DNA of 64,000 bases, from contig VGOO01000001.1 of assembly GCA_016875925.1 (NCBI GenBank), positions 2,162 to 66,161 of the forward strand. The letters are read 5' to 3'. The notes under the pieces were generated by a model. It saw nothing but the letters and a program-made list of their open reading frames with translations, was not told the origin of the DNA and ran no database searches. The position numbers and the translations under genes were made by a program. Positions within the stretch are counted from its first letter, which is position 1; each line of letters opens with the position of its first letter. This DNA comes from Chloroflexota bacterium (lineage in GTDB: Bacteria > Chloroflexota > Dehalococcoidia > GIF9 > UBA5629). Shown in pieces: positions 1-64,000 of this stretch.

Positions 1-1
1 A

Positions 2-310
2 GGCCAAAATGAGCTTAAAAAGGCCCAGGAAATGGCCAAGGGACGGCTGCTCATAGGTCTGGAGAATAGTCGCAATGTCGCCGCCTGGTTTGGAGCACAG
101 GCAATACTCACCAATCAGATATTGACCGCCGATGATGTCATAGAGATAATCGAGGCTACGACTTTGGATGACTTAAAGCGAGTAGCCAACCAAGTTTTGG
201 TACAAGAAAAGTTAAACCTGGCAATTGTGGGGCCTGTTGAAAAACAAGAACCAATAGCCAGCTTGCTCAAGCTCTATAACCGATTTGCCAAAAGGGAGAG
301 CCGCCCGTGA
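2..310 (+). CDS. C-terminal fragment of an M16 (pitrilysin/insulinase family) zinc peptidase; the 5' end is outside the window
   Basis: Reading frame is open to the window edge. Tail GRLLIGLENSRNVAAWFG...LNLAIVGPV resembles the conserved C-terminal end of M16 peptidases. Confidence 0.65.
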   Translation, partial: GQNELKKAQEMAKGRLLIGLENSRNVAAWFGAQAILTNQILTADDVIEIIEATTLDDLKRVANQVLVQEKLNLAIVGPVEKQEPIASLLKLYNRFAKRESRP

Positions 311-320
311 GGCGGCTCTC
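296..320. terminator. GC-rich hairpin between convergent genes (peptidase + / groEL -), likely a bidirectional terminator
   Basis: GAGAGCCGCC-cgtga-GGCGGCTCTC is a perfect 10-bp stem. It overlaps the peptidase stop codon and lies about 27 nt past the groEL stop. Confidence 0.6.
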
Positions 321-346
321 TTCAATACCGATTTATCAGTGTCTAA

Positions 347-1975
<1,629 letters not shown>

Positions 1976-2008
1976 TTATGCAATCCTTAATCAGACTTAT
2001 TCTCACCA

Positions 2009-2302
2009 CTAGCCTTTCTTGGCCAGTATATCGCTTTCCCTGAGGATAATCAGCTCCTCATCGTCCTCTTTGATCTCGGCGCCGCCATACTTGGCATAGA
2101 TCACCACATCACCCACTTTGACATCCATGGCTATACGCTTGCCATCTTCTGTCAGCTTACCTGGCCCCACAGCAAGCACTTTGCCCTCCTGGGGCTTTTC
2201 CTTAGCCGTATCCGGCAGGACGATACCGCCCTTGGTGACCTCCTCTTTGGGTATAGGCTTAACTACCACTCGATCACCCAAAGGTTGAAGTTTAGTCGCC
2301 AT
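2009..2302 (-). CDS. groS: Co-chaperonin GroES (Cpn10)
   Basis: 97 aa. [12 protein letters not shown]...[23 protein letters not shown] is a typical Cpn10 sequence. Confidence 0.97.
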
Positions 2303-2335
2303 CTAACACCTCCTGTATCTGATTTATATTTAATT

Positions 2336-2362
2336 TTAGCAGTCTCGGGTAGAGACTGCTAA
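2336..2362 (-). promoter_or_regulatory. CIRCE-type (HrcA operator) inverted repeat upstream of groES-groEL
   Basis: TTAGCAGTC-N9-GACTGCTAA is a perfect 9-bp inverted repeat with the 9-nt spacer of the CIRCE consensus TTAGCACTC-N9-GAGTGCTAA. It lies between the predicted promoter and the groES start. Confidence 0.85.
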
Positions 2363-2364
2363 TT

Positions 2365-2393
2365 ATATTAACACAAAGAAATATACTTGTAAA
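2365..2393 (-). promoter_or_regulatory. Sigma-70-type promoter of groES-groEL
   Basis: Minus strand reads TTTACA-N17-TAATAT, immediately upstream of the CIRCE element. Confidence 0.6.
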
Positions 2394-2436
2394 GACCTGG
2401 AGCGCTAAGTTAAGGATATCACCGGGCAAAAGTGGG

Positions 2437-2745
2437 CTACATATCGTAACCTGCTTTCTTGTAATCTTCTCTTGCCCTTTCATCCAAACCTGCTTTGTCC
2501 GCTGTCTCGGCGGCGTGGCTCCACATCCCCTCTTGCTCATAATCTCGTATCTTAGATTCAATCTTTGCCGCCTCTTCCGGCGTCTCCGCCACGCAGGCGC
2601 GAAATGGGGAAGGTACCCTTCTAACAAGCCCGCGACACTTAGGACATCTGTCGAGAGGGTCTTCGCCTATCTTCTGCAGAACCTCAAAGCCCCGCCGACA
2701 ATAACCACAGCCATCGCTGATAGCGTTATATTCATAAATAGGCAT
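2437..2745 (-). CDS. FmdB-family zinc-ribbon protein (CxxC_CxxC_SSSS putative regulatory protein)
   Basis: MPIYEYNAISDGCGYC...CPKCRG: the N-terminal MPxYEY motif plus two CxxC pairs is the family hallmark. Confidence 0.8.
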   Translation of the reverse strand: MPIYEYNAISDGCGYCRRGFEVLQKIGEDPLDRCPKCRGLVRRVPSPFRACVAETPEEAAKIESKIRDYEQEGMWSHAAETADKAGLDERAREDYKKAGYDM

Positions 2746-2907
2746 CTAGCTCACCTCTGTAGCACTTTTAAAGTCCCTTAATTTTGCCATTACAGGAAGA
2801 GATATGTCCACACAGACATTAGCCCGCGTATTCTTTGATAATAGCATTTCAAGCCTGCTGAAACCATCACTTTCGTAGAATCTCAACCAAACCCCCGTAG
2901 CGCTTTC

Positions 2908-2936
2908 TTGATTATTTACACTATACCGTGTATAAT
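2908..2936 (+). promoter_or_regulatory. Sigma-70-type promoter for the XRE regulator gene
   Basis: TTGATT-N17-TATAAT. The ATG at 2948 is only 11 nt past the -10, so the leader is very short or absent. Confidence 0.5.
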
Positions 2937-2947
2937 CTAATATAGAG

Positions 2948-3172
2948 ATGGTTAAGCAGAGCAAGCAGACGAAATGGGATAAACAACGCATCCGGGCACT
3001 GCGAAAACACCTCGGGCTAACACAATCCAAGCTGGCCGAGGAATTGGGCACCCGCCAGCAGACAATAAGCGAATGGGAGACCGGCATGTACCAGCCGCGT
3101 GGCGCATCAGCCAAGCTACTCACTATCGTCGCCGAACGCTGTAGCTTCAGCTACAAATCGAAAAATGAGTGA
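2948..3172 (+). CDS. XRE-family helix-turn-helix transcriptional regulator
   Basis: 74 aa. LRKHLGLTQSKLAEELGTRQQTISEWETG is a canonical HTH_3/Cro-C1 motif. Confidence 0.8.
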   Translation: MVKQSKQTKWDKQRIRALRKHLGLTQSKLAEELGTRQQTISEWETGMYQPRGASAKLLTIVAERCSFSYKSKNE

Positions 3173-3306
3173 GTTGCGTCAAGCCAGAGCACCAGCGTTC
3201 ACAAGATACACAGACATCCAAGGTTATGGAGAAAAACGTATCGGACACTCGAGGTGATTGGATGTTTTTATTTTGCCAATTGCTACACGCAAACGTGTAA
3301 AGTAAT

Positions 3307-4632
3307 ATGAAATCCACTGTCTCAGAGAACCTCGTAGCACATATCTGGCAGAGCAACCGTGTCACCCGGTTCGTGGCTGACTCCGGCGAAAACGTACAGG
3401 TAATACACCCGGGCAGGTTCAGCCACGGGGTAGGTGGTGACTTCCAGGACGCCGTACTGCTCATAAACGGGCAAAAAGTTCACGGCAGCATCGAGATTCA
3501 CGTCACGAACAAGCAGTGGTATAGCCACAGACATCACCACGACTCCAGATACAATAGCACAGTCCTTCACGTTGTATATCGGCGGGACAGTCCAGCTCCC
3601 ACCACACTCCAAAATGGGAGGGCCATCCCCACCATAAGCTTGAGTCCGGCTACCAGACAATACCTGGATATTCTAAATGAGCAACCGAATGCCCGTTTGC
3701 AAGGCTCACCACCATGTCCGCACATAACAAGGCTATCAGCAGAACACCTAACGGAGCTACTGACTGCTGCCGGAAAACAGAGATTTGTTGACAAAGCTGG
3801 TTCTTTCCTGAGTGCCCTGACGAGAAAAAAACCAGACCAGGTGCTCTTCGAAGGCCTGGCCAGAGCTCTGGGTTATAGCCAGAACAGTGAGGCTTTCCTA
3901 AGTTTAGCTAACAAAATGACACTCGATTCCATTCTGCAGCTACAACCACCGAAAGAGAAAAGGCAACAAGCACTCATCCTGGGGGCCGCCGGTCTGTTAC
4001 CTTGCCAGCGGGCCAGGTCAAAACAAAAGCCAGTTGCAAACTCAGAGGCTGAAGAGCTGGAAGAGCACTGGCGCACACTCGGACTGCCAAATGTCATGAG
4101 TGAAACAGACTGGTGTTTTTTCAGGGTGCGCCCTGACAATTTCCCCACCCGGCGACTTATTGCCTTGAGTTGCCTCATCAGCAAATATCACAAGCATGGC
4201 CTGTTGCAGGGCATTCTGAAGCTAATAACAGAACCCACAGAAGAAATCGCATATCGCCGGCTAATAGACCGCCTTACCACCCCAGCACAAGGCTATTGGG
4301 CCAACCATTACGACTTCGGCGCAGCCTGTCCAAGAAGTGCTGCGCTCATTGGACACGACAAGGCTATTGAGATGGCCGTCAATATCGTACTGCCTTTCGC
4401 CTCTGCCTGGAGCAGAATATCCCAGGACCCCAAGCTGGAATACAAAGCCGTCAAAACCTACCACCGCCTTCCAAAACCAGCAGATAACGAACTGACCCAC
4501 TACATGAGACAGCAGCTACTAATTGCTCCCTGTGCACGCCTGACAGCCTGTAGCCAACAGGGGCTGCTACACATCTTCAAAAATTATTGTCGCTTCCGAG
4601 ATTGTGCCGCCTGTCCCATAAGCGCTAACTGA
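3307..4632 (+). CDS. DUF2851-family protein, function unknown
   Basis: 441 aa. The N-terminus (ENLVAHIWQ...[35 protein letters not shown]...WYSHRHH) matches my recollection of the DUF2851 signature. C-terminal CxxC...C..C motif. Confidence 0.6.
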
Positions 4633-5611
4633 TAATCAGGCCGGGTACCACATCCAAACTATAATCGTCCACCACGCCAGCCTGGAAACGATAATAGGCA
4701 CAGGCAGCAATCATCGCCGCATTGTCAGTACATAAGCCAGGCCGAGGTATGTGAAAGGGAAGTGAACAATGGCTGGCGAAATAGCTACCCAAAGCCCTAT
4801 TAGCAGCTACGCCACCAGAGAGCAGAATCTGCCTGACGCCTAACCGCTTAGCAGTAGCTATTGCCTTGGTGGCCAGAACTTCGATGATGGCTTGCTGAAA
4901 GCTAGCCGCAGCTTCAGCCACCCATGCAGCATCAAGAGAACCGCGCTTCTGCACCAGATGGAGCAAAGCGGTTTTCAAGCCGCTGAAACTGAAATCATCA
5001 CTGCCTCTAAGCCAAGCTCTGGGCAAGGACAAAGAAGGCACTGCATCCTTGGCCGCGGCTTCGATAGCTGGACCACCGGGATAGCCTAATCCCAATATCC
5101 TAGCCCCCTTATCAAAAGCCTCTCCAGCAGCATCATCGCGGGTTCGTCCTACCCTTTGATATTTCCCATGCTCACTCATCAGCACCAGGTCGCTATGCCC
5201 CCCCGAGACAATTAGACATAGGCAAGGGAAAAAAGGCTGGTTACCCTCCAGCCAGTTGGCATAGATATGCGCCTCGAGATGGTTTATGCCAATAAGCGGC
5301 AATCCCTGTGCCAAGGCACTAGCTTTAGCCACATTCACACCCACCAATAAAGAACCAGATAGCCCAGGCCCAAAGGTAGTGGCAATAGCGTCTACATCTT
5401 GCCAACTCACCTTCGCCTGGAACATAGCATGTTTCAAGACCGGCAAAATAGTCAGCATGTGCTGCCTTGAAGCCACCTCGGGAACGATGCCACCATATCT
5501 GGCATGGATATCAACCTGAGAAGCTACCACATTTGACAGGATTTTGGTGCCATCTTCAACCACAGCCACCGCAGTCTCGTCACAAGAGGTCTCGATGCCC
5601 AGAATTCTCAT
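4625..5611 (-). CDS. tsaD: tRNA N6-adenosine threonylcarbamoyltransferase TsaD
   Basis: [18 protein letters not shown]... is the TsaD/Kae1 N-terminus. I place the start at the ATG at 5611; the ORF-track start at 5710 is a TTG adding 33 non-conserved residues. Confidence 0.93.
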
Positions 5612-5618
5612 GTGTCGG

Positions 5619-5624
5619 ATTATA
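5619..5624 (-). promoter_or_regulatory. Extended -10 element (TGtTATAAT) positioned for a leaderless tsaD mRNA
   Basis: Minus strand reads cttgTGTTATAATccgacacATG, with exactly 7 nt between the -10 hexamer and the ATG. Confidence 0.45.
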
Positions 5625-5693
5625 ACACAAGCCTTTTGAAATTCGCTTTGCAGCAGAGAGATGTTATAATTTAGGGAAGAAAAACAGCTTCGG

Positions 5694-5722
5694 TTGATAG
5701 CTAGAAGCAAGCCATGTACAAT
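5694..5722 (+). promoter_or_regulatory. Sigma-70-type promoter of pdxS-pdxT
   Basis: TTGATA-N17-TACAAT, 22 nt upstream of the pdxS ATG, with an AAAGG SD in between. Confidence 0.5.
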
Positions 5723-5744
5723 ATATTAAAAGGTCATTAGTTAC

Positions 5745-6638
5745 ATGAAAGACAAAGCCGATACCGGTACCTGGAAGGTCAAATCAGGGTTAGCCCAGAT
5801 GCTCAAAGGCGGGGTAATCATGGATGTGGTTACTCCAGAGCACGCTAAGATCGCCGAAGATGCCGGCGCCTGTGCCGTCATGGCGCTGGAGCGCGTGCCT
5901 GCCGACATCAGGGCTGCCGGTGGCGTGGCTCGCATGGCAGACCCAACCATAATCACCGCCATAATGAAAGCAGTCAGCATCCCAGTCATGGCAAAATGCC
6001 GGATTGGTCATTTTGTCGAGGCCCAGGTACTGGAAGCCCTCGGCGTGGACTTCATCGATGAGTCCGAGGTGTTGACACCGGCAGACGAAAGCCACCACAT
6101 CTGGAAGCACGACTTCAAGGTTCCCTTCGTTTGCGGTTGTCGCGACTTGGGCGAAGCCCTGCGCCGCATTGCTGAGGGCGCTGCCATGATCCGTACCAAG
6201 GGGGAGGCCGGCACTGGCAACATCGTAGAAGCCGTGAGACACATGAGAGCTGTCCAGGATGGCATACGCAAAATCCAGGGCATGCCCTTAGACGAGCTGA
6301 CAACCGAATCTAAAAACCTGGGTGCCCCGCTCGAGTTAGTGTTGGAAATACACAAGACAGGGAAATTGCCCGTGGTAAACTTCGCCGCCGGCGGCGTGGC
6401 CACCCCTGCGGATGCTGCATTAATGATGCAACTAGGCGCTGATGGCGTCTTCGTAGGTTCGGGCATCTTCAAATCCAGCGACCCGGCATCCAGAGCTAAG
6501 GCCGTAGTAAAAGCAACCACGCACTGTCAGGACGCGGCAATCATCGCTGAAGTTTCCAAAGGCTTAGGTGCTGCAATGCCTGGGCTGGACATAAAGACTA
6601 TCCCGCCAGAGGAGCTGCTGGCCAGTAGAGGCTGGTAG
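5745..6638 (+). CDS. pdxS: Pyridoxal 5'-phosphate synthase, lyase subunit PdxS
   Basis: 297 aa. [15 protein letters not shown]...[12 protein letters not shown]...FVCG are highly conserved PdxS/SNZ motifs. Confidence 0.97.
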
Positions 6639-6639
6639 A

Positions 6640-7236
6640 GTGAAGATCGGTGTCCTGGCTCTCCAAGGAGCTGTGACAGAACACATACAAATGCTTTGTG
6701 CGCTGGGGGCCGAAGCCATCCCCGTCCGCTTGCCTTCCCAACTTGATTCCCTCGACGGTCTCGTCATCCCAGGCGGCGAAAGCACTACTATCAGCAAGCT
6801 CCTGCATGAACACAATTTGATAGAGCCATTGCACCTGCTAGCCGCTAAAGGCTTCCCCCTGTTCGGCACCTGCGCCGGCATGATACTTCTTGCCAACAAA
6901 GCAAGCGATTTGCAGTGGCAACCAATCGGCGCTATCGATATCGAGGTTCAACGCAACGCCTTCGGCCGCCAGGTTGACAGCTTTGAAGCCGACCTTGAAA
7001 TCCCAGCCCTGGGAGATAAACCCTTCCGCGGCATCTTCATCCGCGCACCAGTAATAGGTCGGGTAAATCCCGGGGTTGACATCTTATGTCGATTAAACTG
7101 CAACATTGTTGCCGCCAGGCAAGGAAAGACCATTGCCTGCGCTTTTCATCCCGAATTAACTGACGATTCCAGATTCCATAAATATTTCCTCGACCTAGTC
7201 ACAGGAGAAGCTATTGCCCAAGGTAGTAGCCGATGA
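6640..7236 (+). CDS. pdxT: Pyridoxal 5'-phosphate synthase, glutaminase subunit PdxT
   Basis: GTG start 1 nt after the pdxS stop. KIGVLALQGAV.EH..., GTCAGMILL (catalytic Cys) and FHPEL. Confidence 0.95.
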   Translation: MKIGVLALQGAVTEHIQMLCALGAEAIPVRLPSQLDSLDGLVIPGGESTTISKLLHEHNLIEPLHLLAAKGFPLFGTCAGMILLANKASDLQWQPIGAIDIEVQRNAFGRQVDSFEADLEIPALGDKPFRGIFIRAPVIGRVNPGVDILCRLNCNIVAARQGKTIACAFHPELTDDSRFHKYFLDLVTGEAIAQGSSR

Positions 7237-8710
7237 TTTAGACGCCCTGCTCCACGTCCTGCCACCGCGCATCCATCACGCGCTGGCTCAACAAACCGAC
7301 AACGGCGAGCTACTGGAAATCGTCCTGGACCTGGGACGCCTTCCCGAAGCACGATACCCCCAACGCGAAATAGTCCTCGGCAGCGAAGAGGTTGCCCAGG
7401 CAGATATCGAATACGTGGTCTCCCGCATTAGCAGTTTCAGCGGCGACAACCGTGCTGGCATCGAGCGCACTTTACACCGGATATCCGCCATACGGAACCG
7501 TAGCGGTCGTGTCATCGGCCTGACCTGCCGCGTGGGCAGAGCCGTATTTGGCACAGTGAAAATAATTCAGGATCTGGTCGAGTCCGGAAAGAGCGTTTTG
7601 CTTCTGGGGCGGCCAGGGGTAGGTAAAACCACCATGCTGCGGGAAGTGGCACGGGTTTTAGCTGATGACCTAAAAAAACGGGTGATAGTGGTAGACACCT
7701 CCAACGAGATCGCCGGTGACGGCGATATACCACATCCCGCCATTGGGCATGCACGCAGAATGCAGGTGCCCACCCCTACTATGCAACACGCAGTCATGAT
7801 CGAGGCAGTAGAAAATCACATGCCAGAGGTCATCATCGTGGACGAAATAGGTACCACCCTCGAGGCCGAAGCCGCTCGCACCATCGCCGAACGCGGTGTA
7901 CAGCTTGTAGGCACCGCCCACGGCAATAACCTGGAAAACCTGGTGATAAACCCCACACTATCAGACCTTATAGGCGGTATACAGTCGGTAACGCTGGGAG
8001 ACGAAGAGGCGCGGCGCCGCCGCACCCAGAAATCCATCCTGGAACGCAAGGCGCCGCCGACATTTCACATAGTGGTCGAAATACAGGAGCGGGACAGGGT
8101 GGTGATTCACCCCGACGTGGCTGAAGCCGTGGACGCCATTCTCCACGGTAACCCCCAGAAAAGCGAGATACGATGGCTAGACCCGGATGGCGAAATCAAG
8201 AAAGGCGAGTTGGTGGCTTCCCATGTCATCAACAGGCATAACCTGGAGCCACGACGGGAAACGCAGCATATCTATCTCTTCGGCGTCAACCGCGCTAAGA
8301 TGGAGGACGCCGCCAGGGAAAGACACGTTCACCTGGACTTCACCATCGACCTCAAGAAGGCAACCGTACTCCTGACCACCAAGAATTACTACCATCGCAA
8401 ACCACAGAAGATAAGGGACGCAGAGGCAGCAGGCATTCCCATTTATGCACTCAAGAGCAACAACCCGCTTCAGCTAAAGCAATGCCTCGACACCATGTTT
8501 GGGCCACACAAAGATGCCACATTTAGCTCAGCTATGGACGAGGCAGAACAGGCAGTAACCCAGATAATAGAGGGAAAAAGCTCCGTAGAGCTGAGCCCGC
8601 AGAATGCCTACATCCGACGCTTGCAGCATATGCTGGCTGAACGGCACAACCTGTTCTCACACAGCTCGGGCAAAGAGCCGCAGAGAAGAGTCAGGATTCT
8701 CAAGGGCTGA
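7214..8710 (+). CDS. AAA+ ATPase with C-terminal R3H-like nucleic-acid-binding region (SpoIIIAA/Ycf45-like)
   Basis: 498 aa. Walker A GRPGVGKTTMLRE and Walker B VIIVDEIG. The overall layout resembles Ycf45/SpoIIIAA-type ATPases. TTG start overlaps the pdxT end by 23 nt. Confidence 0.7.
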   Translation: MPKVVADDLDALLHVLPPRIHHALAQQTDNGELLEIVLDLGRLPEARYPQREIVLGSEEVAQADIEYVVSRISSFSGDNRAGIERTLHRISAIRNRSGRVIGLTCRVGRAVFGTVKIIQDLVESGKSVLLLGRPGVGKTTMLREVARVLADDLKKRVIVVDTSNEIAGDGDIPHPAIGHARRMQVPTPTMQHAVMIEAVENHMPEVIIVDEIGTTLEAEAARTIAERGVQLVGTAHGNNLENLVINPTLSDLIGGIQSVTLGDEEARRRRTQKSILERKAPPTFHIVVEIQERDRVVIHPDVAEAVDAILHGNPQKSEIRWLDPDGEIKKGELVASHVINRHNLEPRRETQHIYLFGVNRAKMEDAARERHVHLDFTIDLKKATVLLTTKNYYHRKPQKIRDAEAAGIPIYALKSNNPLQLKQCLDTMFGPHKDATFSSAMDEAEQAVTQIIEGKSSVELSPQNAYIRRLQHMLAERHNLFSHSSGKEPQRRVRILKG

Positions 8711-8754
8711 GCATATAATCAACTTCATCTTGGGAGCATTTCGGAGAGACGATT

Positions 8755-9405
8755 TTGGCTTTGTTCATCACTTTCGAAGGTGGCGAGGGCTGTGGCAAGA
8801 GCACACAGGCTAAAGCCCTGTGGAGAAAGCTCGTTCGCCTGGGCATCCCGGCAGAGTTAACCCACGAGCCCGGCGGCACCGCACTGGGCAAAGAGCTGCG
8901 ATACTTGCTAAAAAGAAAACGCCAAGACCGCCTTTCACCAGAGGCTGAGGTGCTGCTCTTCGCCGCCTCGCGTGTCCAATTGGTCAACGAGGTTATTCGG
9001 CCCAGTTTGCAGGAAGGCAAAGTGGTTATCTGCGACCGCTTCGCCGACTCCACAGCCGTGTACCAGGGCTATGGGCGGGGCATTGATTTAGCCACTATCA
9101 AAGCTATCAACGATATGGCCACTGCCGGCATCAAGCCGCACCTGACCATACTGCTGGACATGCCCGCAGACAAAGGCCTGTCTCGCAAGAACGCCAGGAA
9201 CCATGACCGCTTCGAGGCTGAAGACATTACCTTCCATCACAGAGTCAGGGAAGGTTATCGCCAGATGGCAGCCCAGGAGCCGGCACGCTGGATGGTAATA
9301 GATGCCACCCTGCCCAGGAACCAGCTCAAGACCATTATCTGGAATAAAGTGAACCAGCTTTTGCAGGCAATGCAGGCATATTCAGGTAAGACTGTCCCAA
9401 AATAG
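8755..9405 (+). CDS. tmk: Thymidylate kinase
   Basis: LFITFEGGEGCGKSTQ P-loop and DRF..S..AYQG motifs. Confidence 0.93.
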   Translation: MALFITFEGGEGCGKSTQAKALWRKLVRLGIPAELTHEPGGTALGKELRYLLKRKRQDRLSPEAEVLLFAASRVQLVNEVIRPSLQEGKVVICDRFADSTAVYQGYGRGIDLATIKAINDMATAGIKPHLTILLDMPADKGLSRKNARNHDRFEAEDITFHHRVREGYRQMAAQEPARWMVIDATLPRNQLKTIIWNKVNQLLQAMQAYSGKTVPK

Positions 9406-9419
9406 CATGAATTGTGTAG

Positions 9420-9533
9420 GGGCGGGTTTGAAAACCCGCCCGCCTGTCTTGCGGGCGCACCTGAAGGTACGCCCATACATGTTTTCTGGGTGTCACCTGC
9501 CCACAGGTCCTTCATGGGAAGGACAGGTGACCC
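9420..9533. repeat. Cluster of GC-rich stem-loops (REP-like / terminator-like) in the tmk-mnmA spacer
   Basis: Hairpin 1: GGGCGGGT-ttgaaa-ACCCGCCC (9420-9441). Alternative stem: GCCCGC/GCGGGC (9438-9456). Hairpin 2: GGGCG...CGCCC (9453-9474). Hairpin 3 is a nested 7+7 bp stem, GTCACCT..GTCCTTC-atgg-GAAGGAC-AGGTGAC (9488-9533), followed by TTTCCCGGATTTTT. Confidence 0.7.
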
Positions 9534-9552
9534 TTTCCCGGATTTTTATGCC

Positions 9553-10638
9553 ATGCCCAAGAAACGCATAGTCGTAGCCCTCAGCGGCGGTGTTGACTCC
9601 TCCATGGCAGCCCTGATGCTTCAGGAAGCTGGACATGAAGTCGTCGGCGTCACCATGCGGCTATGGACCACAAATGAAGCCACTTCGTCTGGCAAAAGCC
9701 AATTTGCCAATCCTGACCGGAACATCAGCGATGCCGAACAAACATGCCACATACTGGGCATACCCTTCCACGTCCTCGACCTGGAACAGGAATTCAAGGA
9801 GCATGTTATCCAGTATCTAATCAGGGAATATGCTCAGGGACACACACCCAATCCCTGTATCTCCTGCAACCAGCACATTAAGTTCGGCTTTCTGCTGGAG
9901 CATGCCCTTGAGCTGGACGCCGACTACCTCGCTACCGGGCACTACGCCGGAGTAGAACATCATGACAACGCCTACCATCTGCTCAAAGGCATGGACCCCG
10001 ATAAAGACCAGTCCTACATGCTATACACGCTGACACAGAAAAAGCTGGCACGCATCCTCTTCCCACTGGGCAATTACAGCAAACGGCAGGTTCGAGACCT
10101 GGCCCGAAAGAAAGGCTTGCCTATCGCCGGCAAGCCCAGCAGCCAGGATATCTGTTTCGTCGCCGCTGACTACGGCACGTTTTTGAGTCAGCATATGACC
10201 ACCGAACCCGGAGACATCGTCGATGAGCAGGGAAAGGTGCTGGGCACGCATAGAGGCGCAGCCTTCTACACCATCGGCCAGAGACATGGTTTGGGGCTAT
10301 CAACCGCCAGGCCGCTCTACGTGACCAGGATAGAGCCTTCTACCAACCGTGTGGTGGTTGGCGATGAGAGCCAGCTTGGCAGCTCCAGCCTTATCACCGT
10401 AAATCTGAACTGGGTTTCGGGCAAATCGCCATCGCAGCCGCTGTCAGTCAACGCCAAAATACGCTACCGCTCGCCAGAGGCGCCAGCCACCGTTTATCCC
10501 CAGCCTGATTCGGCAAACATCGTCTTTATCCAGCCGCAACGCGCTGTCGCTCCGGGGCAGGCTGTGGTATTCTATCAGGGCAACGAGGTAATCGGCGGTG
10601 GCACAATCCAAATCGCCCAGAAATCGCACCAGGGCTGA
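9553..10638 (+). CDS. mnmA: tRNA 2-thiouridine(34) synthase MnmA
   Basis: MPKKRIVVALSGGVDSS PP-loop, PNPC..CN and the rest typical of MnmA/TrmU. Start placed at the ATG at 9553; the upstream 47 codons of the ORF-track entry translate the hairpin repeats. Confidence 0.93.
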   Translation: MPKKRIVVALSGGVDSSMAALMLQEAGHEVVGVTMRLWTTNEATSSGKSQFANPDRNISDAEQTCHILGIPFHVLDLEQEFKEHVIQYLIREYAQGHTPNPCISCNQHIKFGFLLEHALELDADYLATGHYAGVEHHDNAYHLLKGMDPDKDQSYMLYTLTQKKLARILFPLGNYSKRQVRDLARKKGLPIAGKPSSQDICFVAADYGTFLSQHMTTEPGDIVDEQGKVLGTHRGAAFYTIGQRHGLGLSTARPLYVTRIEPSTNRVVVGDESQLGSSSLITVNLNWVSGKSPSQPLSVNAKIRYRSPEAPATVYPQPDSANIVFIQPQRAVAPGQAVVFYQGNEVIGGGTIQIAQKSHQG

Positions 10639-11260
10639 CCCGCCAGGCCTGGCCGAAGAAAACAAGCTCATGCAGATGGGGTATCGCCACATTGCGGGCG
10701 TTGACGAGGTAGGGCGCGGCGCTCTGGCTGGCCCGGTTGTAGCCGCTGCCGTTATCCTGCCGCTGGATGTCGATTTCCCCTGGTTCAAACTGGTGCGCGA
10801 TAGCAAAGAAGTCCCGCCCACCAGGCGCAATCAGCTCTGCATTCTGATTCAAGAGTCTGCCATAGCCTCCGCCGTGGGCATCATCGAACCGCAGATTATA
10901 GACTCCATCGGCATTTTCAAGGCTACCAGGCTGGCCATGTGCCGGGCTATAGAACAACTCGCCTGCTCTCCCGATTTCCTGCTCATAGACGCCCTGACCT
11001 TGCCCCAACTGCGCACCAGGCAAAAAGGCATAATCAGAGGCGATAAATTGTGCCTCTCCATCGCCTGCGCTTCCATCGTTGCCAAAGTAACCCGCGACCG
11101 CATCATGGCAGAGCTGGACTCGGCTCACCCTGGCTACAGCCTGGCCAACCACAAAGGTTATGCCACCAGGCAACACTGTGCCTGCTTGCAGCAGCTTGGC
11201 CCTTCGCCCATACACCGCCACTCCTTCGCCCCGGTCAGGGAGACCCGCCGCATACTATGA
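10598..11260 (+). CDS. rnhB: Ribonuclease HII
   Basis: GYRHIAGVDEVGRGALAGPVVAAAV and DSK are RNase HII motifs. Start uncertain: GTG at 10598 overlaps mnmA by 41 nt, the alternative is ATG at 10670. Confidence 0.9.
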   Translation: MAQSKSPRNRTRADPPGLAEENKLMQMGYRHIAGVDEVGRGALAGPVVAAAVILPLDVDFPWFKLVRDSKEVPPTRRNQLCILIQESAIASAVGIIEPQIIDSIGIFKATRLAMCRAIEQLACSPDFLLIDALTLPQLRTRQKGIIRGDKLCLSIACASIVAKVTRDRIMAELDSAHPGYSLANHKGYATRQHCACLQQLGPSPIHRHSFAPVRETRRIL

Positions 11261-11637
11261 ACCGCAAGGACCTCGGCGCCACTGGCGAAAAGCTGGCCAG
11301 GGACTTCCTCAAGAAGAGAGGCTACCGCATCCGCGAGACCAATTTCCGCTGCCGCCATGGCGAAATAGACATCGTCGCCCAGAAAAAGGACTGCCTGGTC
11401 TTCGTCGAGGTGCGCACCAAGTCCAGCGCTGCCTTCGGCACCCCCGAAGAATCGATGACCGCCGCCAAGAAAGAAAAGCTCGTCACCACCGCCCTGTCAT
11501 ATATCAACAGCCACGAAAAACTGCCCGCCCAGTGGCGCATAGACTTCGTCGGCGTGGAGCTTGACCAGAAGGGCAAAGCCACCCGCATCGAGCTTATCGA
11601 AAACGCAGTTGGCGGGGACCAGCACACCCACTACTGA
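11257..11637 (+). CDS. yraN: YraN-family (UPF0102) predicted endonuclease
   Basis: GEKLARDFLKKRGYRIRETNFRCRHGEIDIVA...LVFVEVRT is the family signature. ATGA start/stop overlap with rnhB, a conserved rnhB-yraN pairing. Confidence 0.88.
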   Translation: MNRKDLGATGEKLARDFLKKRGYRIRETNFRCRHGEIDIVAQKKDCLVFVEVRTKSSAAFGTPEESMTAAKKEKLVTTALSYINSHEKLPAQWRIDFVGVELDQKGKATRIELIENAVGGDQHTHY

Positions 11638-11769
11638 GCAGGCATCGCTGCACAAAAGTCAGTTTTGTTGCTGCGTGCGAGTATAGTTTTATCCCGCGTT
11701 GTACCAGCCGAGCTATGTTTGAATCCAATTTGGCACTCTAGAACTAAAGGTGAATTCCCTTTTAAATAG

Positions 11770-11795
11770 TACTCATAGTCTGTAGACATATTGTC
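11770..11795 (+). promoter_or_regulatory. C-box operator (two inverted-repeat boxes) upstream of the R-M controller gene
   Basis: tACTcatAGTC-tgta-GACAtatTGTC compares with the C-box pattern GACTnnnAGTC-N4-GACTnnnAGTC known for C.PvuII/C.Esp1396I-type controllers. It lies 24-50 nt upstream of the C-gene start. Confidence 0.7.
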
Positions 11796-11818
11796 ATCAT
11801 GTTCTTAAGATTGCATAT

Positions 11819-12049
11819 GTGGATGAGATGAAAGATATTCGAACACTCTTCGGAGCGAGAGTCAGGAAATGCCGTTTGGAAGCAGGCCTTTCTCAAGAGG
11901 AACTTGCCGACAGAGCTGGTTTACATCGCACCTATATTGGTGGCATTGAACGAGGAGAGCGAAACGTAAGTCTTATTAACATTGTAAGGATTGCCAACGC
12001 AATGAATCTCAAACCTGAACAACTGATGCCTGGGATAGTTGATGAGTAG
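11819..12049 (+). CDS. Restriction-modification controller (C) protein, XRE-type HTH
   Basis: 76 aa. GLSQEELADRAGLHRTYIGGIERGERNVSLINIVRIANAM matches the C-protein signature LSQEELA..(L)HRTYIS.IERG.RN.SL.NI.KIA.AL. Its stop overlaps the start of the downstream endonuclease gene. Confidence 0.85.
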   Translation: MDEMKDIRTLFGARVRKCRLEAGLSQEELADRAGLHRTYIGGIERGERNVSLINIVRIANAMNLKPEQLMPGIVDE

Positions 12050-12845
12050 CAATTACAAATACGACCAAACCTCCAGAGAACGAATTGAAAAGCATTTTCT
12101 GGAGTCACTGCACTGGCATATATCTGGGTGGCGTGAGAAAGTTGAGCATGACTTTGGCAAAGAAAGTTTTGCCCGAGAATTGGAGGCATTGCATGGCGAC
12201 AGCGTATACCGACAGTTTGCGTTTGCTTGTCCAGAATATGTCCTTGTTCGGTTAATGGGGCGGATGAGCATAAGTATTGGACGTCGTCTCGGCGAAATGT
12301 ATGACAAGTTGCCACGCTTTGTAGCATCAGCAAGATTTGGGCTTTCGCTTTCCGAAGTAGTGGAAAAGGTTAATGGACTAGAAGCAGACTTGGTACTACG
12401 CAAAAGCAAGCCATCTCAGCAGGATCAGGCTCACCTAGATACACTAATTGCTAGATGGTTTAAAGGAGAGACGGTGGTAAATGGAATAGCGATTGAGATT
12501 CGGTACAACTTTAATCCCAATGACAGCGCAAGACTCAGGAAAGACGTTCAGTTGGCTAGTCTAGTAAAGGACGAAGGGCTATTTCCAGCATACTTAATTT
12601 ACAGTGGAATCAGCCCTCGCCACGAAGCTATAGCTCGACTCACACGAGCAGGCTGGAATTTTCTGGCTGGGATCAAGGCTACAGATTTCACAACCGAATT
12701 ACTGGGCATGGACGTCATGGAAATCTTAGAGCGCCCAACGATCAGACAAGAACTAGAGAATGAAGTGATGGCCATAATGAAATCTATCTTCACGTCGTAT
12801 GCCTTCATGCAGGCGTGCAATGCCTGTATTAAGAGGGGCGACTGA
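12042..12845 (+). CDS. Putative type II restriction endonuclease, family not recognised
   Basis: Called by position: translationally coupled to the C gene (ATGAGTAG overlap) and convergent with a DNA methyltransferase. Possible PD-(D/E)xK-like core (EADLVL ... IAIEIRY). No recognisable family motif by eye. Confidence 0.55.
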   Translation: MSSNYKYDQTSRERIEKHFLESLHWHISGWREKVEHDFGKESFARELEALHGDSVYRQFAFACPEYVLVRLMGRMSISIGRRLGEMYDKLPRFVASARFGLSLSEVVEKVNGLEADLVLRKSKPSQQDQAHLDTLIARWFKGETVVNGIAIEIRYNFNPNDSARLRKDVQLASLVKDEGLFPAYLIYSGISPRHEAIARLTRAGWNFLAGIKATDFTTELLGMDVMEILERPTIRQELENEVMAIMKSIFTSYAFMQACNACIKRGD

Positions 12846-12847
12846 TT

Positions 12848-14170
12848 TTAGGACTTTTTAGCATAAACGATTGATTCGTAGAGATTTACGCCGCTGTTTC
12901 TTTTTCTAAGACGACGAATTTGATATATAGAGAAACCCATTTTTTCCATAATTTCAGCAAGCAGCACATCAGTTTCCACATATGTTCCTTTCAACTCCGA
13001 ACAGCCTATGACATAAGCTAATTTAGCACTCTTGTTTAAAAAACGCCCCATTTCGGCAAGCTGCTTGGATAGACCATTAAAATATTTTACTAGGTAATTG
13101 GCCATCAAGTTATCCGATTTCCTGATTTTCTCAGCAATTGGTACAATGCATGTCGTTACAGCAGAAAACAGAGGTTCCACTCTACCCTTAGCGAGCACTG
13201 AGGTGGCTGTTCCCCACGTTCCGCCAATAATACACTTGTCTAAGTCCGATGCCTGCCTTGCCTCATTAAAGAAATCAAATAGGTACAAATGAGGCCTGGT
13301 ATTCCATACATAGCTATATCGATTTGGGTAAGGTGGAGAGGTGATCACACAGTCAACTGGCCTTATATTTAACTGAGTAGGAACTTGAGTCGAGTCACAC
13401 ACTATTAATTCAGCTTTGTGTGAGCACTTTTTTTGAACTTCCGCCAAGTCTTCGATCATACGTACTAGGTGTCGGTCAAATATTGACCACACGTTAATAC
13501 GATGTTGGCTGCGGTCAATGAAATGCAACTGAAGCCGGCCTAATGTAACATTTGTCAGGTCAGGGACAAGTACACCCGCAAGTACAAGCCTTAGGAAAGA
13601 TTCGACTTGAGCGCTATCTGCGACGTCATTCAATGCCGATTTCAAAATAAGAATGTCTCTGAGAATATCCTTGCGCCACCACCTGTATGGGTCGTGAATT
13701 TTGGGGATCGCCACCGGCGCATCCTCAAGATTATCGGGCAAGATTCGTGTGAGATAAGCAAAACGTTCTTTTAGTTGTTCACGTTTTATCCTAAGGCTAT
13801 CAATATCCAAGTCCCAAGTTAAAGAAGTCTGAGCTACCCAACTTAGGAAGGGATGGATCTCGAACCCATAGCTTTTAATCGCGTGTAATTGGCACTCGAT
13901 TAGCGTAGTCCCTGCTCCAGCGAACGGATCTAGCACAACCTGGTCATTCGATACGGAAAGCTCATCCAGTACTTCGCGGACTAGTTCGGGACCAAAGCTA
14001 GGAGTCAAACGGAACCATCTGTGTACCGGTTCATCAAGACCACACTTGAACGTCGAGTACTCCGCAGGAAGCGGGCGATATACCAATCTCTGCCCATCCA
14101 TTATAGCCGAAGCTGAATCTGGCGGTAACAATTGTAACTGCCTTTGTTTGTATCTATGTAAAGCAGCCAT
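12848..14170 (-). CDS. DNA methyltransferase (N6-adenine or N4-cytosine, amino-MTase)
   Basis: AdoMet motif I VLDPFAGAGTTLIE and catalytic motif IV VITSPPYPNRY about 195 residues later, an alpha-like motif order. Start taken at the ATG at 14170; the ORF track extends to a TTG at 14209. Confidence 0.85.
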   Translation of the reverse strand: MAALHRYKQRQLQLLPPDSASAIMDGQRLVYRPLPAEYSTFKCGLDEPVHRWFRLTPSFGPELVREVLDELSVSNDQVVLDPFAGAGTTLIECQLHAIKSYGFEIHPFLSWVAQTSLTWDLDIDSLRIKREQLKERFAYLTRILPDNLEDAPVAIPKIHDPYRWWRKDILRDILILKSALNDVADSAQVESFLRLVLAGVLVPDLTNVTLGRLQLHFIDRSQHRINVWSIFDRHLVRMIEDLAEVQKKCSHKAELIVCDSTQVPTQLNIRPVDCVITSPPYPNRYSYVWNTRPHLYLFDFFNEARQASDLDKCIIGGTWGTATSVLAKGRVEPLFSAVTTCIVPIAEKIRKSDNLMANYLVKYFNGLSKQLAEMGRFLNKSAKLAYVIGCSELKGTYVETDVLLAEIMEKMGFSIYQIRRLRKRNSGVNLYESIVYAKKS

Positions 14171-14354
14171 GATTACTATAAGTATCGCATTATCATTCTT
14201 CTGTGTCAAGGTGCCAGCACAGCATCCAACAATTTGACAACACTATTAGCTGCCTTTCCAATTTCAAAGCAGACGCGGATGCTATATACACTTCGTCATT
14301 TCTTCCAGTGATGCAATGAGTATGTGTGCTTTGCCGGCGGTGGACAAACAATAA

Positions 14355-14500
14355 GCTGGAGTTGCAAGATGCAAGTTGCAAGTCTCAAGAGGCAAGAAGG
14401 GCGAACGGATTCTTCGTCCTTCCGTCGAAGGGCTCGAGAATGACAGAGTGGGGAGATTGCCACGCCCCGATTGTATCGGGACTCGCAATGACTGGATCGG
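14355..14500. repeat. Intergenic short-repeat region: GCAAG pentamer run, small hairpins, CGCAATGAC-type motif
   Basis: gcaag-at-gcaag-tt-gcaag...ggcaag. CCTTC-cgtc-GAAGG and CCCGAT-tgt-ATCGGG hairpins. Shares a 15-mer and a second motif with the 17994-18046 spacer. Confidence 0.5.
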
Positions 14501-14567
14501 CAATTGATAGTTAAGATACCGCATCGTTTGCTTCACTACGAGTGGTGCTGATATACTTACCGACGTT

Positions 14568-16049
14568 GTGGAATACGAGACTGTAATAGGGCTGGAAGTG
14601 CATGCTCAACTGCTGACCCGGAGCAAGATGTTCTGCCCCTGCAGCGCTGACTACGCCAATACCGCACCGAACACCCACGTCTGCCCTATCTGCCTGGGCA
14701 TGCCCGGTGTGCTGCCTTCCATCAACCAGAAGGCAATCGAATATACCGTAATGACCGCCCTGGCTCTAAACTGCACCATCGCCGAACATGCCAAGTTCGA
14801 CCGCAAGAACTATCCTTACCCCGACTTGATGAAGGGATACCAGATATCGCAGTACGATGCACCCATCGGTGAGCACGGCTGGCTGATGCTGGACATAGAC
14901 GGAAAGCAAAGGAAAGTCGGAATCACCCGCGTACACCTGGAAGAAGACGTGGCAAAGCTGTTGCACCGCACTTCATCCACGGGCGAAAGCTACAGCCTGG
15001 TGGATGTCAACCGTGCCGGCGTGCCCTTAATGGAAATCGTGGGCGAGCCAGACATCAGCTCACCTGAGGAAGCCAGGCAATACCTGATGAAGCTGAGAGC
15101 CATACTCCAGTACCTGGTCGTTTCCACGGGGAACATGGAGGAGGGAAGCTTCAGGTGTGATGCCAATATCAGCATCCGCCCCAAGGGTTCCAAGGAATAT
15201 CTCTCCAAGGTAGAGGTAAAGAACATGAACAGCTTTAAGGCTGTGTACCGCGCCCTGGACTACGAAGCACAACGACAGAGGGAAGTACTGGAGAAGGGCA
15301 GCAGGCTGGTGCAGGAGACCAGGGGATGGGTAGACGATAAGGGAATCACGGTAAGCCAGCGGAGCAAGGAATACGCCCATGACTACCGCTACTTCCCGGA
15401 ACCTGATTTGCCGCCGATGGTCTTCGAAAGAGCATGGGTAGAAAAAATCAGGTCGCATTTGCCCGAGCTTCCCGATGCCAGAAGGGACAGATTCATGTCC
15501 CAGTATGGTTTGCCCCTGTATGACGCCAATTTGCTGGTTGACTCTACGACGATGGCTAACTACTTCGAGGAGTGCATGCGGCTAATAAAGGCAGCTAACG
15601 GGACAAATATAGAAAAGAAAGCCAAGACGGTGAGCAACTGGCTCCTGGGGGACCTCAGCCACCTGCTGAACGCCACTAATACCAACATTGAAGAAACCAG
15701 GGTATCGCCAAAGCACCTATTGGAAATGCTGGCTCTACTGGAACAGGGAACGCTGAGCGGCCCCGCAGCCAAGGCAGTGTTCGAGGAGATGTTCCACAGC
15801 GGAAAGCAAGCCAGGGATATAGTGACTGAGAAAGGTCTGAGCCAGATAAGCGATAGCTCAGAAATAGACAAAATAGTAGAAGAGATAATAGCCAATAACA
15901 GCCAGGCGGTGTCCGACTTTGCTGCTGGCAAAGAGCAAGCCCTGACTTTTCTGGTGGGGCAGGTGATGAAAGCCAGCAAAGGACGTGCCAATCCGAACCT
16001 GGCAAAAGAAATCCTGTTAGCTAAAGTTGGAGGAAAAAGAAATGTCTAG
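14568..16049 (+). CDS. gatB: Asp-tRNA(Asn)/Glu-tRNA(Gln) amidotransferase subunit B
   Basis: 493 aa. YETVIGLEVHAQL, GMPGVLP, RVHLEEDVAKL and a C-terminal GatB_Yqey tail. GTG start. Confidence 0.96.
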   Translation: MEYETVIGLEVHAQLLTRSKMFCPCSADYANTAPNTHVCPICLGMPGVLPSINQKAIEYTVMTALALNCTIAEHAKFDRKNYPYPDLMKGYQISQYDAPIGEHGWLMLDIDGKQRKVGITRVHLEEDVAKLLHRTSSTGESYSLVDVNRAGVPLMEIVGEPDISSPEEARQYLMKLRAILQYLVVSTGNMEEGSFRCDANISIRPKGSKEYLSKVEVKNMNSFKAVYRALDYEAQRQREVLEKGSRLVQETRGWVDDKGITVSQRSKEYAHDYRYFPEPDLPPMVFERAWVEKIRSHLPELPDARRDRFMSQYGLPLYDANLLVDSTTMANYFEECMRLIKAANGTNIEKKAKTVSNWLLGDLSHLLNATNTNIEETRVSPKHLLEMLALLEQGTLSGPAAKAVFEEMFHSGKQARDIVTEKGLSQISDSSEIDKIVEEIIANNSQAVSDFAAGKEQALTFLVGQVMKASKGRANPNLAKEILLAKVGGKRNV

Positions 16050-16263
16050 TTACCTGTTGATAGCGCAGATTGTGGTAGCCCTGGCCCTAACCGGAGTGAT
16101 CATGCTGCAGGTGCATGGAGGTGGCTTGGGAGGCATATTCGGGCAGGCCGATACCGTCTATCGAACGCGGCGAGGCGTGGAAAAACGCCTGTTCCAGTTC
16201 ACCGTAGCACTGGCCATTCTCTTCGTGATACTCTCTCTGATGGTCGTCAGGCTAGCCACCTAG
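16042..16263 (+). CDS. secG: Preprotein translocase subunit SecG
   Basis: Two TM segments flanking the GGGLGGIFG glycine-rich loop. GGAGGA SD upstream of the ATG at 16042. 8-nt overlap with gatB. Confidence 0.8.
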   Translation: MSSYLLIAQIVVALALTGVIMLQVHGGGLGGIFGQADTVYRTRRGVEKRLFQFTVALAILFVILSLMVVRLAT

Positions 16264-16281
16264 TTACGGGCAAGAGCTGAG

Positions 16282-17115
16282 ATGGCTCCGCTGATAACGC
16301 TGACCACTGATTTTGGCAATAGCGATGCCTACGTGGCCAGCATGAAGGGAGTCATACTCAGCATAAATCCACAGGTCTCAATCGTTGACATCAGCCATGC
16401 AATCGAGCCACAGAATATCCTGCAGGCTGCGTACATCATCAGTACCACCCACAGCTATTTCCCCAGAGGAACCGTCCACGTTGTAGTGGTTGACCCAGGA
16501 GTAGGCAGCCAGCGAAAACTAGTCATCCTCAAAACCCACTCCGCCTTCTTCCTGGCGCCGGACAATGGAGTGCTGAGCTACATCATCCAAGAGCTAAAGC
16601 CAGCATCGAGTCCTACCACAGATTCGGCAGCAGGACTCCAGCAGATACAGCTACCCAAAGGGGCTGCAGCCGTAGCAATCACAAACCAGCGCTACTGGCG
16701 ATAGCCAACAAGCACCACCTTCCACGGGCGTGATATCCTGGCACCGGTTGCTGCTCACCTATCACTGGGCACGGCTATGGGCAAATTCGGCGAAAGGCTG
16801 AGGGCAATCAACGTCGCTCACCTGCCACAGCCTCACCATGACAGCAAGGGCAACCTGTGTGGACAGATAATTCACATAGACCATTTCGGCAATCTGGTCA
16901 CCAACGTCAGCGGCATTGATTTGTCAACCAAAAGGTTTATCATTGAGATTGCTGGTCAGAAAATAGCAGGGTTAAGCCAGTACTACAGCCAAAAAAATGG
17001 GTTGGTAGCCATAATTGACAGCAATGACTACTTAGAGATAGCGCTCAAAGACGGGAGTGCTGCTGCTTTGCTCGGTAGCAAAGTGGGCGATAAGCTGATA
17101 CTGCGGGAGGAGTGA
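16282..17115 (+). pseudogene. SAM hydroxide adenosyltransferase / chlorinase-fluorinase family (DUF62) gene interrupted by one in-frame TAG (16702-16704)
   Basis: ORFs 16282-16704 and 16777-17115 are in the same frame. Reading through the TAG gives ...NQRYWR*PTSTTFHGRDILAPVAAHLSLG..., which includes the conserved TFHGRD motif of the family. N-terminal ITLTTDFG..D.YV..MKGV is also typical. Confidence 0.8.
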
Positions 17116-17121
17116 GAGAAA

Positions 17122-17955
17122 ATGGATGTCAAACTGACAACGCTAAGCGAAAACACGGCTGGCAGGGTGGGGCTGCTGGCGGAATGGGGGCTGAGTGTGC
17201 TGGTAGAGGTTGATGGCTACAAGGTACTGCTGGATACAGGACTGGGCATCTCCACCTTCTACAACGCTGCCGTCATGGGCATAGACCTTTCACAAATCGA
17301 CAAGATAGTGCTCAGCCACGGGCATCGCGACCATACCGGGGGACTGCGCCATGTGCTGCAAGCAGCAAGGAGGAACATAGACATAATCGCCCACCCTGAC
17401 ATCTGGACATCCAAGTACTCCCGCACCTTCGGCAAACAAGAACAATATGCCGGGATACCCCACGCCCGCGAAGCCCTGGAAGACCTTGGAGCCTGCTTCA
17501 AGCTCACCCAAGAGCCTGTCTGGCTCACAGACAACATTGTCACCACAGGTGAGATACCCCTGCAAACTGAGTACGAGAAGATAGATGCTGAGCTTTATGT
17601 CAAGGAAGACGGGCAGCTAGTCCCCGACCCTCTGAAAGATGACCTGGCGCTTGTCATCAAAAGCCCTCAAGGACTAGTTGTTGTATTGGGATGCGGACAC
17701 AGGGGCATAATAAACACATTACACCGTGCCAGGGAGTTGACAGGCGTCGACCACATTCGGATGGTCATCGGTGGCACTCACCTGATACAGGCATCCCGAG
17801 AACGGCTAGACCTGACAATTGCTGAGCTTAGAGAGATGAGTGTTGAAAGACTAGGCGTATCGCACTGCACAGGTTTGCCGGCGGCTTCAGTGCTATTTCA
17901 GGAATTTGGCGATAGCTTTTTCTTCAACAACGCCGGCAGAGTAGTCACCATTTAA
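17122..17955 (+). CDS. MBL-fold metallo-hydrolase (COG1237-like)
   Basis: HGHRDHTGGL (HxHxDH) metal motif, later GCGH. 277 aa. Confidence 0.8.
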   Translation: MDVKLTTLSENTAGRVGLLAEWGLSVLVEVDGYKVLLDTGLGISTFYNAAVMGIDLSQIDKIVLSHGHRDHTGGLRHVLQAARRNIDIIAHPDIWTSKYSRTFGKQEQYAGIPHAREALEDLGACFKLTQEPVWLTDNIVTTGEIPLQTEYEKIDAELYVKEDGQLVPDPLKDDLALVIKSPQGLVVVLGCGHRGIINTLHRARELTGVDHIRMVIGGTHLIQASRERLDLTIAELREMSVERLGVSHCTGLPAASVLFQEFGDSFFFNNAGRVVTI

Positions 17956-18081
17956 CAACTTAAACCCCCCATCATCACTCTTAATTTGAATCCTGCAACT
18001 TGCATCTTCCCACACAGCATTTCAAGTCATTCCACTGAAGGACGAACCAATATCTCTGCCCTCGCCGCAACTGGGAACCCG

Positions 18082-19440
18082 TTAAGTGCGCTTCCAGGTT
18101 GTCCCTTTGGGTGTGTCTTCGAGGGCTATGCCTGATTCAGCTAGCTGGTCGCGTATCTTATCAGCTAGTTGCCATTGCTTTGCCTGGCGCAGGTCATTGC
18201 GCAATGAGATTAAGAGTTCGATAAAAGGTTCTGCGGCCAATGCTGGTTTCCTCGGCTCCTCCAGGGTAAAACCCAATACTCCAGCCAACTCTGACAGAGT
18301 ACGGCATGCTTGGGATACATCTTGTTGCTCCTCTCGAGCACAGTTTATAGCCCGCGCCAGGTCAAAGAGCACAGCGATAGCCTGAGCGGCATTGAAATCA
18401 TCATCCATGCTCTCAATAAACCTGGAACGGAAGGACTCACTTTCTAGGACGCTCTTGCCGCCTACCACGCCCTCATCTTTGGCTGCCTGCCTTAGTCTTT
18501 CCATGCCTGCTTCGGCTGCCTGCAAAATCTCGTCACTATAAGTCAGAGGACTGCGGTAGTGAGAGCTCAAAATAAAGAACCGAATGGCATCGGGGCTATA
18601 GCGTTCCAAAGCCTGCTTCACAGTGACCAAGTTTCCCAATGACTTACTCATCTTGTCGCCGGCCAGTTGCAACAATCCATTGTGCAGCCAGTACCTGACA
18701 AAAGGGACAACGCCGGTGAAGGCCTCCGACTGAGTTATCTCATTTTCGTGGTGCGGAAAGATCAAGTCCTGCCCACCACCGTGTATATCAATGCTCTCAC
18801 CAAGATATTTCAGCGACATGGCGCTGCACTCGATATGCCAACCAGGCCTGCCCCCACCCCAGGGACTCGGCCACGAAGGTTCACCAGGTTTAGCAGCCTT
18901 CCACAATGCAAAATCAAGAGGGTCTTCTTTCTCGGCTTCCTCAGCGCCACCGCTGGGCTTCATCTCTTCCACGTTCTGATGAGACAATTTGCCATAGTCG
19001 GGAAAAATCTTTACCCGAAAATAGACGCTGCCAGCGGATTCATAAGCACGTTCTTTGTTCATCAAGCCCTGAATCACCTCGATGATCTTGGGCATTTCTT
19101 CAGTAGCCCTGGGGTAGACATGCGCCCGCATGATATTCAAGGCATTCATATCCTTAAAATATTCGGTGATATATTTTTCGGCTAATTCCTGTGCTGGTAC
19201 CCCAAGCTTCTGGGCACGGATAATAATTTTATCGTCGATATCGGTGAAATTCTGCACATGCTTTACCTTGTAACCTTTGAATTCCAGATAACGCCTGATC
19301 ACATCGAAGGTAACGTAGCTCATAGCGTGGCCAATGTGGCAGTCGTCATAGACGGTAACGCCACAGACATACATAGTAACCGCTTCACCTTTGGGTTGAA
19401 AATCTTCCTTGCGGCCAGATAGGGTATTGAATACTTTCAT
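18082..19440 (-). CDS. cysS: Cysteine--tRNA ligase
   Basis: CGVTVYDDCHIGHA (HIGH), KMSKSLGN (KMSKS) and the WHIECS zinc site. Confidence 0.96.
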   Translation of the reverse strand: MKVFNTLSGRKEDFQPKGEAVTMYVCGVTVYDDCHIGHAMSYVTFDVIRRYLEFKGYKVKHVQNFTDIDDKIIIRAQKLGVPAQELAEKYITEYFKDMNALNIMRAHVYPRATEEMPKIIEVIQGLMNKERAYESAGSVYFRVKIFPDYGKLSHQNVEEMKPSGGAEEAEKEDPLDFALWKAAKPGEPSWPSPWGGGRPGWHIECSAMSLKYLGESIDIHGGGQDLIFPHHENEITQSEAFTGVVPFVRYWLHNGLLQLAGDKMSKSLGNLVTVKQALERYSPDAIRFFILSSHYRSPLTYSDEILQAAEAGMERLRQAAKDEGVVGGKSVLESESFRSRFIESMDDDFNAAQAIAVLFDLARAINCAREEQQDVSQACRTLSELAGVLGFTLEEPRKPALAAEPFIELLISLRNDLRQAKQWQLADKIRDQLAESGIALEDTPKGTTWKRT

Positions 19441-19462
19441 CAGGTCTCCTCCGGAAACATCG

Positions 19463-19939
19463 CTACTTGTTTTCCTCCACCAGTGCTACAGCATAAGCAG
19501 CCATGCCCTCTTCTCTACCAGGAAAGCCCAAACCATCGGTAGTAGTCGCCTTGACCATCACCCTTTCCTGTGAGATGCCTAAGGTCTTGCTGATATTCTC
19601 ACGCATATTATCGATAAAATCCGACAACCTCGGTTGCTGAGCAACAATTGTAGCATCGATGTTGCCAACCCTGGATCCTTTCGCCTTGACCAGCTTGTTA
19701 ACCTCGTCGAGCAACTTCAAACTGGAGATGTCCTTGTACCTCGAATCCTGAGATGGGAAATGAGTACCGATGTCTTTAAGGCCGCTGGCACCCAGGAGGG
19801 CGTCGATTATGGCATGGGTCAACACATCGGCATCACTATGTCCTGAGAGCCCCTTTTCGAAAGGGATATGGACACCGCCAAGCACCAGGCTACGTCCCGA
19901 AACCAGTGGGTGGGCATCATAGCCGATGCCTACTCGCAC
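19463..19939 (-). CDS. ispF: 2-C-methyl-D-erythritol 2,4-cyclodiphosphate synthase
   Basis: RVGIGYDAH.L...L.LGGV.IP...GL.GHSDADVL.HA is the IspF signature. Confidence 0.95.
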   Translation of the reverse strand: MRVGIGYDAHPLVSGRSLVLGGVHIPFEKGLSGHSDADVLTHAIIDALLGASGLKDIGTHFPSQDSRYKDISSLKLLDEVNKLVKAKGSRVGNIDATIVAQQPRLSDFIDNMRENISKTLGISQERVMVKATTTDGLGFPGREEGMAAYAVALVEENK

Positions 19940-20616
19940 CCTCTCTCCTTGGCAATAGCTTCAGCCAGCGTCCAATCCTCAGGCGTGGTTATTTTTATGT
20001 TTTGGTAAGAGCCTTCGTACAATTTAACTCTATAGCCCATCTGCTCCACCATGCTAGTGTCATCCGTCACATCTTCTGACACTTTTTCATGGGCCTGAAC
20101 TATTATATCAAAGCGAAAAACCTGAGGAGTTTGAACGGCCCATAGGCGCTGGCGCTCCAAGGTTTGGTTAACCATTAGATTATCAGCAAGCTTTATAGTA
20201 TCTTTGACAGGAACTGCGGCAGCAGCAACACCCGTTTCCTGTACAGCCTTCAAGCCGTTATGAACAAGGTCATGAGTCAAGAAGGGGCGAGCGCCGTCGT
20301 GAATGATGACCACATCACAATTCTTGAGCCATTTCAGCCCTCGCCACACCGAGTCTTGACGCCGCCGGCCTCCGAGACATACCTTTACCACCTTAGACCA
20401 TCCTCTTTTTGCCACTAACTCTTTCCCTAATCTGAGATTGCTGTTGCTCAACACAATGACTATCTGCTCTATCAACTCACAATCCTGGCAAATATCCACC
20501 GACCAGGCAAGCAAAGGCTTGTTGACCAAAGACAGGAATATTTTGTCCTCGCCCATGCGCTGACCGCTACCTGCTCCTACAACAACTGCCCCAACATGTG
20601 AAATAGCTCCGGTCAT
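19930..20616 (-). CDS. ispD: 2-C-methyl-D-erythritol 4-phosphate cytidylyltransferase
   Basis: VVVGAGSGQRMG.DK.FL, VIIHDGARPF and AVPVKDTIK. Overlaps ispF and radA (operon). Confidence 0.93.
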   Translation of the reverse strand: MTGAISHVGAVVVGAGSGQRMGEDKIFLSLVNKPLLAWSVDICQDCELIEQIVIVLSNSNLRLGKELVAKRGWSKVVKVCLGGRRRQDSVWRGLKWLKNCDVVIIHDGARPFLTHDLVHNGLKAVQETGVAAAAVPVKDTIKLADNLMVNQTLERQRLWAVQTPQVFRFDIIVQAHEKVSEDVTDDTSMVEQMGYRVKLYEGSYQNIKITTPEDWTLAEAIAKERGCE

Positions 20617-22037
20617 GCGACTGCATCCGCCTTTCGCGATGGTCTCACCAATCCAAAATGAAGAGCTTCAGCTACCGTGCCTGCTTTGATAACCTCTACA
20701 CCATTCGTTACAGCAAGAAGCTTGGGCGACGTCTTGGGAACTAAACACAACTTAAAACCTAATCTAGCAGCCTCGGCGATTCTCCTCTCCAGGTTGGGCA
20801 CATTCCTCAGTTCACCACTTAGACCTATTTCCCCTATAGCCACAAGCCCTGGCAACACCTGCAAATCCTTGAAGCTGGAAGCTATAGCCAGGGCAATCCC
20901 CAAATCAGCAGCCGGCTCATTGACCTTCAAGCCGCCAACAACGTTAGTGATAATATCCTGATTGGAAAGATTAACACCAGCACGTCGAGTGAGCACAGCA
21001 GCTACAAGAAGCAAACGGGAAAAGTCCACACCGGTAGCAATGCGCCGCGGTGGCCCAAAGGTAGCCAAGCTAGTCAACGCCTGTAACTCCACCAGCAAAG
21101 GTCGGCTACCCTCAAGCGTGGACACCACTACCGAGCCGATAGCGCCATTAGCATGTGAAGCCAGAAAAACCTCGGAAGGATTGGGTACCTCCGCCAGGCC
21201 TTTGCCACCCATCTCAAAGACACCAACCTCGTTAGTAGAGCCAAAGCGATTTTTAACACTGCGCAATATGCGATAATTGCTAAAAGCCTCGCCCTCAAGG
21301 TAAAGCACAACATCGACTATGTGTTCCAAGACTTTGGGACCGGCAATAGCACCCTCCTTGGTCACATGGCCTGTAATAAACACAGGGACACTGGACTGCT
21401 TAGCCCAGCGCATCAGCCGCAAGGTGCATTCGCGTACCTGTCCGATACTTCCCGGAGCACTACTTAACTCTTCAAGGTGAACTGTCTGTATGGAATCAAC
21501 GACTACCAAATCCGGGGCCATCTCACCCAGCCGCCCCAAGATAATATCAATGTCAGTTTCGGGAAGGACATAAAGCCTTTGCCCCAGTATGCTGAGGCGT
21601 TCAGACCTGAGCTTAAGTTGCTGAGACGACTCCTCACCTGATATGTATACTACCTTGTCTCCGCTGTCAGCCACGGCAGCAGAGACCTGAAGCAATAAGG
21701 TAGACTTGCCAATACCAGGGTCGCCACCGATGAGAGCCACCGAGCCTAGCACCGAGCCTCCACCCAACACCCTGTTAATCTCAGACATAGGAAAAACAAG
21801 CCGTGGTGACCTCTCAACCTTTAGGCCAGAAAGCTCCTTCGGAGCATTGTCCTCTGTACTCAACCAGGCTGTGGATTCTCGGGCAGTAACAGTGACAACC
21901 GTTTCAACCAGGCTATTCCACTCCTGGCAGGCAGGACAGCGACCCAGCCACTTAGGGCTCTCTTTGCCACATTGCTGGCAGATAAAAGCAGATTTAGTCT
22001 TGGGCTTGGTCAAGACGCCAACCTCCAAACACCACAA
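20613..22037 (-). CDS. radA: DNA repair protein RadA/Sms
   Basis: N-terminal zinc ribbon CQQCG...CPAC, Walker A GGDPGIGKSTLLLQ, the KNRFG motif and a Lon-like C-terminal domain. The exact start is uncertain; a TTG near 22013 is possible. Confidence 0.95.
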   Translation of the reverse strand: MWCLEVGVLTKPKTKSAFICQQCGKESPKWLGRCPACQEWNSLVETVVTVTARESTAWLSTEDNAPKELSGLKVERSPRLVFPMSEINRVLGGGSVLGSVALIGGDPGIGKSTLLLQVSAAVADSGDKVVYISGEESSQQLKLRSERLSILGQRLYVLPETDIDIILGRLGEMAPDLVVVDSIQTVHLEELSSAPGSIGQVRECTLRLMRWAKQSSVPVFITGHVTKEGAIAGPKVLEHIVDVVLYLEGEAFSNYRILRSVKNRFGSTNEVGVFEMGGKGLAEVPNPSEVFLASHANGAIGSVVVSTLEGSRPLLVELQALTSLATFGPPRRIATGVDFSRLLLVAAVLTRRAGVNLSNQDIITNVVGGLKVNEPAADLGIALAIASSFKDLQVLPGLVAIGEIGLSGELRNVPNLERRIAEAARLGFKLCLVPKTSPKLLAVTNGVEVIKAGTVAEALHFGLVRPSRKADAVA

Positions 22038-22087
22038 TTATACAGATAAAACCAGATTATGCCATCACTCGATTTATTACCCTGAGT

Positions 22088-22122
22088 AGAAAGGCGGGAT
22101 TACGCAGAGGCGTAATCCCGCC
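22088..22122 (-). terminator. Rho-independent terminator downstream of clpC
   Basis: Minus strand: GGCGGGATTACGC-ctct-GCGTAATCCCGCC, a 13-bp perfect stem, followed by TTTCTAC. Confidence 0.7.
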
Positions 22123-22176
22123 ATAGCTCTAAATCTCTCTCGTCCTAGCTCAGAAGATAAACCACGACCACAACCA

Positions 22177-24693
22177 CTACGATACCTTGTCTTCGGGTAT
22201 GCCAGAACCACCATCGCCAGATGAACTAGCATCCCCACCACTTAGAACCCCAGCTGCACCCCGGATCACAATTTTCTCGCCGTCATAGTCCAGCTTCAAA
22301 GTTTCTCCAGAACGAAACTCGCCTCTAAGCAATGCCTCAGAAAGCCTGTCCTCGACCTCGGTCTGAATCACACGGCGCAGTGGCCTAGCACCAAAGGTCG
22401 GATCATAACCCTTTTCACCCAAGAAGTCACGCGCGGCGTCGGTAACCTCCAGTTTGATATTCTTCTCAGCCAATGACTTGGTGACCACACCTAACATCAA
22501 ATCAACGATCAGGCGAATTTGATCCTTGCTAAGAGAATGGAAAACAACCACGCTAGTAATGCGGTTCAAGAACTCCGGACGAAACGTCTTCTTCAGCTCT
22601 CCGAGCACCTTTTCTTTCATCTTCTCATATTCAACCTGCCGATTCTTAGCCTCGTCGGTGCGAGTAGCAAAGCCCAGCGTCATGTCGCGCTTTATCAGCT
22701 CAGCACCGATATTGCTGGTCATCACGACGATGCTGTTGCGGAAATCCACTCTCCGCCCTTTGGCATCCGTGAGATGGCCATCATCAAATATCTGTAGGAG
22801 TATGTTGAACACATCAGGATGTGCCTTCTCAATTTCATCAAGCAGTATAACGCAATAAGGATTACGCCTTACTGCCTCAGTAAGCTGCCCACCTTCGTCG
22901 TAGCCCACGTAGCCCGGGGGAGCGCCAACCAAGCGTGCTACAGCATGGCGTTCCATAAACTCAGACATATCAAGTCGAATCATAGTGTCTTCGCTGCCAA
23001 ACATGAACTCAGCTAGCGCCCTGACCAACTCGGTCTTGCCAACACCTGTAGGCCCGAGGAAAATGAAACTACCTATTGGATGGCGCGGTTCTTTCAGGCC
23101 AGCACGGGCACGTCTCACGGCCTTTGCTACTGTAGTTATGGCCTCATCCTGGCCGATTATACGCTTATGCAACGCGTCTTCCATCTCCAACAAACGACTA
23201 GACTCGTCGGTGGTCAGGCGAACCACAGGGATACCCGTCCACATGCTAACCACTTCAGATATGTCCTCTTCAGTAACAATCGGCTTTGCTTGTTCCTGTT
23301 CAGCCTGCCACTTTTGTTCCATGCTGTTAATGCCGTTCATCAATTGGAGCTCGCGGTCGCGCAACTCGGCTGCATACTCATATTGCTTGGCAGCAATCGC
23401 AGCCTCCTTATCTTTGCGCACCACCTCCAGCGCTCGTCTCGCCTCTGTCAAACTAATCGGAGGTGCACCACGCTTGATACGTACCCGAGAAGCTGCCTCA
23501 TCCATTAGGTCGATGGCCTTGTCCGGCAAGAATCTATCAGGTATATACCTAGCCGCAAGCGTTGCCGCTGCTTGCAAAGCCTCGTCACTAATAGTCAACT
23601 TGTGATGTTCTTCATAGCGCTCTTTAATGCCTCTCAAGATATCGATTGTTTGCTCAGTAGTCGGCTCGACCACCGTCACTGGTTGGAAACGTCGCTCCAG
23701 TGCTGCATCCTTCTCAATATACTTGCGGTAGTCATCCAGTGTAGTAGCGCCAATGCATTGAATCTCGCCGCGGGACAACGAAGGTTTAAGAATATTTGAG
23801 GCATCGACAGCACCCTCCGCCGCACCAGCACCAACAATGGTATGTAGCTCATCCACAAAAACCACACAGTTACCAGCGCTTTTTATCTCATCGATTACCT
23901 TCTTGAGTCTCTCTTCAAACTCACCACGATATTTGGTCCCAGCCACTAGGGAGCCAATATCCAAGGTAACCAACCGCTTACCCAGTAATGTCTCGGGGAC
24001 GTCACCGGCTATAATCCGATGTGCTAAGCCCTCAACAACAGCCGTCTTACCCACACCCGGCTCACCTATTAGAGCCGGATTGTTTTTAGTACGCCTGCTA
24101 AGTATCTGGACAACACGTTCTATTTCCTTATTACGATTAACAATAGGGTCGAGCTTACCTGCCCGGGCAAGACTGGTCAAATCCACTCCTAATTGATCTA
24201 AAACCGGTGTTCGCGCAGTTCCCTTAACAGCAGAACGCGCCTGGCTGGCGTTCTGGCTGAGTAGACTATTTATCTCAGCTTGCACCCGTTCCAAGGTAAT
24301 ACCAAAGCTCTCCAGGACACTGGCAGCACCACCCTCCCGCTCTCGCAATAAGCCCAACAAAAGATGCTCGGTACCAATATAGCTGTGATTCAAACGGCGT
24401 GCCTCATCCACCGCCAACTCGATAACCCTCTTTGCCCTGGGTGTAAGCCCCACCTCGCCAATAGTTGACCGCTCACCACGTCCAACTACAAATTCCACAC
24501 CAGCACGTATCTTGGGAGGAGCCACACCTAGGTTAACTACGACCTTCGAAGCCACCCCTTCATCATCAGCCAACAAGCCCAGAAGAATATGCTCAGTATC
24601 AATGTAATTATGCCCAAATCGTTGGGCTTCTTCCTGGGCCCGAGTTAAGGCACGGCGAGCCCGTTCTGAGAATTTCTCGAATCGACTAGTCAT
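22177..24693 (-). CDS. clpC: ATP-dependent Clp protease ATP-binding subunit ClpC
   Basis: 838 aa. Duplicated Clp_N repeats, two AAA modules (GEPGVGKTAVVEGLA and GPTGVGKTELVRALA) and a middle coiled-coil region. Confidence 0.95.
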   Translation of the reverse strand: MTSRFEKFSERARRALTRAQEEAQRFGHNYIDTEHILLGLLADDEGVASKVVVNLGVAPPKIRAGVEFVVGRGERSTIGEVGLTPRAKRVIELAVDEARRLNHSYIGTEHLLLGLLREREGGAASVLESFGITLERVQAEINSLLSQNASQARSAVKGTARTPVLDQLGVDLTSLARAGKLDPIVNRNKEIERVVQILSRRTKNNPALIGEPGVGKTAVVEGLAHRIIAGDVPETLLGKRLVTLDIGSLVAGTKYRGEFEERLKKVIDEIKSAGNCVVFVDELHTIVGAGAAEGAVDASNILKPSLSRGEIQCIGATTLDDYRKYIEKDAALERRFQPVTVVEPTTEQTIDILRGIKERYEEHHKLTISDEALQAAATLAARYIPDRFLPDKAIDLMDEAASRVRIKRGAPPISLTEARRALEVVRKDKEAAIAAKQYEYAAELRDRELQLMNGINSMEQKWQAEQEQAKPIVTEEDISEVVSMWTGIPVVRLTTDESSRLLEMEDALHKRIIGQDEAITTVAKAVRRARAGLKEPRHPIGSFIFLGPTGVGKTELVRALAEFMFGSEDTMIRLDMSEFMERHAVARLVGAPPGYVGYDEGGQLTEAVRRNPYCVILLDEIEKAHPDVFNILLQIFDDGHLTDAKGRRVDFRNSIVVMTSNIGAELIKRDMTLGFATRTDEAKNRQVEYEKMKEKVLGELKKTFRPEFLNRITSVVVFHSLSKDQIRLIVDLMLGVVTKSLAEKNIKLEVTDAARDFLGEKGYDPTFGARPLRRVIQTEVEDRLSEALLRGEFRSGETLKLDYDGEKIVIRGAAGVLSGGDASSSGDGGSGIPEDKVS

Positions 24694-24750
24694 TGCTCTG
24701 CCTTAAATCCTATGTGTTATTCCTCACCAAAACATGCCTGACTTACCCCA

Positions 24751-24779
24751 ATTATAAGACGTGCAAATTGCCAAGTCAA
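24751..24779 (-). promoter_or_regulatory. Sigma-70-type promoter of clpC
   Basis: Minus strand reads TTGACT-N17-TATAAT, about 57 nt upstream of the clpC ATG. Confidence 0.6.
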
Positions 24780-24847
24780 AGAAATCAGAGAGCCTAGCAG
24801 GCCGATTTACAGGATGGCGAAATAGACGCTCAGGGTAAAGAAAAAAT

Positions 24848-24967
24848 CCCCCGGCGGTGGCATATTTTCCCAGAGAGCTGCCTCCCCAGTATCGTCTGCG
24901 CTGAGGCATTTCACTTCCGTGTTCGGGATGGGAACGGGTGGTACTACCTCGCTCTAACCACCAGAGG
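24848..24967 (-). rRNA. rrf: 5S ribosomal RNA, stand-alone copy
   Basis: Minus strand reads CCUCUGGUGGUUAGAGCGAGGUAGUACCACCCGUUCCCAUCCCGAACACGGAAGUGAAAUGCCUCAGCGCAGACGAUACUGGGG...CCACCGCCGGGGG. The universal CCGAAC...GAAGUGAAA loop-C/helix-III core is present and the 5' and 3' ends pair (helix I). A T-run follows the 3' end. Confidence 0.92.
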
Positions 24968-24993
24968 ATTCTTACTATTGCGAAATCGGTGAA

Positions 24994-25023
24994 AGTATAC
25001 CCCGGCACATCACCCTCTGTCAA
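24994..25023 (-). promoter_or_regulatory. Sigma-70-type promoter directly upstream of the 5S rRNA gene
   Basis: Minus strand reads TTGACA-N18-TATACT, ending about 26 nt before the mature 5S 5' end. Confidence 0.55.
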
Positions 25024-25127
25024 ATATCGAATGGGAGAAGAGATGCCACCTTAGAGGCTTGACGACCAACATAGCACGTGCTACGCTTGCATCATACTAG
25101 CAATAACTACACCTGCAGGAGACGCTA

Positions 25128-25463
25128 ATGAATCACGAACGTGAACTTCTCAAAGGTAGCACGGACTTATTGTTGCTCCGTCTTATCAGCTTCCAGTCCA
25201 TGTACGGCTACCAGATAATCAAAGAACTGGGGAGGAGAAGCAACGGCTACTTTCGTTTCAAAGAAGGTACACTTTATCCAGCCCTGCATAGACTGGAAAG
25301 AAACGGACTTATCGAAGGCAAATGGATAAAATTGCCCGGCGGTTTAGAAAGACGCTATTACTTCATAACCCAAAAAGGGAATAAGGTGATGGCCGAGAGA
25401 TTATCGGTTTGGCAGAACTTCTCCACAGCAGTTGACCTAATCATGCAACCATCTTCCGGATAG
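25128..25463 (+). CDS. PadR-family transcriptional regulator
   Basis: LLLLRLIS...MYGYQIIKEL......F.FKEGTLYPALHRLERNGLIE is a canonical PadR winged helix. Confidence 0.9.
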   Translation: MNHERELLKGSTDLLLLRLISFQSMYGYQIIKELGRRSNGYFRFKEGTLYPALHRLERNGLIEGKWIKLPGGLERRYYFITQKGNKVMAERLSVWQNFSTAVDLIMQPSSG

Positions 25464-25470
25464 CACAGCA

Positions 25471-26379
25471 ATGTCATTTAAATCCGACTACTTGAATAAG
25501 CTGAAGGAATCGTTGAGAGTCGACCCAGCGATCAAGCGTGATATTGTGCGTGAATATCATGCCCATCTTGAAGACAGATACCAAGATCTCAGGGAATCAG
25601 GCCTGTCCGAGGAAGAAGCAGACAAAGCTGCCGCCAAACTCCTAGGGTCTCCACGGTTTATCGCTAAGCAGATCGGCGAAGTCTACTCACAGGGAACATG
25701 GCAACAAGCCATCTTTGCTGCTCTGCCACATCTGCTTGTTGCCTTGCTTTTTGCCCTACATTGGTGGAAAAACACAGCTTGGGTACCGGCAGTCATACTC
25801 GTAGTCATCGGCATAGTCATTTATGGTTGGAGCCACGGCAAGCCAACATGGCTATTCCCCTGGCTAGGCTACTGCTTAACTCCAGTAATAGCCATCGGCA
25901 CTCTGTTAATATATCTACCCGGCAGTTGGGCATGGCTAGCAGCCATCGCCTACATACCGCTAACCATGACCATCATCCTATCAATCACCAAACAGACAAT
26001 CAAAATAGATTGGTTGTTCGCCTCTCTGATGCTACTGCCTGTGCCCATAGTGTTAGGCTGGAGACTGGCACTGGGGATCGAGGATATAACCCAATGGCAA
26101 GCTCGACTCTACGAAGCTGGACAATTGATTGCGCTAACCTTCGCCACCCTGGCGCTAACCGCAGCCAGCTTTATCCGACTAAGACAGCGCTGGGCAAAAG
26201 CTGGAGCATTAGTCGCTCCGGAGATCCTTCTGCTGATTATAGTAGCCTTGGCAGACAAGAACGCGACCAGCTTTTGGATCTGGCTTTTCATCATCCTACT
26301 GGCTGTAGTGCTTCTTCTCGGTCCCGCCACCTTGGAAAAGAAAATCAGACAAGGGCATACTAAACCTGCCAAGTTTTGA
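25471..26379 (+). CDS. PadR-associated membrane protein (DUF1700/HAAS-like N-terminal helix, about 6 TM segments)
   Basis: The N-terminus (YLNKLKESL...REYHAHLEDRYQDLRESGLSEEEA...LGSPRFIA) is typical of the sensor partner encoded after padR genes. A long hydrophobic region follows. Confidence 0.65.
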   Translation: MSFKSDYLNKLKESLRVDPAIKRDIVREYHAHLEDRYQDLRESGLSEEEADKAAAKLLGSPRFIAKQIGEVYSQGTWQQAIFAALPHLLVALLFALHWWKNTAWVPAVILVVIGIVIYGWSHGKPTWLFPWLGYCLTPVIAIGTLLIYLPGSWAWLAAIAYIPLTMTIILSITKQTIKIDWLFASLMLLPVPIVLGWRLALGIEDITQWQARLYEAGQLIALTFATLALTAASFIRLRQRWAKAGALVAPEILLLIIVALADKNATSFWIWLFIILLAVVLLLGPATLEKKIRQGHTKPAKF

Positions 26380-26430
26380 TTTCGGCCTCTTAACGCCTGG
26401 CAATAAGCCAATTCAAACAACCAATAAATA

Positions 26431-26874
26431 TTATTGCTGAGACCAAAGGCCTCTTCGCGTCTGGCGGGCTTCCTTCTCTACCGCCTCCAAATATGCCTGA
26501 TACTTGACATCAGGCAAATAAGCCTTGGCGTCAGCAAGACCGGCTCTCACCAGCTCCGCGTTGACAAAGATACCATCCAAGTACACATAGCGGAGCAGTC
26601 GGCCATGACTGTCCTTATCAGAAATATCCTTTTCCAGTCTGACTCTTTTCCCTCTTACAAGTTCTTCGTTAGCTTTTTGAGCCTGGAGATAGAGTGCTTC
26701 GTTTTTCTCTGGGGCATCGATACCTATATAACGCACCACCAACCCACCCTCAACAATAATAGTGTCCCCATCGACTACACCCACCACCCTTAACTGGTCG
26801 TTGGCAATACGACAAGCAGCGAGAATAGCTAAAAAGAGAACAGTGGTGACAAGTCTAAGCGCCACGACTACCAC
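26431..26874 (-). CDS. Thermonuclease (staphylococcal nuclease, SNase) family lipoprotein
   Basis: Lipobox [13 protein letters not shown]...RYIGIDAPE...G.....D..GRLL.YVY..G..VN.ELV..GLA are SNase motifs. Overlaps the ruvB stop by 7 nt. Confidence 0.85.
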
Positions 26875-27908
26875 AAGCTCGCTTGAGCTGACTTACCCTT
26901 CCTATAAGGTATCCCCAGGTGCTCACAAGCAAGCCTAGTAGCCGCTCTGCCCCGAGGGGTACGCTCCAAAAATCCCAGTTGGAGAAGATAAGGCTCATAA
27001 ACATCCATTATGGTATCCGCTTCCTCGCTGATAGAAGCAGCAATGGTCTCAAGACCAACCGGCCCACAATCAAATTTCTCAATTATGGTACGCAATACCT
27101 TGTGATCCACCTCATCTAAGCCAATACCATCTACCTCCAATTTGGAAAGCGCCTCCATTGCCACCGGCTCAGTTATTTTCCCATCAGCCACTACTTGCGC
27201 ATAATCACGCACACGTTTCAACAATCGATTCGCAACACGTGGCGTACCACGAGCTCGGCAGGCTATCTGACTTATCCCGCCATCGTCTACTTCCACTCCC
27301 AGAATACCAGCCGAGCGTTTTAAAATAGCTTTTATCGCCTGTCCGTCATAGAAGTCAAGACGATAAACAGCACCAAAACGATCTCTCAGTGGTGAACTCA
27401 TCAATGCGTAGCGAGTCGTAGCCCCGATCAATGTGAATCGAGGTAAATTTAGGCGGAGACTCCTAGCACCTGGGCCCTTACCCAGTATTAGGTCTATGGC
27501 ATAATCCTCCATCGCTGGATACAGAATTTCTTCTACTACTCGGCTCAAGCGATGGATTTCATCGATAAAGAAAACGTCATCCTTTTGCAGACCGGTGAGA
27601 ATAGCAGCAAGGTCACCAGGACGTTCTATCGCCGGACCTGAACTGATTTTTATGTTGACCCCCATCTCAACAGCAATAACATAGGCCAACGTCGTCTTCC
27701 CCAGGCCAGGAGGCCCGTAAAGAAGAACATGATCCAAAACCTCACCCCGTTTTTGAGCAGCAGCGATGGCTATTTTCAGGTTATCTTTGACCTTGTCCTG
27801 ACCAATGAAATCAGCGAGATGCCTAGGGCGCAAGCTAGTATCCAAGGAGACATCGTCCGTGCCTGATTTGGCTGATACCAACCTTGACATTGACTTTTTC
27901 TCTTGCAT
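26868..27908 (-). CDS. ruvB: Holliday junction branch migration helicase RuvB
   Basis: [28 protein letters not shown] and a C-terminal winged helix. Confidence 0.96.
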
Positions 27909-27981
27909 GCTAGCAAATTACCATTCCTTGCGAAATTATAACATACAAACTGTGTTTGCCGAATCTAGGCTTTTCGACTCC

Positions 27982-28020
27982 AAAAACAAAGAAGCCCCCT
28001 CAATTGGCGAAGCTTCTTTG
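27982..28020 (-). terminator. Rho-independent terminator downstream of rpoC
   Basis: Minus strand: CAAAGAAGC-loop-GCTTCTTTG (9-bp stem) followed by TTTTT. Confidence 0.6.
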
Positions 28021-28091
28021 CTCTAAACCTATAAGGAAACAAGCCCTAGTATCGCACGAGAGCTGATATGGGGAAAAATCCTAAAAAATGC

Positions 28092-31000
28092 TTACGCTTC
28101 TGGGGACAGAGGTTGCCCACCAGTCTCATTTCGGTCTGCTATCTCCGGCTCTGCCATTTCGACTGCCGGCAGAGCTTTCTCGGCTTGCTCGGCTAGCAAA
28201 AGACCCTGAGCGGGTTCTTCATCCAAAGACAATGGCCTTGATGGTATAAGCCTTCCAATGATAACGTTCTCTTTCAAACCGACTAGTCTGTCCGTCTTAC
28301 CCCAAATAGCCGCCTCAGTAAGAACCCTAGTAGTTTCCTGGAAAGACGCTGCGGCTAACCAGCTGTTTGTATTCAGCGAAGCCCTAGTAATACCTAGCAG
28401 CACGGTTTGGGCGGTCGCTGGCTCACCGCCTTCAGCCAGAACCTTAGCATTTATTCCTTCGTAGTCAAACCTGTCAATGAGGTCGCCGGCCAATAGCTCG
28501 GTGTCACCGGGTGATTCCACACGCACCCGCCTTAACATCTGGCGGATTATGATCTCAATATGCTTGTCATTAATGTTCACACCCTGTGAACGGTACACAT
28601 TCTGCACCTCTTCAACTAAATATCGCTGAACTGCCTCCCTCCCCATAATCCGCAGGATGTCTTGAGGGTCAGCCACACCCTCTATAAGCTGTGTACCGGC
28701 TTTCACCTCATCCCCTGATTTCACCCGTATGTGACTCCCCGGCGGCACTGTATATTCTCTCTCCTCTCTTTCTTCGTAGCCAATGTAGACACGATCCTTT
28801 TCGATAGCCACCACGCCGGATACTCTCGCAATACATGGCTGATCTTCTGGCTTGATAGGATGCTTACCCTTAGACAGTTCTCCTGAGGATGGCACATGGG
28901 CTAGCATTGTTCCGGCCTCCACTCTGTCGCCATTATTGATGACTACATCAGCTCCTGGCGGTAACACATACTCATCACGGTAAAACTCGGAGCTGGTTAT
29001 CTTAACCTTGCGCGCTTCCTCCATGTCAGAAATCTCAACAACGCCGTCGATCTCAGAGAGAATCGCCACACCTTTCGGTACTCGAGCCTCAAAAAGCTCC
29101 TCAACACGCGGCAAACCACTAGTGATATCAGCCTCCACCACACCTCCAGTATGGAATGTACGTAATGTAAGCTGTGTTCCAGGCTCACCGATACTCTGGG
29201 CGGCTATAATGCCCACAGCGGTGCCAATTTCAACTAGCCCCCCTCTAGCCAAGTCACGTCCATAACAATATTGGCAAATACCCTGACGTGAATGACAACC
29301 TAACGGCGACCTGACATGTACATTGGCAATACCAGCATCTACTATTAACTTTGACCTTTCCTCATCAATCTCCTCATTTCGCCGCACGATAATCTCGCCG
29401 GTCTGTGGGTCGACAACATCACTTGCAGCCAGACGGCCAATCAAGCGATCCGCCAATGGCGCCAACAGGCCTCTAGCCCTCTTCCTATCCGCCAAGAATA
29501 TGCCATCGTCGCTCCCGCAGTCCTCCTCCGATATAATCACATCTTGAGCCACATCGATAAGCCGACGCGTGAGATAGCCAGCATTGGAAGTCCTCAGTGC
29601 TGTATCAGCCAGACCTTTCCGAGCACCGTGAGTAGACATGAAATACTCCATCACAGAAAGTCCTTCACGGAAACTTGCCTTAATAGGGAAATCGATTATC
29701 CTGCCGGCAGGATCGGTCATTAGCCCTCGCATACCAGCCATCTGCCTGATCTGCGAGATGTTACCCTTCGCCCCGGAGGTAGCCATCATATATACGCCAC
29801 CATATCGGTCTAACGATTGAGAGATAGTCTCCGTAATCTTGTCCGTGACCTCAGTCCAAACTTCAATGGTTTTACTATATCGCTCATCATCGGTGATCAA
29901 TCCGCGATTGAACTGGCTTTCGATAACCGCCACCCGCTCGTCACCCTCTTCAAGAAGCTTTGCCTTGCTTTTGGGCACTTCAACATCACTTGCAGCAATA
30001 GTAGTGCCAGATTTAGTGGCATACTCGAAACCGAGCTTCTTAAGATTATCAAGCACATTAGCAGTAGCCTCATAGCCAAGCAGACGATAACAATCTGCTA
30101 CCAAACGCTTCAATGCGCCCTTATCCATTACCCGGTTCCTAAATCGAAATTCCAGCGGCAAGACCTCATTGAATATAATACGACCGGCACTGGTCTTTAA
30201 TACTTCGCCATTACCATTACTTCCACCTACTTCTATTTCAGCATCAAGGGAAATAAGACCCAGCTCGTAAGCAAGTCTAGCATCTTCAAAGCCCTTGAAC
30301 TTCTTTCCCTCGCCTTTGGCACCCTTCTTAATGTTGGTAAGGTAATAACACCCAAGTACCATATCCAACGTAGGCGTCATTACAGGCTCGCCACAGCTCG
30401 GCAATAGCATATTCTTGAGACTAAGCATTTGCTCTCTGGCCTCTCTGACCGCTGCTCTGGAAAGCGGCACATGAACGGCCATCTGATCGCCATCAAAGTC
30501 AGCATTGAAAGCAGCACAGACAAGCGGATGAATCTGAATCGCACTTCCGTCAATCAGCACAGGCTCAAAGGCCTGGACACTCAGGCGATGCAACGTCGGA
30601 GCTCGATTTAACAATACTGGCCGCTCTTTTACCACCTCAGCTAAGATATCCCAAACCTCGGGGCGAGCTTTTTCCACTTGCCTGCGAGCGCTTTTGATAT
30701 TGTGGGCATAACCCTGTTCGATAAGTTGGCGCATAACAAATGGCTTAAACAATTCAAGAGCCATGTGCTTGGGCAATCCGCACTGGTGCAGTTGCAACTC
30801 AGGGCCCACCACTATGACTGAGCGCCCGCTGTAATCTACGCGCTTACCCAACAAATTCTGGCGGAACCGACCCTGCTTGCCTCGCAACATATCGGAGAGC
30901 GATTTGAGCCGGCGTGTGGTCCCCACAGTAGGAACCCTACCACGCCGCCCATTATCTACAAGGGCATCGACAGCTTCCTGAAGCATGCGCTTCTCGTTAC

Positions 31001-32057
31001 GCACAATGATCTCAGGAGCCCCCAGGTCAATCAGCCTTCTAAGACGGTTATTGCGATTGATCACACGCCGATACAAATCGTTCAGGTCGCTAGTAGCAAA
31101 GCGACCACCATCAAGTTGGACTATTGGCCGAAGTTCAGGGGGTAATACCGGCAATACTGTCAAAACCATCCACTCAGGCTTATTCCCGCTGCGCCAAAAG
31201 GCCTCTACTATTCGTAAGCGTTTGCTAGCTTTTTTGCGGCGCTGGCCAGCACTAGAACGAACCTCTTCAATAAGATCCTGACGCAGTTTCTCCAGGTTTA
31301 ATTCCTTAAGAATGGACAGAATAGCTTCAGCCCCCATGCCAGCTTCAAAGAAATCTCCGTACTCTGACTTAATGTCCTGGTATTGGCTCTCAGAAATAAG
31401 CCTTAACCGCTTCAAACTCTCAATAGATTCTATGCGAGATTCCAAACTGCTGATCGCGTTATTGACTTCGTCTAAGTCAGCCTGAAATTGAGCGCTATCA
31501 CTTGAAGAATCACTCAGGTTGGCAACAGCGCTAAATTCCACTCCAACCGCCTGGCCTTTGGGCAAATCGTTTACTTTAATACTCTGCCGAGCAAGCTCGT
31601 CTTTGAGGCCTTTGAGAATGTCCTGACGTGCAGCATCGTCAACAGAAATCACAATGTATTGCGCGAAATAAAGCACGCGCTCTAAGTGCCGAGGGGATAC
31701 ATCCAGCAGCAGAGCCAAGCGGCTGGGCACTCCCCTAGCAAACCAAATATGGGCTACCGGTGCTGCCAACTCAATATGCCCCATGCGTGTCCGACGCACC
31801 CTAGAATGCTCCACCGTGACTCCACATCTATCGCAGGTGACGCCGCGATAGCGTATCTTTTTGTACTTCCCACAATAACATTCGTAGTTCTTTGTAGGAC
31901 CGAAGATCTTTTCACAGAAAAGGCCATCCTTTTCCGGCTTCAATGTTCTGTAATTGATGGTCTCAGGCTCGGTTACTTCACCATAAGACCAGCTTTTTAT
32001 TTGGTCTGGTGAAGCCAAAGAAATCCGAATAGCGCTAAAATCATTAACTTCTGTCAT
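28092..32057 (-). CDS. rpoC: DNA-directed RNA polymerase subunit beta'
   Basis: 1321 aa. Zinc finger CYCGKY...C..CGV and the catalytic [12 protein letters not shown]. Confidence 0.99.
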
Positions 32058-32082
32058 TTATGTTCCCTGTTTGACGACTCCA

Positions 32083-35000
32083 TCACCTCAAGGATTTGGG
32101 CTTGATACCTATTTTTTTCCTCTCCTCCAGAAAGCTTATCATCTCTTCTTCATCACTAAGCAATTCAACAGCCAAGCCAAGACTGCGTAGTTCCATGAAC
32201 AGAACTTTAAACGATTCGGGAACTCCAGGATGCATAATATCCTCACCTTTTACCAGAGCCTCATACGCCTTTGCACGCCCTGCAACATCGTCCGACTTCA
32301 CCGTAAGCAGTTCCTGCAACATATGGCTAGCACCATAAGCTTCTAACGCCCACACTTCCATCTCGCCAAACCGCTGGCCACCGAATTGAGCCTTGCCTCC
32401 CAGGGGTTGCTGCGTAATTAGAGAATAAGGCCCGGTAGATCGGGCATGCACTTTGTCCTCTACAAGATGCACCAGCTTCATCATATAAATGCTGCCAACA
32501 GTTATCGGTTGATCAAACTCCTCGCCGGTAATGCCATCACGTAACCAAACTTTGCCATAAATAGGAGGAGATAGCCGTTGCTCCTGTTGTAACCTCTCCA
32601 CAACGTCTTCTATTTCTTCTTCACTCATACCTTGCGACTTTATGCCAAATCCCTCGAGCCATAAACAGAGACAAGCCTTCCTCGCTTCTCCACGGTGCCG
32701 GTCATCAAAAATTTGCTCGGCGTCAAAATTACGCTCACATAGCCAAGCCTTTGCTCTATCAAAATCGATGGAGTGGGGAACATGACCGTCACCCATCTTG
32801 ACCGCCCCTGATTGCTGGACTAGCCAAGCTCTACCTAGAGCATCTTCAATAGCTACACTATCGGCACCATCGAATATCGGATTAAGAACCTGCACACCGA
32901 GCATCTCAGCAGCCCAACCTAAATGTGTCTCCAAAATCTGTCCGATATTCATTCGCGAAGGCACGCCGATAGGATTCAAAATGATGTCAACAGGCCTTCC
33001 ATCGGGCAAAAATGGCATATCGTCTTCAGGTAATATGCGCGATATAACACCTTTGTTGCCATGTCTCCCTGCCATCTTGTCACCAACCGAAACCTTGCGC
33101 TTCTGAGCAACCCATACACGCACAAGTTGATACACACCGGCAGGAAGGTCATCAGTATCACGGGTAGAGATCTTAACATCGATCACCTTGCCCCATTCAC
33201 CATGCGGGACGCGAAGAGAACTGTCCTTCACCTCACGCGCCTTTTCGCCAAAAATTGCCCTCAACAGCTTCTCTTCAGCCGTCAACTCTGTCTCGCCCTT
33301 TGGGCTAATTTTTCCTACCAGGATAGAGCCGGGGCCCACCTCGGCACCTATACGGATAATACCGTGTTCATCCAGGTCGCGAAGGCTTTCTTCACCTACA
33401 TTAGGAATATCTCTCGTGATCTCCTCCAGTCCTAACTTGGTCTCCCTAGCCTCTATTTCATATTTTTCGATATGGAGCGATGTGAACTTGTCCGCCTTAA
33501 CCAGCCTTTCACTGATAATCACAGCGTCTTCGTAATTATAGCCACGCCAGCTCATAAAGGCGCAAAGTATATTCTGGCCCAAGGCAAGTTCACCATACTC
33601 TGTAGCTGAACCATCGGCAAGAACTTGCCCCTTCTTAACCTTGTCACCCTTGGATACAATGGGACGCTGATTAATGCAAGTCCCCTGATTAGTTCGGACG
33701 AATTTCATCAAAGGATAAGTATGACTTCCGCCCTTTTCCTTTACCACCACATGTGCGCTATCGACAGACTCGACAATACCATCCTCTCGGGCAAACACAA
33801 CCTGGCCGCTATACTTCGCCACCTCGCCCTCCATCCCCGTAGCGATAATAGGGGCTTCAGGATGCAACAAAGGCACCGCCTGACGTTGCATATTAGAACC
33901 CATGAGAGCTCTATTGGCATCATCGTGTTCTAAAAACGGAATAAGAGATGTGGTAACGCTAAAAACCTGCTTGGGCGAAACATCCATATAGTCAATATGC
34001 TCTGGCGATTCCTTTGAGTACTTACCGCCCCTTATAACACCAACCTTCTCCTCTATGAACTCGTTTCGTTCGTTAAGAACAGCATTAGCCTGAGCAATAG
34101 CGTATTTCTCTTCCTCATCTGCGGTGAGATAATCAACTTTTGCAGACACAAAAGGAACAACCTTTATCGCCTTACGAGATAACGCAGCCAGCTTCTCCGC
34201 CGTCTCCTTAGTCACAACTGTGCCCTTACTGACCAGGATACTGCCATTTTCATCGAGGATATCTTCAGAAACTTTTCTACCCAATAAGTCAGCAACTTTA
34301 CCAGGCACACTGTGTATCACCCTGAGATAAGGCGTTTCAATAAAGCCGAGAGAGTCAACTCTAGCATAGGTAGCTAGAGAGCCGATAAGCCCAATGTTGG
34401 GCCCTTCAGGCGTCTCGATAGGGCATATTTTCCCATAATGGGAATGATGCACATCGCGAACATCAAAACCAGCGCGTTCACGAGACAGTCCTCCTGGCCC
34501 CATCGCTGATAGTCTGCGCTTATGGGTCAACTCGGAAAGCGGATTAGTCTGATCCATAAATTGGGAAAGCTGTGAGCCGCCGAAGAACTCCCTCATAGCA
34601 GCCACAATTGGCCGGTTATTGATCAAGGCAGTCGGGGTTGCCTCAGGACCAAGGATACTCATCCTCTCCTTTACCGTTCGCTCAAGCCGCAACAAGCCAA
34701 TACGAAATTGGTTCTGTATCAAATGACCTGCTGTGCGTACCCTTCGATTGCGCAGGTGATCGATATCATCCGGCTGCTCGTCACCATTGTTAATTTTGAT
34801 AATCGTTTTCACAATGGCAACGAAATCATCACGCGTCAAAGCACGGTAATCCTCGGGAATATCCAGGTCAAGCCTACTGTTGAGCTTATACCTGCCAACC
34901 TTCCCCAAGTCATACCGCCTCGGGTTGAAGAAAAGGTTGTTGAGTAGCGCTTGCGCATTATCAGGATTTGCCGGGTCACCGGGACGCAGGCGCTTATAAA

Positions 35001-35745
35001 TGTCAACTAAAGCATCATCTCTACTCTTTACATCAGGCTCTTTATCCATCGTAGAACGGATATAAGCGTGTTCAGCCCCAGGCTTATCAACATCTTCAAA
35101 AAGATTGAAAAGCTCATCGTCATTATCAAATCCGATGGCACGCAACAGAATAACGACCGGGATCTTCCTTTTACCATTTACCTTCACATAGATAACATCT
35201 CTACCTGAGGTCTCAAATTCCAGCCAGGCACCATGTTCGGGAATTAACTTCGCAGTGCATAACTCGCGACCACTTGTAGCATCTTCCTGAACATTAAAAT
35301 ATATGCCCGGTGAACGTAGTAGCTGATTCACCACCACCCTTTCCGCCCCGCTGATAACAAACGTACCCTTCTCCGTCATCAACGGTAGATCACCAAAGAA
35401 TATCTCCTGTTCTTTGATTTCGCCCGTTTCCTTAACAAGTAGATTAGCCCTCACATAGAGCGGTGCGGCGAATGTCATATCACGCTCACGACACTGCTCC
35501 ACTGTATACGAAGGCTGACGGAACTCGTACCCTACGAAATGCAACTCCAAGCGATTACCGGTAAAATCCTTGATGGGGGATATCTCTTGAAAAAGCTCCC
35601 TCAACCCCTCTTCTTGAAACCATCGGAAGGAATCAAGCTGAACCTGAATAAGATTGGGAATCTCCAGAACGGAAGGCAGCTTGCCAAATGATTTTCTGTT
35701 ATTAGAATCAGCGCTTGGCTTACCCAATGTCAATACGTCAGACAT
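32083..35745 (-). CDS. rpoB: DNA-directed RNA polymerase subunit beta
   Basis: 1220 aa. [19 protein letters not shown] (rifampicin cluster I region), GRHGNKGV and other invariant blocks. Confidence 0.99.
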
Positions 35746-35892
35746 ACGTTCAAAAACTCAAAAACAAGGCAAAAGAAGTCAGAAAATGGACAAAACTATC
35801 TACGGGCTGCAATCGAGGAAAGCCCAGAAAATAGGCCTGAATTGAAATGGCATCGCTATGTTGACTTAGTAGTATAACACTCATCAAGAGTG

Positions 35893-35921
35893 TTGTCAAG
35901 GGCACATTATCATAGTATAAT
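35893..35921 (+). promoter_or_regulatory. Sigma-70-type promoter of lysA
   Basis: TTGTCA-N17-TATAAT, 36 nt upstream of the lysA ATG. The leader is too short for a lysine riboswitch. Confidence 0.55.
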
Positions 35922-35957
35922 GCACATATCTCTCCTCCTGACTAATGTGACATCAGA

Positions 35958-37283
35958 ATGAGCCCAAATAATTCTTCCATACTAAGCATATTTCCATTTA
36001 ACACGAAGGTGAATAGCCAAGGCCACCTCGTTATAGGCGGTTGCGATGCCACTGCTCTCGCCCAGGAATTTGGCACTCCGCTTTATGTTCTAGACGAATT
36101 CACTATTCGCACCAAGTGCCAAGAGTTCCGATTCGAGTTTAGCAAAAGATACCCCGATATTTTGGTCATATATGCGGCCAAGGCTTTCATAAATCCAAGC
36201 TTGGCTAACATTATCAAACAAGAAGGGCTGGGAATGGATGTTGTTTCAGGTGGCGAGCTAAGCATTGCCCAATCCGCGGCTTTTCCGCCAGAGAAGGTTT
36301 ACTTCCACGGGAACAACAAGACAGCAAGTGAGCTAAAGCTTGCCTTGAATTGGGGTATCGGACGAGTAGTGGTCGACAATCTATTCGAGTTGGACCTACT
36401 TAACAAAATGGCACAAGAGACGAATAAGAAACAAGATATCCTATTACGCATTAACCCAGGAGTCGATCCGCACACCCATCGTTTCACAACCACCGGCATA
36501 CTCGATAGCAAGTTCGGCTTGCCTTTGACCACCGGCCAGGCTGAAGCAGCGATAATCCGTGCCTCTTCAGCATCCCATCTTAGCCTTCTGGGGCTGCATT
36601 TCCACCTGGGCTCACCCATCTCTGAGATTAATCCCTATCAAGTAGCTATCGAATTAGCGTTGAAATTTGCCCAAAAAATGAAGGCGAAACACGGCTTTGA
36701 CCTAAGGGAACTCAGCCCAGGCGGTGGTTTTGCCGTACAATACACACCGCGCCCAAAAATACCTAGCGTTAGCGACTACGCAGATGCGATAGTTTCAAAG
36801 CTCAAGTACGTCAGCGACAAGCTCAACTTAGCACATCCGCGATGTACCATAGAACCGGGAAGAGGAGTATTAGCCCAAGCAGGTGTCGCATTATACAGCA
36901 TCGGCTCAATTAAGAAAATCCCGAAGGTGCGCACTTATGCTGCAGTTGACGGTGGTATCGGAGATAATATCCGCCCAGCACTCTACCAAGCAAAATATGA
37001 AGCGATAGTTGCCAATAAGGCGAACCAAGAAATGACAACCAAGGTGACAATTGCTGGAAGATACTGCGAGTCAGGAGATATCCTGGTTAAAGACGTGGTT
37101 TTGCCTCCACTGTCACCAGGTGACATTATAGCTATCCCCGCCAGTGGTGCCTATTCCATACCAATGTCTAGTAACTACAATGCTGTCCCCAGACCTGCTA
37201 TCGTAATGGTCAAAGATGGTGAGCCACGCCTGGTAAGAAGGCGCGAAAGCTATCAGGATCTCATAAGTTTGGACATAAATTGA
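35958..37283 (+). CDS. lysA: Diaminopimelate decarboxylase
   Basis: 441 aa. Fold-III PLP decarboxylase motifs YAAKAF, HFHLGS, EPGR and GRYCESGD. Confidence 0.93.
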   Translation: MSPNNSSILSIFPFNTKVNSQGHLVIGGCDATALAQEFGTPLYVLDEFTIRTKCQEFRFEFSKRYPDILVIYAAKAFINPSLANIIKQEGLGMDVVSGGELSIAQSAAFPPEKVYFHGNNKTASELKLALNWGIGRVVVDNLFELDLLNKMAQETNKKQDILLRINPGVDPHTHRFTTTGILDSKFGLPLTTGQAEAAIIRASSASHLSLLGLHFHLGSPISEINPYQVAIELALKFAQKMKAKHGFDLRELSPGGGFAVQYTPRPKIPSVSDYADAIVSKLKYVSDKLNLAHPRCTIEPGRGVLAQAGVALYSIGSIKKIPKVRTYAAVDGGIGDNIRPALYQAKYEAIVANKANQEMTTKVTIAGRYCESGDILVKDVVLPPLSPGDIIAIPASGAYSIPMSSNYNAVPRPAIVMVKDGEPRLVRRRESYQDLISLDIN

Positions 37284-38296
37284 AAGGTATTATGTGGAAA
37301 ACAATCGGTCAGACCAAAGCCATTACCCTGATTGAAGGTAGCATAAAGACAGATAGCTTAGCCCATGCCTATTTGCTAGTTGGACCTGAACACATAGGCA
37401 AAACTACCTTGGCACTTGACCTGGCACGAGCTTTAAACTGCCAAGGAGACAAGAAGCCATGTAACCAGTGCCAGTCCTGTACAAAAATCAGCAACGGCAA
37501 GCACGCTGATATTATGATATTGAGCTTGGATTCGCCTGACATTCCCGAAGATGATAAGGAGCGCACGAAAATAGGAATCAAAAAAATACATTACCTACAG
37601 AATAGTGCCAGTTTGCCACCATACGAAGGTAAGTTCAAAACATTCATCATCGATGGCACCGAATACTTATCGAATGAAGCAGCTAACTGCTTGCTCAAGA
37701 CATTGGAAGAACCGCCGCCAAGAGTGCTTATACTTTTGTTAGCATCCGATGAATCACAGCTCTTGCCCACAGTTGTTTCCCGTTGCCAGAGACTGGAATT
37801 AACGCCAGTCTCATCCACAGACATAGAAGAGATGCTCTTGCATTCCGTCAGTATTGACAAAGAGAAGGCGAAGCTTCTGTCCAGATTATCAGGGGGTCGC
37901 CCAGGATGGGCTATCGACGCTACCACCGATAATAACTACCTTGCGGAACGTGCTGAAAAGCTTGACCAAATATCATCATTGCTTGGTGAAGATTGGGGAC
38001 AACGCTTACTCTACATTTCACAGCTCCGACCTGACAGGAAATCTGCTGAGGAACAAATACGATTCTGGCTAGATTGGTGGCGCGACTTGATGCTAACTAA
38101 GTGTGGCTGCCAACAAGCCATTACAAACATAGACCAAGCATCAATACTTGAGAGATGGACACATGTATTAAGCTTGGTTGAGATCAAGGACTTTATACGC
38201 AGTCTGGAGAAATCATTAGTCCAGATCGCCATGAATGCCAACCCGCGCCTGATGCTCGAATGCCTCATGCTCGATATGCCTATCAAGCCTTCATAG
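37280..38296 (+). CDS. holB: DNA polymerase III subunit delta'
   Basis: HAYLLVGPEHIGKTTLA, zinc module C..C..C and EEPP. Start is either the TTG at 37280 (TTGA overlap with lysA) or the ATG at 37292. Confidence 0.88.
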   Translation: MKGIMWKTIGQTKAITLIEGSIKTDSLAHAYLLVGPEHIGKTTLALDLARALNCQGDKKPCNQCQSCTKISNGKHADIMILSLDSPDIPEDDKERTKIGIKKIHYLQNSASLPPYEGKFKTFIIDGTEYLSNEAANCLLKTLEEPPPRVLILLLASDESQLLPTVVSRCQRLELTPVSSTDIEEMLLHSVSIDKEKAKLLSRLSGGRPGWAIDATTDNNYLAERAEKLDQISSLLGEDWGQRLLYISQLRPDRKSAEEQIRFWLDWWRDLMLTKCGCQQAITNIDQASILERWTHVLSLVEIKDFIRSLEKSLVQIAMNANPRLMLECLMLDMPIKPS

Positions 38297-38342
38297 TGAT
38301 AAAATACACAGCGTACACATTCACTAGACAACTGGGAAGCAT

Positions 38343-39176
38343 ATGCCAGAAATAGTTGGAGTTCGCTTTCAGCAAGCCGGCAAGGTGTATTACTTCGATG
38401 CTGCCGATATCCCTATGGAGATAGGCGACCGCATCGTTGTCGAAACCAACCATGGCCGAGAATTAGGTAGAGTGGTTATAGCCCCTAAACAGATGCTAGC
38501 AAGCGATATCACAGAACCTCTGAAACCGGTGGCAGGTAAAGCAACCCCCGCAGACATGCAGCGTGCCCAACATAACCAAGAAAAAGCACATAAAGCATTG
38601 AGACAATGCCGCGAGTCAATCAATAAACTCAACCTTCCCATGAAACCCATATCAGCCCAATACAACCTAGAGGGAAATCACCTCACCATTTTTTTCACCG
38701 CAGAAAAGAGGGTTGACTTCCGCGAACTTGTTAAAGAGTTAAGCCATAACTTGAGAACACGCGTCGAGCTGAGACAGGTCGGCACCAGAGACGAAGCCAA
38801 ACTGATCGGCGGCTTAGGCAAATGTGGTTACCCATTGTGTTGCACATCCTTCCTGTGTGAATTTACCCCCGTCTCCATAAAAATGGCCAAGGAACAAGAG
38901 GTAGCACTCAACCCCATGAAAACATCAGGAGTTTGTGGTAGACTCCTTTGCTGCCTGGGCTACGAAGTCGAGCAATATCGAGCCATGAAGGAAAAACTGC
39001 CAGCGTTAGGCCAAGAGGTATCAACATCGCTGGGAAAAGCAAAGGTCGTTGGACTGAATCCCTTGAAAGAAGCAATATCCGTAGAACTAGACTCAGGAGG
39101 CACTATGGAACTAGCTGCCTCGCAAATAAACTGGCAGAAGAAACCGCCGCCAGAGAAACAAGAGCCCAAAGGCTAG
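38343..39176 (+). CDS. ricT: PSP1-domain protein (YaaT/RicT-like)
   Basis: VGVRFQQAGKVYYFD......GD.IVVET..G.ELG.V, a cysteine-rich CC..FL..F and GRLLCCL. Conserved position after holB. Confidence 0.85.
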   Translation: MPEIVGVRFQQAGKVYYFDAADIPMEIGDRIVVETNHGRELGRVVIAPKQMLASDITEPLKPVAGKATPADMQRAQHNQEKAHKALRQCRESINKLNLPMKPISAQYNLEGNHLTIFFTAEKRVDFRELVKELSHNLRTRVELRQVGTRDEAKLIGGLGKCGYPLCCTSFLCEFTPVSIKMAKEQEVALNPMKTSGVCGRLLCCLGYEVEQYRAMKEKLPALGQEVSTSLGKAKVVGLNPLKEAISVELDSGGTMELAASQINWQKKPPPEKQEPKG

Positions 39177-39683
39177 CTACTGATGCACATACTTCTGCCA
39201 TGTAGTATAAGTGCAAAGGTAGTGATAGGGAACATAGAAACCATCGTCCCTCGGGGCTCTCGGACGCGATAACAACGGCATCCTAGCTTCAGCAGGTGTG
39301 CGCCCAGCCTTCCGCCTATTACAAGGAACACAGGCACTGACCACATTCTCCCAATTATGCTGGCCACCTCTCCTGCGAGGAACAACATGATCTAGAGTAA
39401 GTTCGCGTGTCTCGCGTCCACAGTACTGGCAAGTATGACCATCGCGATGAAAAACCTCGTGCTTTGTCAGCTTCCGTTGTCGTCGTGGTCGCCTGACATA
39501 ATATGCAAGCCGAATCACAGAGGGAACATCGAATATGCTTTCAACTGAATGGATATTACCTCGACCATTTTCCAAGACCTCAGCCCTGCCATGAAGCAAC
39601 AGAACAACTGCGCGCCGCACTCTGCAAATATTAAGCGGCTCGTAGTTTTGATTAACCACCAAGACCGGAGAATTGACTATCAT
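39177..39683 (-). CDS. HNH endonuclease
   Basis: C.YCG....LT.DHV.P...GG...WEN.V.AC..CN..K is the HNH motif with zinc-binding cysteines. Confidence 0.88.
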   Translation of the reverse strand: MIVNSPVLVVNQNYEPLNICRVRRAVVLLLHGRAEVLENGRGNIHSVESIFDVPSVIRLAYYVRRPRRQRKLTKHEVFHRDGHTCQYCGRETRELTLDHVVPRRRGGQHNWENVVSACVPCNRRKAGRTPAEARMPLLSRPRAPRDDGFYVPYHYLCTYTTWQKYVHQ

Positions 39684-39688
39684 CTTGC

Positions 39689-39708
39689 TACCGCTAAATT
39701 TAGCGGTA
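39689..39708. promoter_or_regulatory. Perfect 20-nt palindrome immediately upstream of the HNH gene start
   Basis: TACCGCTAAA|TTTAGCGGTA lies 5 nt from the HNH ATG (39683) and 31 nt after the loader-gene stop. Flanking TTGC/GCAA can extend the pairing. Confidence 0.5.
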
Positions 39709-39739
39709 TTTTAGCAGCAAATTCACTTACCGACAACAG

Positions 39740-41158
39740 CTAAGGAGACGAACGACGCCTGGTCGGACTTTGCGACAATTTTGCGCGCCTAGCTGCTCCT
39801 CTATCGCCTCTGTAATCAGGCGCCATGATATTGAATACCAAACTAATACTGGGGTCCACCATCCTCGAGCTGATTCGATTCTCTATCTCGTCTAGCGAAA
39901 AGCAAGTAGTAATCACCGTGGCCAGCCTAGCATTATAACGATAGTTAATTAATTGATACAGCTTCTCCTGTGCCCAGGGAGTGGCAGATTGCTCGCCGAA
40001 ATCATCCAGAACCAGCACCTGAACTTGCTTAATCCGCTCAAAAAGCTCGTCATACGAAGTCTTGCTGTCCGGGCCGAATGTGGAACGGAGATGATCCAAT
40101 AAATCAGGCACCACGATAAAAAGAACAGGCTTACCTTCCTGCTTAAGATGATTGGCGATGGCAGCCGCCAGGTGAGTTTTCCCACAGCCGTTAGTACCTT
40201 GAAAAACAAGCCAGCCTTGAGGAGACCGAGCAAAATCAAGCGCCAGATGATAAGCCTGCTCCAAATTCTGCCGTTCTTCCGGCATAAGGTTCAATCGCCT
40301 GTAATCAAAATTTTTAAATGTCATCCTCCGTAGTAACTCCAGGTCTAGCCCACCAAGGTGAGATAAAGAAGACAAAATACTGCCAAGCATATACACTCTG
40401 CAAAACCCCACGTCTGTCAGATGTCCTCTAAGACTATCGCCAAAACCCTCTATTGGTACATCCGCAGTAATCACAGTAGCCAAACGAGCATTGAAACGAT
40501 AATCTAGCAATTGCTCCATCTTTCCCTTCGCCCAGCCAGTAGTCGTCGCCATATTCAGATCATCCAGAATTAGGATGGGAGTATTCTTAACTTGTTCAAA
40601 TAGCGCATCGTGGGTGATATTACTGTCGGGACTGAAAGCAGAGCGGAGATAGTCTAGCAAATCAGCAGCATTGATATAAAAAACAGGGCGTCCCAAGCCC
40701 AAGCAATGGTTAGCTATAGCACAAACTAAATGGGTCTTACCACTTCCTCCAGGTCCAATAAATACTAGCCAGCCGCTGGGGGCTTCGGCAAAGGCTTTAG
40801 CAGCATCATAGGCCTGACTGAAAAGTTCCTGCAAAGCAGGAGCACCTTGCAGCCCGGTTGGAGTCAGGTTCTCAAATGTCAAACGAGACAGGATGCCAAG
40901 ATTGCTCCTTTGCTGAAGCTGGTTGAGCTTCTCGCTTTTAAGCTCCTGCCGCCGGCATTTGCACGGTACCACGCGGCTAAAATCAGTTTTCCCTGACGGC
41001 AGAACAGGGTAAACTAAACCAGCCCCCTTGCACAGTAGACAGGCAGTAGTAGCCGAGTCTTCAGCCTGGTGCTCAGCGTCTGACCATGTGCCCGTATCTG
41101 CCCCTGACATATTTGGCAGAGTTGTTTTCTTTTTCAGAATCTCGCCTAGACTTTCCAT
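39740..41158 (-). CDS. Helicase-loader-like protein with N-terminal zinc module and two tandem DnaC/DnaI-type AAA+ modules
   Basis: CLLCKGAG...CKC, then module 1 (WLVFIGPGGSGKTHLVCAIANH, ILILDD, FNARLATVIT) and module 2 (WLVFQGTNGCGKTHLAAAIANH, VLVLDD, YNARLATVIT). Start favoured at the ATG at 41158 (GAGGG SD); the ATG at 41203 is also possible. Confidence 0.85.
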   Translation of the reverse strand: MESLGEILKKKTTLPNMSGADTGTWSDAEHQAEDSATTACLLCKGAGLVYPVLPSGKTDFSRVVPCKCRRQELKSEKLNQLQQRSNLGILSRLTFENLTPTGLQGAPALQELFSQAYDAAKAFAEAPSGWLVFIGPGGSGKTHLVCAIANHCLGLGRPVFYINAADLLDYLRSAFSPDSNITHDALFEQVKNTPILILDDLNMATTTGWAKGKMEQLLDYRFNARLATVITADVPIEGFGDSLRGHLTDVGFCRVYMLGSILSSLSHLGGLDLELLRRMTFKNFDYRRLNLMPEERQNLEQAYHLALDFARSPQGWLVFQGTNGCGKTHLAAAIANHLKQEGKPVLFIVVPDLLDHLRSTFGPDSKTSYDELFERIKQVQVLVLDDFGEQSATPWAQEKLYQLINYRYNARLATVITTCFSLDEIENRISSRMVDPSISLVFNIMAPDYRGDRGAARRAKLSQSPTRRRSSP

Positions 41159-41795
41159 CGAACTTACCCTCAGTGGCCCAACGCTCCAGAATGCGCGCAA
41201 CATACTTCCAGCTACGCTTATTAAGCCTGACTGCTTCCCGAAAGGCGCTCTCTATCCAATCATGCGGATACAGCTTCTCAGCCTCTCTCAATTCTTCAAC
41301 AATCATAGGTGTTAGTATGCCGATATTCTGCTCGTAAAGAATAAAAATGTTAGGTGGCGTAAAAGCATCACCAGCCTTCACTTTCCTAACTACGAAGTCG
41401 GACGATGGCATCTCGCCTCTTTCGACCTTAGCAACGATGTTCCTTTCAGTCTCCGCGTTTATCAAATAGATATCCTCATGCTCGCCATCTTGTTGTATCT
41501 CTAAATGAAGCAAGATTCCATGCTCAACGGCCAAGGTTAAGGCATGTTTAAGCACCTCTTCTCTTTGTTCAATACCCCTGGCTATTCCGTTCATAAGAAC
41601 AGAGTCAGCCAAAAGTTCCTCACTGGCTACAAAACGTGGGTAGCCGCGCCGGCGGCTTAACAACCACAGAATATGCAGCACTGTTTTCAACTCAGCAATA
41701 TCCTCAATGTTTGGCAGCACCATAGTAAAAAATTGATTAGGCACAGGAGTTACTTCAGCTTTTTCTACGAAGCCCATGAATGGTTTATCATACAT
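41073..41795 (-). CDS. DnaD-domain replication protein (DnaD/DnaB_2 family)
   Basis: LYEQNIG.LTP.I.EEL.EAEK.YP.DWI..AF.EAV..NKRSWKY...ILERW is the DnaD C-terminal domain signature. Sits between dnaB and the loader gene. Confidence 0.8.
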   Translation of the reverse strand: MYDKPFMGFVEKAEVTPVPNQFFTMVLPNIEDIAELKTVLHILWLLSRRRGYPRFVASEELLADSVLMNGIARGIEQREEVLKHALTLAVEHGILLHLEIQQDGEHEDIYLINAETERNIVAKVERGEMPSSDFVVRKVKAGDAFTPPNIFILYEQNIGILTPMIVEELREAEKLYPHDWIESAFREAVRLNKRSWKYVARILERWATEGKFDGKSRRDSEKENNSAKYVRGRYGHMVRR

Positions 41796-41818
41796 CGCCG
41801 CAATTTCCGAAAAATATC

Positions 41819-43210
41819 TCAGGCAGCGCTTACCTCGACTTCCAAATCTTCAAATTTGGTAATCGAAGAGACGAATCTCAATTTGCGCTCACCAGTAGGG
41901 CCATTCCTATGCTTGGCAATGATAATGTCAGCAATACCACGAGGATAGGGATTAGATTCAATATCATAGTTCTTTCTCCAGTCTTCCTCACGGATATACA
42001 TCTCATCTCGAGAGATAAAGATAACCACATCAGCATCTTGTTCAATGCTGCCACTGTCTCTTAGGTCAGATAACATAGGCTTGTGCGACATACGTTGTTC
42101 TACAGCGCGGCTCAACTGTGATAGTGCGATTACTGGCGCATTTATCTCGCGGGACAGCGCTTTCAAAGAACGTGTAATCTCGCTTAGCTCCTGAACCCGG
42201 TTATCCCTTCTCGACTCATCACGAATCAACTGAATATAGTCAACAACAATCAGATCAATAGGATGTTCAAAATGAAGTCGCTTTGCCTTGCCATGCATCT
42301 CCGCCATTCTCAATTGAGGTGAATCATCAATAAAAATACGTGCGTCAGCGAGTGCACCGCTAGCATCCATTACTTTTCTCTCTTCCGGTTCTGCATACTG
42401 GCCCAAACGGAGCTTGCCACAATCCACGCCGGATTCGCTAGCCAACAAGCGTCTCGCTATATCCTGCCGAGACATCTCCAAGCTAAATATAGCCACACAT
42501 GCTTTCTGATTTATAGCCGCGTTCCTGGCAATATTAAGGGCAAGGCTGGTTTTGCCTGAACTAGGTCTTGCACCGAGAATAATTAAGTCAGAGCGCTGTA
42601 AGCCTCCCAACAAATCATCTATTGCCGCAAAATTGGTGAGTATATGTGGTATCCTCTGCTCTTCCCTAGCAGGCAGCCCCGTGTCCTCAAAATATTCACC
42701 CAACACTTCTTTGAGAGAGACAAAGTAGCGCGGGCTTTGCTTGCGTAGAACTGCAAACAGAACGTCCTCTGCCCTAATTATCGCGTCATCAACATCAGAA
42801 TCAGCTCTATAGCCTATGGCCGCAATCTCCCCGGCAGCTTTTATCAACTGGCGCATCACATCGAGTCTCGATACGATGCGAGCATAGTATTCGATGTGCA
42901 AAGAAGTAGGTACAGAGGCGACCAGATGGCTCAGGTAGGCAGCTCCGCCAACATCCTCTAACTTATTCTGCTGCGCTAACTCACGGGCCACCGTTATCTG
43001 GTTTATCGCCTCAGGACGTTGGTACAACTTGAGGCAAACATCGTAGACCCACCGATGCTCCGGAATAAAAAAGGCCTCAGGTTTCAGAGAAGATGCGACT
43101 TTGAATATGGCATCACCGTCAACAAGGAGCGAACCTAGTACAGCCTTCTCCGCATCAACATCATGAGGCGGCAAGTTATCGCTATTCATTCTCGGTCCCT
43201 TCTTCGACAA
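41819..43210 (-). CDS. dnaB: Replicative DNA helicase DnaB
   Basis: [38 protein letters not shown] and ALSQLSR. Start may be the ATG at 43189. Confidence 0.96.
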
Positions 43211-43640
43211 TCACCTTGACCCTTGCTTCCAAGCCAGGCGCCAAACTAACAGTCACTTCGTGGCTGCCCAACTCATGTAACGGTTGGCCTAGATTGACCT
43301 TTTTTCTGTCTATTTCGAAATCCACAAGCTTAGAGAGTTGAGCCGCAATAATAGCACTGGTGATAGAGCCATGTAGACGCCCTTTAGCACCCGCCCGAGC
43401 CTTGAAATGCAATTCCCCCCCATCCAAACGCTGAATCACTTCGCGCAAGGCCTCTTGCTCACGTACATGACGCTCCGCCCTCTCTTGAGACGCTGTTTGG
43501 GCCGCTTTAATGGCTGGTGGCGATGCCGGCAACGCCAACCCCCGAGGAAATAAAAAATTACGGGCATAGCCATCTGCCACCTCTCGTATCTCACCACGCT
43601 TACCCTTTGAGGAAACATCTTCTAAAAAAACAACCTTCAT
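43182..43640 (-). CDS. rplI: 50S ribosomal protein L9
   Basis: MKVVFLEDV...[24 protein letters not shown]. The rplI-dnaB arrangement is conserved. Confidence 0.95.
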
Positions 43641-43748
43641 GTTATCTTCTCCAAAAATGATTGCTTAAAACATGGAAATGGGAACACATCCGTCACTCTA
43701 TTTTACAACCTCGGCTCATCAGATTTCTAACCACTCTCACCCTGAAAA

Positions 43749-44945
43749 TCAGCCTCTACCTATCAAGCCAGCAAACTCGGCTTTCACTTTAGCCAGAATC
43801 CTTGGTTCACTCATAAGATCAACAACCGTCATAGCCAGAGCTTTGGCTGCATCCAATACACCCTCACTAGCAGTCTCAGAAGCCGCAGCACGAGCAAACT
43901 CGTCTGAATGTAATAAAGTGCCTGGAGACGCAATGGCGATGGTAGGATGAATAGCGGGTACTACTTGACTGACATTGCCCATATCAGTGCTACCAAGACT
44001 ATTAGGAGCATCCAGTGGTTCCACCTTGCGCCCCAATACCTCCAGATTATTGGCAAAAATCTTAGCCAGTGTCCTATTGCTCTTCAATGGCTCATAGAGC
44101 ACATCACCCCATCTGCATGCTAGTCGTGCTCCAGTTGCCAATGCAGCCCCCTCTAAACAACCCAACACTCGCCGTTTTAACTCTTCGAGGTACGCATTAT
44201 CAGGAGCACGAACCAGTAACTTAGCAGCAGTGTAAGCTGGTACTACATTAGCAGCATGGCCGCCGTGCGTGATTATCCCGTGAATCCGAGCCTTCTCCTT
44301 AATATGCTGCCTCAGCGAGTTTATAGCATTGAAAGCCAAAATCATCGCCTCCAGAGCATTTACCCCCTGGTCAGGATACGCAGCAGCATGCGCCGCCTTG
44401 CCAAAGAACTCTATATCTAAATTGACACAAGCAAGTGCTTCACCAGTAGCCCTGTTTCGCACGCCAGGATGCACCATCAAAGCTACATCAACTCCTTCAA
44501 ATACACCAGCTCGCAACAAACCAACCTTGCCACCATGAAGCTCCTCCGCCGGAGTTCCAAAGACAATGACAGTACCGCCACAGTTGTCAACAACAACTCT
44601 GCTCGCCACGCCAGCTCCTACAGCGGCAGCAGCGATCACGTTATGTCCACAAGCATGGCCTACACCGGGAAGAGCATCATACTCTGCAAGCAAGGCAACG
44701 TAAGGTCCCCCCTCGCCATAAAATGCCTTAAAAGCAGTGGCAAACCCACCAATCCCTACCTCTACCACAAAGCCGTTGTTCCCAAGATAGTCGGTCAACC
44801 ATCCAATAGCCTTAACTTCTTCAAAGCCAAGCTCAGGATTAGCATGAATGCGAAGACTTAGCTCAACAAGCTCACCACGCTGCCTGTCCACCTGTTGACA
44901 AATTTTAGCCTTCAGATCAGCTTTCGACAATGTTTTCTTAGACAT
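43749..44945 (-). CDS. M20-family amidohydrolase/peptidase (M20D-like)
   Basis: IHANPELGFEE, ALLAEYDALPGVGHACGHN and GTPAEE metal-ligand motifs. Start at the ATG at 44945 (MSKKTL...). Confidence 0.85.
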   Translation of the reverse strand: MSKKTLSKADLKAKICQQVDRQRGELVELSLRIHANPELGFEEVKAIGWLTDYLGNNGFVVEVGIGGFATAFKAFYGEGGPYVALLAEYDALPGVGHACGHNVIAAAAVGAGVASRVVVDNCGGTVIVFGTPAEELHGGKVGLLRAGVFEGVDVALMVHPGVRNRATGEALACVNLDIEFFGKAAHAAAYPDQGVNALEAMILAFNAINSLRQHIKEKARIHGIITHGGHAANVVPAYTAAKLLVRAPDNAYLEELKRRVLGCLEGAALATGARLACRWGDVLYEPLKSNRTLAKIFANNLEVLGRKVEPLDAPNSLGSTDMGNVSQVVPAIHPTIAIASPGTLLHSDEFARAAASETASEGVLDAAKALAMTVVDLMSEPRILAKVKAEFAGLIGRG

Positions 44946-45048
44946 ATGGGATAAAGCCCTCGGCAGACTGCAATTATACTCTAACCACACCCCACGTTCT
45001 ACAACCCCCAGAAACCTAAAGCACCACAGTCAGCAAAAATTGTACAGC

Positions 45049-45078
45049 TTGACTTTCAAAAATACCGCAACTTATAAT
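45049..45078 (+). promoter_or_regulatory. Near-consensus sigma-70 promoter of the yceD-rpmF operon
   Basis: TTGACT-N18-TATAAT. It lies inside the ORF-track N-terminal extension, which argues for the downstream GTG start of yceD. Confidence 0.6.
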
Positions 45079-45108
45079 GACTCAACTTCACAGAAGGCTT
45101 TCAATAAA

Positions 45109-45582
45109 GTGCGAATAAACGTTGCGCAACTACTCAGAGCACCTATCGGGTCAAGTAGTAGCTACCAAGTCGATGACGCTGTTGGCAAAGAAGGAGCCAG
45201 ACACGTAAAGGGTGAGATAACACTCAGTCGTACTGGGCGCGGTATCATGGTCAAGGCAACAATAACAGCCTACACAACAGATATTTGCAGTCGCTGCCTT
45301 AATCCCGCAGATTACGCACTCAAGTTTGACGTAGCGGAAGAATTTCTCCCCCGTGATGCTGTTTCAGCCGGCATGTTCCGACAAGAAAATCTCGACACCT
45401 CGACTATCATCGACGAAGATAACGTGCTAGATTTAAGTGAAGTCATTCGCCAATACACATTATTAGCCACACCCACCAAGCCGCTCTGTAAACCAGAGTG
45501 CGCCGGGCTCTGTCCTGCCTGTGGCCACGAGCTAAACAATGAACCGTGCGAATGTCCATCCCAGATTAGTGTCAACCGATAG
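45109..45582 (+). CDS. yceD: YceD-family (DUF177) protein
   Basis: The C-terminal C.P.C.GLCP.CG..LN...C.C motif and its position directly upstream of rpmF are family hallmarks. GTG start at 45109 chosen because of the promoter position. Confidence 0.8.
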   Translation: MRINVAQLLRAPIGSSSSYQVDDAVGKEGARHVKGEITLSRTGRGIMVKATITAYTTDICSRCLNPADYALKFDVAEEFLPRDAVSAGMFRQENLDTSTIIDEDNVLDLSEVIRQYTLLATPTKPLCKPECAGLCPACGHELNNEPCECPSQISVNR

Positions 45583-45620
45583 CGAAAACAAGTACATCTC
45601 GGAAAGGAGAATAGTTTTTA

Positions 45621-45821
45621 ATGGCACCGCTCCCCAAAAAAAAATATCCTAAGGCCAGACAAGGCAAAAGACGTAGCCACCTAGGGGTCAAAGTACCTGC
45701 ACTTGCGAATTGCCCACAGTGCCACAATCCCAAACTACCTCATCGTGTATGTCCCACCTGTGGGAGTTACAATGGACGTGAAGTGATTGAGATAGCTACT
45801 CCCAAGAAAAGCCAGTCTTAA
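45621..45821 (+). CDS. rpmF: 50S ribosomal protein L32
   Basis: MAPLPKKKYPKARQGKRRSH...CP.C......HRVCP.CG.Y. Confidence 0.95.
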   Translation: MAPLPKKKYPKARQGKRRSHLGVKVPALANCPQCHNPKLPHRVCPTCGSYNGREVIEIATPKKSQS

Positions 45822-45916
45822 ATACCCAAGAAAAAAGCGCTGTTATCAGCAGGCAAATTTAGCAGACACAGAGAAATTGTTGAGATATCTACAAAACTTG
45901 GGTTAGAGGAGGAAAC

Positions 45917-46861
45917 ATGGTTGAAGAAATAAAGGCCGCTTATGTTTTCCCGGGACAAGATTCGCTAACAGTAGGTATGGGCTTGGACCTCTACGTCCAT
46001 TATTCTTCGGCCCGTGAAGTATTTGATGAAGTCGATAAGACTCTAGGCTTCTCGCTATCCCGTCTCTGTTTCGAGGGCCCTGAGGAAGATTTAAGACAGA
46101 CCGCGAACGCTCAGCCTGCAGTAGTAACGACTAGCGTCGCATGCCTTAAGGCGGCCCAAGAAGCCAGCCAGAACGGCCTACCAACTCCCATGTTTGTGGC
46201 TGGCCACGGAGTAGGCGCCTACTCCGCTTTGGTAGCCGCCGAAGTTCTGGGTCTATCTGACGCAGTTCGCCTCGTCCGCGAGAGGGGACGGCTGATGAAC
46301 GAGGCCGGACAGAGAACTCCTGGTGGTATGCTGTCCATGAGTGGGCTGAACGTAGAGACGGTAAGAGATATCTGCCTATCCACTGGTTCAGAGATAGCTT
46401 ACATAGATGCCGCAGACCAGGTCACTATTAGCGGCACACAGGACAGCCTCACGAAGGCAAGAAGACTGGCCCAAATAAAAGGTGCCCGACGCATACTGCC
46501 ACTGAAAGTCACTGGTCCTTTCTATTCTTCGCTGATGGAGCCATCATTGGGGAGATTAAGAAACGCCATTTCGGGATTCACCTTCAACAAGCCAACAGTG
46601 CCTGTCATGGCTAACGTCACAGCACAAGCACTCACAGACCTAGAGGCAATCAAGGAGGAGTTGGTTAGCCAGGTAGTACACACTATCATGTGGCTTCAAA
46701 CCGTCGAAAACATGATTGCCAGAGGCGTTACCACCTTTTTCGAGATGGGCCCTGGAGAGGAACTTTCCAAGGTGATTAAGAGAATCAGCCCGGGAGCCCA
46801 AACATTCAATATCAGCACAGCGCAAACCGTTACTGAAATAACAAGGTGGCGCAAAGGCTAA
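45917..46861 (+). CDS. FabD-like (malonyl-CoA:ACP transacylase fold) protein lacking the catalytic Ser and His
   Basis: Full-length similarity to FabD (FPGQ.S.TVGM, AGH..G.YSALV, DAVRLV..RG..M, FEMGPG), but GHSLG reads GHGVG and PSH reads PFY. Strong SD GAGGAGG upstream. Confidence 0.8.
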   Translation: MVEEIKAAYVFPGQDSLTVGMGLDLYVHYSSAREVFDEVDKTLGFSLSRLCFEGPEEDLRQTANAQPAVVTTSVACLKAAQEASQNGLPTPMFVAGHGVGAYSALVAAEVLGLSDAVRLVRERGRLMNEAGQRTPGGMLSMSGLNVETVRDICLSTGSEIAYIDAADQVTISGTQDSLTKARRLAQIKGARRILPLKVTGPFYSSLMEPSLGRLRNAISGFTFNKPTVPVMANVTAQALTDLEAIKEELVSQVVHTIMWLQTVENMIARGVTTFFEMGPGEELSKVIKRISPGAQTFNISTAQTVTEITRWRKG

Positions 46862-47097
46862 CTATCACGTAGCAAAATAACTAACCACGCTTGTTGCAGA
46901 GCACCACTTAGCATCACGTCGCTTTATAATGACCTGACCCGTTAGCGCCACTCCCTAACCGGGGCTCACAGTCTTCTAAACCACCGTTCCCATGGCAGGA
47001 AATAGTTCCCGCCAAATCATGGCAGCGCTATAATATCGCCAGGACAGATTAAATCAAGTATCCGGACGCCTATAGACAAATTAGCCAGAAAGCAAAC

Positions 47098-47577
47098 ATG
47101 GGAAGCACAGGACTAAGGCGAAAGGCCAGGGTTGTGGCCCTGCAAACACTGTATGAAGCAGATTGCTCCATGCACGCTCCCGAAGCAATCCTGAACCGCT
47201 TGCTTGTAGAGAAAAACCTGCCAAGCGAAGCATCTGACTTTAGCAAGAGACTGGTCTCTGGAGTCCTTCAAAATAAGCAGGAGGTAGATTCCATCATCCA
47301 GTACTTTGCCCCTGCCTTTCCATTAGAACAAATTGCAGTCATCGACAGGAACATCCTGCGCCTTGCCATTTTCGAAATTTTATTCGATAATAATGCTCCG
47401 GTTAAGGTAGCTATCAACGAAGCAGTGGAGTTGGCAAAGAATTACGGCGGAGATGCCTCCTCCAAGTTGGTGAATGGAGTACTAGGCGCAATAGTAGCGA
47501 ACCACACAAAACATGAAAGACTCCGACAGGAAGACAAGAGATATAACATAAAAGGGACTTCACAAGCTAAGGATTAG
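47098..47577 (+). CDS. nusB: Transcription antitermination factor NusB
   Basis: [14 protein letters not shown]..., [21 protein letters not shown] and [11 protein letters not shown]......FVNGVL. Confidence 0.93.
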
Positions 47578-47838
47578 ATGATGGCAACCATTCTGCAACG
47601 TCTTAAAAAGGTCATCTCCGAACAACTCGGGGTAGACGAAGACCCCATTGAGCCATCAGCCTCTTTTGTTGAGGACCTCAACGTCGACCCTGAGGACCTG
47701 GCTGAGCTTATCACAGCAGTAGAAGAACAATTCAGCACACGTGACAGAAAATTAGAGATAGCCGATGAAGACATCGAGGAAATCGTTACCGTGCAGGACC
47801 TTATCGATTGCCTTCATGATTATGGCATAGAAGACTAG
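47578..47838 (+). CDS. Acyl-carrier-protein-like protein lacking the phosphopantetheine-attachment serine
   Basis: 86 aa. Ungapped match to the ACP core (ASFVEDL..D..D..EL..A.EE.F), but the DSL serine is proline: DPE. Confidence 0.8.
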   Translation: MMATILQRLKKVISEQLGVDEDPIEPSASFVEDLNVDPEDLAELITAVEEQFSTRDRKLEIADEDIEEIVTVQDLIDCLHDYGIED

Positions 47839-50800
47839 CCACCCGCTGCAATTTCCCCCTTGTCAGACCTGACCGATTCCATAGCCATCTTATTAAGAAC
47901 GCATTTCAGCGCTTCTTGCCACCCATTACCCATGCACTCAATATCCAGCCTTATCTGACGACTTCTCGCTTTAATTCCATCACCGCAGGCATCAAAGGAT
48001 AGTCTCTTGTCCAATGCTTTTGTTGCAGCGAGATACAACACAATGTTCTTGCCCTCTGTCACAACAGACTCTATTCCCACGCCTGCAGCTAAGAGTCGAA
48101 TTTCGACTATATAAAGCAAATCTCTCAAGTGTTGGGGTATCTTACCAAACCTATCACGCATCTCCCTGATTATTTCCCACACTTGCTCTACTGTCCTAAC
48201 AGCAACCAATCGCTGGTAGAAGGAGATTCTGATACTAGGTAAAGAGATATAATCCTCAGGGATATAGGCAGCTAGAGGTAGATTCGCAACTGGCATTGCT
48301 GGCAGGGCAACTCTTCTTTCCGCCAGGACACCGCGTTCTTGTCGCAATGTTTCCACCGCTTCAGCAAGCAGCCGACAATAGAGATCAAAACCAACAGTTG
48401 CGATATGACCACTCTGTTCTACCCCCAGCAGATTCCCAGCACCACGTATCTCAAGATCCCGCATTGCAATTCCGAATCCAGCACCCAGCTCCGCAGCCTC
48501 AGATATGGTTCTCAACCGTTTCCGAGCCTCAAGAGTCAATTGCTTACCTCTATCAAACAAGAAATAGGCATGCGCATGGTTACTGCCACGCCCTACGCGT
48601 CCACGCAGTTGATAGAGCTGGGCCAAGCCGAGTTTATCTGCCTGGTCAACAACCAACGTGTTCACATTAGGCATATCTAACCCCGATTCGATAATCGTCG
48701 TAGTAACCAAGACATCGTTCCGGCGGCTACTGAATTCCGCCATCACTTCAGCCAACTTTTTTTCATCCATTTGCCCGTGTGCTACTGATACCCCTGCTTC
48801 AGGCACCAAGATTTTCAGTTTATTAGCAACCGCAGCGATGCTCTGGACTCGGTTGTGAACATAAAAGACCTGGCCACTGCGTTCCAACTCTCTCAAAATC
48901 GCCCCGCGAACCAGCTTGTCATCGTAAACACCAACATGAGTTTTGATTGGCAGTCTCTCCTCCGGCGGTGTCTCAATGGTACTCATGTCCCGAATCCCAG
49001 CTAAAGACATATGAAGAGTTCTTGGGATAGGTGTCGCACTTAAAGTTAGAACATCTACCTCCTGTCTCAATTTCCTAAAATGCTCTTTGTGTACCACACC
49101 AAAACGTTGCTCCTCATCTATTATCACCAGGCCAAGATCCTTGAACCTGACATCCTTCTGTAATAGACGATGAGTGCCAATACAAATATCGATCATTCCT
49201 ACAGCCAGGCCAGCGATTATATCTGCTTGCTCTTTTTCGGTGCAAAAGCGACTCAGCATCGCCAGACGCACCGGAAAGGCTTGAAGCCTTTCACCAAATG
49301 TGAAGAGATGCTGCTGCGCCAGCACCGTAGTCGGCACGAGAAAAGCCACCTGCTTGCCATCCATTATTGCTTTGAAGGCAGCGCGAAGCGCCACTTCAGT
49401 TTTACCATAACCCACATCGCCACATATCAGTCTGTCCATGGGCCTTGGCTTCTCCATGTCAGCCTTCACAGCTTGCACAGCTTCCAGTTGGTCAGAAGTC
49501 TCCACATATGGAAAGGAGGATTCCAGCTCTTGCTGCCACAGGTTATCGGCAGAAAAACCGAAGCCCTCTGTCACCTCTCTTCTGGCATAAAGATTTAGAA
49601 GCTCCTCAGCCATATTTGCTGCTGCTTCCTTAACTCGCTGCTTTGCACGTGCCCATTCCTGGGTTCCTAAACGGCTCAGCGCAGGTACCCGGTCATCAGC
49701 ACCCACATACCGGCCGACACGGTCGACCTGCTCCGTGGGTACATACAGCTTATCGCCAAGAGCATATTCCAGAACAAGATATTCCCTCTCCACACCCTCC
49801 GTAGGCATTCTAGTCAATCCCAAGAATTGGGCAATACCATGCTCAACATGAACAACGTAATCACCGGGCAGCAAATCAGAAATAAACCTGTGATAGCGGA
49901 CCGGCCTCTTGCGAGGCAAGCGTCTCTCCTTCACCAAGCCGAAAATTTCTTTATCGGTAAGCAAGGTTAAACTATCCTTGATAGACCAGCCCTCAGCCAT
50001 TGACCCTTGAACAATTGTCACGGATTTCTGAGAAGGGATACGCTCTATAGAAGATACGTGTTGAACTAAAACATCCTCGTCCTGAAGCAGCTCGGCAAGC
50101 CGCTTTGCCTGCTGGCTGACTATGACAACTCGACGATTCTCATTTAGCATCACCCTTAGACCAGCCATAAAATTGTCTAGCCTGCCCCCATAGCCGGGCG
50201 CAGGTTTTAGAGGCAGAGATGCATAGCTTGTATCTCCAGACCCTTGGACATCCCATGAGCACAGCATTAGACGTCGCTCAAATCTCCGAAGCCCGGTCTC
50301 GAAATCAGCCAAGATAGAGGAGCAGACCAGACAAGAGCCACCCTGCTCCCGATGGAATTCCTCTAGCTCACTTTCCAGCTTGGTAATAACAGCCCGCATC
50401 TCATCAAGATCATCTGTGACTAAAAGAGAATTCCCAGGCAAATAACCAAGGATGGTGCTGGTGCTCTGCCATATGCCCATCTCACAAACCGGCACTATAG
50501 TTACCGATGCTACCAATGCTGACGAGCGTTGCGTCTGCGGGTCAAACAGCCTGATGCTTTCTATCTGATTCCCCGAAAACTCAATCCTGGCAGGCAAGTC
50601 ATTGTTCGGAGAAAAAATATCGACTATGCCACCGCGTCGGCCCATTGTCCCAGGCACTTCAACTATGTTTTCCAACTCATAGCCCATATCCTGCCAGCGC
50701 CTTATTAGCTGCGCCGGCTCAAGAGCCATTCTCACCTTGAGGTCGTGAGAGGCTGCAACAAAGCCAGCTCTAGGCAACGTCTTGCTGACTGCTGCTAAGG

Positions 50801-51224
50801 CCGAACAAACCACCAACGGAGGCCGGTCATCACCAAAAGAACCCACTTGTGAAAGAGCAGAAAGTGCCTGCAACCTTTCGGAGGTGACAACAGGGTCATC
50901 GGTCACACTATCTTCAGCCAAGAACTCAGTTTCGGGGAAAAAATGCAGCGGCAATTGACTGGGGCACCAGGCCTGTAGCTGTTCAAAAAGTCTCCTTGCC
51001 TCCTCAGACTGTGCAGTAACCACCAGAAGCGGCAAGCCAAGCTCCTGATAAAGAGCAGCTAGCACATAAGGACGCGCTGGGTCAGGCACCAGCAGCCTAC
51101 TCCCGCCAGCCCTCCTTTCGAGCAACATGGCCTTCAGTCGATTGAATTCAGGCAACCCTCTTACCAAAGAAGTTAAACAAGAAAGGTCCATCGCAAACAC
51201 CCACAGGGCTAGCCACAACCCCAT
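47835..51224 (-). CDS. mfd: Transcription-repair coupling factor Mfd
   Basis: 1129 aa. [27 protein letters not shown], the CarD-like domain GDYVVH..HGI and a TRCF C-terminal domain. An alternative ATG start lies at 51191. Confidence 0.95.
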
Positions 51225-51345
51225 AATGGGGCAAGCCTAGCCCGTACCGAATTTTAGCACGGCAAGAACCACCCAACCAATTTAATTTTAAATACAGTGG
51301 CCAACTGAGAAAGGAATAACATCTGGAAAAGCTCTCTATCCCCTA

Positions 51346-51374
51346 TTTGTATTTCATGCCATCTCTGGTAGAAT
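51346..51374 (+). promoter_or_regulatory. Candidate promoter of nadC
   Basis: TTTGTA-N17-TAGAAT, with TG two nt upstream of the -10. The nadC ATG is only 9 nt downstream of the -10. Confidence 0.4.
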
Positions 51375-51383
51375 CAAAGCAAG

Positions 51384-52241
51384 ATGATGGAACCACTGGA
51401 CAGCCAAACCAAAGAACTTATCGAACGAGCGCTGGCCGAAGACCTGGGAAAAGGAGATGTAACTACTGAGACACTGGTATCAAGTGACCAGCGAGGCAAA
51501 GCCATTCTGTTAGCCAAGGCAAAAGGAGTAGTCGCTGGGACTGAAATCGCTAGACATGTCTTCCTCGAGGTCGACCCCGAACTGAAAGTGGAAACCCTGA
51601 CAGCCGATGGCATCCCTGTGACACCAGGCAACGTAATAGCAACCATAGAGGGCAGAGTTGCGAGCATACTGAAAGCAGAACGCGTAGCCCTGAATTTCCT
51701 CCAACATTTAAGCGGCATTGCTTCAGAAACGGCTCGTTATGTGGAAGCAGTCAAAGGACTCCGAGTTAGAATTACCGACACCAGAAAGACCCTGCCTGAA
51801 TTGAGAAGACTGCAGAAATATGCAGTATGGATTGGTGGCGGAAAGAATCACCGCATGCACCTGGGAGATGGTTTCCTAATCAAGGACAACCACCTGATGG
51901 CACTCCGCCATCAGGGGCTGAGTATGAAAGAAATCATCAGCAAAGCCCGCCAGAAAGGCACCAACAAGCTAATAATAGAAATCGAAGTCAAAAATCTACA
52001 AGAGGCTGCAGAAGCTGCTGAAGCCGGCGCAGATATCATTATGCTGGACAACATGAGCCTGGAGGATATGCGCCAGGCGGTAAAACTCATCGGGGGCCGT
52101 GCATTGGTCGAAGCCTCAGGCGGGATAACCATAGAAAGAGTCAAAGCAGTAGCCGAAACCGGTGTCAACCTCATCTCGGTAGGAGCCTTGACCCACTCCG
52201 CTAAAGCACTAGATATCAGCCTGGAACTTGAGATAGCCTAG
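51384..52241 (+). CDS. nadC: Nicotinate-nucleotide pyrophosphorylase (carboxylating)
   Basis: AL.EDLG.GDVTT, ERVALNFLQ..SGIA, TRKT.P..R and IMLDNM. Confidence 0.93.
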   Translation: MMEPLDSQTKELIERALAEDLGKGDVTTETLVSSDQRGKAILLAKAKGVVAGTEIARHVFLEVDPELKVETLTADGIPVTPGNVIATIEGRVASILKAERVALNFLQHLSGIASETARYVEAVKGLRVRITDTRKTLPELRRLQKYAVWIGGGKNHRMHLGDGFLIKDNHLMALRHQGLSMKEIISKARQKGTNKLIIEIEVKNLQEAAEAAEAGADIIMLDNMSLEDMRQAVKLIGGRALVEASGGITIERVKAVAETGVNLISVGALTHSAKALDISLELEIA

Positions 52242-52954
52242 TCATCACTAGGCGCCAGACCATGTGCACGCAGTAAAGCAACATCTCCAAGTATATCCGA
52301 TGTCTTACCATCGGCCACTACCCTACCACCATCAAGCACTACAGTTCGCTGACACAAAATGCGGACCATTTCCAAGTCATGGGTGGCAATTATCTTTGTC
52401 ATAGGCAGTTTTTTCAACAGACCGATCAATGCCCATTTGCTCCTAGGGTCAAGATTACTCGTAGGCTCATCCAGTGCTAGAACATCAGGATCCAACGAGA
52501 GGACAGTGGCTATGGCAATCCGCTTCTTCTCCCCTAAGCTAAGATGGTGTGAGGAACGTTCGCCATATCCCATCATCGATACCCACTCCAGCGCCCGGTC
52601 GACACGCTGCTTGACCTCTGCCTCAGCATAACCCATATTCACGGGGCCAAAAGCAACATCGTCAAAAACACTAAGAGAAAAAAGCTGATCCTCCGGATCC
52701 TGGAATACCAGACCCACCTTCCGCCTCATTTCCCTCAGATTCTTTTCCTGTACCGGCAAACCGCAAATCCTTACCGCGCCATTGTTCCTCAGAATACCAT
52801 TCAAATGAAGCAGAAGCGTCGATTTGCCAGCACCATTGGGACCTATGACAGCTACATTCTCACCCGAGTAAATGCCCAAACTCACACGTTCCAGGCCACG
52901 ATGACCATCAGGATAAGTAAAGGAAAGGTCTACAATCTCGACAGTTTTTTCCAT
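52238..52954 (-). CDS. cbiO: ECF/CbiO-type cobalt/nickel ABC transporter ATP-binding protein
   Basis: Walker A GPNGAGKST, signature LSLGEKKR and Walker B LALDEP. ATG at 52954; an alternative GTG at 52972 overlaps cbiQ. Confidence 0.9.
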   Translation of the reverse strand: MEKTVEIVDLSFTYPDGHRGLERVSLGIYSGENVAVIGPNGAGKSTLLLHLNGILRNNGAVRICGLPVQEKNLREMRRKVGLVFQDPEDQLFSLSVFDDVAFGPVNMGYAEAEVKQRVDRALEWVSMMGYGERSSHHLSLGEKKRIAIATVLSLDPDVLALDEPTSNLDPRSKWALIGLLKKLPMTKIIATHDLEMVRILCQRTVVLDGGRVVADGKTSDILGDVALLRAHGLAPSDD

Positions 52955-52962
52955 ATCTGAAC

Positions 52963-53733
52963 CTACCACCACAGGACACCGGGAATAATAAGCGCCAGGA
53001 CAAAAGCTATGCCAAAATAAGCATCAGCCCGACCGAAACTCAGTGTGCGCATTGTGCGGACTTCCCCATCAAACCCTCTAGCTATCATAGCGGCATAGAC
53101 TCTTTCGCCACGCTCATAGCTACGAATGAACAACGTACCAATCATGTTGCCGATGGCTTTCAATTGATGCAGCCGCCGCCCACCGAAATTCCGGCTATCC
53201 CGCGCCTGCTTCATCCTCATCACCTCGTCTGCCAGCACAAAAATGTAACGATACATAAAAGAAAGAATTAAAACAATAACCTGGGGAACCCTAAATTGCT
53301 GCAAGCCTTTAAGCAAATCGGCAAGCTTAGTAGTTGATGACAGCAATATCAGGCTAAGGATGCACAGCCAGGCTTTAATAACCACGTTCGCCAGCACCAG
53401 CAAGCCGCTATAAGTCACCGAAACTTGCCACAGCCCGATATTGTAGCTCCCAGCCACCTCACCCTGTTTAAAAAATGGGATGAAAAGAGCAATCATCAGC
53501 ACAAAAGGAAACACTACCAGAGATCTCTTAAGCACATAGAATAGAGGTAATTTGGAAAGAACAAGTGAAACTACGATAACGCAGAAATATGAAATGAATG
53601 CCTGCCAACTTGTTATCGGTGTTAGCACCACGGCAATGACGAAAGCCAGAGCGACAACCAGCTTCGTCCGCGGGTCAAGCTTGTGTATCAGGCTGTCAAG
53701 TTCGCTGTATTCGTCGATAAAGCTATGCTTCAT
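52963..53733 (-). CDS. cbiQ: Cobalt/nickel ECF transporter transmembrane (T) component CbiQ
   Basis: 256 aa polytopic membrane protein. LDPRTKL near the N-terminus and an ARxxRG-type motif (AMIARGF). Operon position between cbiM/N and cbiO. Confidence 0.85.
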   Translation of the reverse strand: MKHSFIDEYSELDSLIHKLDPRTKLVVALAFVIAVVLTPITSWQAFISYFCVIVVSLVLSKLPLFYVLKRSLVVFPFVLMIALFIPFFKQGEVAGSYNIGLWQVSVTYSGLLVLANVVIKAWLCILSLILLSSTTKLADLLKGLQQFRVPQVIVLILSFMYRYIFVLADEVMRMKQARDSRNFGGRRLHQLKAIGNMIGTLFIRSYERGERVYAAMIARGFDGEVRTMRTLSFGRADAYFGIAFVLALIIPGVLWW

Positions 53734-54007
53734 TTTTTGATCGCAGCAATCTGGCTAATCCATAACCAATGCCAAACAATATAAGCGTACCTATCATTCC
53801 AGCCAGAATAGTGGCCAGGGCATCACTTCGCACACCAGGCACTACGTAGTCAGGAATAAATTGATAAGGGCTATCAGCAGCCTTTTCGGCAAATCCATAG
53901 TCTTCAGCCACCCGCTCCAGACCATCCGGCCAGGATGATGCCAATGGAGACAAGAGCACCAACAGAAAAGTCAGTACCAAAACGCCATGCCACCATTTTA
54001 ACCTCAT
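53723..54007 (-). CDS. PDGLE-domain small membrane protein (CbiN/NikN-like accessory component)
   Basis: TM helix, then SWPDGLERVAEDYGF, then a C-terminal TM helix. The ATG at 54007 lies 2 nt after the cbiM stop. Confidence 0.75.
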   Translation of the reverse strand: MRLKWWHGVLVLTFLLVLLSPLASSWPDGLERVAEDYGFAEKAADSPYQFIPDYVVPGVRSDALATILAGMIGTLILFGIGYGLARLLRSKNEA

Positions 54008-54009
54008 GC

Positions 54010-54660
54010 TTATGTGCTCCTTTCCAAATTCCATAACTTTAGAAGGTCAGCTCTCGTAGCCAATACCAGGCTGAGCACTGCGACGGTAATCAGGGCTTCA
54101 GCAATGCCTATCAGTGCATGCACGCCAGCCATTGCCGGAAGCGCTACCCTGTAAGGCACAGCACCTGATATGGCTAGCTCTAGTGCCGCCATAACCGCAG
54201 CTATCACAATCGAAAACCAAGCTGCAATCCCACCACCTAGCAGAACACCGGTTCTACTACCACCGAAAAGCGAAAAAACACCCCTGTAAATATAGTAGCT
54301 GGTGAGACAGCCTATAACACCCATGTTAAGCACATTAACACCCAAGGCAAGAAGCCCGCCATCCTGGAAAATCAAGCATTGCACTATCAGCACACAGGTC
54401 ATCACTATCATGCCGGCCCACGGGCCAAGCAATATAGCAGCCAGCGCAGCTCCTAAGAAATGCCCGGACGTACCACCAGCTATAGGGAAATTAAGCATTT
54501 GAGCCGCAAAGATGAATGCAGCCAATACCCCCATCAGTGGCACTTGCTTCTCCCCCAACTTCTTGTTGGTTGCCTTAACCGCATAAGCCACAAAACCGGC
54601 AGATACCGCTATGCCAGCACTAGCCACAGGCACAGTCACAAAACCATCTGGAATATGCAT
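54010..54660 (-). CDS. cbiM: Cobalt/nickel ECF transporter substrate-capture component CbiM/NikM
   Basis: The MHIPDGF N-terminus (metal-binding N-terminal His) and about 6 TM segments. Confidence 0.9.
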   Translation of the reverse strand: MHIPDGFVTVPVASAGIAVSAGFVAYAVKATNKKLGEKQVPLMGVLAAFIFAAQMLNFPIAGGTSGHFLGAALAAILLGPWAGMIVMTCVLIVQCLIFQDGGLLALGVNVLNMGVIGCLTSYYIYRGVFSLFGGSRTGVLLGGGIAAWFSIVIAAVMAALELAISGAVPYRVALPAMAGVHALIGIAEALITVAVLSLVLATRADLLKLWNLERST

Positions 54661-54719
54661 GACAAACCTCCGTACTATACGAAAAGCTAAACATCAAGCC
54701 CAAAAATCGGCTTGAAAAA

Positions 54720-55166
54720 CTAATTCCGGCATTCAGTGCATAAGCCAAATATCGCTAAATGCCTCAAATCAGCCTGAAATCCATACTCATGGAATAGCAC
54801 ATCCTCAAGGTTTGAAATGGCATTTTCGGGAAGGTCGAGGATAATTCCGCACTTCTGGCACACAAGATGGTGATGACGGCCCCTTTCCGCTGGGTGATAA
54901 CGAACTCTACCATCACCCAATTCAACCTCAGTAACCAACCCAAGCTCTTTCAACAACTCCAATGTCCGATACACCGTGGAGATATTAGCATAGGGATATC
55001 TGTCCCGAACCTGCTCGTAAATCTCTTCGGCACTGATGTGGTCGGCACCGCCATGCAATGCCTCTACCACCATCATTCTCTGCGGCGTTAACCGATAGCC
55101 CCGCTGCTGAAGCTGGATAATACAACTCACAACAGTCAATATATCAGAAAACACTAGAAATTGCAA
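54720..55166 (-). CDS. Fur-family metalloregulator, possibly Nur/Zur-like
   Basis: RLTPQR..V...L......H.SAEEIY..V......ISTVYRTLELL...GLV, HHHLVC..CG and a C-terminal C.EC. True start probably internal (GTG); the promoter-like TTGCAA-N17-TATATT lies within the first codons of the ORF-track model. Confidence 0.85.
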   Translation of the reverse strand: MQFLVFSDILTVVSCIIQLQQRGYRLTPQRMMVVEALHGGADHISAEEIYEQVRDRYPYANISTVYRTLELLKELGLVTEVELGDGRVRYHPAERGRHHHLVCQKCGIILDLPENAISNLEDVLFHEYGFQADLRHLAIFGLCTECRN

Positions 55167-55192
55167 ACAGTTGCAAATGCAAGTGGTAGAAT

Positions 55193-55645
55193 CTAGGAGA
55201 TTTTGTCTCTGCTATCGAGGGCTATAGTTACAGGGCCATCATTGTGAATCTCCACCAGCATATGCTGCTGAAATCGCCCTGTCTCCGCCTTCAACCCAGC
55301 GTCGCGGACGAAGCAAACAAATAGGTTGAACAGAGGCTCGGCTTGCTCAGGTGGAGCTGCCTCGGTCAAACTAGGTCTTCGGCCCTTCTTAGCATCAGCC
55401 AGCAGCGTAAACTGGCTAACAACCAAGAGTTCTCCGCCGATATCTAACACAGAACGATTGAATCTGCCGGCTTCATCTGCAAAGATGCGCAAGTTGCACA
55501 CCTTATCCGCCAGGTAGCGAGCATCTCTCTCTGTATCCCCCAGGGCAACGCCAACAAAAACAACAAGTCCATGACCAATTTCCCCCACCACCACTCCATC
55601 CACCATGACCGAGGCTTTCACCACTCGCTGTAATAATGCTTTCAC
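55193..55645 (-). CDS. dtd: D-aminoacyl-tRNA deacylase
   Basis: (V)KALLQRV..ASV.VDG..VG.IG.GL.VFVGV, SQFTL and NDGPVT. GTG start at 55645. Confidence 0.92.
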   Translation of the reverse strand: MKALLQRVVKASVMVDGVVVGEIGHGLVVFVGVALGDTERDARYLADKVCNLRIFADEAGRFNRSVLDIGGELLVVSQFTLLADAKKGRRPSLTEAAPPEQAEPLFNLFVCFVRDAGLKAETGRFQQHMLVEIHNDGPVTIALDSRDKIS

Positions 55646-55903
55646 GGTATTACCGATAGCAAGAATATTGACCCGTCCACACCAGCCCACCACGATTATA
55701 TCACATAGCTATTCAGCTCAATGGTGATGATTCCGCTACCAGCAACAACCCCGATTAGGCATTTTGCTCAACTGGGAATAGGCACTGACACTCAAGCCCA
55801 TCCTGATATAGTATGTTATCCTGAATAACAGATGCCCAGAAAGTACAGAGATAGAAGGAGACTCATCAAGCAAAAATAGCCACAGTCCCTCTATCAATTC
55901 AAA

Positions 55904-55932
55904 TTGACAGTCAATAGCCGATACGTTAGAAT
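55904..55932 (+). promoter_or_regulatory. Sigma-70-type promoter of the bifunctional-nuclease-family gene
   Basis: TTGACA-N17-TAGAAT, 33 nt upstream of the ATG, with a GGAGGGA SD. Confidence 0.6.
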
Positions 55933-55965
55933 GGCACTGTCGCCGTCAGATACGGAGGGACCACC

Positions 55966-56517
55966 ATGATAGAGATGGTAATCGACAGCATTCGAGTGAG
56001 CCTTATGAATTACCAGCACGTTGTCATCCTCAGGGAAAAGAAATCAGACCGTTACCTGCCTATCTGGATTGGGCCAGCAGAGGCAGACGCCATATCAATG
56101 AAACTGCAAAACCTTGATACCGCACGCCCCATGACGCACGACCTGCTCGATTCAGTAATTTGCACTCTTGGCGCCAAAGTCAACTTTATCGTGGTCAACG
56201 ACTTGCGCAACGACACGTTCTTCGCCAAAATCACCCTGAACACCAATGGAAAACAGATAGAGATCGATTGCCGCCCCAGTGATGCTATAGCACTTGCGGT
56301 CAGGGCTACCGCACCCATATACGTCGAGGAGTCCATTCTGGAAAAAGCTGGCATCATACTAGATAGAGAAACCGGAAAACCAGTCCCCATAGACAAGAGT
56401 CACGAGAAACAGACAGGCGACAAAAAGATGGACGAGCAAGAACTGAAAAAGCTTTCCGCATTCTACGACTTCATCAACACGCTTGACCTGGATGACCTGG
56501 GAAAACACAAATCTTAG
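55966..56517 (+). CDS. Bifunctional nuclease family protein (BFN/DUF151)
   Basis: VVILREK...RYLPIWIGP.EA.AI...L......RPMTHDLL and IDCRPSDAIALAVR...PIYV are DUF151 hallmarks. Confidence 0.85.
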   Translation: MIEMVIDSIRVSLMNYQHVVILREKKSDRYLPIWIGPAEADAISMKLQNLDTARPMTHDLLDSVICTLGAKVNFIVVNDLRNDTFFAKITLNTNGKQIEIDCRPSDAIALAVRATAPIYVEESILEKAGIILDRETGKPVPIDKSHEKQTGDKKMDEQELKKLSAFYDFINTLDLDDLGKHKS

Positions 56518-56810
56518 AAACAGACGAATAGACGAATAATGAATAGCCAGTTCTTAAGAAAAACAATGCCCCGCCTAAAATGTTGTGACTGTGGACAACC
56601 CTATGACATAGACAAAATGAATGTCCTGGGTTCTAGAGTGACGTCGGGGCAAACATACATGGCCACCTCCGAGGGCTCGACGGCAACTTCGCCAAGCTCC
56701 TTAATGGTAGTTAGGCATTAAGATATAAGACGCTTGCTCATGGCAGGCTAACTGGAAAACAATCTACCACAAGAGTTGTCGCATAAGGGCGGCGGGAAAA
56801 GCACGTCGTT

Positions 56811-57116
56811 TTGACTCAGAAAAACACGCATGACATAAAGCGGCAAGACAAACCAGAGAAGCCGCCACGAATGGAATGGGCAAGGCCTCTCTGGTTTCTA
56901 ACTACGGTCGGGTGGTACGTGGCTTTGAGTATTGTTATACCAACAGGTATAGGTTACTGGCTAGACCGTCCAAGCCAGTTTGACACCCATCCACTATTCA
57001 CCCTTATCGGGTTCGGGCTGGGTACCATAACTGCCTTCTATGGGCTATACCAGATGCTTCGCCGCTTTCAGCGCGAAGAGATGGAAAGAAACAACAGGAT
57101 GAAGGGAGCCAAGTAG
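56811..57116 (+). CDS. atpZ: AtpZ/AtpI-family small membrane protein of the ATP synthase operon
   Basis: Two TM helices (G.GYWLD......P.FTLIGF.LG....FY), located directly upstream of atpB. Start uncertain: TTG at 56811 or ATG at 56871. Confidence 0.7.
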   Translation: MTQKNTHDIKRQDKPEKPPRMEWARPLWFLTTVGWYVALSIVIPTGIGYWLDRPSQFDTHPLFTLIGFGLGTITAFYGLYQMLRRFQREEMERNNRMKGAK

Positions 57117-57120
57117 TACC

Positions 57121-58086
57121 ATGGCCGCGAGAGGTGGTTGTTCCATGAAAATCGCGGCCATAGTCGGCATTTTCATCCTCGCCCTATTCCTCACCGGCCT
57201 TATCGTTGGCCCGCTCGGCGCTAGCCTGTTAGGCATTGCACCCCCCAAAGCCCTAGCCGTCCCCAAACCTCACGTCGAACTCCCCTCAGAGGGTGTAGCC
57301 CACCTCGGCAGCTTCGTCATCACCAACACTTTAATTGCCTCTTGGCTTACCATCATGGTGTTAGCATGGCTTTTCTATGCCTGCACCCGAAAAATGACCC
57401 TGGTCCCAGGAAGGCTTCAGAGCCTCGCTGAGATGGTCGTGGAGACATTGTTGAACTTCATCACCGGCGTGGCAGGGCAGAAAAACGCTCGTACCCTCTT
57501 CCCTGTAGTAGCTACTATATTTCTCTACGTTATCACTAATGCTTATATGGGACTCCTCCCCTTCTATGGCTCAATCGGCATCAACGAAGTCCACGAGCAT
57601 GAGAGCGTTTTCGTCCCGTTGCTCAGGGCTGCCAACACCGACGTGAATGTACCGCTCTCTATTGCACTGGTATCATTCATCTTTGTCGAATACCTGGGAT
57701 TCCGTGCCATTGGTATTCCCAAATATATCAACAGCTTCTTCAAATTCGACCAGCTCCGCGACGGCATAGTTAGTCTGTTCAAAGGGAAGTTGCGACCAGC
57801 CATAACAGGAATCCTCTTCGGATTCATCAATATTTTTGTCGGCTGCCTAGAAGTATTCAGCCACTTCATCAGGATTATCAGCTTCACCTTTCGTCTCTTT
57901 GGCAACATGACTGCAGGAGAGATACTGCTGCTGGTAGTCTGCTTTCTTGTCCCGCTGATAGCCACCATACCATTCTACGGACTTGAACTTCTAATCGGTT
58001 TCATCCAAGCTCTTATCTTTGCTGGATTGACTCTAGTATTTGGCGTAATCGCTTTGACACCACACACTGAGGAAGAACACGCGTGA
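57121..58086 (+). CDS. atpB: F0F1 ATP synthase subunit a
   Basis: Polytopic. The conserved Arg is in FTFRLFGNMTAGE. Alternative ATG at 57145. Confidence 0.93.
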   Translation: MAARGGCSMKIAAIVGIFILALFLTGLIVGPLGASLLGIAPPKALAVPKPHVELPSEGVAHLGSFVITNTLIASWLTIMVLAWLFYACTRKMTLVPGRLQSLAEMVVETLLNFITGVAGQKNARTLFPVVATIFLYVITNAYMGLLPFYGSIGINEVHEHESVFVPLLRAANTDVNVPLSIALVSFIFVEYLGFRAIGIPKYINSFFKFDQLRDGIVSLFKGKLRPAITGILFGFINIFVGCLEVFSHFIRIISFTFRLFGNMTAGEILLLVVCFLVPLIATIPFYGLELLIGFIQALIFAGLTLVFGVIALTPHTEEEHA

Positions 58087-58099
58087 AAGGAGAAGATAA

Positions 58100-58330
<231 letters not shown>

Positions 58331-58347
58331 TAAAGGGGGAACAACCA

Positions 58348-58479
58348 ATGCAAGATGATGGTTTGCCGATTTCATTCGGCGTTATTATCGGTGCCATTAT
58401 ACTCGGCCTATTTGTAGTAGCCGGGTTTATCCTGATGGCAATACTTATTGGTTCCTTCCTGCTATCGGCAGCAGGTTAG
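58348..58479 (+). CDS. Unannotated 43-codon hydrophobic ORF between atpE and atpF
   Basis: ATG preceded by AAAGGGGGA 8 nt upstream. Translation is MQDDGLPISFGVIIGAILGLFVVAGFILMAILIGSFLLSAAG-like, a single long hydrophobic stretch, ending at the TAG at 58477-58479. Below the 60-aa cutoff of the ORF track. Confidence 0.5.
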   Translation: MQDDGLPISFGVIIGAIILGLFVVAGFILMAILIGSFLLSAAG

Positions 58480-58508
58480 GAAACTAAAATTAACATTGGC
58501 AAGATAAT

Positions 58509-59009
58509 ATGGAAGGTCTAGGAATTAACCTGCCGCTTCTAATAGCATTCGTCGTAAATTTCCTTATCCTGTTCGGCCTGCTAACGTTGGTACTGTACCG
58601 ACCAGTGCTAAGAGTGCTCGATGAACGACAAGCCAAAATAAAGGAGAGCATTGAGCAAGCGGAGAGAATCAAGGAACAGACAGCACGTAGCGAAGAGGAG
58701 ATAAAAGCACACCTGGAAACAGCCAGGAAAGAAGGCCAAACTGTAATAGCACAAGCAACACAGATCGGCGAGAGACTCAAAGAAGAAGCCAAGGAGAAAG
58801 CCCGACAAGAAGCCGAGACCATTCTGGCTAAAGCACAAACCGAGATCCGGCAAGAACGAGATAAAATCATCGACGACCTGCGTAAGGAGTTTGTGGACAT
58901 AGCTATTCTGGCTGCAGAAAAGGTGACCAGAGAAACACTGGATAAAGGGAAGCATCGCAAGCTAATCGACGAAGTGCTCAAAGAGAGCGCGACATTTAAA
59001 CGAAAATAG
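58509..59009 (+). CDS. atpF: F0F1 ATP synthase subunit b
   Basis: N-terminal TM helix followed by a long charged coiled coil (L..R...I......AE....EA). Confidence 0.92.
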   Translation: MEGLGINLPLLIAFVVNFLILFGLLTLVLYRPVLRVLDERQAKIKESIEQAERIKEQTARSEEEIKAHLETARKEGQTVIAQATQIGERLKEEAKEKARQEAETILAKAQTEIRQERDKIIDDLRKEFVDIAILAAEKVTRETLDKGKHRKLIDEVLKESATFKRK

Positions 59010-59022
59010 AAGGCCACAGTAA

Positions 59023-59562
59023 ATGCCAGCAACTGTTTCTAGTAAACGTTATGCGCAGGCTGTTTTCGAGATTGCCAGGGAAAATGGCGAGCTAGAGAAA
59101 TGGCGGCCTGACCTGAAGAAAATCACCGAACTAGCTCAGGATTCTGAGACCGTGTCTCTTTTGGAAAACCCGAAGGTGCCTTTTGACCTCAAGGCCAAAT
59201 TGGCTCAGGAAAAACTGGGCAAGGTAAGCCCGCTAGCCTTGAATCTGGCCTATATTCTAATACTCAAAGGACGCCTCAGGAGCATTCCCCAAATTGCAGA
59301 CGAATACCAGCGTCTACTCGATGAACATCGCGGCATAAGGCATACTGAAGTCACTACAGCCATCCCACTAGATGACACAAGCAAAAGGAAAATCGCCCGG
59401 AGCCTGGAAACTATGACCGGCAAGAAGCTCAGCCTTAGCCTCAAGGTCGACGCCGACATCATCGGTGGGTTCGTAGCCAGAATCGATGACAGTCTCATCG
59501 ATTGCAGCATACGCAGTGAATTGGAGCAAATGAAAAAAGGTTTGGCTGAAACCGCCAGCTAG
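59023..59562 (+). CDS. atpH: F0F1 ATP synthase subunit delta (OSCP)
   Basis: [11 protein letters not shown] and a C-terminal D..IIGG.V.RI.D..ID.S. Confidence 0.92.
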
Positions 59563-59585
59563 TTACCTGTAAGGGAGTAAACAGC

Positions 59586-61097
59586 ATGACTACTGCAGGA
59601 CGAGACATAGTATCAGTGATAAAAGAGCAAATCCAGCATTTCGGCACCACCGTTACCATGGTAGATGTAGGCTCAGTGACAGAGGTGGGAGACGGCATCG
59701 CCCGCATCCATGGACTGCGTGGCGCTAAATACAACGAGCTGCTGGAATTTGCCAACGGGACAATGGGTTTAGCCCTCAATCTGGAAGATGATAATGTAGC
59801 TGCGGTTATCCTCGGCGACTACAGCCATATCAAAGAGGGCGACGAAGTGCGTTGCACCGGAAAAGTCGTCGAGGTGCCTGTCGGCGACGAACTCATCGGC
59901 CGTGTAATCGACCCCCTAGGCAACACTCTGGACAACATGGGGCCGATAAAAACCACCAGGATTAGGCCAGTGGAGAGGGTTGCACCCAACGTAGTCATGA
60001 GGGAACCAGTAAGAACCCCGGTGCATACAGGCATAAAGATAGTTGATAGCCTGATTCCCATCGGCCGTGGCCAGCGTGAGCTTATAATCGGTGACCGCTC
60101 CGTAGGTAAATCAGCCATAGCTCTCGATACTATTATCAGCCAGAAAGACGGCAACCTCATTTGCATCTATGTGGCTATTGGCCAGAAAACCTCCAAAGTA
60201 GCTCAGGTTATAGGCACACTCAAGAAATACGGCGCCATGGCGCATACCATAATAGTAGTAGCCAACGCATCTGACCCCGCCCCTCTCCAATACTTAGCAC
60301 CGTACGCCGGCTGCGCCGTAGGAGAAGAATTTATGGAACAGGGCAGGGATGCCCTAGTTATCTATGACGACCTGACCAAGCACGCCTGGGCTTACCGCCA
60401 AATGTCATTGATACTACGTCGCCCACCGGGTCGAGAAGCTTACCCCGGCGACGTTTTCTACCTACATAGCCGCCTCCTGGAACGTGCCGCCAAACTGGCT
60501 CCCGAGTTCGGCGGAGGCTCACTGACCGCATTGCCCATAATCGAGATTCAGGCCGGTGACCTCTCGGCATACATCCCAACAAACGTAATATCCATCACCG
60601 ATGGCCAGATATATCTGGAGACAGACCTGTTCAATACCGGCGTCCGCCCAGCATTGAACGCCGGCCTTTCGGTATCCCGCGTCGGTGGCAATGCCCAGAC
60701 CAGAGCTATGAGACAAGTAGCCGGAAAACTAAGGCTAGACATGGCCCAATATCGCGAACTAGCCACTTTTGCCCAGTTCGGCACCTCTGACCTGGACAAA
60801 GCCACATTGTCACAATTGCAGCGCGGACAGCGAATCACCGAGATACTGAAACAACCACAATATAGCCCAATGCCACTGGATAAAGAGGTAACCATCCTCT
60901 ACGCCGTCACTAACGGGTATCTGGATGACGTGCCTGTAGATAAAATCGCTGCCTTCGAACAGAACTTTCATCGTTTTATGGAGACGAACCATCCTGATAT
61001 AGGGCAGCGTATCGCCAAGGACAAGGAGATAAAAAAGGAAACTGAAGAGATGCTGAAATCAGCGATTTCGGCATTCAAACAGACCTTTACCTACTAA
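59586..61097 (+). CDS. atpA: F0F1 ATP synthase subunit alpha
   Basis: [16 protein letters not shown]-loop variant, YVAIGQK and DDLTKHA.AYR. Confidence 0.98.
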
Positions 61098-61106
61098 AGA
61101 ACAACT

Positions 61107-63374
<2,268 letters not shown>

Positions 63375-63375
<1 letters not shown>

Positions 63376-63803
63376 TGTCCCCCATAAGATTGGATGTCAT
63401 AACAGCCGAACACCAGGTGATGTCCGATGACGTTGATGTTGTGGTCGTCCCGGGCGTTGTTGGTGAATTGGGTATATTGCCCCACCACGCTCCACTGATG
63501 ACCATGCTCCAACCTGGCGAGTTACTCATCAGGAAAGGACATGATGAGACCTACTTAGCCGTTACCGGAGGCTTTCTCGAGGTCCGTCCAGATAAGATAA
63601 TAGTTCTAGCCGATGCTTGTGAGCGCGCTGAGGAAATAGACGTAGAGCGTGCTGAAGCTGCAAAACGCAGAGCTGAAGAACGGCTAAGAACACATCCTCC
63701 GGGCCTAGACGAAAGGCGCGCTGAAGCTGCGCTCAGACGGTCGCTGATCCGCCTCAGAATAGCCGAAAGACGAGCCAGAAGGGCACCGAAACCAGGTTTC
63801 TAG
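63375..63803 (+). CDS. atpC: F0F1 ATP synthase subunit epsilon
   Basis: L.V.T.E......DV..V..PG..GE.GILP.H.PL. GTG start overlaps the atpD stop. Confidence 0.93.
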
Positions 63804-63882
63804 GTGCGCCTTCGGCCTTACTCTGGATATCAGAGAGTTGGTGCCCTGTCTCCAAGACCTTACGGTCAGGCAATCGATGTGG

Positions 63883-64000
63883 CTATACGATTTCCAGCCT
63901 GACGCGGACGCCTTCCTTGGTGGCCACTACGCGAAGTAAAGTGCGCATCGCCTCGGCAACGCGACCTTGCCGTCCTATAACTCTACCCTTATCATCAGGG
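63883..64000 (-). CDS. C-terminal part of a KH-domain RNA-binding protein (YlqC/UPF0109-like); the 5' end is outside the window
   Basis: My own minus-strand translation gives PDDKGRVIGRQGRVAEAMRTLLRVVATKEGVRVRLEIV*, ending at the TAG at 63883-63885. The (K)G.VIG..GR.A.A.RTL motif is the KH GxxG-type signature of this family. Too short for the ORF track. Confidence 0.6.
   Translation of the reverse strand, partial: PDDKGRVIGRQGRVAEAMRTLLRVVATKEGVRVRLEIV

Follow-up and report, generated by a model that had tools for sequence, protein, structure and literature searches.

The window, a 64,000-nucleotide stretch of DNA from a lake-water Dehalococcoidia genome, encodes a protein assigned by profile search to the DnaC/DnaI family in which the AAA+ module occurs twice in one polypeptide chain. 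This two-module chain is a real architecture, conserved in the phylum Chloroflexota, and not an assembly artefact, and the protein is most likely the chromosomal replicative-helicase loader of this Dehalococcoidia bacterium. To our knowledge, the bacterial AAA+ helicase loaders studied to date are all single-module proteins which must oligomerise on DnaB.

A tandem AAA+ gene on the minus strand

The loader gene lies on the minus strand and corresponds to a maximal open reading frame of 487 aa (39740..41203); a first-pass annotation of this DNA had named no strand. We set the true start at M16 of this frame, at position 41158, because the resulting N-terminus MESLGEILKKK is conserved in homologues. 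This gives a 472 aa protein with an ATG at 41158-41156, preceded at a distance of 8 nt by the Shine-Dalgarno-like motif GAGGG. The gene and its parts are:

39740..41158, minus strand: tandem-AAA+ helicase loader gene, 472 aa plus stop (open reading frame and homologue N-termini)
41048..41158, minus strand: N-terminal leader, aa 1-37, predicted to be disordered (AF2 pLDDT <50 for residues 1-36)
40904..41047, minus strand: four-cysteine domain, C40-x2-C43-x-G-x-G ... C66-x-C68, then a helix
40382..40903, minus strand: AAA+ module A, aa 86-259 (self-alignment, motif frequencies, AF2)
40346..40381, minus strand: inter-module linker, aa 260-271, SILSSLSHLGGL (conservation, alignment)
39791..40345, minus strand: AAA+ module B, aa 272-456 (self-alignment, motif frequencies, AF2)
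39740..39790, minus strand: basic C-terminal tail RRAKLSQSPTRRRSSP plus stop (translation)

Conservation is low in the leader, apart from MESLGEILKK and (T)DTW (mean pairwise identity 0.35 over aligned aa 17-37), and weak in the C-terminal tail (0.49), for which AF2 pLDDT is also <50. The linker is the minimum of conservation in the protein interior (0.53), varies by 2 residues in length across 120 homologues, and repeats an S(N/H)LG motif also found ahead of module A. Self-alignment of the protein matched module A to module B over 171 aa without gaps, at 44% identity (E 6e-53). The AF2 monomer model confidently placed a five-stranded alpha/beta fold at E130-E257 in module A and the module B fold at E316-E444, with an uncertain orientation between the modules (pTM 0.51).

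The motifs from which a tandem protein had originally been proposed were all found in the minus-strand translation of 39740..41203. These are the cysteine-rich CLLCKGAG...CKC, the Walker A sequences GPGGSGKTHLVCAIANH and GTNGCGKTHLAAAIANH, and the pairs DLLDYLRSAF and DLLDHLRSTF, ILILDD and VLVLDD, and FNARLATVIT and YNARLATVIT. The module start given as (L/M)TF(E/K)NF holds only in part, as module A opens with LTFENL, not with a sequence ending in NF.

The two-module chain is real and widespread

The first-pass annotation had asked for a check of the junction between the modules for a frameshift or assembly join. Contigs from four independent lake metagenome runs cover positions 39828-41250 with no differences and no joints, and these single contigs traverse the junction without indels. 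Hundreds of independently made assemblies carry the same unbroken architecture, at identities down to 37% and including contigs of 0.3-3.3 Mb. The two-module form is common to more than 200 independent clusters of homologues, which are 420-497 aa long and have identities of 37-87%. Two Walker A motifs were present in 119 of the 120 closest clusters. In addition, the modules are only 44% identical at the protein level and thus too divergent for mis-assembly. That two adjacent genes were joined artificially by a sequencing frameshift or assembly join is therefore extremely improbable; nothing specific pointed to it beyond the fact that repeats can in general be collapsed or joined when metagenomes are assembled.

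The survey of Chloroflexota called for in the earlier work thus found the tandem form to be widespread in metagenome-assembled genomes (MAGs) of Dehalococcoidia and Anaerolineae. Of the 150 top clusters at 50% identity, approximately 56 were A-B and approximately 58 B-B tandem representatives. The named matches are all MAGs, and the proteins are annotated as 'ATP-binding protein' or 'DnaC'. The possibility that this was an already described, common family was borne out only in part, as the family is common in databases but our full-text literature search found no paper describing a tandem DnaC/DnaI protein. The parts of Brezellec et al. 2016 and its supplement that list Chloroflexi dna[CI] genes leave duplication unmentioned (PMC5109545). 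The tandem architecture is thus common in databases under generic names, yet undescribed in the literature found.

Relationship to known loaders

We compared the protein with known families by profile and structure searches. Pfam IstB_IS21 (PF01695) matched two stretches of the protein with 108.4 bits (cutoff 24.1), as did NCBIfam PRK08116 with 204.3 bits (cutoff 189). Scores were below the equivalog cutoffs for both PRK07952 DnaC (130.7 vs 357) and PRK08939 DnaI (113.7 vs 228), and no Pfam or NCBIfam model in these searches spanned the full-length protein. By these profile scores the protein is a member of the DnaC/DnaI family of initiator-clade AAA+ proteins, but an equivalog of neither E. 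coli DnaC nor B. subtilis DnaI. The PDB sequence matches were DnaC and DnaI, and the solved loaders found were all single-module chains of 174-317 aa. Foldseek searches with individual modules matched 3ecc (TM 0.79, rmsd 2.9 A), 5he8 (0.73), 2w58 (0.71) and 6qem (0.64); isolated AAA+ domains gave TM 0.69-0.79 with rmsd of about 3 A, and E. coli DnaC chains 0.61-0.64.

The top whole-chain Foldseek matches were type II classical-clade AAA+ proteins (p97/Cdc48, NSF, NVL), with TM of only 0.26-0.38 and rmsd of 11-20 A. These proteins resemble the window protein in having two AAA+ modules per chain, and the p97/Cdc48 matches are a trivial result of this. However, they belong to another AAA+ clade, and p97-type proteins stack two hexameric rings, whereas the modules of the window protein have no complete lid domains and bear ssDNA-binding residues of the DnaC type.

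The window protein shares the initiator-clade fold and Walker A and B motifs with E. coli DnaC (6QEL/6QEM) and Aquifex aeolicus DnaC (3ECC). It differs from DnaC in its two modules per chain, its Asp-Asp Walker B, the lack of a sensor I Asn, and an N-terminal domain with four cysteines in place of a helical hairpin. The DnaI proteins of Bacillus, Geobacillus and Staphylococcus (4M4W, 2W58, 5HE8) likewise have an AAA+ module and an N-terminal domain that contains cysteines, but the window protein is tandem, and no similarity to DnaI_N could be detected in its N-terminal domain.

Of the two profile checks suggested earlier, IstB_IS21 matched twice, but profile searches with the N-terminal domain reached significance with neither Pfam DnaI_N nor a PDB chain (best E 0.28). 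UvrA, DnaJ and the DM domain appeared only as sub-threshold matches of CxxCxGxG type (E at least 0.28) in the PDB and Pfam profile searches. Across 83 sequences, C66 and C68 never vary and C40 and C43 are each kept in at least 90%; all four are invariant in a 20-sequence N-terminal set. The region is a putative zinc-binding, helicase-binding domain.

The two modules are not equivalent

In E. coli DnaC, ssDNA is bound by a tetrad of K143, F146, S177 and Y179, the RxxxR motif provides the Arg-coupler and Arg-finger (R216/R220), R237 is sensor II, and sensor I N203 is essential for ATPase activity (PMC8213410). The tetrad positions read R/F/T/W in both modules of the window protein (R172, F175, T207 and W209 in module A; R358, F361, T393 and W395 in module B) and are conserved in both, each at 97% or more in module A. 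Nucleotide-binding residues are also retained. Walker A spans G135-T142 (K141) in module A and G321-T328 (K327) in module B, and Walker B is formed by D199 D200 and by D385 D386, the latter followed by an invariant F-G-E-Q. The Walker A Lys and Walker B Asp-Asp of both modules vary little or not at all among 120 homologues and in all classes, and in module A the Lys and Thr of Walker A and the Asp of Walker B are invariant.

In contrast, only module B of the window protein resembles DnaC in its Arg-coupler, Arg-finger and sensor II. R428 and R432, which we equate with E. coli R216/R220 by RxxxR spacing and not by the ungapped phmmer alignment, are invariant, and sensor II R450 is present in 117 of 120 homologues. 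Box VII of module A reads S242-L-R244-G-H246, with S242 and H246 at the Arg-coupler and Arg-finger positions, and there is no sensor II. The earlier description of two complete modules therefore stands as to two paralogous units, but module A lacks the sensor II Arg and has a His at the Arg-finger position. This His is specific to the subfamily of the window protein; Arg is retained there by 37 of the 49 first modules in a broader Dehalococcoidia set. The sensor I Asn is missing from both modules: module A has D233 at this position, an Asp in 104/120 homologues, and module B has C419, a Cys in 116/120. ATP turnover may therefore be weak overall. Pairwise identity averages 0.70 in module A against 0.79 in module B. 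By these comparisons, module A is the faster-evolving and partly degenerate member of the pair, not equivalent to module B.

Genomic localization with the replicative helicase

The genes upstream of the loader, on the same strand, are:

41073..41795, minus strand: DnaD-domain protein gene, 240 aa (Pfam DnaB_2 2.5e-9, TIGR01446 DnaD_dom 1.3e-11)
41819..43210, minus strand: dnaB, replicative helicase, maximal open reading frame 463 aa (open reading frame; Pfam DnaB and DnaB_C on orthologues)
43182..43640, minus strand: rplI, ribosomal protein L9 (open reading frame and synteny; orthologue with Pfam Ribosomal_L9_N and Ribosomal_L9_C)

The rplI gene is the first of an rplI-dnaB-dnaD-like-loader cluster, in which dnaB lies two genes upstream of the loader. 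The last 86 nt at the 3' end of the DnaD-domain gene also belong, in another reading frame, to the loader gene, an overlap kept in related loci. The cluster, recognised in the first-pass annotation, is present here and in all 31 complete related Dehalococcoidia loci, where dnaB orthologues of 53-92% identity hold the same position. In Anaerolineae, an operon of dnaB, a DnaD-domain gene and a tandem loader is present on a 3.3-Mb contig. Firmicute DnaI operates with DnaD and DnaB co-loaders, and by analogy the DnaD-domain partner points here to a loading pathway of Firmicute type.

This synteny with dnaB across Dehalococcoidia and Anaerolineae makes the protein most likely the chromosomal loader, in agreement with the original proposal that it is not a phage or IS accessory gene. 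For Chloroflexi genomes listed in parts of their table, Brezellec et al. 2016 give one dna[CI] and no dciA (PMC5109545). Two other roles, as a prophage protein for replication or as an IstB-like helper ATPase from a mobile element of IS21 type, would be consistent with IstB_IS21 as the top Pfam match, with an HNH endonuclease gene directly downstream of the loader, and with the view in part of the same survey that DnaC/DnaI genes are domesticated phage genes (PMC5109545). However, neither an IstA transposase nor a phage gene is among the neighbours, which are rplI, dnaB, holB, lysA and rpoB. The NCBIfam model IS21_help_AAA (NF038214) scored 133.8 against a cutoff of 200, and synteny is maintained over lineages 50-87% identical and over two classes. 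We consider a role outside the host replication machinery very improbable.

Single-module and reversed-polarity relatives

A related Dehalococcoidia lineage has a single-module orthologue, P0279 (278 aa), in identical synteny (rplI-dnaB-dnaD-like-loader-HNH). P0279 consists of the N-terminus joined to a pure module B at the SNLG motif and is of NCBIfam PRK08116 type. It shares with the window protein the same four-cysteine domain and a module B of 70% identity, whereas the window protein has the extra, partly degenerate module A between the two. The P0279 module and the B module of one tandem family member share 84% identity. P0279 is nested inside the tandem family and module A therefore appears, from these sequences, to have been lost secondarily in its lineage. 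Since P0279 occupies the same locus, module B apparently suffices for the loader function.

The tandem loaders of Anaerolineae (for example P0131 and P0492) also consist of an N-terminal cysteine domain and two DnaC-like modules, are approximately 440-450 aa long, and share the operon of dnaB, DnaD-domain gene and loader. Their polarity is reversed relative to the window protein: the first module is canonical, with a sensor I Asn in 42/45, RxxxR in 44/45 and a sensor II Arg in 42/45, and the second is degenerate. Walker and ssDNA-tetrad residues are again kept in both modules. A four-point quartet test on corrected distances gave no signal for one versus two duplication events (33/30/37% for the three topologies), and class-mean module identities are governed by rate differences.

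Models for helicase loading

We somewhat favour, as a joint explanation of these sequence features, a chromosomal loader with its AAA+ module duplicated in one chain and acting as three pseudo-heterodimers on the DnaB hexamer. Each module would bind ATP and form part of the surface of the loader spiral that binds ssDNA. As three asymmetric pseudo-heterodimers, the three copies would place six AAA+ modules on each DnaB hexamer, matching the positions supplied by six DnaC protomers, with only three N-terminal domains touching the helicase. The change in stoichiometry and symmetry of the loader-helicase complex that the first-pass annotation expected from a covalent dimer is plausible. The ATP sites would alternate between those completed by the Arg-finger of module B and those facing the degenerate box VII of module A, leaving full catalytic capacity to alternate interfaces only. 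The main motor would then be module B, with module A as an integral partner that has lost part of its activity and may pre-pay some of the cost of oligomerisation.

Several observations count against this proposal. The single-module P0279 argues that module A is not required to fill spiral positions. We also know of no precedent in solved loader complexes for three N-terminal domains per six DnaB sites. The sensor I Asn is absent from both modules, and only one subfamily has His as the finger residue of module A. Alternatively, six copies could bind each DnaB hexamer through six N-terminal domains, with module B alone forming the spiral and module A lying outside it in an accessory or regulatory role. 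There it could, for example, mimic a neighbouring protomer to auto-inhibit or prime module B, or serve as a dock for the DnaD-domain protein or DnaA. Since the single-module P0279 is viable, this arrangement fits that orthologue at least as well as three copies do. The faster evolution of module A and its lack of an Arg-finger and sensor II are also in keeping with such a role, as is the use of single-module chains in all solved loader-helicase complexes found. However, the invariant Walker residues of module A argue against this, and the conservation of all four of its tetrad equivalents is hard to explain if module A never faces ssDNA. The Anaerolineae type shows the same conservation in both modules. 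On balance we regard six copies with an external module A as unlikely, although a serious competitor to three pseudo-heterodimers.

Implications for bacterial helicase loaders

The automatic names 'ATP-binding protein' and 'DnaC' hide the tandem architecture, and counts of 'one dna[CI] gene' for Chloroflexi in surveys may conceal a different architecture. The tandem loaders bear on how many of the six ATP sites must fire and how asymmetry arises during loading. Two hard-wired modules, one partly inactivated, form a natural experiment in which one type of interface is fixed covalently, with natural controls in the single-module orthologue at the same locus and the Anaerolineae version of opposite polarity. 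The three-copy proposal predicts an unusual 3:6 stoichiometry, with three helicase-binding domains only. More tentatively, and with rather less than even confidence, the sequences could mean that Chloroflexota swapped the homo-hexameric DnaC/DnaI for a covalent pseudo-heterodimer that acts as a trimer, 3:6 with DnaB and with ATP sites that are catalytic and degenerate in turn, with opposite polarities in Dehalococcoidia and Anaerolineae and with single-module revertants. If true, this covalent pseudo-heterodimer would be a bacterial counterpart to the built-in asymmetry of ORC-Cdc6 or the clamp loaders.

The loader gene encodes two AAA+ modules

The maximal open reading frame (39740..41203, minus strand) translates to 487 aa. 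Because the conserved N-terminus of homologues (MESLGEILKKK) begins at M16 of this frame in alignments, we placed the loader gene at 39740..41158, encoding 472 aa. A GAGGG motif lies 8 nt 5' of its ATG, and an alternative database start at M32 gives 456 aa (P0001). All motif strings listed in the first-pass annotation were found in the translation, except that module A (aa 86-259) opens with LTFENL and not with a string ending in NF. Internal alignment of module A with module B (aa 272-456) gave 44% identity over 171 residues, ungapped (E 6e-53). In profile searches, Pfam IstB_IS21 scored 108 bits and NCBIfam PRK08116 scored 204 bits (cutoff 189), each in two stretches of the loader.

In an AlphaFold2 model built from 83 homologues (mean pLDDT 79.7), the leader is disordered and is followed by a small domain with cysteines, after which come two equal five-stranded alpha/beta modules (strands at 130-257 and 316-444). 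Individual modules best matched Aquifex DnaC (3ECC, TM 0.79, rmsd 2.9 A), with further matches to DnaI (2W58 and 5HE8, TM ~0.7) and E. coli DnaC (6QEM, TM 0.64). The top whole-chain matches were p97/Cdc48/NVL, a likeness which merely reflects having two modules (TM ~0.3, rmsd 12-20 A). At superfamily level the loader falls within the DnaC/DnaI family, but it is an equivalog of neither DnaC nor DnaI. As a rule this family has one module per chain, whereas the window loader has two.

The fusion is present in independent assemblies and in relatives

Artificial fusion of the modules by an assembly or sequencing error is effectively excluded. The window sequence was present in eight lake-water metagenome runs, and in the four examined, contigs covered 39828-41250 with zero differing letters, indels or joints. 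A single contig crossed this interval in three of them; in the low-depth run X8 it was covered by three contigs with a 5-nt gap at 40576-40580. The first-pass annotation had proposed 40330-40400 as the place to look for a join, and since contigs span it unbroken (in X8 the contig 40063-40575), this region lies inside one contig in all four runs. With 44% protein identity, the modules also differ too much for an assembler to have collapsed or joined them. Of the 120 protein clusters nearest to the loader (427-497 aa, 61-87% identity), 119 carry two Walker A motifs, and a relative at 39% identity, used as query, retrieved another ~120 clusters of 420-476 aa.

At 39798-39857, the Logan contigs of all four runs split into short alternative pieces with raised word depth, which suggests micro-diversity among strains or else a short repeat. 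Most of this stretch falls near the end of module B (~aa 435-454, where the sensor II motif lies) and the rest in the C-terminal tail, away from the module junction.

The loader lies in a conserved replication gene cluster

Genes around the loader, and the rRNA gene in the window
41073-41795, minus strand: DnaD-domain gene, upstream of and overlapping the loader
39177-39683, minus strand: HNH endonuclease gene (168 aa; Pfam HNH, 3.9e-14), directly downstream of the loader
38343-39176, plus strand: PSP1/YaaT-like gene, after holB
37280-38296, plus strand: holB (DNA polymerase III delta'), on the strand opposite the loader operon
24849-24965, minus strand: 5S rRNA gene (Rfam, 89.7 bits), standing alone

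The order rplI, dnaB, DnaD-domain gene, loader was found in 31/31 related loci complete on that side. Most continue as the window does, with the HNH gene followed by PSP1, holB and lysA on the opposite strand, and a 3.3-Mb Anaerolineae contig carries dnaB, a DnaD-domain gene and a tandem loader consecutively. No transposase or phage gene was found near the loader. This synteny, with no such gene close by, effectively excludes a mobile-element helper and supports the earlier proposal of a chromosomal loader in an rplI-dnaB-dnaD-like-loader cluster. The DnaD-domain partner suggests a Firmicute-like loading pathway.

The DnaD-domain and loader genes are read in different frames and share 86 nt (41073-41158, minus strand). 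Those related Dehalococcoidia loci (L001-L032 and L035) in which the ends of both genes, and with them both protein termini, can be aligned again show an overlap of ~70-86 nt (43-85% identity); it is only 4 nt in the Anaerolineae locus L036. Its recurrence suggests translational coupling. The HNH gene keeps its place after the loader in most related loci (53-94% identity), which is unusual for an HNH gene in a replication operon. The pairing of holB with the PSP1/YaaT-like gene is conserved in related loci and resembles the holB-yaaT arrangement of Firmicutes. No match to 23S rRNA, 16S rRNA or tRNA genes was found anywhere in the 64-kb window.

The two modules differ in their predicted catalytic residues

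In E. coli DnaC, the Walker A, Walker B and sensor I roles belong to K112, E170 and N203, the Arg-coupler, Arg-finger and sensor II roles to R216, R220 and R237, and the ssDNA tetrad is K143/F146/S177/Y179 (PMC8213410). We transferred these roles by phmmer alignment to 6QEL together with the internal A/B alignment, in 472-aa numbering.

Functional positions in modules A and B
Walker A: K141 in A; K327 in B
Walker B: D199 D200 in A; D385 D386 in B, then an invariant F-G-E-Q
ssDNA tetrad: R172 F175 T207 W209 in A; R358 F361 T393 W395 in B
Sensor I position: D233 in A; C419 in B
Arg-coupler position: S242 in A; R428 in B
Arg-finger position: H246 in A, with R244 two residues earlier; R432 in B
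Sensor II: absent in A; R450 in B

The earlier description of two full modules held in part. Judged by sequence, both retain the residues for nucleotide and ssDNA binding, but module A has lost its trans-acting and lid elements (Arg-coupler, Arg-finger and sensor II). Across 120 close homologues, conservation is at least 97% at the Walker and tetrad positions of the two modules. In module B, R428 and R432 never vary and 117/120 keep R450; in module A, 104/120 carry His at the finger position and 104/120 carry Asp at the sensor I position. R428/R432 are probable counterparts of R216/R220, given the RxxxR spacing and how far they lie from the DYR sensor II motif; in the phmmer alignment to 6QEL, which is ungapped, the register is off by four residues. 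Mean pairwise identity is 0.70 for module A vs 0.79 for module B, indicating that module A evolves faster. In a wider Dehalococcoidia set, Arg occupies the first-module finger position in 37/49, yet that module still has neither sensor II nor a sensor I Asn. Both modules of the window loader lack the sensor I Asn, without which E. coli DnaC has no ATPase activity.

Tandem loaders are abundant in Chloroflexota

All 33 strong genome hits were Dehalococcoidia or Chloroflexota MAGs. Searched exhaustively, 1.84 billion representatives yielded 616 proteins at E<1e-30, the best 150 of which were classified with module-specific HMMs. Among these 150, ~56 had the N-terminus, module A and module B of the window loader, ~58 were tandem proteins whose first module resembled a canonical module B, and ~17 were apparently single-module N-terminus-plus-B proteins, some possibly fragments (16 of full-length size, 255-300 aa). 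There was also one three-module protein (P0122, 792 aa; Walker A motifs at 131/318/506) and one four-module protein (P0121, 827 aa; 104/303/496/688), each a singleton cluster and so either a genuine expansion or an artefact of assembly. Being so abundant in sequence databases, the tandem architecture is no rare oddity peculiar to the window.

The tandem type with a B-like first module comes from Anaerolineae MAGs. Its first module is fully canonical (sensor I Asn 42/45, RxxxR 44/45, sensor II Arg 42/45) and its second degenerate, a polarity opposite to that of the window loader. In every class, the Walker A Lys, first Walker B Asp and tetrad are kept in both modules.

Homologues go by generic source names ('ATP-binding protein', 'AAA family ATPase', 'DNA replication protein DnaC'). 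Profile searches found no full-length model for the loader in Pfam or NCBIfam, and a full-text literature search found no paper on such a tandem loader, nor structural or biochemical work. Brezellec et al. 2016 inferred a single domestication of dna[CI] in Chloroflexi, and their table lists Chloroflexi genomes with one dna[CI] gene and no dciA each, leaving the architecture uncommented (PMC5109545).

A single-module orthologue has probably lost module A

P0279, a 278-aa homologue, represents a cluster of 44 members on contigs of up to 532 kb. Its gene (6001-6837 of the related locus L035) has a neighbourhood identical to that in the window: rplI, dnaB, DnaD-domain gene (overlapping), loader, HNH, PSP1, holB, lysA. 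The N-terminal Cys domain is fused straight to a pure module B at the S-N-L-G motif, which precedes both modules in the tandem loader, so that module A is cleanly missing. Its module shares 84% identity with module B of the tandem P0092, compared with a median of 76% between the window module B and its own family. As P0279 nests by pairwise identity within the tandem family, module A was most likely lost secondarily in this lineage.

Possible arrangements on DnaB

The two-module loader of the DnaC/DnaI family is real, conserved and linked to dnaB. In the main alternative, which is less likely, six chains would bind each DnaB hexamer, with a spiral of module B alone and module A at the periphery in a regulatory or docking role; the viable single-module orthologue favours this arrangement, and strict conservation of the module A tetrad and P-loop speaks against it. 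We prefer, as just on the probable side, three two-module chains per hexamer with alternating ATP sites. Both modules would take positions in the AAA+ spiral that faces the ssDNA, with three chains filling the six places that DnaC protomers normally occupy and bringing only three N-terminal domains to DnaB; fully equipped ATP sites would alternate with degenerate ones. The C-terminus of an AAA+ module adjoins its own ATP site, and we therefore suspect R432 of module B in the site of module A: speculatively, module B may donate R432 within the chain, and the interchain site would then face His246/R244 of module A.

The finding so far consists of a domain architecture and a proposed mechanism. 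To replication specialists, an asymmetric, hard-wired loader that comes with natural controls would be useful and somewhat surprising.

Follow-up and report, generated by a model that had tools for sequence, protein, structure and literature searches.

FabD* and ACPx, homologues of malonyl-CoA:ACP transacylase (FabD) and of acyl carrier protein (AcpP), have lost the catalytic and attachment residues of their families and are both under strong selection across many Dehalococcoidia. That the pair serves some purpose outside fatty-acid synthesis is therefore almost certain. Our preferred reading, which we regard as probable, is that a displaced enzyme and its carrier, descended from the ancestral housekeeping pair, have been kept as a non-catalytic binding module. 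The window referred to throughout is the whole stretch of DNA analysed, 64,000 nucleotides long. The relevant features are the following.

45040/45109–45582, forward strand: yceD, an upstream anchor of the ancestral fab operon.
45621–45821, forward strand: rpmF, the other upstream anchor of the ancestral fab operon.
45906–45912, forward strand: Shine–Dalgarno-like GAGGAGG, read from the sequence, 4 nt 5' of the FabD* ATG.
45917–46861, forward strand: FabD* open reading frame, 314 aa with an ATG start, a homologue of FabD (malonyl-CoA:ACP transacylase).
46208–46210, forward strand: codon GGA (Gly98), at the site of the catalytic Ser92 of E. coli FabD.
46523–46525, forward strand: codon TAT (Tyr203), at the site of the catalytic His201 of E. 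coli FabD.
47098–47577, forward strand: nusB, between FabD* and ACPx.
47578–47838, forward strand: ACPx, an 86-aa acyl carrier protein homologue two genes 3' of FabD*.
47689–47691, forward strand: ACPx codon CCT (Pro38), at the site of Ser36 of E. coli AcpP, to which phosphopantetheine is attached.

FabD* is FabD-like along its length, as the original prediction had it, and its reading frame is intact behind the strong Shine–Dalgarno sequence noted there. In profile searches it scores 94.9 bits with Pfam Acyl_transf_1 and 273 bits, as a full-length match, with the NCBIfam equivalog TIGR00128 fabD (cut-off 260.9). Solved FabDs match unambiguously in sequence, and among them E. coli FabD (1MLA) aligns from end to end (E = 1.4e-56; FabD* residues 7–291 to 1MLA residues 4–289, approximately 36% identity), and the residue mapping was taken from this alignment. 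The GQGSQ loop of E. coli FabD is GQDSL in FabD*, with Gln11 kept (Q14) and Gly12 and Gln14 changed to D15 and L17. In the nucleophile elbow, GHSxG becomes GHGVG; Ser92, Leu93 and Glu95 are replaced by G98, V99 and A101. The general base His201 is replaced by Y203. Gln63 (Q66), Lys189/Arg190 (R191/R192), Lys286/Arg287 (K288/R289) and Arg117 (R123), which binds the malonyl carboxylate, are kept. At positions 15, 98 and 203, FabD* of the window is of the D,G,Y type. Three of the four functional changes originally claimed hold in this alignment, Ser92 to Gly and His201 to Tyr among them, as does the retention of Arg117. The fourth, Gln250 to Met, was a numbering slip: Gln250 corresponds to Q252, a retained residue that never varies in the catalytically dead family, and M258 aligns with E. 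coli Q256, a site that is also variable among canonical FabDs. Malonyl transfer by FabD is a ping-pong reaction via malonyl-O-Ser92, with His201 activating and Arg117 holding the carboxylate. FabD* would be unable to form this intermediate or to be acylated.

AlphaFold2 models of FabD* reached a pLDDT of 65.7 with an alignment of 19 sequences and 78.3 with 79 sequences. The top Foldseek matches to the latter model were all FabD/MCAT (E = 2.7e-24), although with a TM of only about 0.54 and an rmsd of about 11 Å; as the models are of modest quality, we draw no argument on the pocket or on a salt bridge between Glu/Asp15 and Arg123.

The window had been thought to hold no fab partner of FabD*. 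ACPx, an acpP homologue directly after nusB, overturns this; its ATG abuts the nusB stop codon (TAG-ATG). The protein scores 39 bits with PF00550 (cut-off 20.8), 74.5 bits with NF002148 (cut-off 71) and 62.2 bits with TIGR00517, under the cut-off of 70.45. Like canonical AcpP, it has the four-helix ACP sequence pattern and an acidic helix II, and like the outgroup AcpPs with DSL it carries the Dehalococcoidia-type 5-residue insertion. Unlike in canonical AcpP (TIGR00517/PF00550), the serine of DSL is Pro; in the alignment with E. coli AcpP, DLNVDPEDL of ACPx faces DLGADSLDL, so that D-S-L becomes D-P-E. Among the best 120 database homologues, the attachment position is occupied by Pro in 98, Ala in 10, Leu and Ser in five each, and Asn and Gln in one each, Ser thus being missing from 115 of the 120. 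Across the family the serine is replaced by Pro, Ala, Leu, Gly, Asn or Gln, and the family has no conserved Ser near the attachment position. ACPx would not be expected to receive phosphopantetheine at the canonical site and so could not be loaded. With FabD* lacking a malonyl-enzyme intermediate and ACPx unloadable, we infer that neither takes part in acyl transfer. To judge from their sequences, FabD* is by descent a FabD and ACPx an AcpP, and by defining catalytic features they are neither; for want of these features we do not file them as functional members of the FabD or AcpP families.

The loss of residues is a trait of a family and not a lesion. The best 120 database homologues of FabD* were combined with 80 species-level loci from GTDB genomes, giving 164 distinct dead sequences. 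The 120 database homologues are 70–96% identical and nearly all 314 aa long; their named sources are Chloroflexota/Dehalococcoidia MAGs, and their database label is ACP S-malonyltransferase. Position 98 is Asp in 105 and Gly in 59 of the 164 sequences; position 203 is Asn in 89, Tyr in 54, His in 20 and Ser in one. Position 15 is acidic in 158 of the 164 (Glu 148, Asp 10). R123, Q252 and R192 are invariant, and Q14, Q66 and K288 nearly so. The dead clade has 58 invariant positions and a mean column identity of 81–82%. Positions 99, 101 and 17, which never vary in canonical FabDs, rank as the 16th, 23rd and 19th most variable of the 314 in this clade. No frameshift or stop was found in about 60 loci and the 164 sequences, and the 164 homologues share and elaborate the substitutions of the window protein. 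Intermediates at positions 15, 98 and 203 are G,S,H; E,S,H; E,G,H; E,G,Y; E,D,Y; and E,D,N.

Selection was assessed by Nei–Gojobori estimates of dN/dS. The window and L002, its nearest relative (96% identical), are separated in FabD* by 84 synonymous and 12 nonsynonymous changes (omega 0.035) and in ACPx by 22 and five (omega 0.047). In eight two-copy genomes, FabD* was compared with the canonical paralogue, FabD2. In all 28 of 28 pairs the identity of FabD* is higher and its dN lower, by about 2-fold. Where dS is unsaturated, omega is 0.03–0.10 for FabD* versus 0.07–0.18 for FabD2. The dead FabD copy is more constrained than its live paralogue. For ACPx, conservation equals or exceeds that of the live ACP in 12 of 15 pairs. 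The retained pseudo-enzyme role that was originally preferred over one recent lesion is supported by substitutions common to 164 homologues, by the dN/dS of 0.035 and by the uniform outcome of the 28 comparisons.

In the window the order is yceD, rpmF, FabD*, nusB, ACPx and then mfd on the opposite strand, and DnaB-L9-(M20)-YceD-L32-FabD*-NusB-ACPx-Mfd is kept in about 60 species-level loci. Four outgroup loci from more distant Dehalococcoidia/Chloroflexia (L072, L074, L077, L079) read yceD-rpmF-fabD-fabG-...-nusB-acpP, with canonical residues (GQGSQ, GHSLGE and FHS in FabD, DSL in ACP). These outgroups, with a canonical pair in the same gene order, identify FabD* and ACPx, by sequence and position, as orthologues and descendants of the ancestral housekeeping fabD and acpP, fabG having since been lost from between them. 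Four further loci (L027, L029, L031, L057) read yceD-rpmF-ACP-FabF-AcpS-FabK-FabD-nusB-ACPx with a canonical FabD; the attachment motif of their ACPx is DSA or DSS in L029, L031 and L057, and GPS in L027. In L033, FabD retains Ser and His and its loop reads GQESY, and ACPx has DSA. Among 65 locus pairs, a dead FabD is always accompanied by a serine-less ACPx (54 of 54 loci), and 10 of the 11 loci with a canonical FabD have a Ser-bearing ACPx. A scan of 44900–48000 for promoters and terminators gave sites no more numerous than in shuffled sequence, and Rfam, run over the whole window, has no match near the FabD* locus.

A neighbour-joining tree was bootstrapped with the active-site columns removed. 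The dead FabDs and the canonical FabDs of the yceD locus (L027-type) form one group with 100% bootstrap, as does each of two dead subclades; branching among the dead subclades, L033 and the L027-type has only 25–36%, which fits one loss as well as two parallel losses. A C-terminal W-R-x-G is invariant and common to the dead clade and the L027-type canonical FabDs, which also share a high overall similarity; both features are missing from the outgroup FabDs and from the relocated paralogue. Because the motif and the high similarity are common to dead and L027-type proteins, we suggest that the extra constraint on FabD* predates the loss of catalysis.

Eight FabD*-carrying genomes hold a second FabD homologue that shares 51–58% identity with FabD* of the window (locus pairs L008/L061, L017/L062, L059/L063, L023/L064, L013/L067, L024/L068, L014/L069 and L018/L070). 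On the 1.76 Mb chromosome CP070642.1, the second FabD has GQGSQ, GHSLGE and FHS and lies in the cluster ACP(DSL)-FabF-AcpS-FabK-FabD-enoyl-CoA hydratase (crotonase) family-PlsX-FabF. In the L061 cluster, FabF (578 and 562 bits), FabK (458), FabD (329.3) and PlsX (326) all exceed their NCBIfam cut-offs, and AcpS also passes. The presence of this canonical cluster at another locus accounts for the plsX, fabF and acpS missing beside FabD* in the relatives. All eight genomes show the marks of a pseudoenzyme together: loss of the catalytic residues, purifying selection and a live paralogue alongside. No canonical fab cluster occurs in the window or in the roughly 10 kb that flank it on each side. 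Given the relatives, the closest two-copy one being UBA5620 (L013/L067), placed with the window by the neighbour-joining tree, the window's own genome would be expected to carry such a cluster.

Two simple explanations of the substitutions are opposed by these data. A sequencing or assembly error at the motif codons was considered and ruled out, and we give it practically no chance: an identical protein occurs on seven contigs from several separate Lake Tanganyika assemblies; the L002 orthologue has the same substitutions in spite of its 84 synonymous differences; and the pattern is common to independent studies. Gene decay, in which a copy made redundant by a second fab cluster drifts to loss, would account for the lost catalytic residues, the deletion of fabG from the locus and the drift at the former active-site positions. 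The low omega and a dN below that of the live paralogue in every pair exclude it to a degree that leaves it only marginally more credible than an artefact, and frames free of frameshifts and stops, nearly all 314 aa long, with 58 invariant positions, point the same way.

The possibilities that FabD* is still an enzyme are of two kinds. It might be a malonyl transferase with an unusual mechanism, in an organism having no other fabD, and both its passing of the TIGR00128 cut-off and the lack of any further fabD in the window and its flanks of about 10 kb would agree with this. It has neither a nucleophile (Gly98) nor the His, however, the adjacent ACP lacks the attachment Ser, and eight relatives with a dead copy also encode a canonical FabD within a complete cluster, one of them in the window's own subclade (L013/L067); we therefore hold continued transferase activity to be very improbable. 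The main rival to the binding module is an acyltransferase fold with a rebuilt active site that turns over a malonyl or dicarboxyl thioester in another way; hydrolysis, decarboxylation and a direct transfer that needs no covalent intermediate are examples. The site as proposed would comprise Glu/Asp15, Asn/Tyr203, Arg123, Gln14 and Gln66, the last three retained, and, in most members, Asp98. The constancy of the residues that contact malonate and CoA (Q14 and Q66 nearly invariant), the near fixation of the acidic residue 15 (158/164), the Asp at the nucleophile elbow of 105 of the 164 members and the very strong constraint over the whole protein all speak for such an enzyme. No constellation is common to all members, however: Gly98/Tyr203 in the window is Asp/Asn, Asp/Tyr or Gly/His elsewhere, in proteins that are 62–96% identical. 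Positions of the former active site vary more than most, and the co-inherited ACPx is predicted to be unable to carry a substrate. We regard a new enzymatic activity as unlikely, while giving it clearly more weight than the old one.

For the binding module, the following course of events is proposed. In one clade of Dehalococcoidia, fatty-acid synthesis would have been taken over by ACP, FabF, AcpS, FabK, FabD, a crotonase-family protein, PlsX and FabF, and the old fabD/acpP pair would have been retained, not lost. FabD* gave up the acyl-accepting Ser and the His base and gained an acidic residue at Gly12; ACPx gave up the serine that carries phosphopantetheine, and fabG was deleted from the locus. 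The remainder of FabD* and ACPx is held by purifying selection, for FabD* stronger than that on the live paralogue. Most likely, FabD* and ACPx join in a stable complex with an adaptor or regulatory function. A candidate output would be the sensing or sequestering of malonyl-CoA/CoA or of ACP-binding partners, tuning lipid synthesis; another candidate would be ribosome biogenesis, as with human MCAT. The ribosome link is only weakly supported, since the yceD/rpmF/nusB neighbourhood is ancestral to fab operons. A basic shift in net charge or pI that would suggest RNA binding is absent when dead and live FabDs are compared.

The docking interface was compared on the basis of the contacts between E. 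coli FabD and AcpP, in which ACP docks on FabD via Lys189/Arg190, Lys279 and Lys286/Arg287 (bioRxiv 10.1101/2020.05.15.098798). FabD* keeps the ligand-contacting R123, Q14, Q66, R192 and R289 and two of the three ACP-docking patches (R191/R192 and K288/R289). The third patch is remodelled in the family, K279 being replaced by E/D together with G283 by K/R; in the window these are Glu and Lys. The hydrophobic contact between Ile136 and Leu37 of ACP gives way to polar residues in both partners (I136 to T/S/M, ACP Leu37 to P/S/E/D). This is weak evidence that FabD* and ACPx may still meet, in a modified, cofactor-free way, and the partly kept and partly remodelled interface is the ground on which a stable non-catalytic FabD*–ACPx module is proposed. 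More tentatively, and with the odds rather against it, the ancestral FabD–AcpP pair may have co-evolved into an inert complex with an important function outside acyl transfer, a bacterial counterpart of MCAT/ACP moonlighting. If so, the second function would already have been present in a bifunctional ancestor, for example, in ribosome biogenesis or in the coupling of lipid status to growth.

Among known systems, FabD* most resembles bacterial FabD (TIGR00128; PDB 1MLA/2G2Z/6U0J), of which it is a full-length homologue with, as predicted from sequence, the two-subdomain fold (an alpha/beta-hydrolase-like core and a ferredoxin-like subdomain), located at the ancestral fabD position after yceD-rpmF. 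It differs in the replacements Ser92 to Gly, His201 to Tyr, Gly12 to Asp, Gln14 to Leu, Leu93 to Val and Glu95 to Ala, in K279 to Glu with G283 to Lys, and in the clade-specific invariant C-terminal W-R-x-G. Mitochondrial ACP serves as a structural component of complex I and of the MALSU1-L0R8F8-mtACP module. Human MCAT is a bona fide assembly factor of the mitoribosomal small subunit (PMC9892005). FabD and ACP homologues in a role outside fatty-acid synthesis would, by analogy, be a likeness between these proteins and FabD*/ACPx, and the location of the pair among the ribosome and transcription genes yceD, rpmF and nusB recalls the ribosome link of MCAT. Unlike FabD*, MCAT keeps its catalytic residues, and unlike ACPx, mtACP needs acyl-phosphopantetheine to bind LYR proteins. 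FabD is normally monomeric. The AdoMetDC and deoxyhypusine synthase prozymes of Trypanosoma are dead paralogues (PMC5201418, PMC3663545). The genomes of the relatives resemble these in that a dead paralogue is kept beside a live one under selection; the prozymes, unlike FabD*, act by heteromerising with the live enzyme, and the co-retained dead carrier protein has no counterpart in the prozyme systems. Searches of open-access texts yielded nothing relevant on dead FabDs or serine-less ACPs, in Dehalococcoidia or other bacteria, or on the FabD of Dehalococcoidia. The paired enzyme and carrier pseudo-protein module is a robust pattern that is undescribed in the open-access literature searched.

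NCBI/JGI records name the two proteins 'ACP S-malonyltransferase' and 'acyl carrier protein', and FabD* passes the FabD equivalog cut-off; through this annotation as enzyme and carrier, metabolic reconstructions of widespread Dehalococcoidia count parts that are probably non-functional. The loci also provide a natural series of joint loss, in which the chemical handles disappear from an enzyme and from its carrier substrate alike and constraint stays above that on the live paralogue, with states S/H, G/H, G/Y, D/Y and D/N in FabD and DSL, DSA/DSS and DPx in ACP. The series fits subfunctionalisation of a moonlighting role. To our knowledge, functions outside fatty-acid synthesis are established for the mitochondrial homologues and poorly defined in bacteria. 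The pair points to such a function of FabD and ACP in bacteria, and FabD* and ACPx offer proteins in which it would be separated from catalysis and open to study alone.

The canonical fab genes of relatives lie together in a live cluster. On the 1.76 Mb chromosome CP070642.1, whose genome also carries the FabD homologue without catalytic Ser and His, this cluster is locus L061:
7189-14037, in order ACP, FabF, AcpS, FabK, FabD, crotonase-family protein, PlsX, FabF

The cluster is also found at L062-L070, and there is no fabH, fabG or fabZ inside it. The layout with FabK and a crotonase recalls the fabK/fabM arrangement of Streptococcus. One database homologue of the substituted FabD (P0080, 75% identical) is labelled "Candidatus Bathyarchaeia archaeon" by NCBI; its contig is probably mis-binned, since the distribution is otherwise exclusively Dehalococcoidia.

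In many relatives, a radical SAM protein of 377-383 aa (motif CSFDCLFCQNW) is encoded between FabD, in its dead or canonical form, and nusB:
L003 11062-12195, radical SAM gene, with the equivalent position occupied in L004, L009, L014 and L027

The window has no such gene, and its interval between FabD and nusB is 236 nt of non-coding sequence. Upstream, the start of yceD (45040-45582) is ambiguous; the longest reading frame begins at TTG 45040 and encodes 180 aa, and the JGI call on the identical contig gives 157 aa with a start near 45109.

Elsewhere in the window, these features were identified:
24849-24965 (-), complete 5S rRNA gene (Rfam, 89.7 bits)
39740-41203 (-), 487-aa protein with two IstB/DnaC-like AAA+ stretches and two Walker A motifs
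41073-41795 (-), DnaD/DnaB_2-domain protein
41819-43210 (-), replicative helicase DnaB

The 5S gene is the sole Rfam match across the 64 kb, and as neither 16S nor 23S adjoins it, it appears to be unlinked from the remaining rRNA genes. The Walker A motifs seen in the sequence of the 487-aa protein, a neighbour of the DnaD/DnaB_2-domain protein and of DnaB, read GPGGSGKTH and GTNGCGKTH, and the protein looks like a tandem-duplicated helicase loader.

At 47575-47583, ATGATG directly follows the nusB stop codon TAG, and the ACP homologue with Pro for the attachment Ser (ACPx) is 86 or 85 aa long, depending on the gene caller. Ahead of its start, AAGGA sits inside the 3' end of nusB and could be the ribosome-binding site of ACPx. 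If AAGGA does serve ACPx, translational coupling of nusB and ACPx would be implied.

Follow-up and report, generated by a model that had tools for sequence, protein, structure and literature searches.

What is left for an acyl carrier protein (ACP) to do once it has lost the residue that holds its cofactor? The question is raised by a small gene next to nusB in the window (the whole 64 kb stretch of Dehalococcoidia DNA analysed here). Its product, hereafter ACP2, lacks the attachment Ser of the D-S-L motif and carries Pro instead. The equivalent residue of the E. coli protein, Ser36, is the attachment site of 4'-phosphopantetheine. The FabD-like gene of the same block ends 717 bp upstream of ACP2, and its product has lost both Ser92 and His201 of the FabD catalytic dyad. 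A previous sequence-only reading had noticed the Ser-less FabD-like gene at about this distance and had proposed that the two genes encode a co-evolved, catalytically dead pair. The results below show that both proteins are retained under strong selection; they probably now do something other than fatty acid synthesis. The features of the locus are listed in Table 1.

Table 1. Features of the ACP2 locus, in coordinates of the window
Feature	Coordinates	Strand	Remarks
yceD (DUF177)	45040..45582	+	First gene of the conserved block
rpmF (ribosomal protein L32)	45621..45821	+	95 bp from the FabD-like gene
FabD-like protein, 314 aa	45917..46861	+	Ser92 replaced by Gly, His201 by Tyr
nusB	47098..47577	+	nusB-acp pair conserved across Chloroflexota
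ACP2 (ACP fold without the cofactor serine)	47581..47838	+	85 aa; 86 aa if the start is ATG 47578
Pro38 codon CCT	47689..47691	+	Column of E. coli Ser36, N-terminus of helix II
5-residue insertion T-R-D-R-K	47737..47751	+	Between helices II and III
C-terminal tail H-D-Y-G-I-E-D	47815..47835	+	Conserved
mfd	47835..51224	-	Convergent with ACP2; conserved 3' boundary of the block

Fold and gene structure of ACP2

ACP2 passes the Pfam PP-binding profile PF00550 (39 bits, cut-off 20.8) and the NCBIfam subfamily profile NF002148 (74.5 bits, cut-off 71). It scores under the equivalog cut-offs of TIGR00517 (62.2 versus 70.45) and NF002149 (72.5 versus 106). Its alignment with E. coli ACP in the PDB (E = 1.6e-15) has a gapless core, as had been read from the letters alone, and gives 'dlnvdPedlael' over the DSL region. 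The AlphaFold model, of moderate confidence (pLDDT 69), predicts four helices (residues 3-17, 38-52, 63-68 and 72-81), the second of which begins at Pro38. The best Foldseek matches of this model are ACPs, with target-normalised TM-scores of 0.76-0.87 (about 0.8 to E. coli ACP) and 48-51% identity to the E. coli protein over the Foldseek alignments. ACP2 is a true ACP-fold protein. Homology searches gathered 640 homologues, and column counts were taken from the 120 closest relatives. The acidic residues of helix II, previously described as preserved, are indeed kept (E. coli numbering): Asp35 in 102/120, Asp38 in 118/120 and both Glu41 and Glu47 in all 120.

The overall length is not preserved, contrary to what had been stated. 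ACP2 exceeds E. coli ACP by about 8 residues, as a result of the 5-residue insertion and of the C-terminal tail. The consensus of the insertion in the ACP2 family is T-P-x-R-K, followed by an invariant Leu. In the tail, Asp81 is invariant while Tyr82 and Gly83 are found in 115 and 118 of the 120 relatives respectively. The 86-codon reading frame reported at this place does exist, but the second ATG (47581) is the likelier start, with AGGA 7 nt upstream and homologues that are 85 aa long and begin with MATIL. The stop codon TAG of nusB (47575-47577) directly abuts the first ATG (47578). This TAGATG junction, on which the proposed tight coupling to nusB was based, is peculiar to this genome; relatives have 12-170 nt between the two genes, which are nevertheless always adjacent. 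At the other end, the stop codons of ACP2 and mfd overlap in CTAG (47835-47838).

Conservation of ACP2 and stepwise changes of the locus

The replacement of Ser36 by Pro is confirmed by the codon itself and by the corresponding column, which among the 120 relatives contains Pro in 98, Ala in 10, Leu and Ser in 5 each, and Asn and Gln once each. Since it is mostly Pro, some new constraint acts on this site, which is not drifting freely. Nine columns are invariant, including Ser27, Asp31, Glu41, Glu47 and Phe50 (E. coli numbering). The inserted loop also stands out, with Arg57 in 105/120 and Lys58 in 115/120, while it is variable in the long ACPs that retain DSL. The gene has neither frameshifts nor stop codons. 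Its median dN/dS is 0.09 (0.046 against the closest relative, L008), values to be read with synonymous sites mostly saturated. Purifying selection on the gene is strong. The loss of the serine is real and has been maintained in an abundant clade; ACP2 is no pseudogene. A few relatives read DSE, with Ser at column 36, apparently on contigs that carry a dyad-less FabD-like gene. As these ACPs accompany dyad-less FabD-like proteins, their Ser is most simply seen as a change from Pro in a position where serine is no longer required.

Other changes concern residues 59 and 68, which we take to line the acyl-chain pocket in the E. coli acyl-ACP structures. Canonical ACP groups have Ala at both positions in 96-100% of sequences. 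In the serine-less clade, position 59 is Ile (13), Thr (11) or Met (1) and position 68 is Leu (23), Ala (2) or Ile (1). V40 is changed to A and M44 to T. Bulkier residues at 59 and 68 are already present in the ACP2 of the sister clade.

The nusB and acp genes are adjacent in 80 loci across Chloroflexota, and by its position ACP2 is orthologous to the nusB-linked housekeeping acpP of this phylum. The linkage to nusB is ancestral, found where the ACP is canonical, and does not mark the serine-less state. Comparison of these loci reveals a graded series. Chloroflexota outside Dehalococcoidia have a short canonical ACP at this position. Other Dehalococcoidia have a long ACP, with the 5-residue loop insertion and a GIED tail, that retains DSL. 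In the sister clade of the window's clade the order is yceD-rpmF-ACP1-fabF-acpS-fabK-fabD-nusB-ACP2-mfd; ACP1 is canonical and FabD active, and the motif of ACP2 is degenerate (DSS, ASA, DWD). In the window's clade the locus has lost the ACP1-fabF-acpS-fabK module; the serine of ACP2 is gone, as are Ser92 and His201 of FabD.

The dyad is intact in all 32 loci with a DSL ACP where FabD was recovered. Among the 27 serine-less-ACP loci with a near full-length FabD, both residues are replaced in 24. Two loci (L006 and L007) have lost Ser92 alone beside a serine-less ACP, and two others (L004 and L005) combine a serine-less ACP with an intact dyad, the fab module being absent from the locus. A FabD tree places the serine-less clade beside the two-ACP clade as its sister; within the serine-less clade, members whose dyad is intact or half-intact branch at the base. 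Because these basal members pair a serine-less ACP with a FabD that is intact or has lost only Ser92, the two losses were not simultaneous: judging from the tree and the motifs, that of the ACP2 serine appears to have preceded FabD inactivation. The pair proposed earlier is supported in part, by the joint loss in most loci and by strong purifying selection on both genes. It did not arise in one step, and one of its members does not look simply dead.

The FabD-like neighbour and competing explanations

The FabD-like protein passes TIGR00128 (273 bits, cut-off 260.9), and its best PDB matches are FabD (E = 1e-57), human MCAT being found at E = 6.5e-34. Its GHGVGA corresponds to GHSLGE of FabD, and its PFYS to (P/A)(S/F)H(C/S). 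The residues found at positions 92 and 201 in its family are Asp/Asn (77), Gly/Tyr (21), Asp/Tyr (10), Gly/His (6), Ser/His (5) and Gly/Asn (1). Further substitutions in the pocket of the window protein are G12D, E95A, N162D, S163A and G165D. Four of these positions shifted stepwise to new residues conserved in the family: Glu or Asp at 12 in 110/120, Asp162 in 114/120, Ala163 in 113/120 and Asp165 in 115/120. Arg117, the residue of FabD that binds the malonyl carboxylate, is kept in 120/120 and Gln11 in 116/120. Basic residues are also kept at positions 189 (Arg or Lys) and 190 (Arg) in all 120 relatives, at 286 (Lys) in 116 and at 287 (Arg) in 112; these four positions presumably form the ACP-docking patch of E. 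coli FabD. The median dN/dS is 0.07, and indels are absent, all 16 genes compared having exactly 314 codons. These alignments suggest a pocket rebuilt around newly conserved residues rather than one that is simply dead.

In about half of the relatives a radical SAM gene, resembling activating enzymes, lies between the FabD-like gene and nusB. It was rejected as a requirement for ACP2 and the FabD-like protein: only fragments occur in other members and none in the window.

We find it reasonably probable that ACP2 is a housekeeping-ACP orthologue which has become permanently cofactor-free in one abundant Dehalococcoidia clade and is no longer an acyl carrier. That the protein is functional, cofactor-free and not a carrier is, taken alone, highly likely. 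The long ACP, with its insertion and tail, would have arisen in Dehalococcoidia while still a true carrier. The ACP1-fabF-acpS-fabK(-fabD) module may then have taken over fatty acid synthesis, releasing ACP2 from its need for the cofactor. In the window's clade the module would subsequently have been deleted from the locus, FabD losing Ser92 and later His201. ACP2 would now act by protein-protein docking alone, through helix II, the new loop and the tail. Its most likely retained partner may be the adjacent FabD-like protein, which keeps the presumed docking residues and Arg117 while its catalytic pocket has been rebuilt; that the two do bind is a tentative proposal that falls just short of an even chance. 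Together they could form a non-enzymatic module of a regulatory or assembly-related nature, in line with the protein-protein interaction role suggested earlier.

The most concrete candidate for such a role would be ribosome or rRNA biogenesis, given the yceD, rpmF and nusB partners and the mitochondrial precedents discussed below; we hold a ribosome-related role to be rather unlikely. The nusB-acp and yceD-rpmF-fab linkages are an ancestral operon structure. Since they exist with canonical ACPs too, gene context alone is no argument for this role. No sign of RNA binding was seen in the net charge or pI of the FabD-like protein, which is slightly less acidic than a typical FabD; this shift is small and shared by the active FabD enzymes of the sister clade and so gives no such sign. 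The fullest version of the explanation, namely that this widespread clade of free-living, anaerobic Dehalococcoidia has wholly abandoned type II fatty acid synthesis and kept ACP2 and the FabD-like protein as an indispensable non-metabolic pair, most plausibly for ribosome or rRNA biogenesis, is improbable as a whole.

The strongest alternative, which is possible though we doubt it, is that fatty acid synthesis goes on from genes elsewhere in the genome, which would encode a canonical ACP, AcpS, ketosynthases and another, active FabD, with ACP2 and the FabD-like protein being spare paralogue-like copies with a side function. The sole difference from our preferred explanation is that these genomes would keep fatty acid synthesis. 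A candidate for such a second system is the kind of cluster seen in a related genome, where fab genes, including a separate fabD, have been relocated (L091, ACP-KAS-KAS-fabK-fabD-ECH); the ACP of this cluster is ACP1-like and its FabD branches beside the two clades. The intact dyads found without the module in L004 and L005 also hint that the module was lost or moved while FabD was active. However, L091 could not be tied to the serine-less clade, its flanks having no housekeeping genes in common with any of the collected loci. No fab gene was found in the window or in about 12 kb of additional flanking DNA, and in no serine-less locus is fabF, fabG, acpS or fabK present within 10 kb. A search with the L032 FabF gave none on the known serine-less-ACP2 contigs among the matches listed, all of which show at least 70% identity, whereas a FabF of the serine-less clade would be expected at about 65%; this result weighs neither for nor against the alternative. 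Decay of the dyad in about 20 species-level genomes is what would be expected if malonyl-ACP were not needed.

It is unlikely that the rebuilt and more acidic pocket of the FabD-like protein instead binds a new ligand or catalyses a new reaction, with ACP2 as a protein cofactor or substrate, perhaps inserting a basic side chain of the R-K loop in the place formerly occupied by the phosphopantetheine arm. The convergence of the pocket substitutions (those at 12, 162, 163 and 165, with Asp92 in most members), the retention of Arg117 and the conservation of Arg57 and Lys58 in the ACP2 loop would fit such a function. Against it, the family has no single catalytic set: position 92 is Asp in 87 members and Gly in 28, including that of the window, and position 201 is Asn, Tyr or His.

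Continued carrier activity of ACP2 through a non-canonical residue is very unlikely. The candidates are a Ser at column 37 (DPS or DAS motifs, 41/120), the invariant Ser27, and Ser53, the Ser of F-S-T (118/120). Column 37 is Glu in the window protein and Pro in 50 relatives, and Ser27 is equally conserved, and unmodified, in canonical ACPs. AcpS modifies the serine with which helix II begins (AcpS-ACP complexes, e.g. PDB 1F80), and its gene is absent near every serine-less locus. Finally, although Pro (CCN) and Ser (TCN) codons are one base apart, the idea that TCT was misread or misassembled as the proline codon, or that the gene is a functionless decaying relic, is scarcely conceivable for a protein found in exact form on 5 contigs (8 for the 85-aa gene call), with the proline shared by independent relatives from many samples, an unbroken reading frame and a dN/dS of about 0.05-0.1.

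Significance and comparison with known systems

An ACP is usually held to be useless without its phosphopantetheine arm, and to our knowledge clear exceptions come only from apicomplexan mitochondria. Here the genes of ACP2 and the FabD-like protein rank with the best conserved of the locus in many species, despite the loss of the attachment site and of the dyad. They would represent a natural case of separation of function, in which a selectable role of ACP and FabD is independent of fatty acid synthesis and could be studied free of lipid metabolism. Public records label the pair 'acyl carrier protein' and 'ACP S-malonyltransferase', which amounts to a systematic annotation error; in metabolic reconstructions such names would wrongly credit these Dehalococcoidia with steps of fatty acid synthesis. 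The locus thereby raises the question of fatty acid auxotrophy in these organisms. If the fullest version of the explanation were true, the pair would parallel in bacteria what mitochondrial ACP and MCAT do in ribosome assembly, and might even represent an evolutionary forerunner of it; a second function of ACP and FabD could then outlive fatty acid synthesis itself. Literature searches retrieved only the Plasmodium and MCAT precedents described below, and no report that Dehalococcoidia have serine-less ACPs or have lost fatty acid synthesis.

ACP2 resembles the AcpP of E. coli and B. subtilis in its four-helix fold, in the acidic helix II (Asp35, Asp38, Glu41, Glu47) and in its position in a yceD-rpmF-fab block. 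It differs from them by the absence of the attachment serine, the bulky residues replacing A59 and A68, the loop insertion and the D-Y-G-I-E-D tail. In addition, fabF, fabG and acpS are not nearby, and its score lies under the TIGR00517 equivalog cut-off.

One of the two closest precedents is the mitochondrial ACP (mACP) of P. falciparum, in which Ser is replaced by Phe and which works without the cofactor (PMC8547962). Beyond Apicomplexa and Vitrella, the same study came across no ACP lacking the serine (PMC8547962). In mACP the cofactor serine was lost together with the local fatty acid synthesis pathway and the phosphopantetheinyl transferase, and the protein is essential through protein-protein binding; for ACP2, the loss of the fab module and of acpS is seen at the locus only. 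In both cases a second, canonical ACP exists in the lineage, the apicoplast ACP in Plasmodium and ACP1 in the sister clade here. However, mACP is eukaryotic and organellar and its partner is the LYR protein Isd11 (Isd11-Nfs1). We know of no LYR proteins in bacteria. The replacing residues also differ: Phe is part of the interface in mACP, while in ACP2 Pro stands at the helix cap. The likeness is best regarded as a functional analogy and not as a sign that the serine-less state was inherited in common.

Human MCAT, a FabD homologue, is an assembly factor of the mitoribosome small subunit (PMC9892005; PDB 8CSP). It is a case of a FabD fold with a structural role in ribosome biogenesis, apart from malonyl transfer, and is a sequence relative of the FabD-like protein, whose gene is flanked by rpmF and nusB. 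MCAT itself has retained the catalytic residues and continues to work in fatty acid synthesis.

Cofactor-independent roles are also attributed to E. coli ACP, which binds MukB, YchM and IscS without acting as a carrier and whose apo form reportedly supports the synthesis of membrane-derived oligosaccharides. The ACP complexes 9gm6 and 3ny7 are among the PDB and Foldseek matches of ACP2. The likeness would lie in an ACP that serves for docking, as an acidic subunit, and not for carriage. The E. coli molecule is at the same time the essential carrier, whereas in ACP2 the carrier function has been genetically removed.

An ACP-fold protein without the attachment serine

The nusB-linked ACP-fold protein (ACP2) had been read as ACP-like, with proline in place of the serine that carries 4'-phosphopantetheine (Ser36; E. 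coli numbering throughout). This is borne out by its match to the Pfam PP-binding profile PF00550 (39 bits, cut-off 20.8), by alignment with E. coli ACP, its best match among solved structures (E = 1.6e-15; the motif lies in dlnvdPedlael), and by the codon itself (see table). ACP2 scores above the cut-off of the NCBIfam ACP subfamily NF002148 (74.5 vs 71) and below that of the strict equivalog TIGR00517 (62.2 vs 70.45). A four-helix ACP with helix II starting at the motif proline is predicted by a family-alignment AlphaFold model (pLDDT 69), whose top Foldseek matches are ACPs (target-normalised TM-score about 0.8). The acidic residues of helix II are retained, as claimed in the sequence-only reading. 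The length is not: ACP2 exceeds E. coli ACP by about 8 residues, having 5 residues inserted after helix II and a tail at the C-terminus. The ATG at 47581 is the likelier start and gives 85 aa, as in homologues. Fold and sequence place ACP2 in the ACP superfamily, but it lacks the defining serine, and the name "acyl carrier protein" is unfit for it in a functional sense. Its stop codon overlaps that of the convergent mfd inside a CTAG palindrome.

Coordinates of features in the window
Feature	Position	Strand	Remark
ACP2 ORF	47578..47838	+	86 aa
Pro in the Ser36 column of ACP2	47689-47691	+	codon CCT
Overlapping ACP2 and mfd stop codons	47835-47838		palindrome CTAG
FabD-like gene	45917..46861	+	FabD equivalog 273 vs cut-off 260.9
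DUF62 gene	16282-17115	+	SAM hydroxide adenosyltransferase
In-frame TAG of the DUF62 gene	16702-16704	+	NQRYWR*PTSTTFHGRD
5S rRNA gene, alone	24849-24965	-	no 23S or 16S gene nearby

A single TAG interrupts the DUF62 gene, with the C-terminal domain following in the same frame; a sequencing error, recent pseudogene formation or recoding could account for it. No tRNA gene was found in the whole 64 kb window. The nearest relative (94-96% protein identity) and exact-match contigs (both among L008-L010, L093 and L094) bear sample names of deep-water lake casts (K_DeepCast_250m, M_DeepCast_200m) or originate from JGI 3300020084 and 3300020074, and the window probably derives from an anoxic freshwater Dehalococcoidia population.

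The locus across Chloroflexota

The block M20 peptidase(-)/yceD/rpmF/FabD-like/nusB/ACP/mfd(-) is present in every relative examined, including the complete 1.76 Mb genome CP070642.1. There a methyltransferase gene, not mfd, comes next after ACP2 (L001, 11898-12803), followed by a hot-dog-fold pair (MaoC dehydratase and FAS1_DH region) resembling split hydratase/dehydratase subunits.

Scanning one genome per GTDB species with ACP2 yielded 80 loci that form a graded series of four groups. In group (i), from other Chloroflexota, the order is yceD-rpmF-...-nusB-acpP and the ACP is canonical, at about 78 aa (DLNADSLDLVEL). It follows that nusB and acp were paired ancestrally and that, by position, the housekeeping acpP is orthologous to ACP2 of the window. 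Group (ii), from other Dehalococcoidia (L027-L031, L033-L037), encodes a long ACP with the insertion and a GIED tail that keeps DSL, the canonical motif. Where upstream sequence was recovered the order is fabD(active)-fabG-nusB-acp; fabG gave no match in L027 and only fragments in L028. The serine is kept in 76 of 78 long-form relatives from a 50%-identity representative library. Group (iii), the sister clade (L032, L088/L089, L090, L092), carries yceD-rpmF-ACP1-fabF-acpS-fabK-fabD-nusB-ACP2-mfd (Pfam), where the second ACP, ACP1, is canonical (DSL) and FabD intact, and ACP2 already has a degenerate motif (DSS, DSS, ASA, DWD). Group (iv), the window's clade (L001-L026, about 20 species), is sister to group (iii) in the FabD tree. 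The serine column of its ACP2 is occupied by P, A or G, and ACP1-fabF-acpS-fabK are absent between rpmF and fabD (a spacing of 95 bp in the window). No fabF, fabG, acpS or fabK lies within 10 kb in the L001-L026 loci, and Pfam annotation of the whole window plus about 12 kb of extra contig flank revealed housekeeping genes only.

Two intermediate arrangements indicate the order of events. A serine-less ACP2 (DPS) stands beside a FabD with intact Ser92-His201 dyad in L004/L005, and a DPA motif beside a FabD without Ser but with His in L006, so that the ACP2 serine was lost first and FabD decayed afterwards. This decay across about 20 species, together with the clean deletion of the ACP1-fabF-acpS-fabK module, makes it fairly probable that fatty acid synthesis is truly absent from these organisms. 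That it is retained elsewhere in the genome is a distinctly less probable alternative, and one compatible with the core claim on ACP2.

In a related genome (L091, 4473-10019) a fab cluster comprises an ACP1-like ACP, two ketosynthases, fabK, fabD and an enoyl-CoA hydratase-family gene, without yceD, rpmF or nusB; its FabD branches beside the two clades. It would seem from this that ACP1-fabF-fabK-fabD travel together as one module. In the basal serine-less locus L006 (212-1051), a gene for DegV (FakB-type, fatty-acid-binding) lies immediately upstream of yceD, which would fit uptake of external fatty acids. A 383 aa radical SAM protein (L010, 8396-9547) is encoded between FabD-like and nusB, the place of fabG in other Dehalococcoidia, and likewise in L009, L017, L018, L020, L022-L024 and L026. 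The L010 protein resembles activating enzymes, the closest model being of AmmeMemoRadiSam type, far below cut-off. Remnants of 43-78 aa occur in L002, L003, L011, L012, L015 and L016, and none in the window.

The FabD-like neighbour

The neighbouring FabD-like protein, previously described as Ser-less, indeed reads GHGVGA for the FabD GHSLGE, and PFYS at the FabD His motif, in both MAFFT and HMMER alignments. Among its 120 closest relatives (at least 70% identity), position 92 is D in 87, G in 28 and S in 5, and position 201 is N in 78, Y in 31 and H in 11 (combinations DN 77, GY 21, DY 10, GH 6, SH 5, GN 1). Arg117 is invariant and Gln11 present in 116/120. Also kept are Arg189 (119/120), Arg190 (120/120), Lys286 (116/120) and Arg287 (112/120), at positions that we take to be the ACP-docking residues of E. 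coli FabD. Median dN/dS is 0.07, and each of the 16 genes compared has exactly 314 codons.

Changes in the pocket have a direction, are conserved (G12 to E/D, E95 to T/A/I, N162 to D, S163 to A, G165 to D) and accrue stepwise, from the canonical L032 through L004 (E12, dyad intact) and L006 (Ser lost) to GH and then GY/DN. The former active site appears rebuilt rather than merely broken: acidic residues have become newly conserved there (E/D12, D92 in most members, D162, D165) and Arg117 is kept. These substitutions hint that a ligand or interface has been newly acquired; gain of a ligand-binding or catalytic function by the rebuilt pocket is, as an explanation, unlikely.

Conservation of ACP2 and its possible role

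A protein search with ACP2 returned 640 relatives. The best 120 of these (67-100% identity, mostly 85 aa) all derive from metagenome assemblies of Chloroflexota/Dehalococcoidia, sampled at many sites. In this alignment the serine column is P98, A10, L5, S5, N1, Q1 and the next P50, S41, E26, while Ser27, Asp31, Asn33, Glu41, Glu47, Phe50, Asp(67), Leu72 and Asp(74) are invariant and the insertion T-P-x-R-K-L and tail D-x-L-H-D-Y-G-I-E-D near-invariant. Over 21 clade genes the median pairwise dN/dS is 0.09, falling to 0.046 in comparison with the nearest relative; most pairs are saturated at synonymous sites. Together with the conserved columns around a variable one, this indicates strong purifying selection on a protein that does not require the attachment serine. 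The few relatives with Ser in that column (DSE) apparently lie on contigs bearing dyad-less FabD-like proteins, which fits a Pro-to-Ser change where the serine is no longer needed.

Columns 59 and 68, presumably lining the pocket of E. coli acyl-ACP structures, are Ala in all canonical ACP groups. They are I/T and L in the serine-less clade and V/T/A and L/I/V in sister-clade ACP2; V40 to A and M44 to T are further ACP2-specific changes. Judged from sequence, the replacements at columns 59 and 68 would be a further sign that ACP2 ceased to be a carrier. Its modification at a non-canonical residue is very improbable. A sequencing error is ruled out by the conserved family, and error or a decaying relic can together be given negligible weight.

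On the best supported reading, ACP2 has the ACP fold but is permanently without cofactor, and it would act by docking, not carrying. Its most likely partner would be the adjacent FabD-like protein, as suggested by the acidic helix II of the one and the retained basic residues of the other. Both folds have documented roles in ribosome assembly in mitochondria. Mitochondrial ACP belongs to a module that assembles the large subunit. Human MCAT, of the FabD fold, is an assembly factor of the mitoribosome small subunit (PMC9892005). By analogy with these roles, and with both genes still embedded among yceD, rpmF and nusB, ribosome or rRNA biogenesis may be the most concrete lead to a cellular role; it is a weak one, since the genes were already arranged in this way ancestrally and an analysis of charge on the FabD-like protein is not decisive.

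We found no description of a bacterial serine-less ACP in the literature, and one should surprise specialists. The authors of a study of Plasmodium found none outside Apicomplexa and Vitrella (PMC8547962). Functionally, the closest analogue of ACP2 is the mitochondrial ACP of Plasmodium, in which Phe replaces Ser; that protein functions without cofactor, the local pathway having been lost (PMC8547962).
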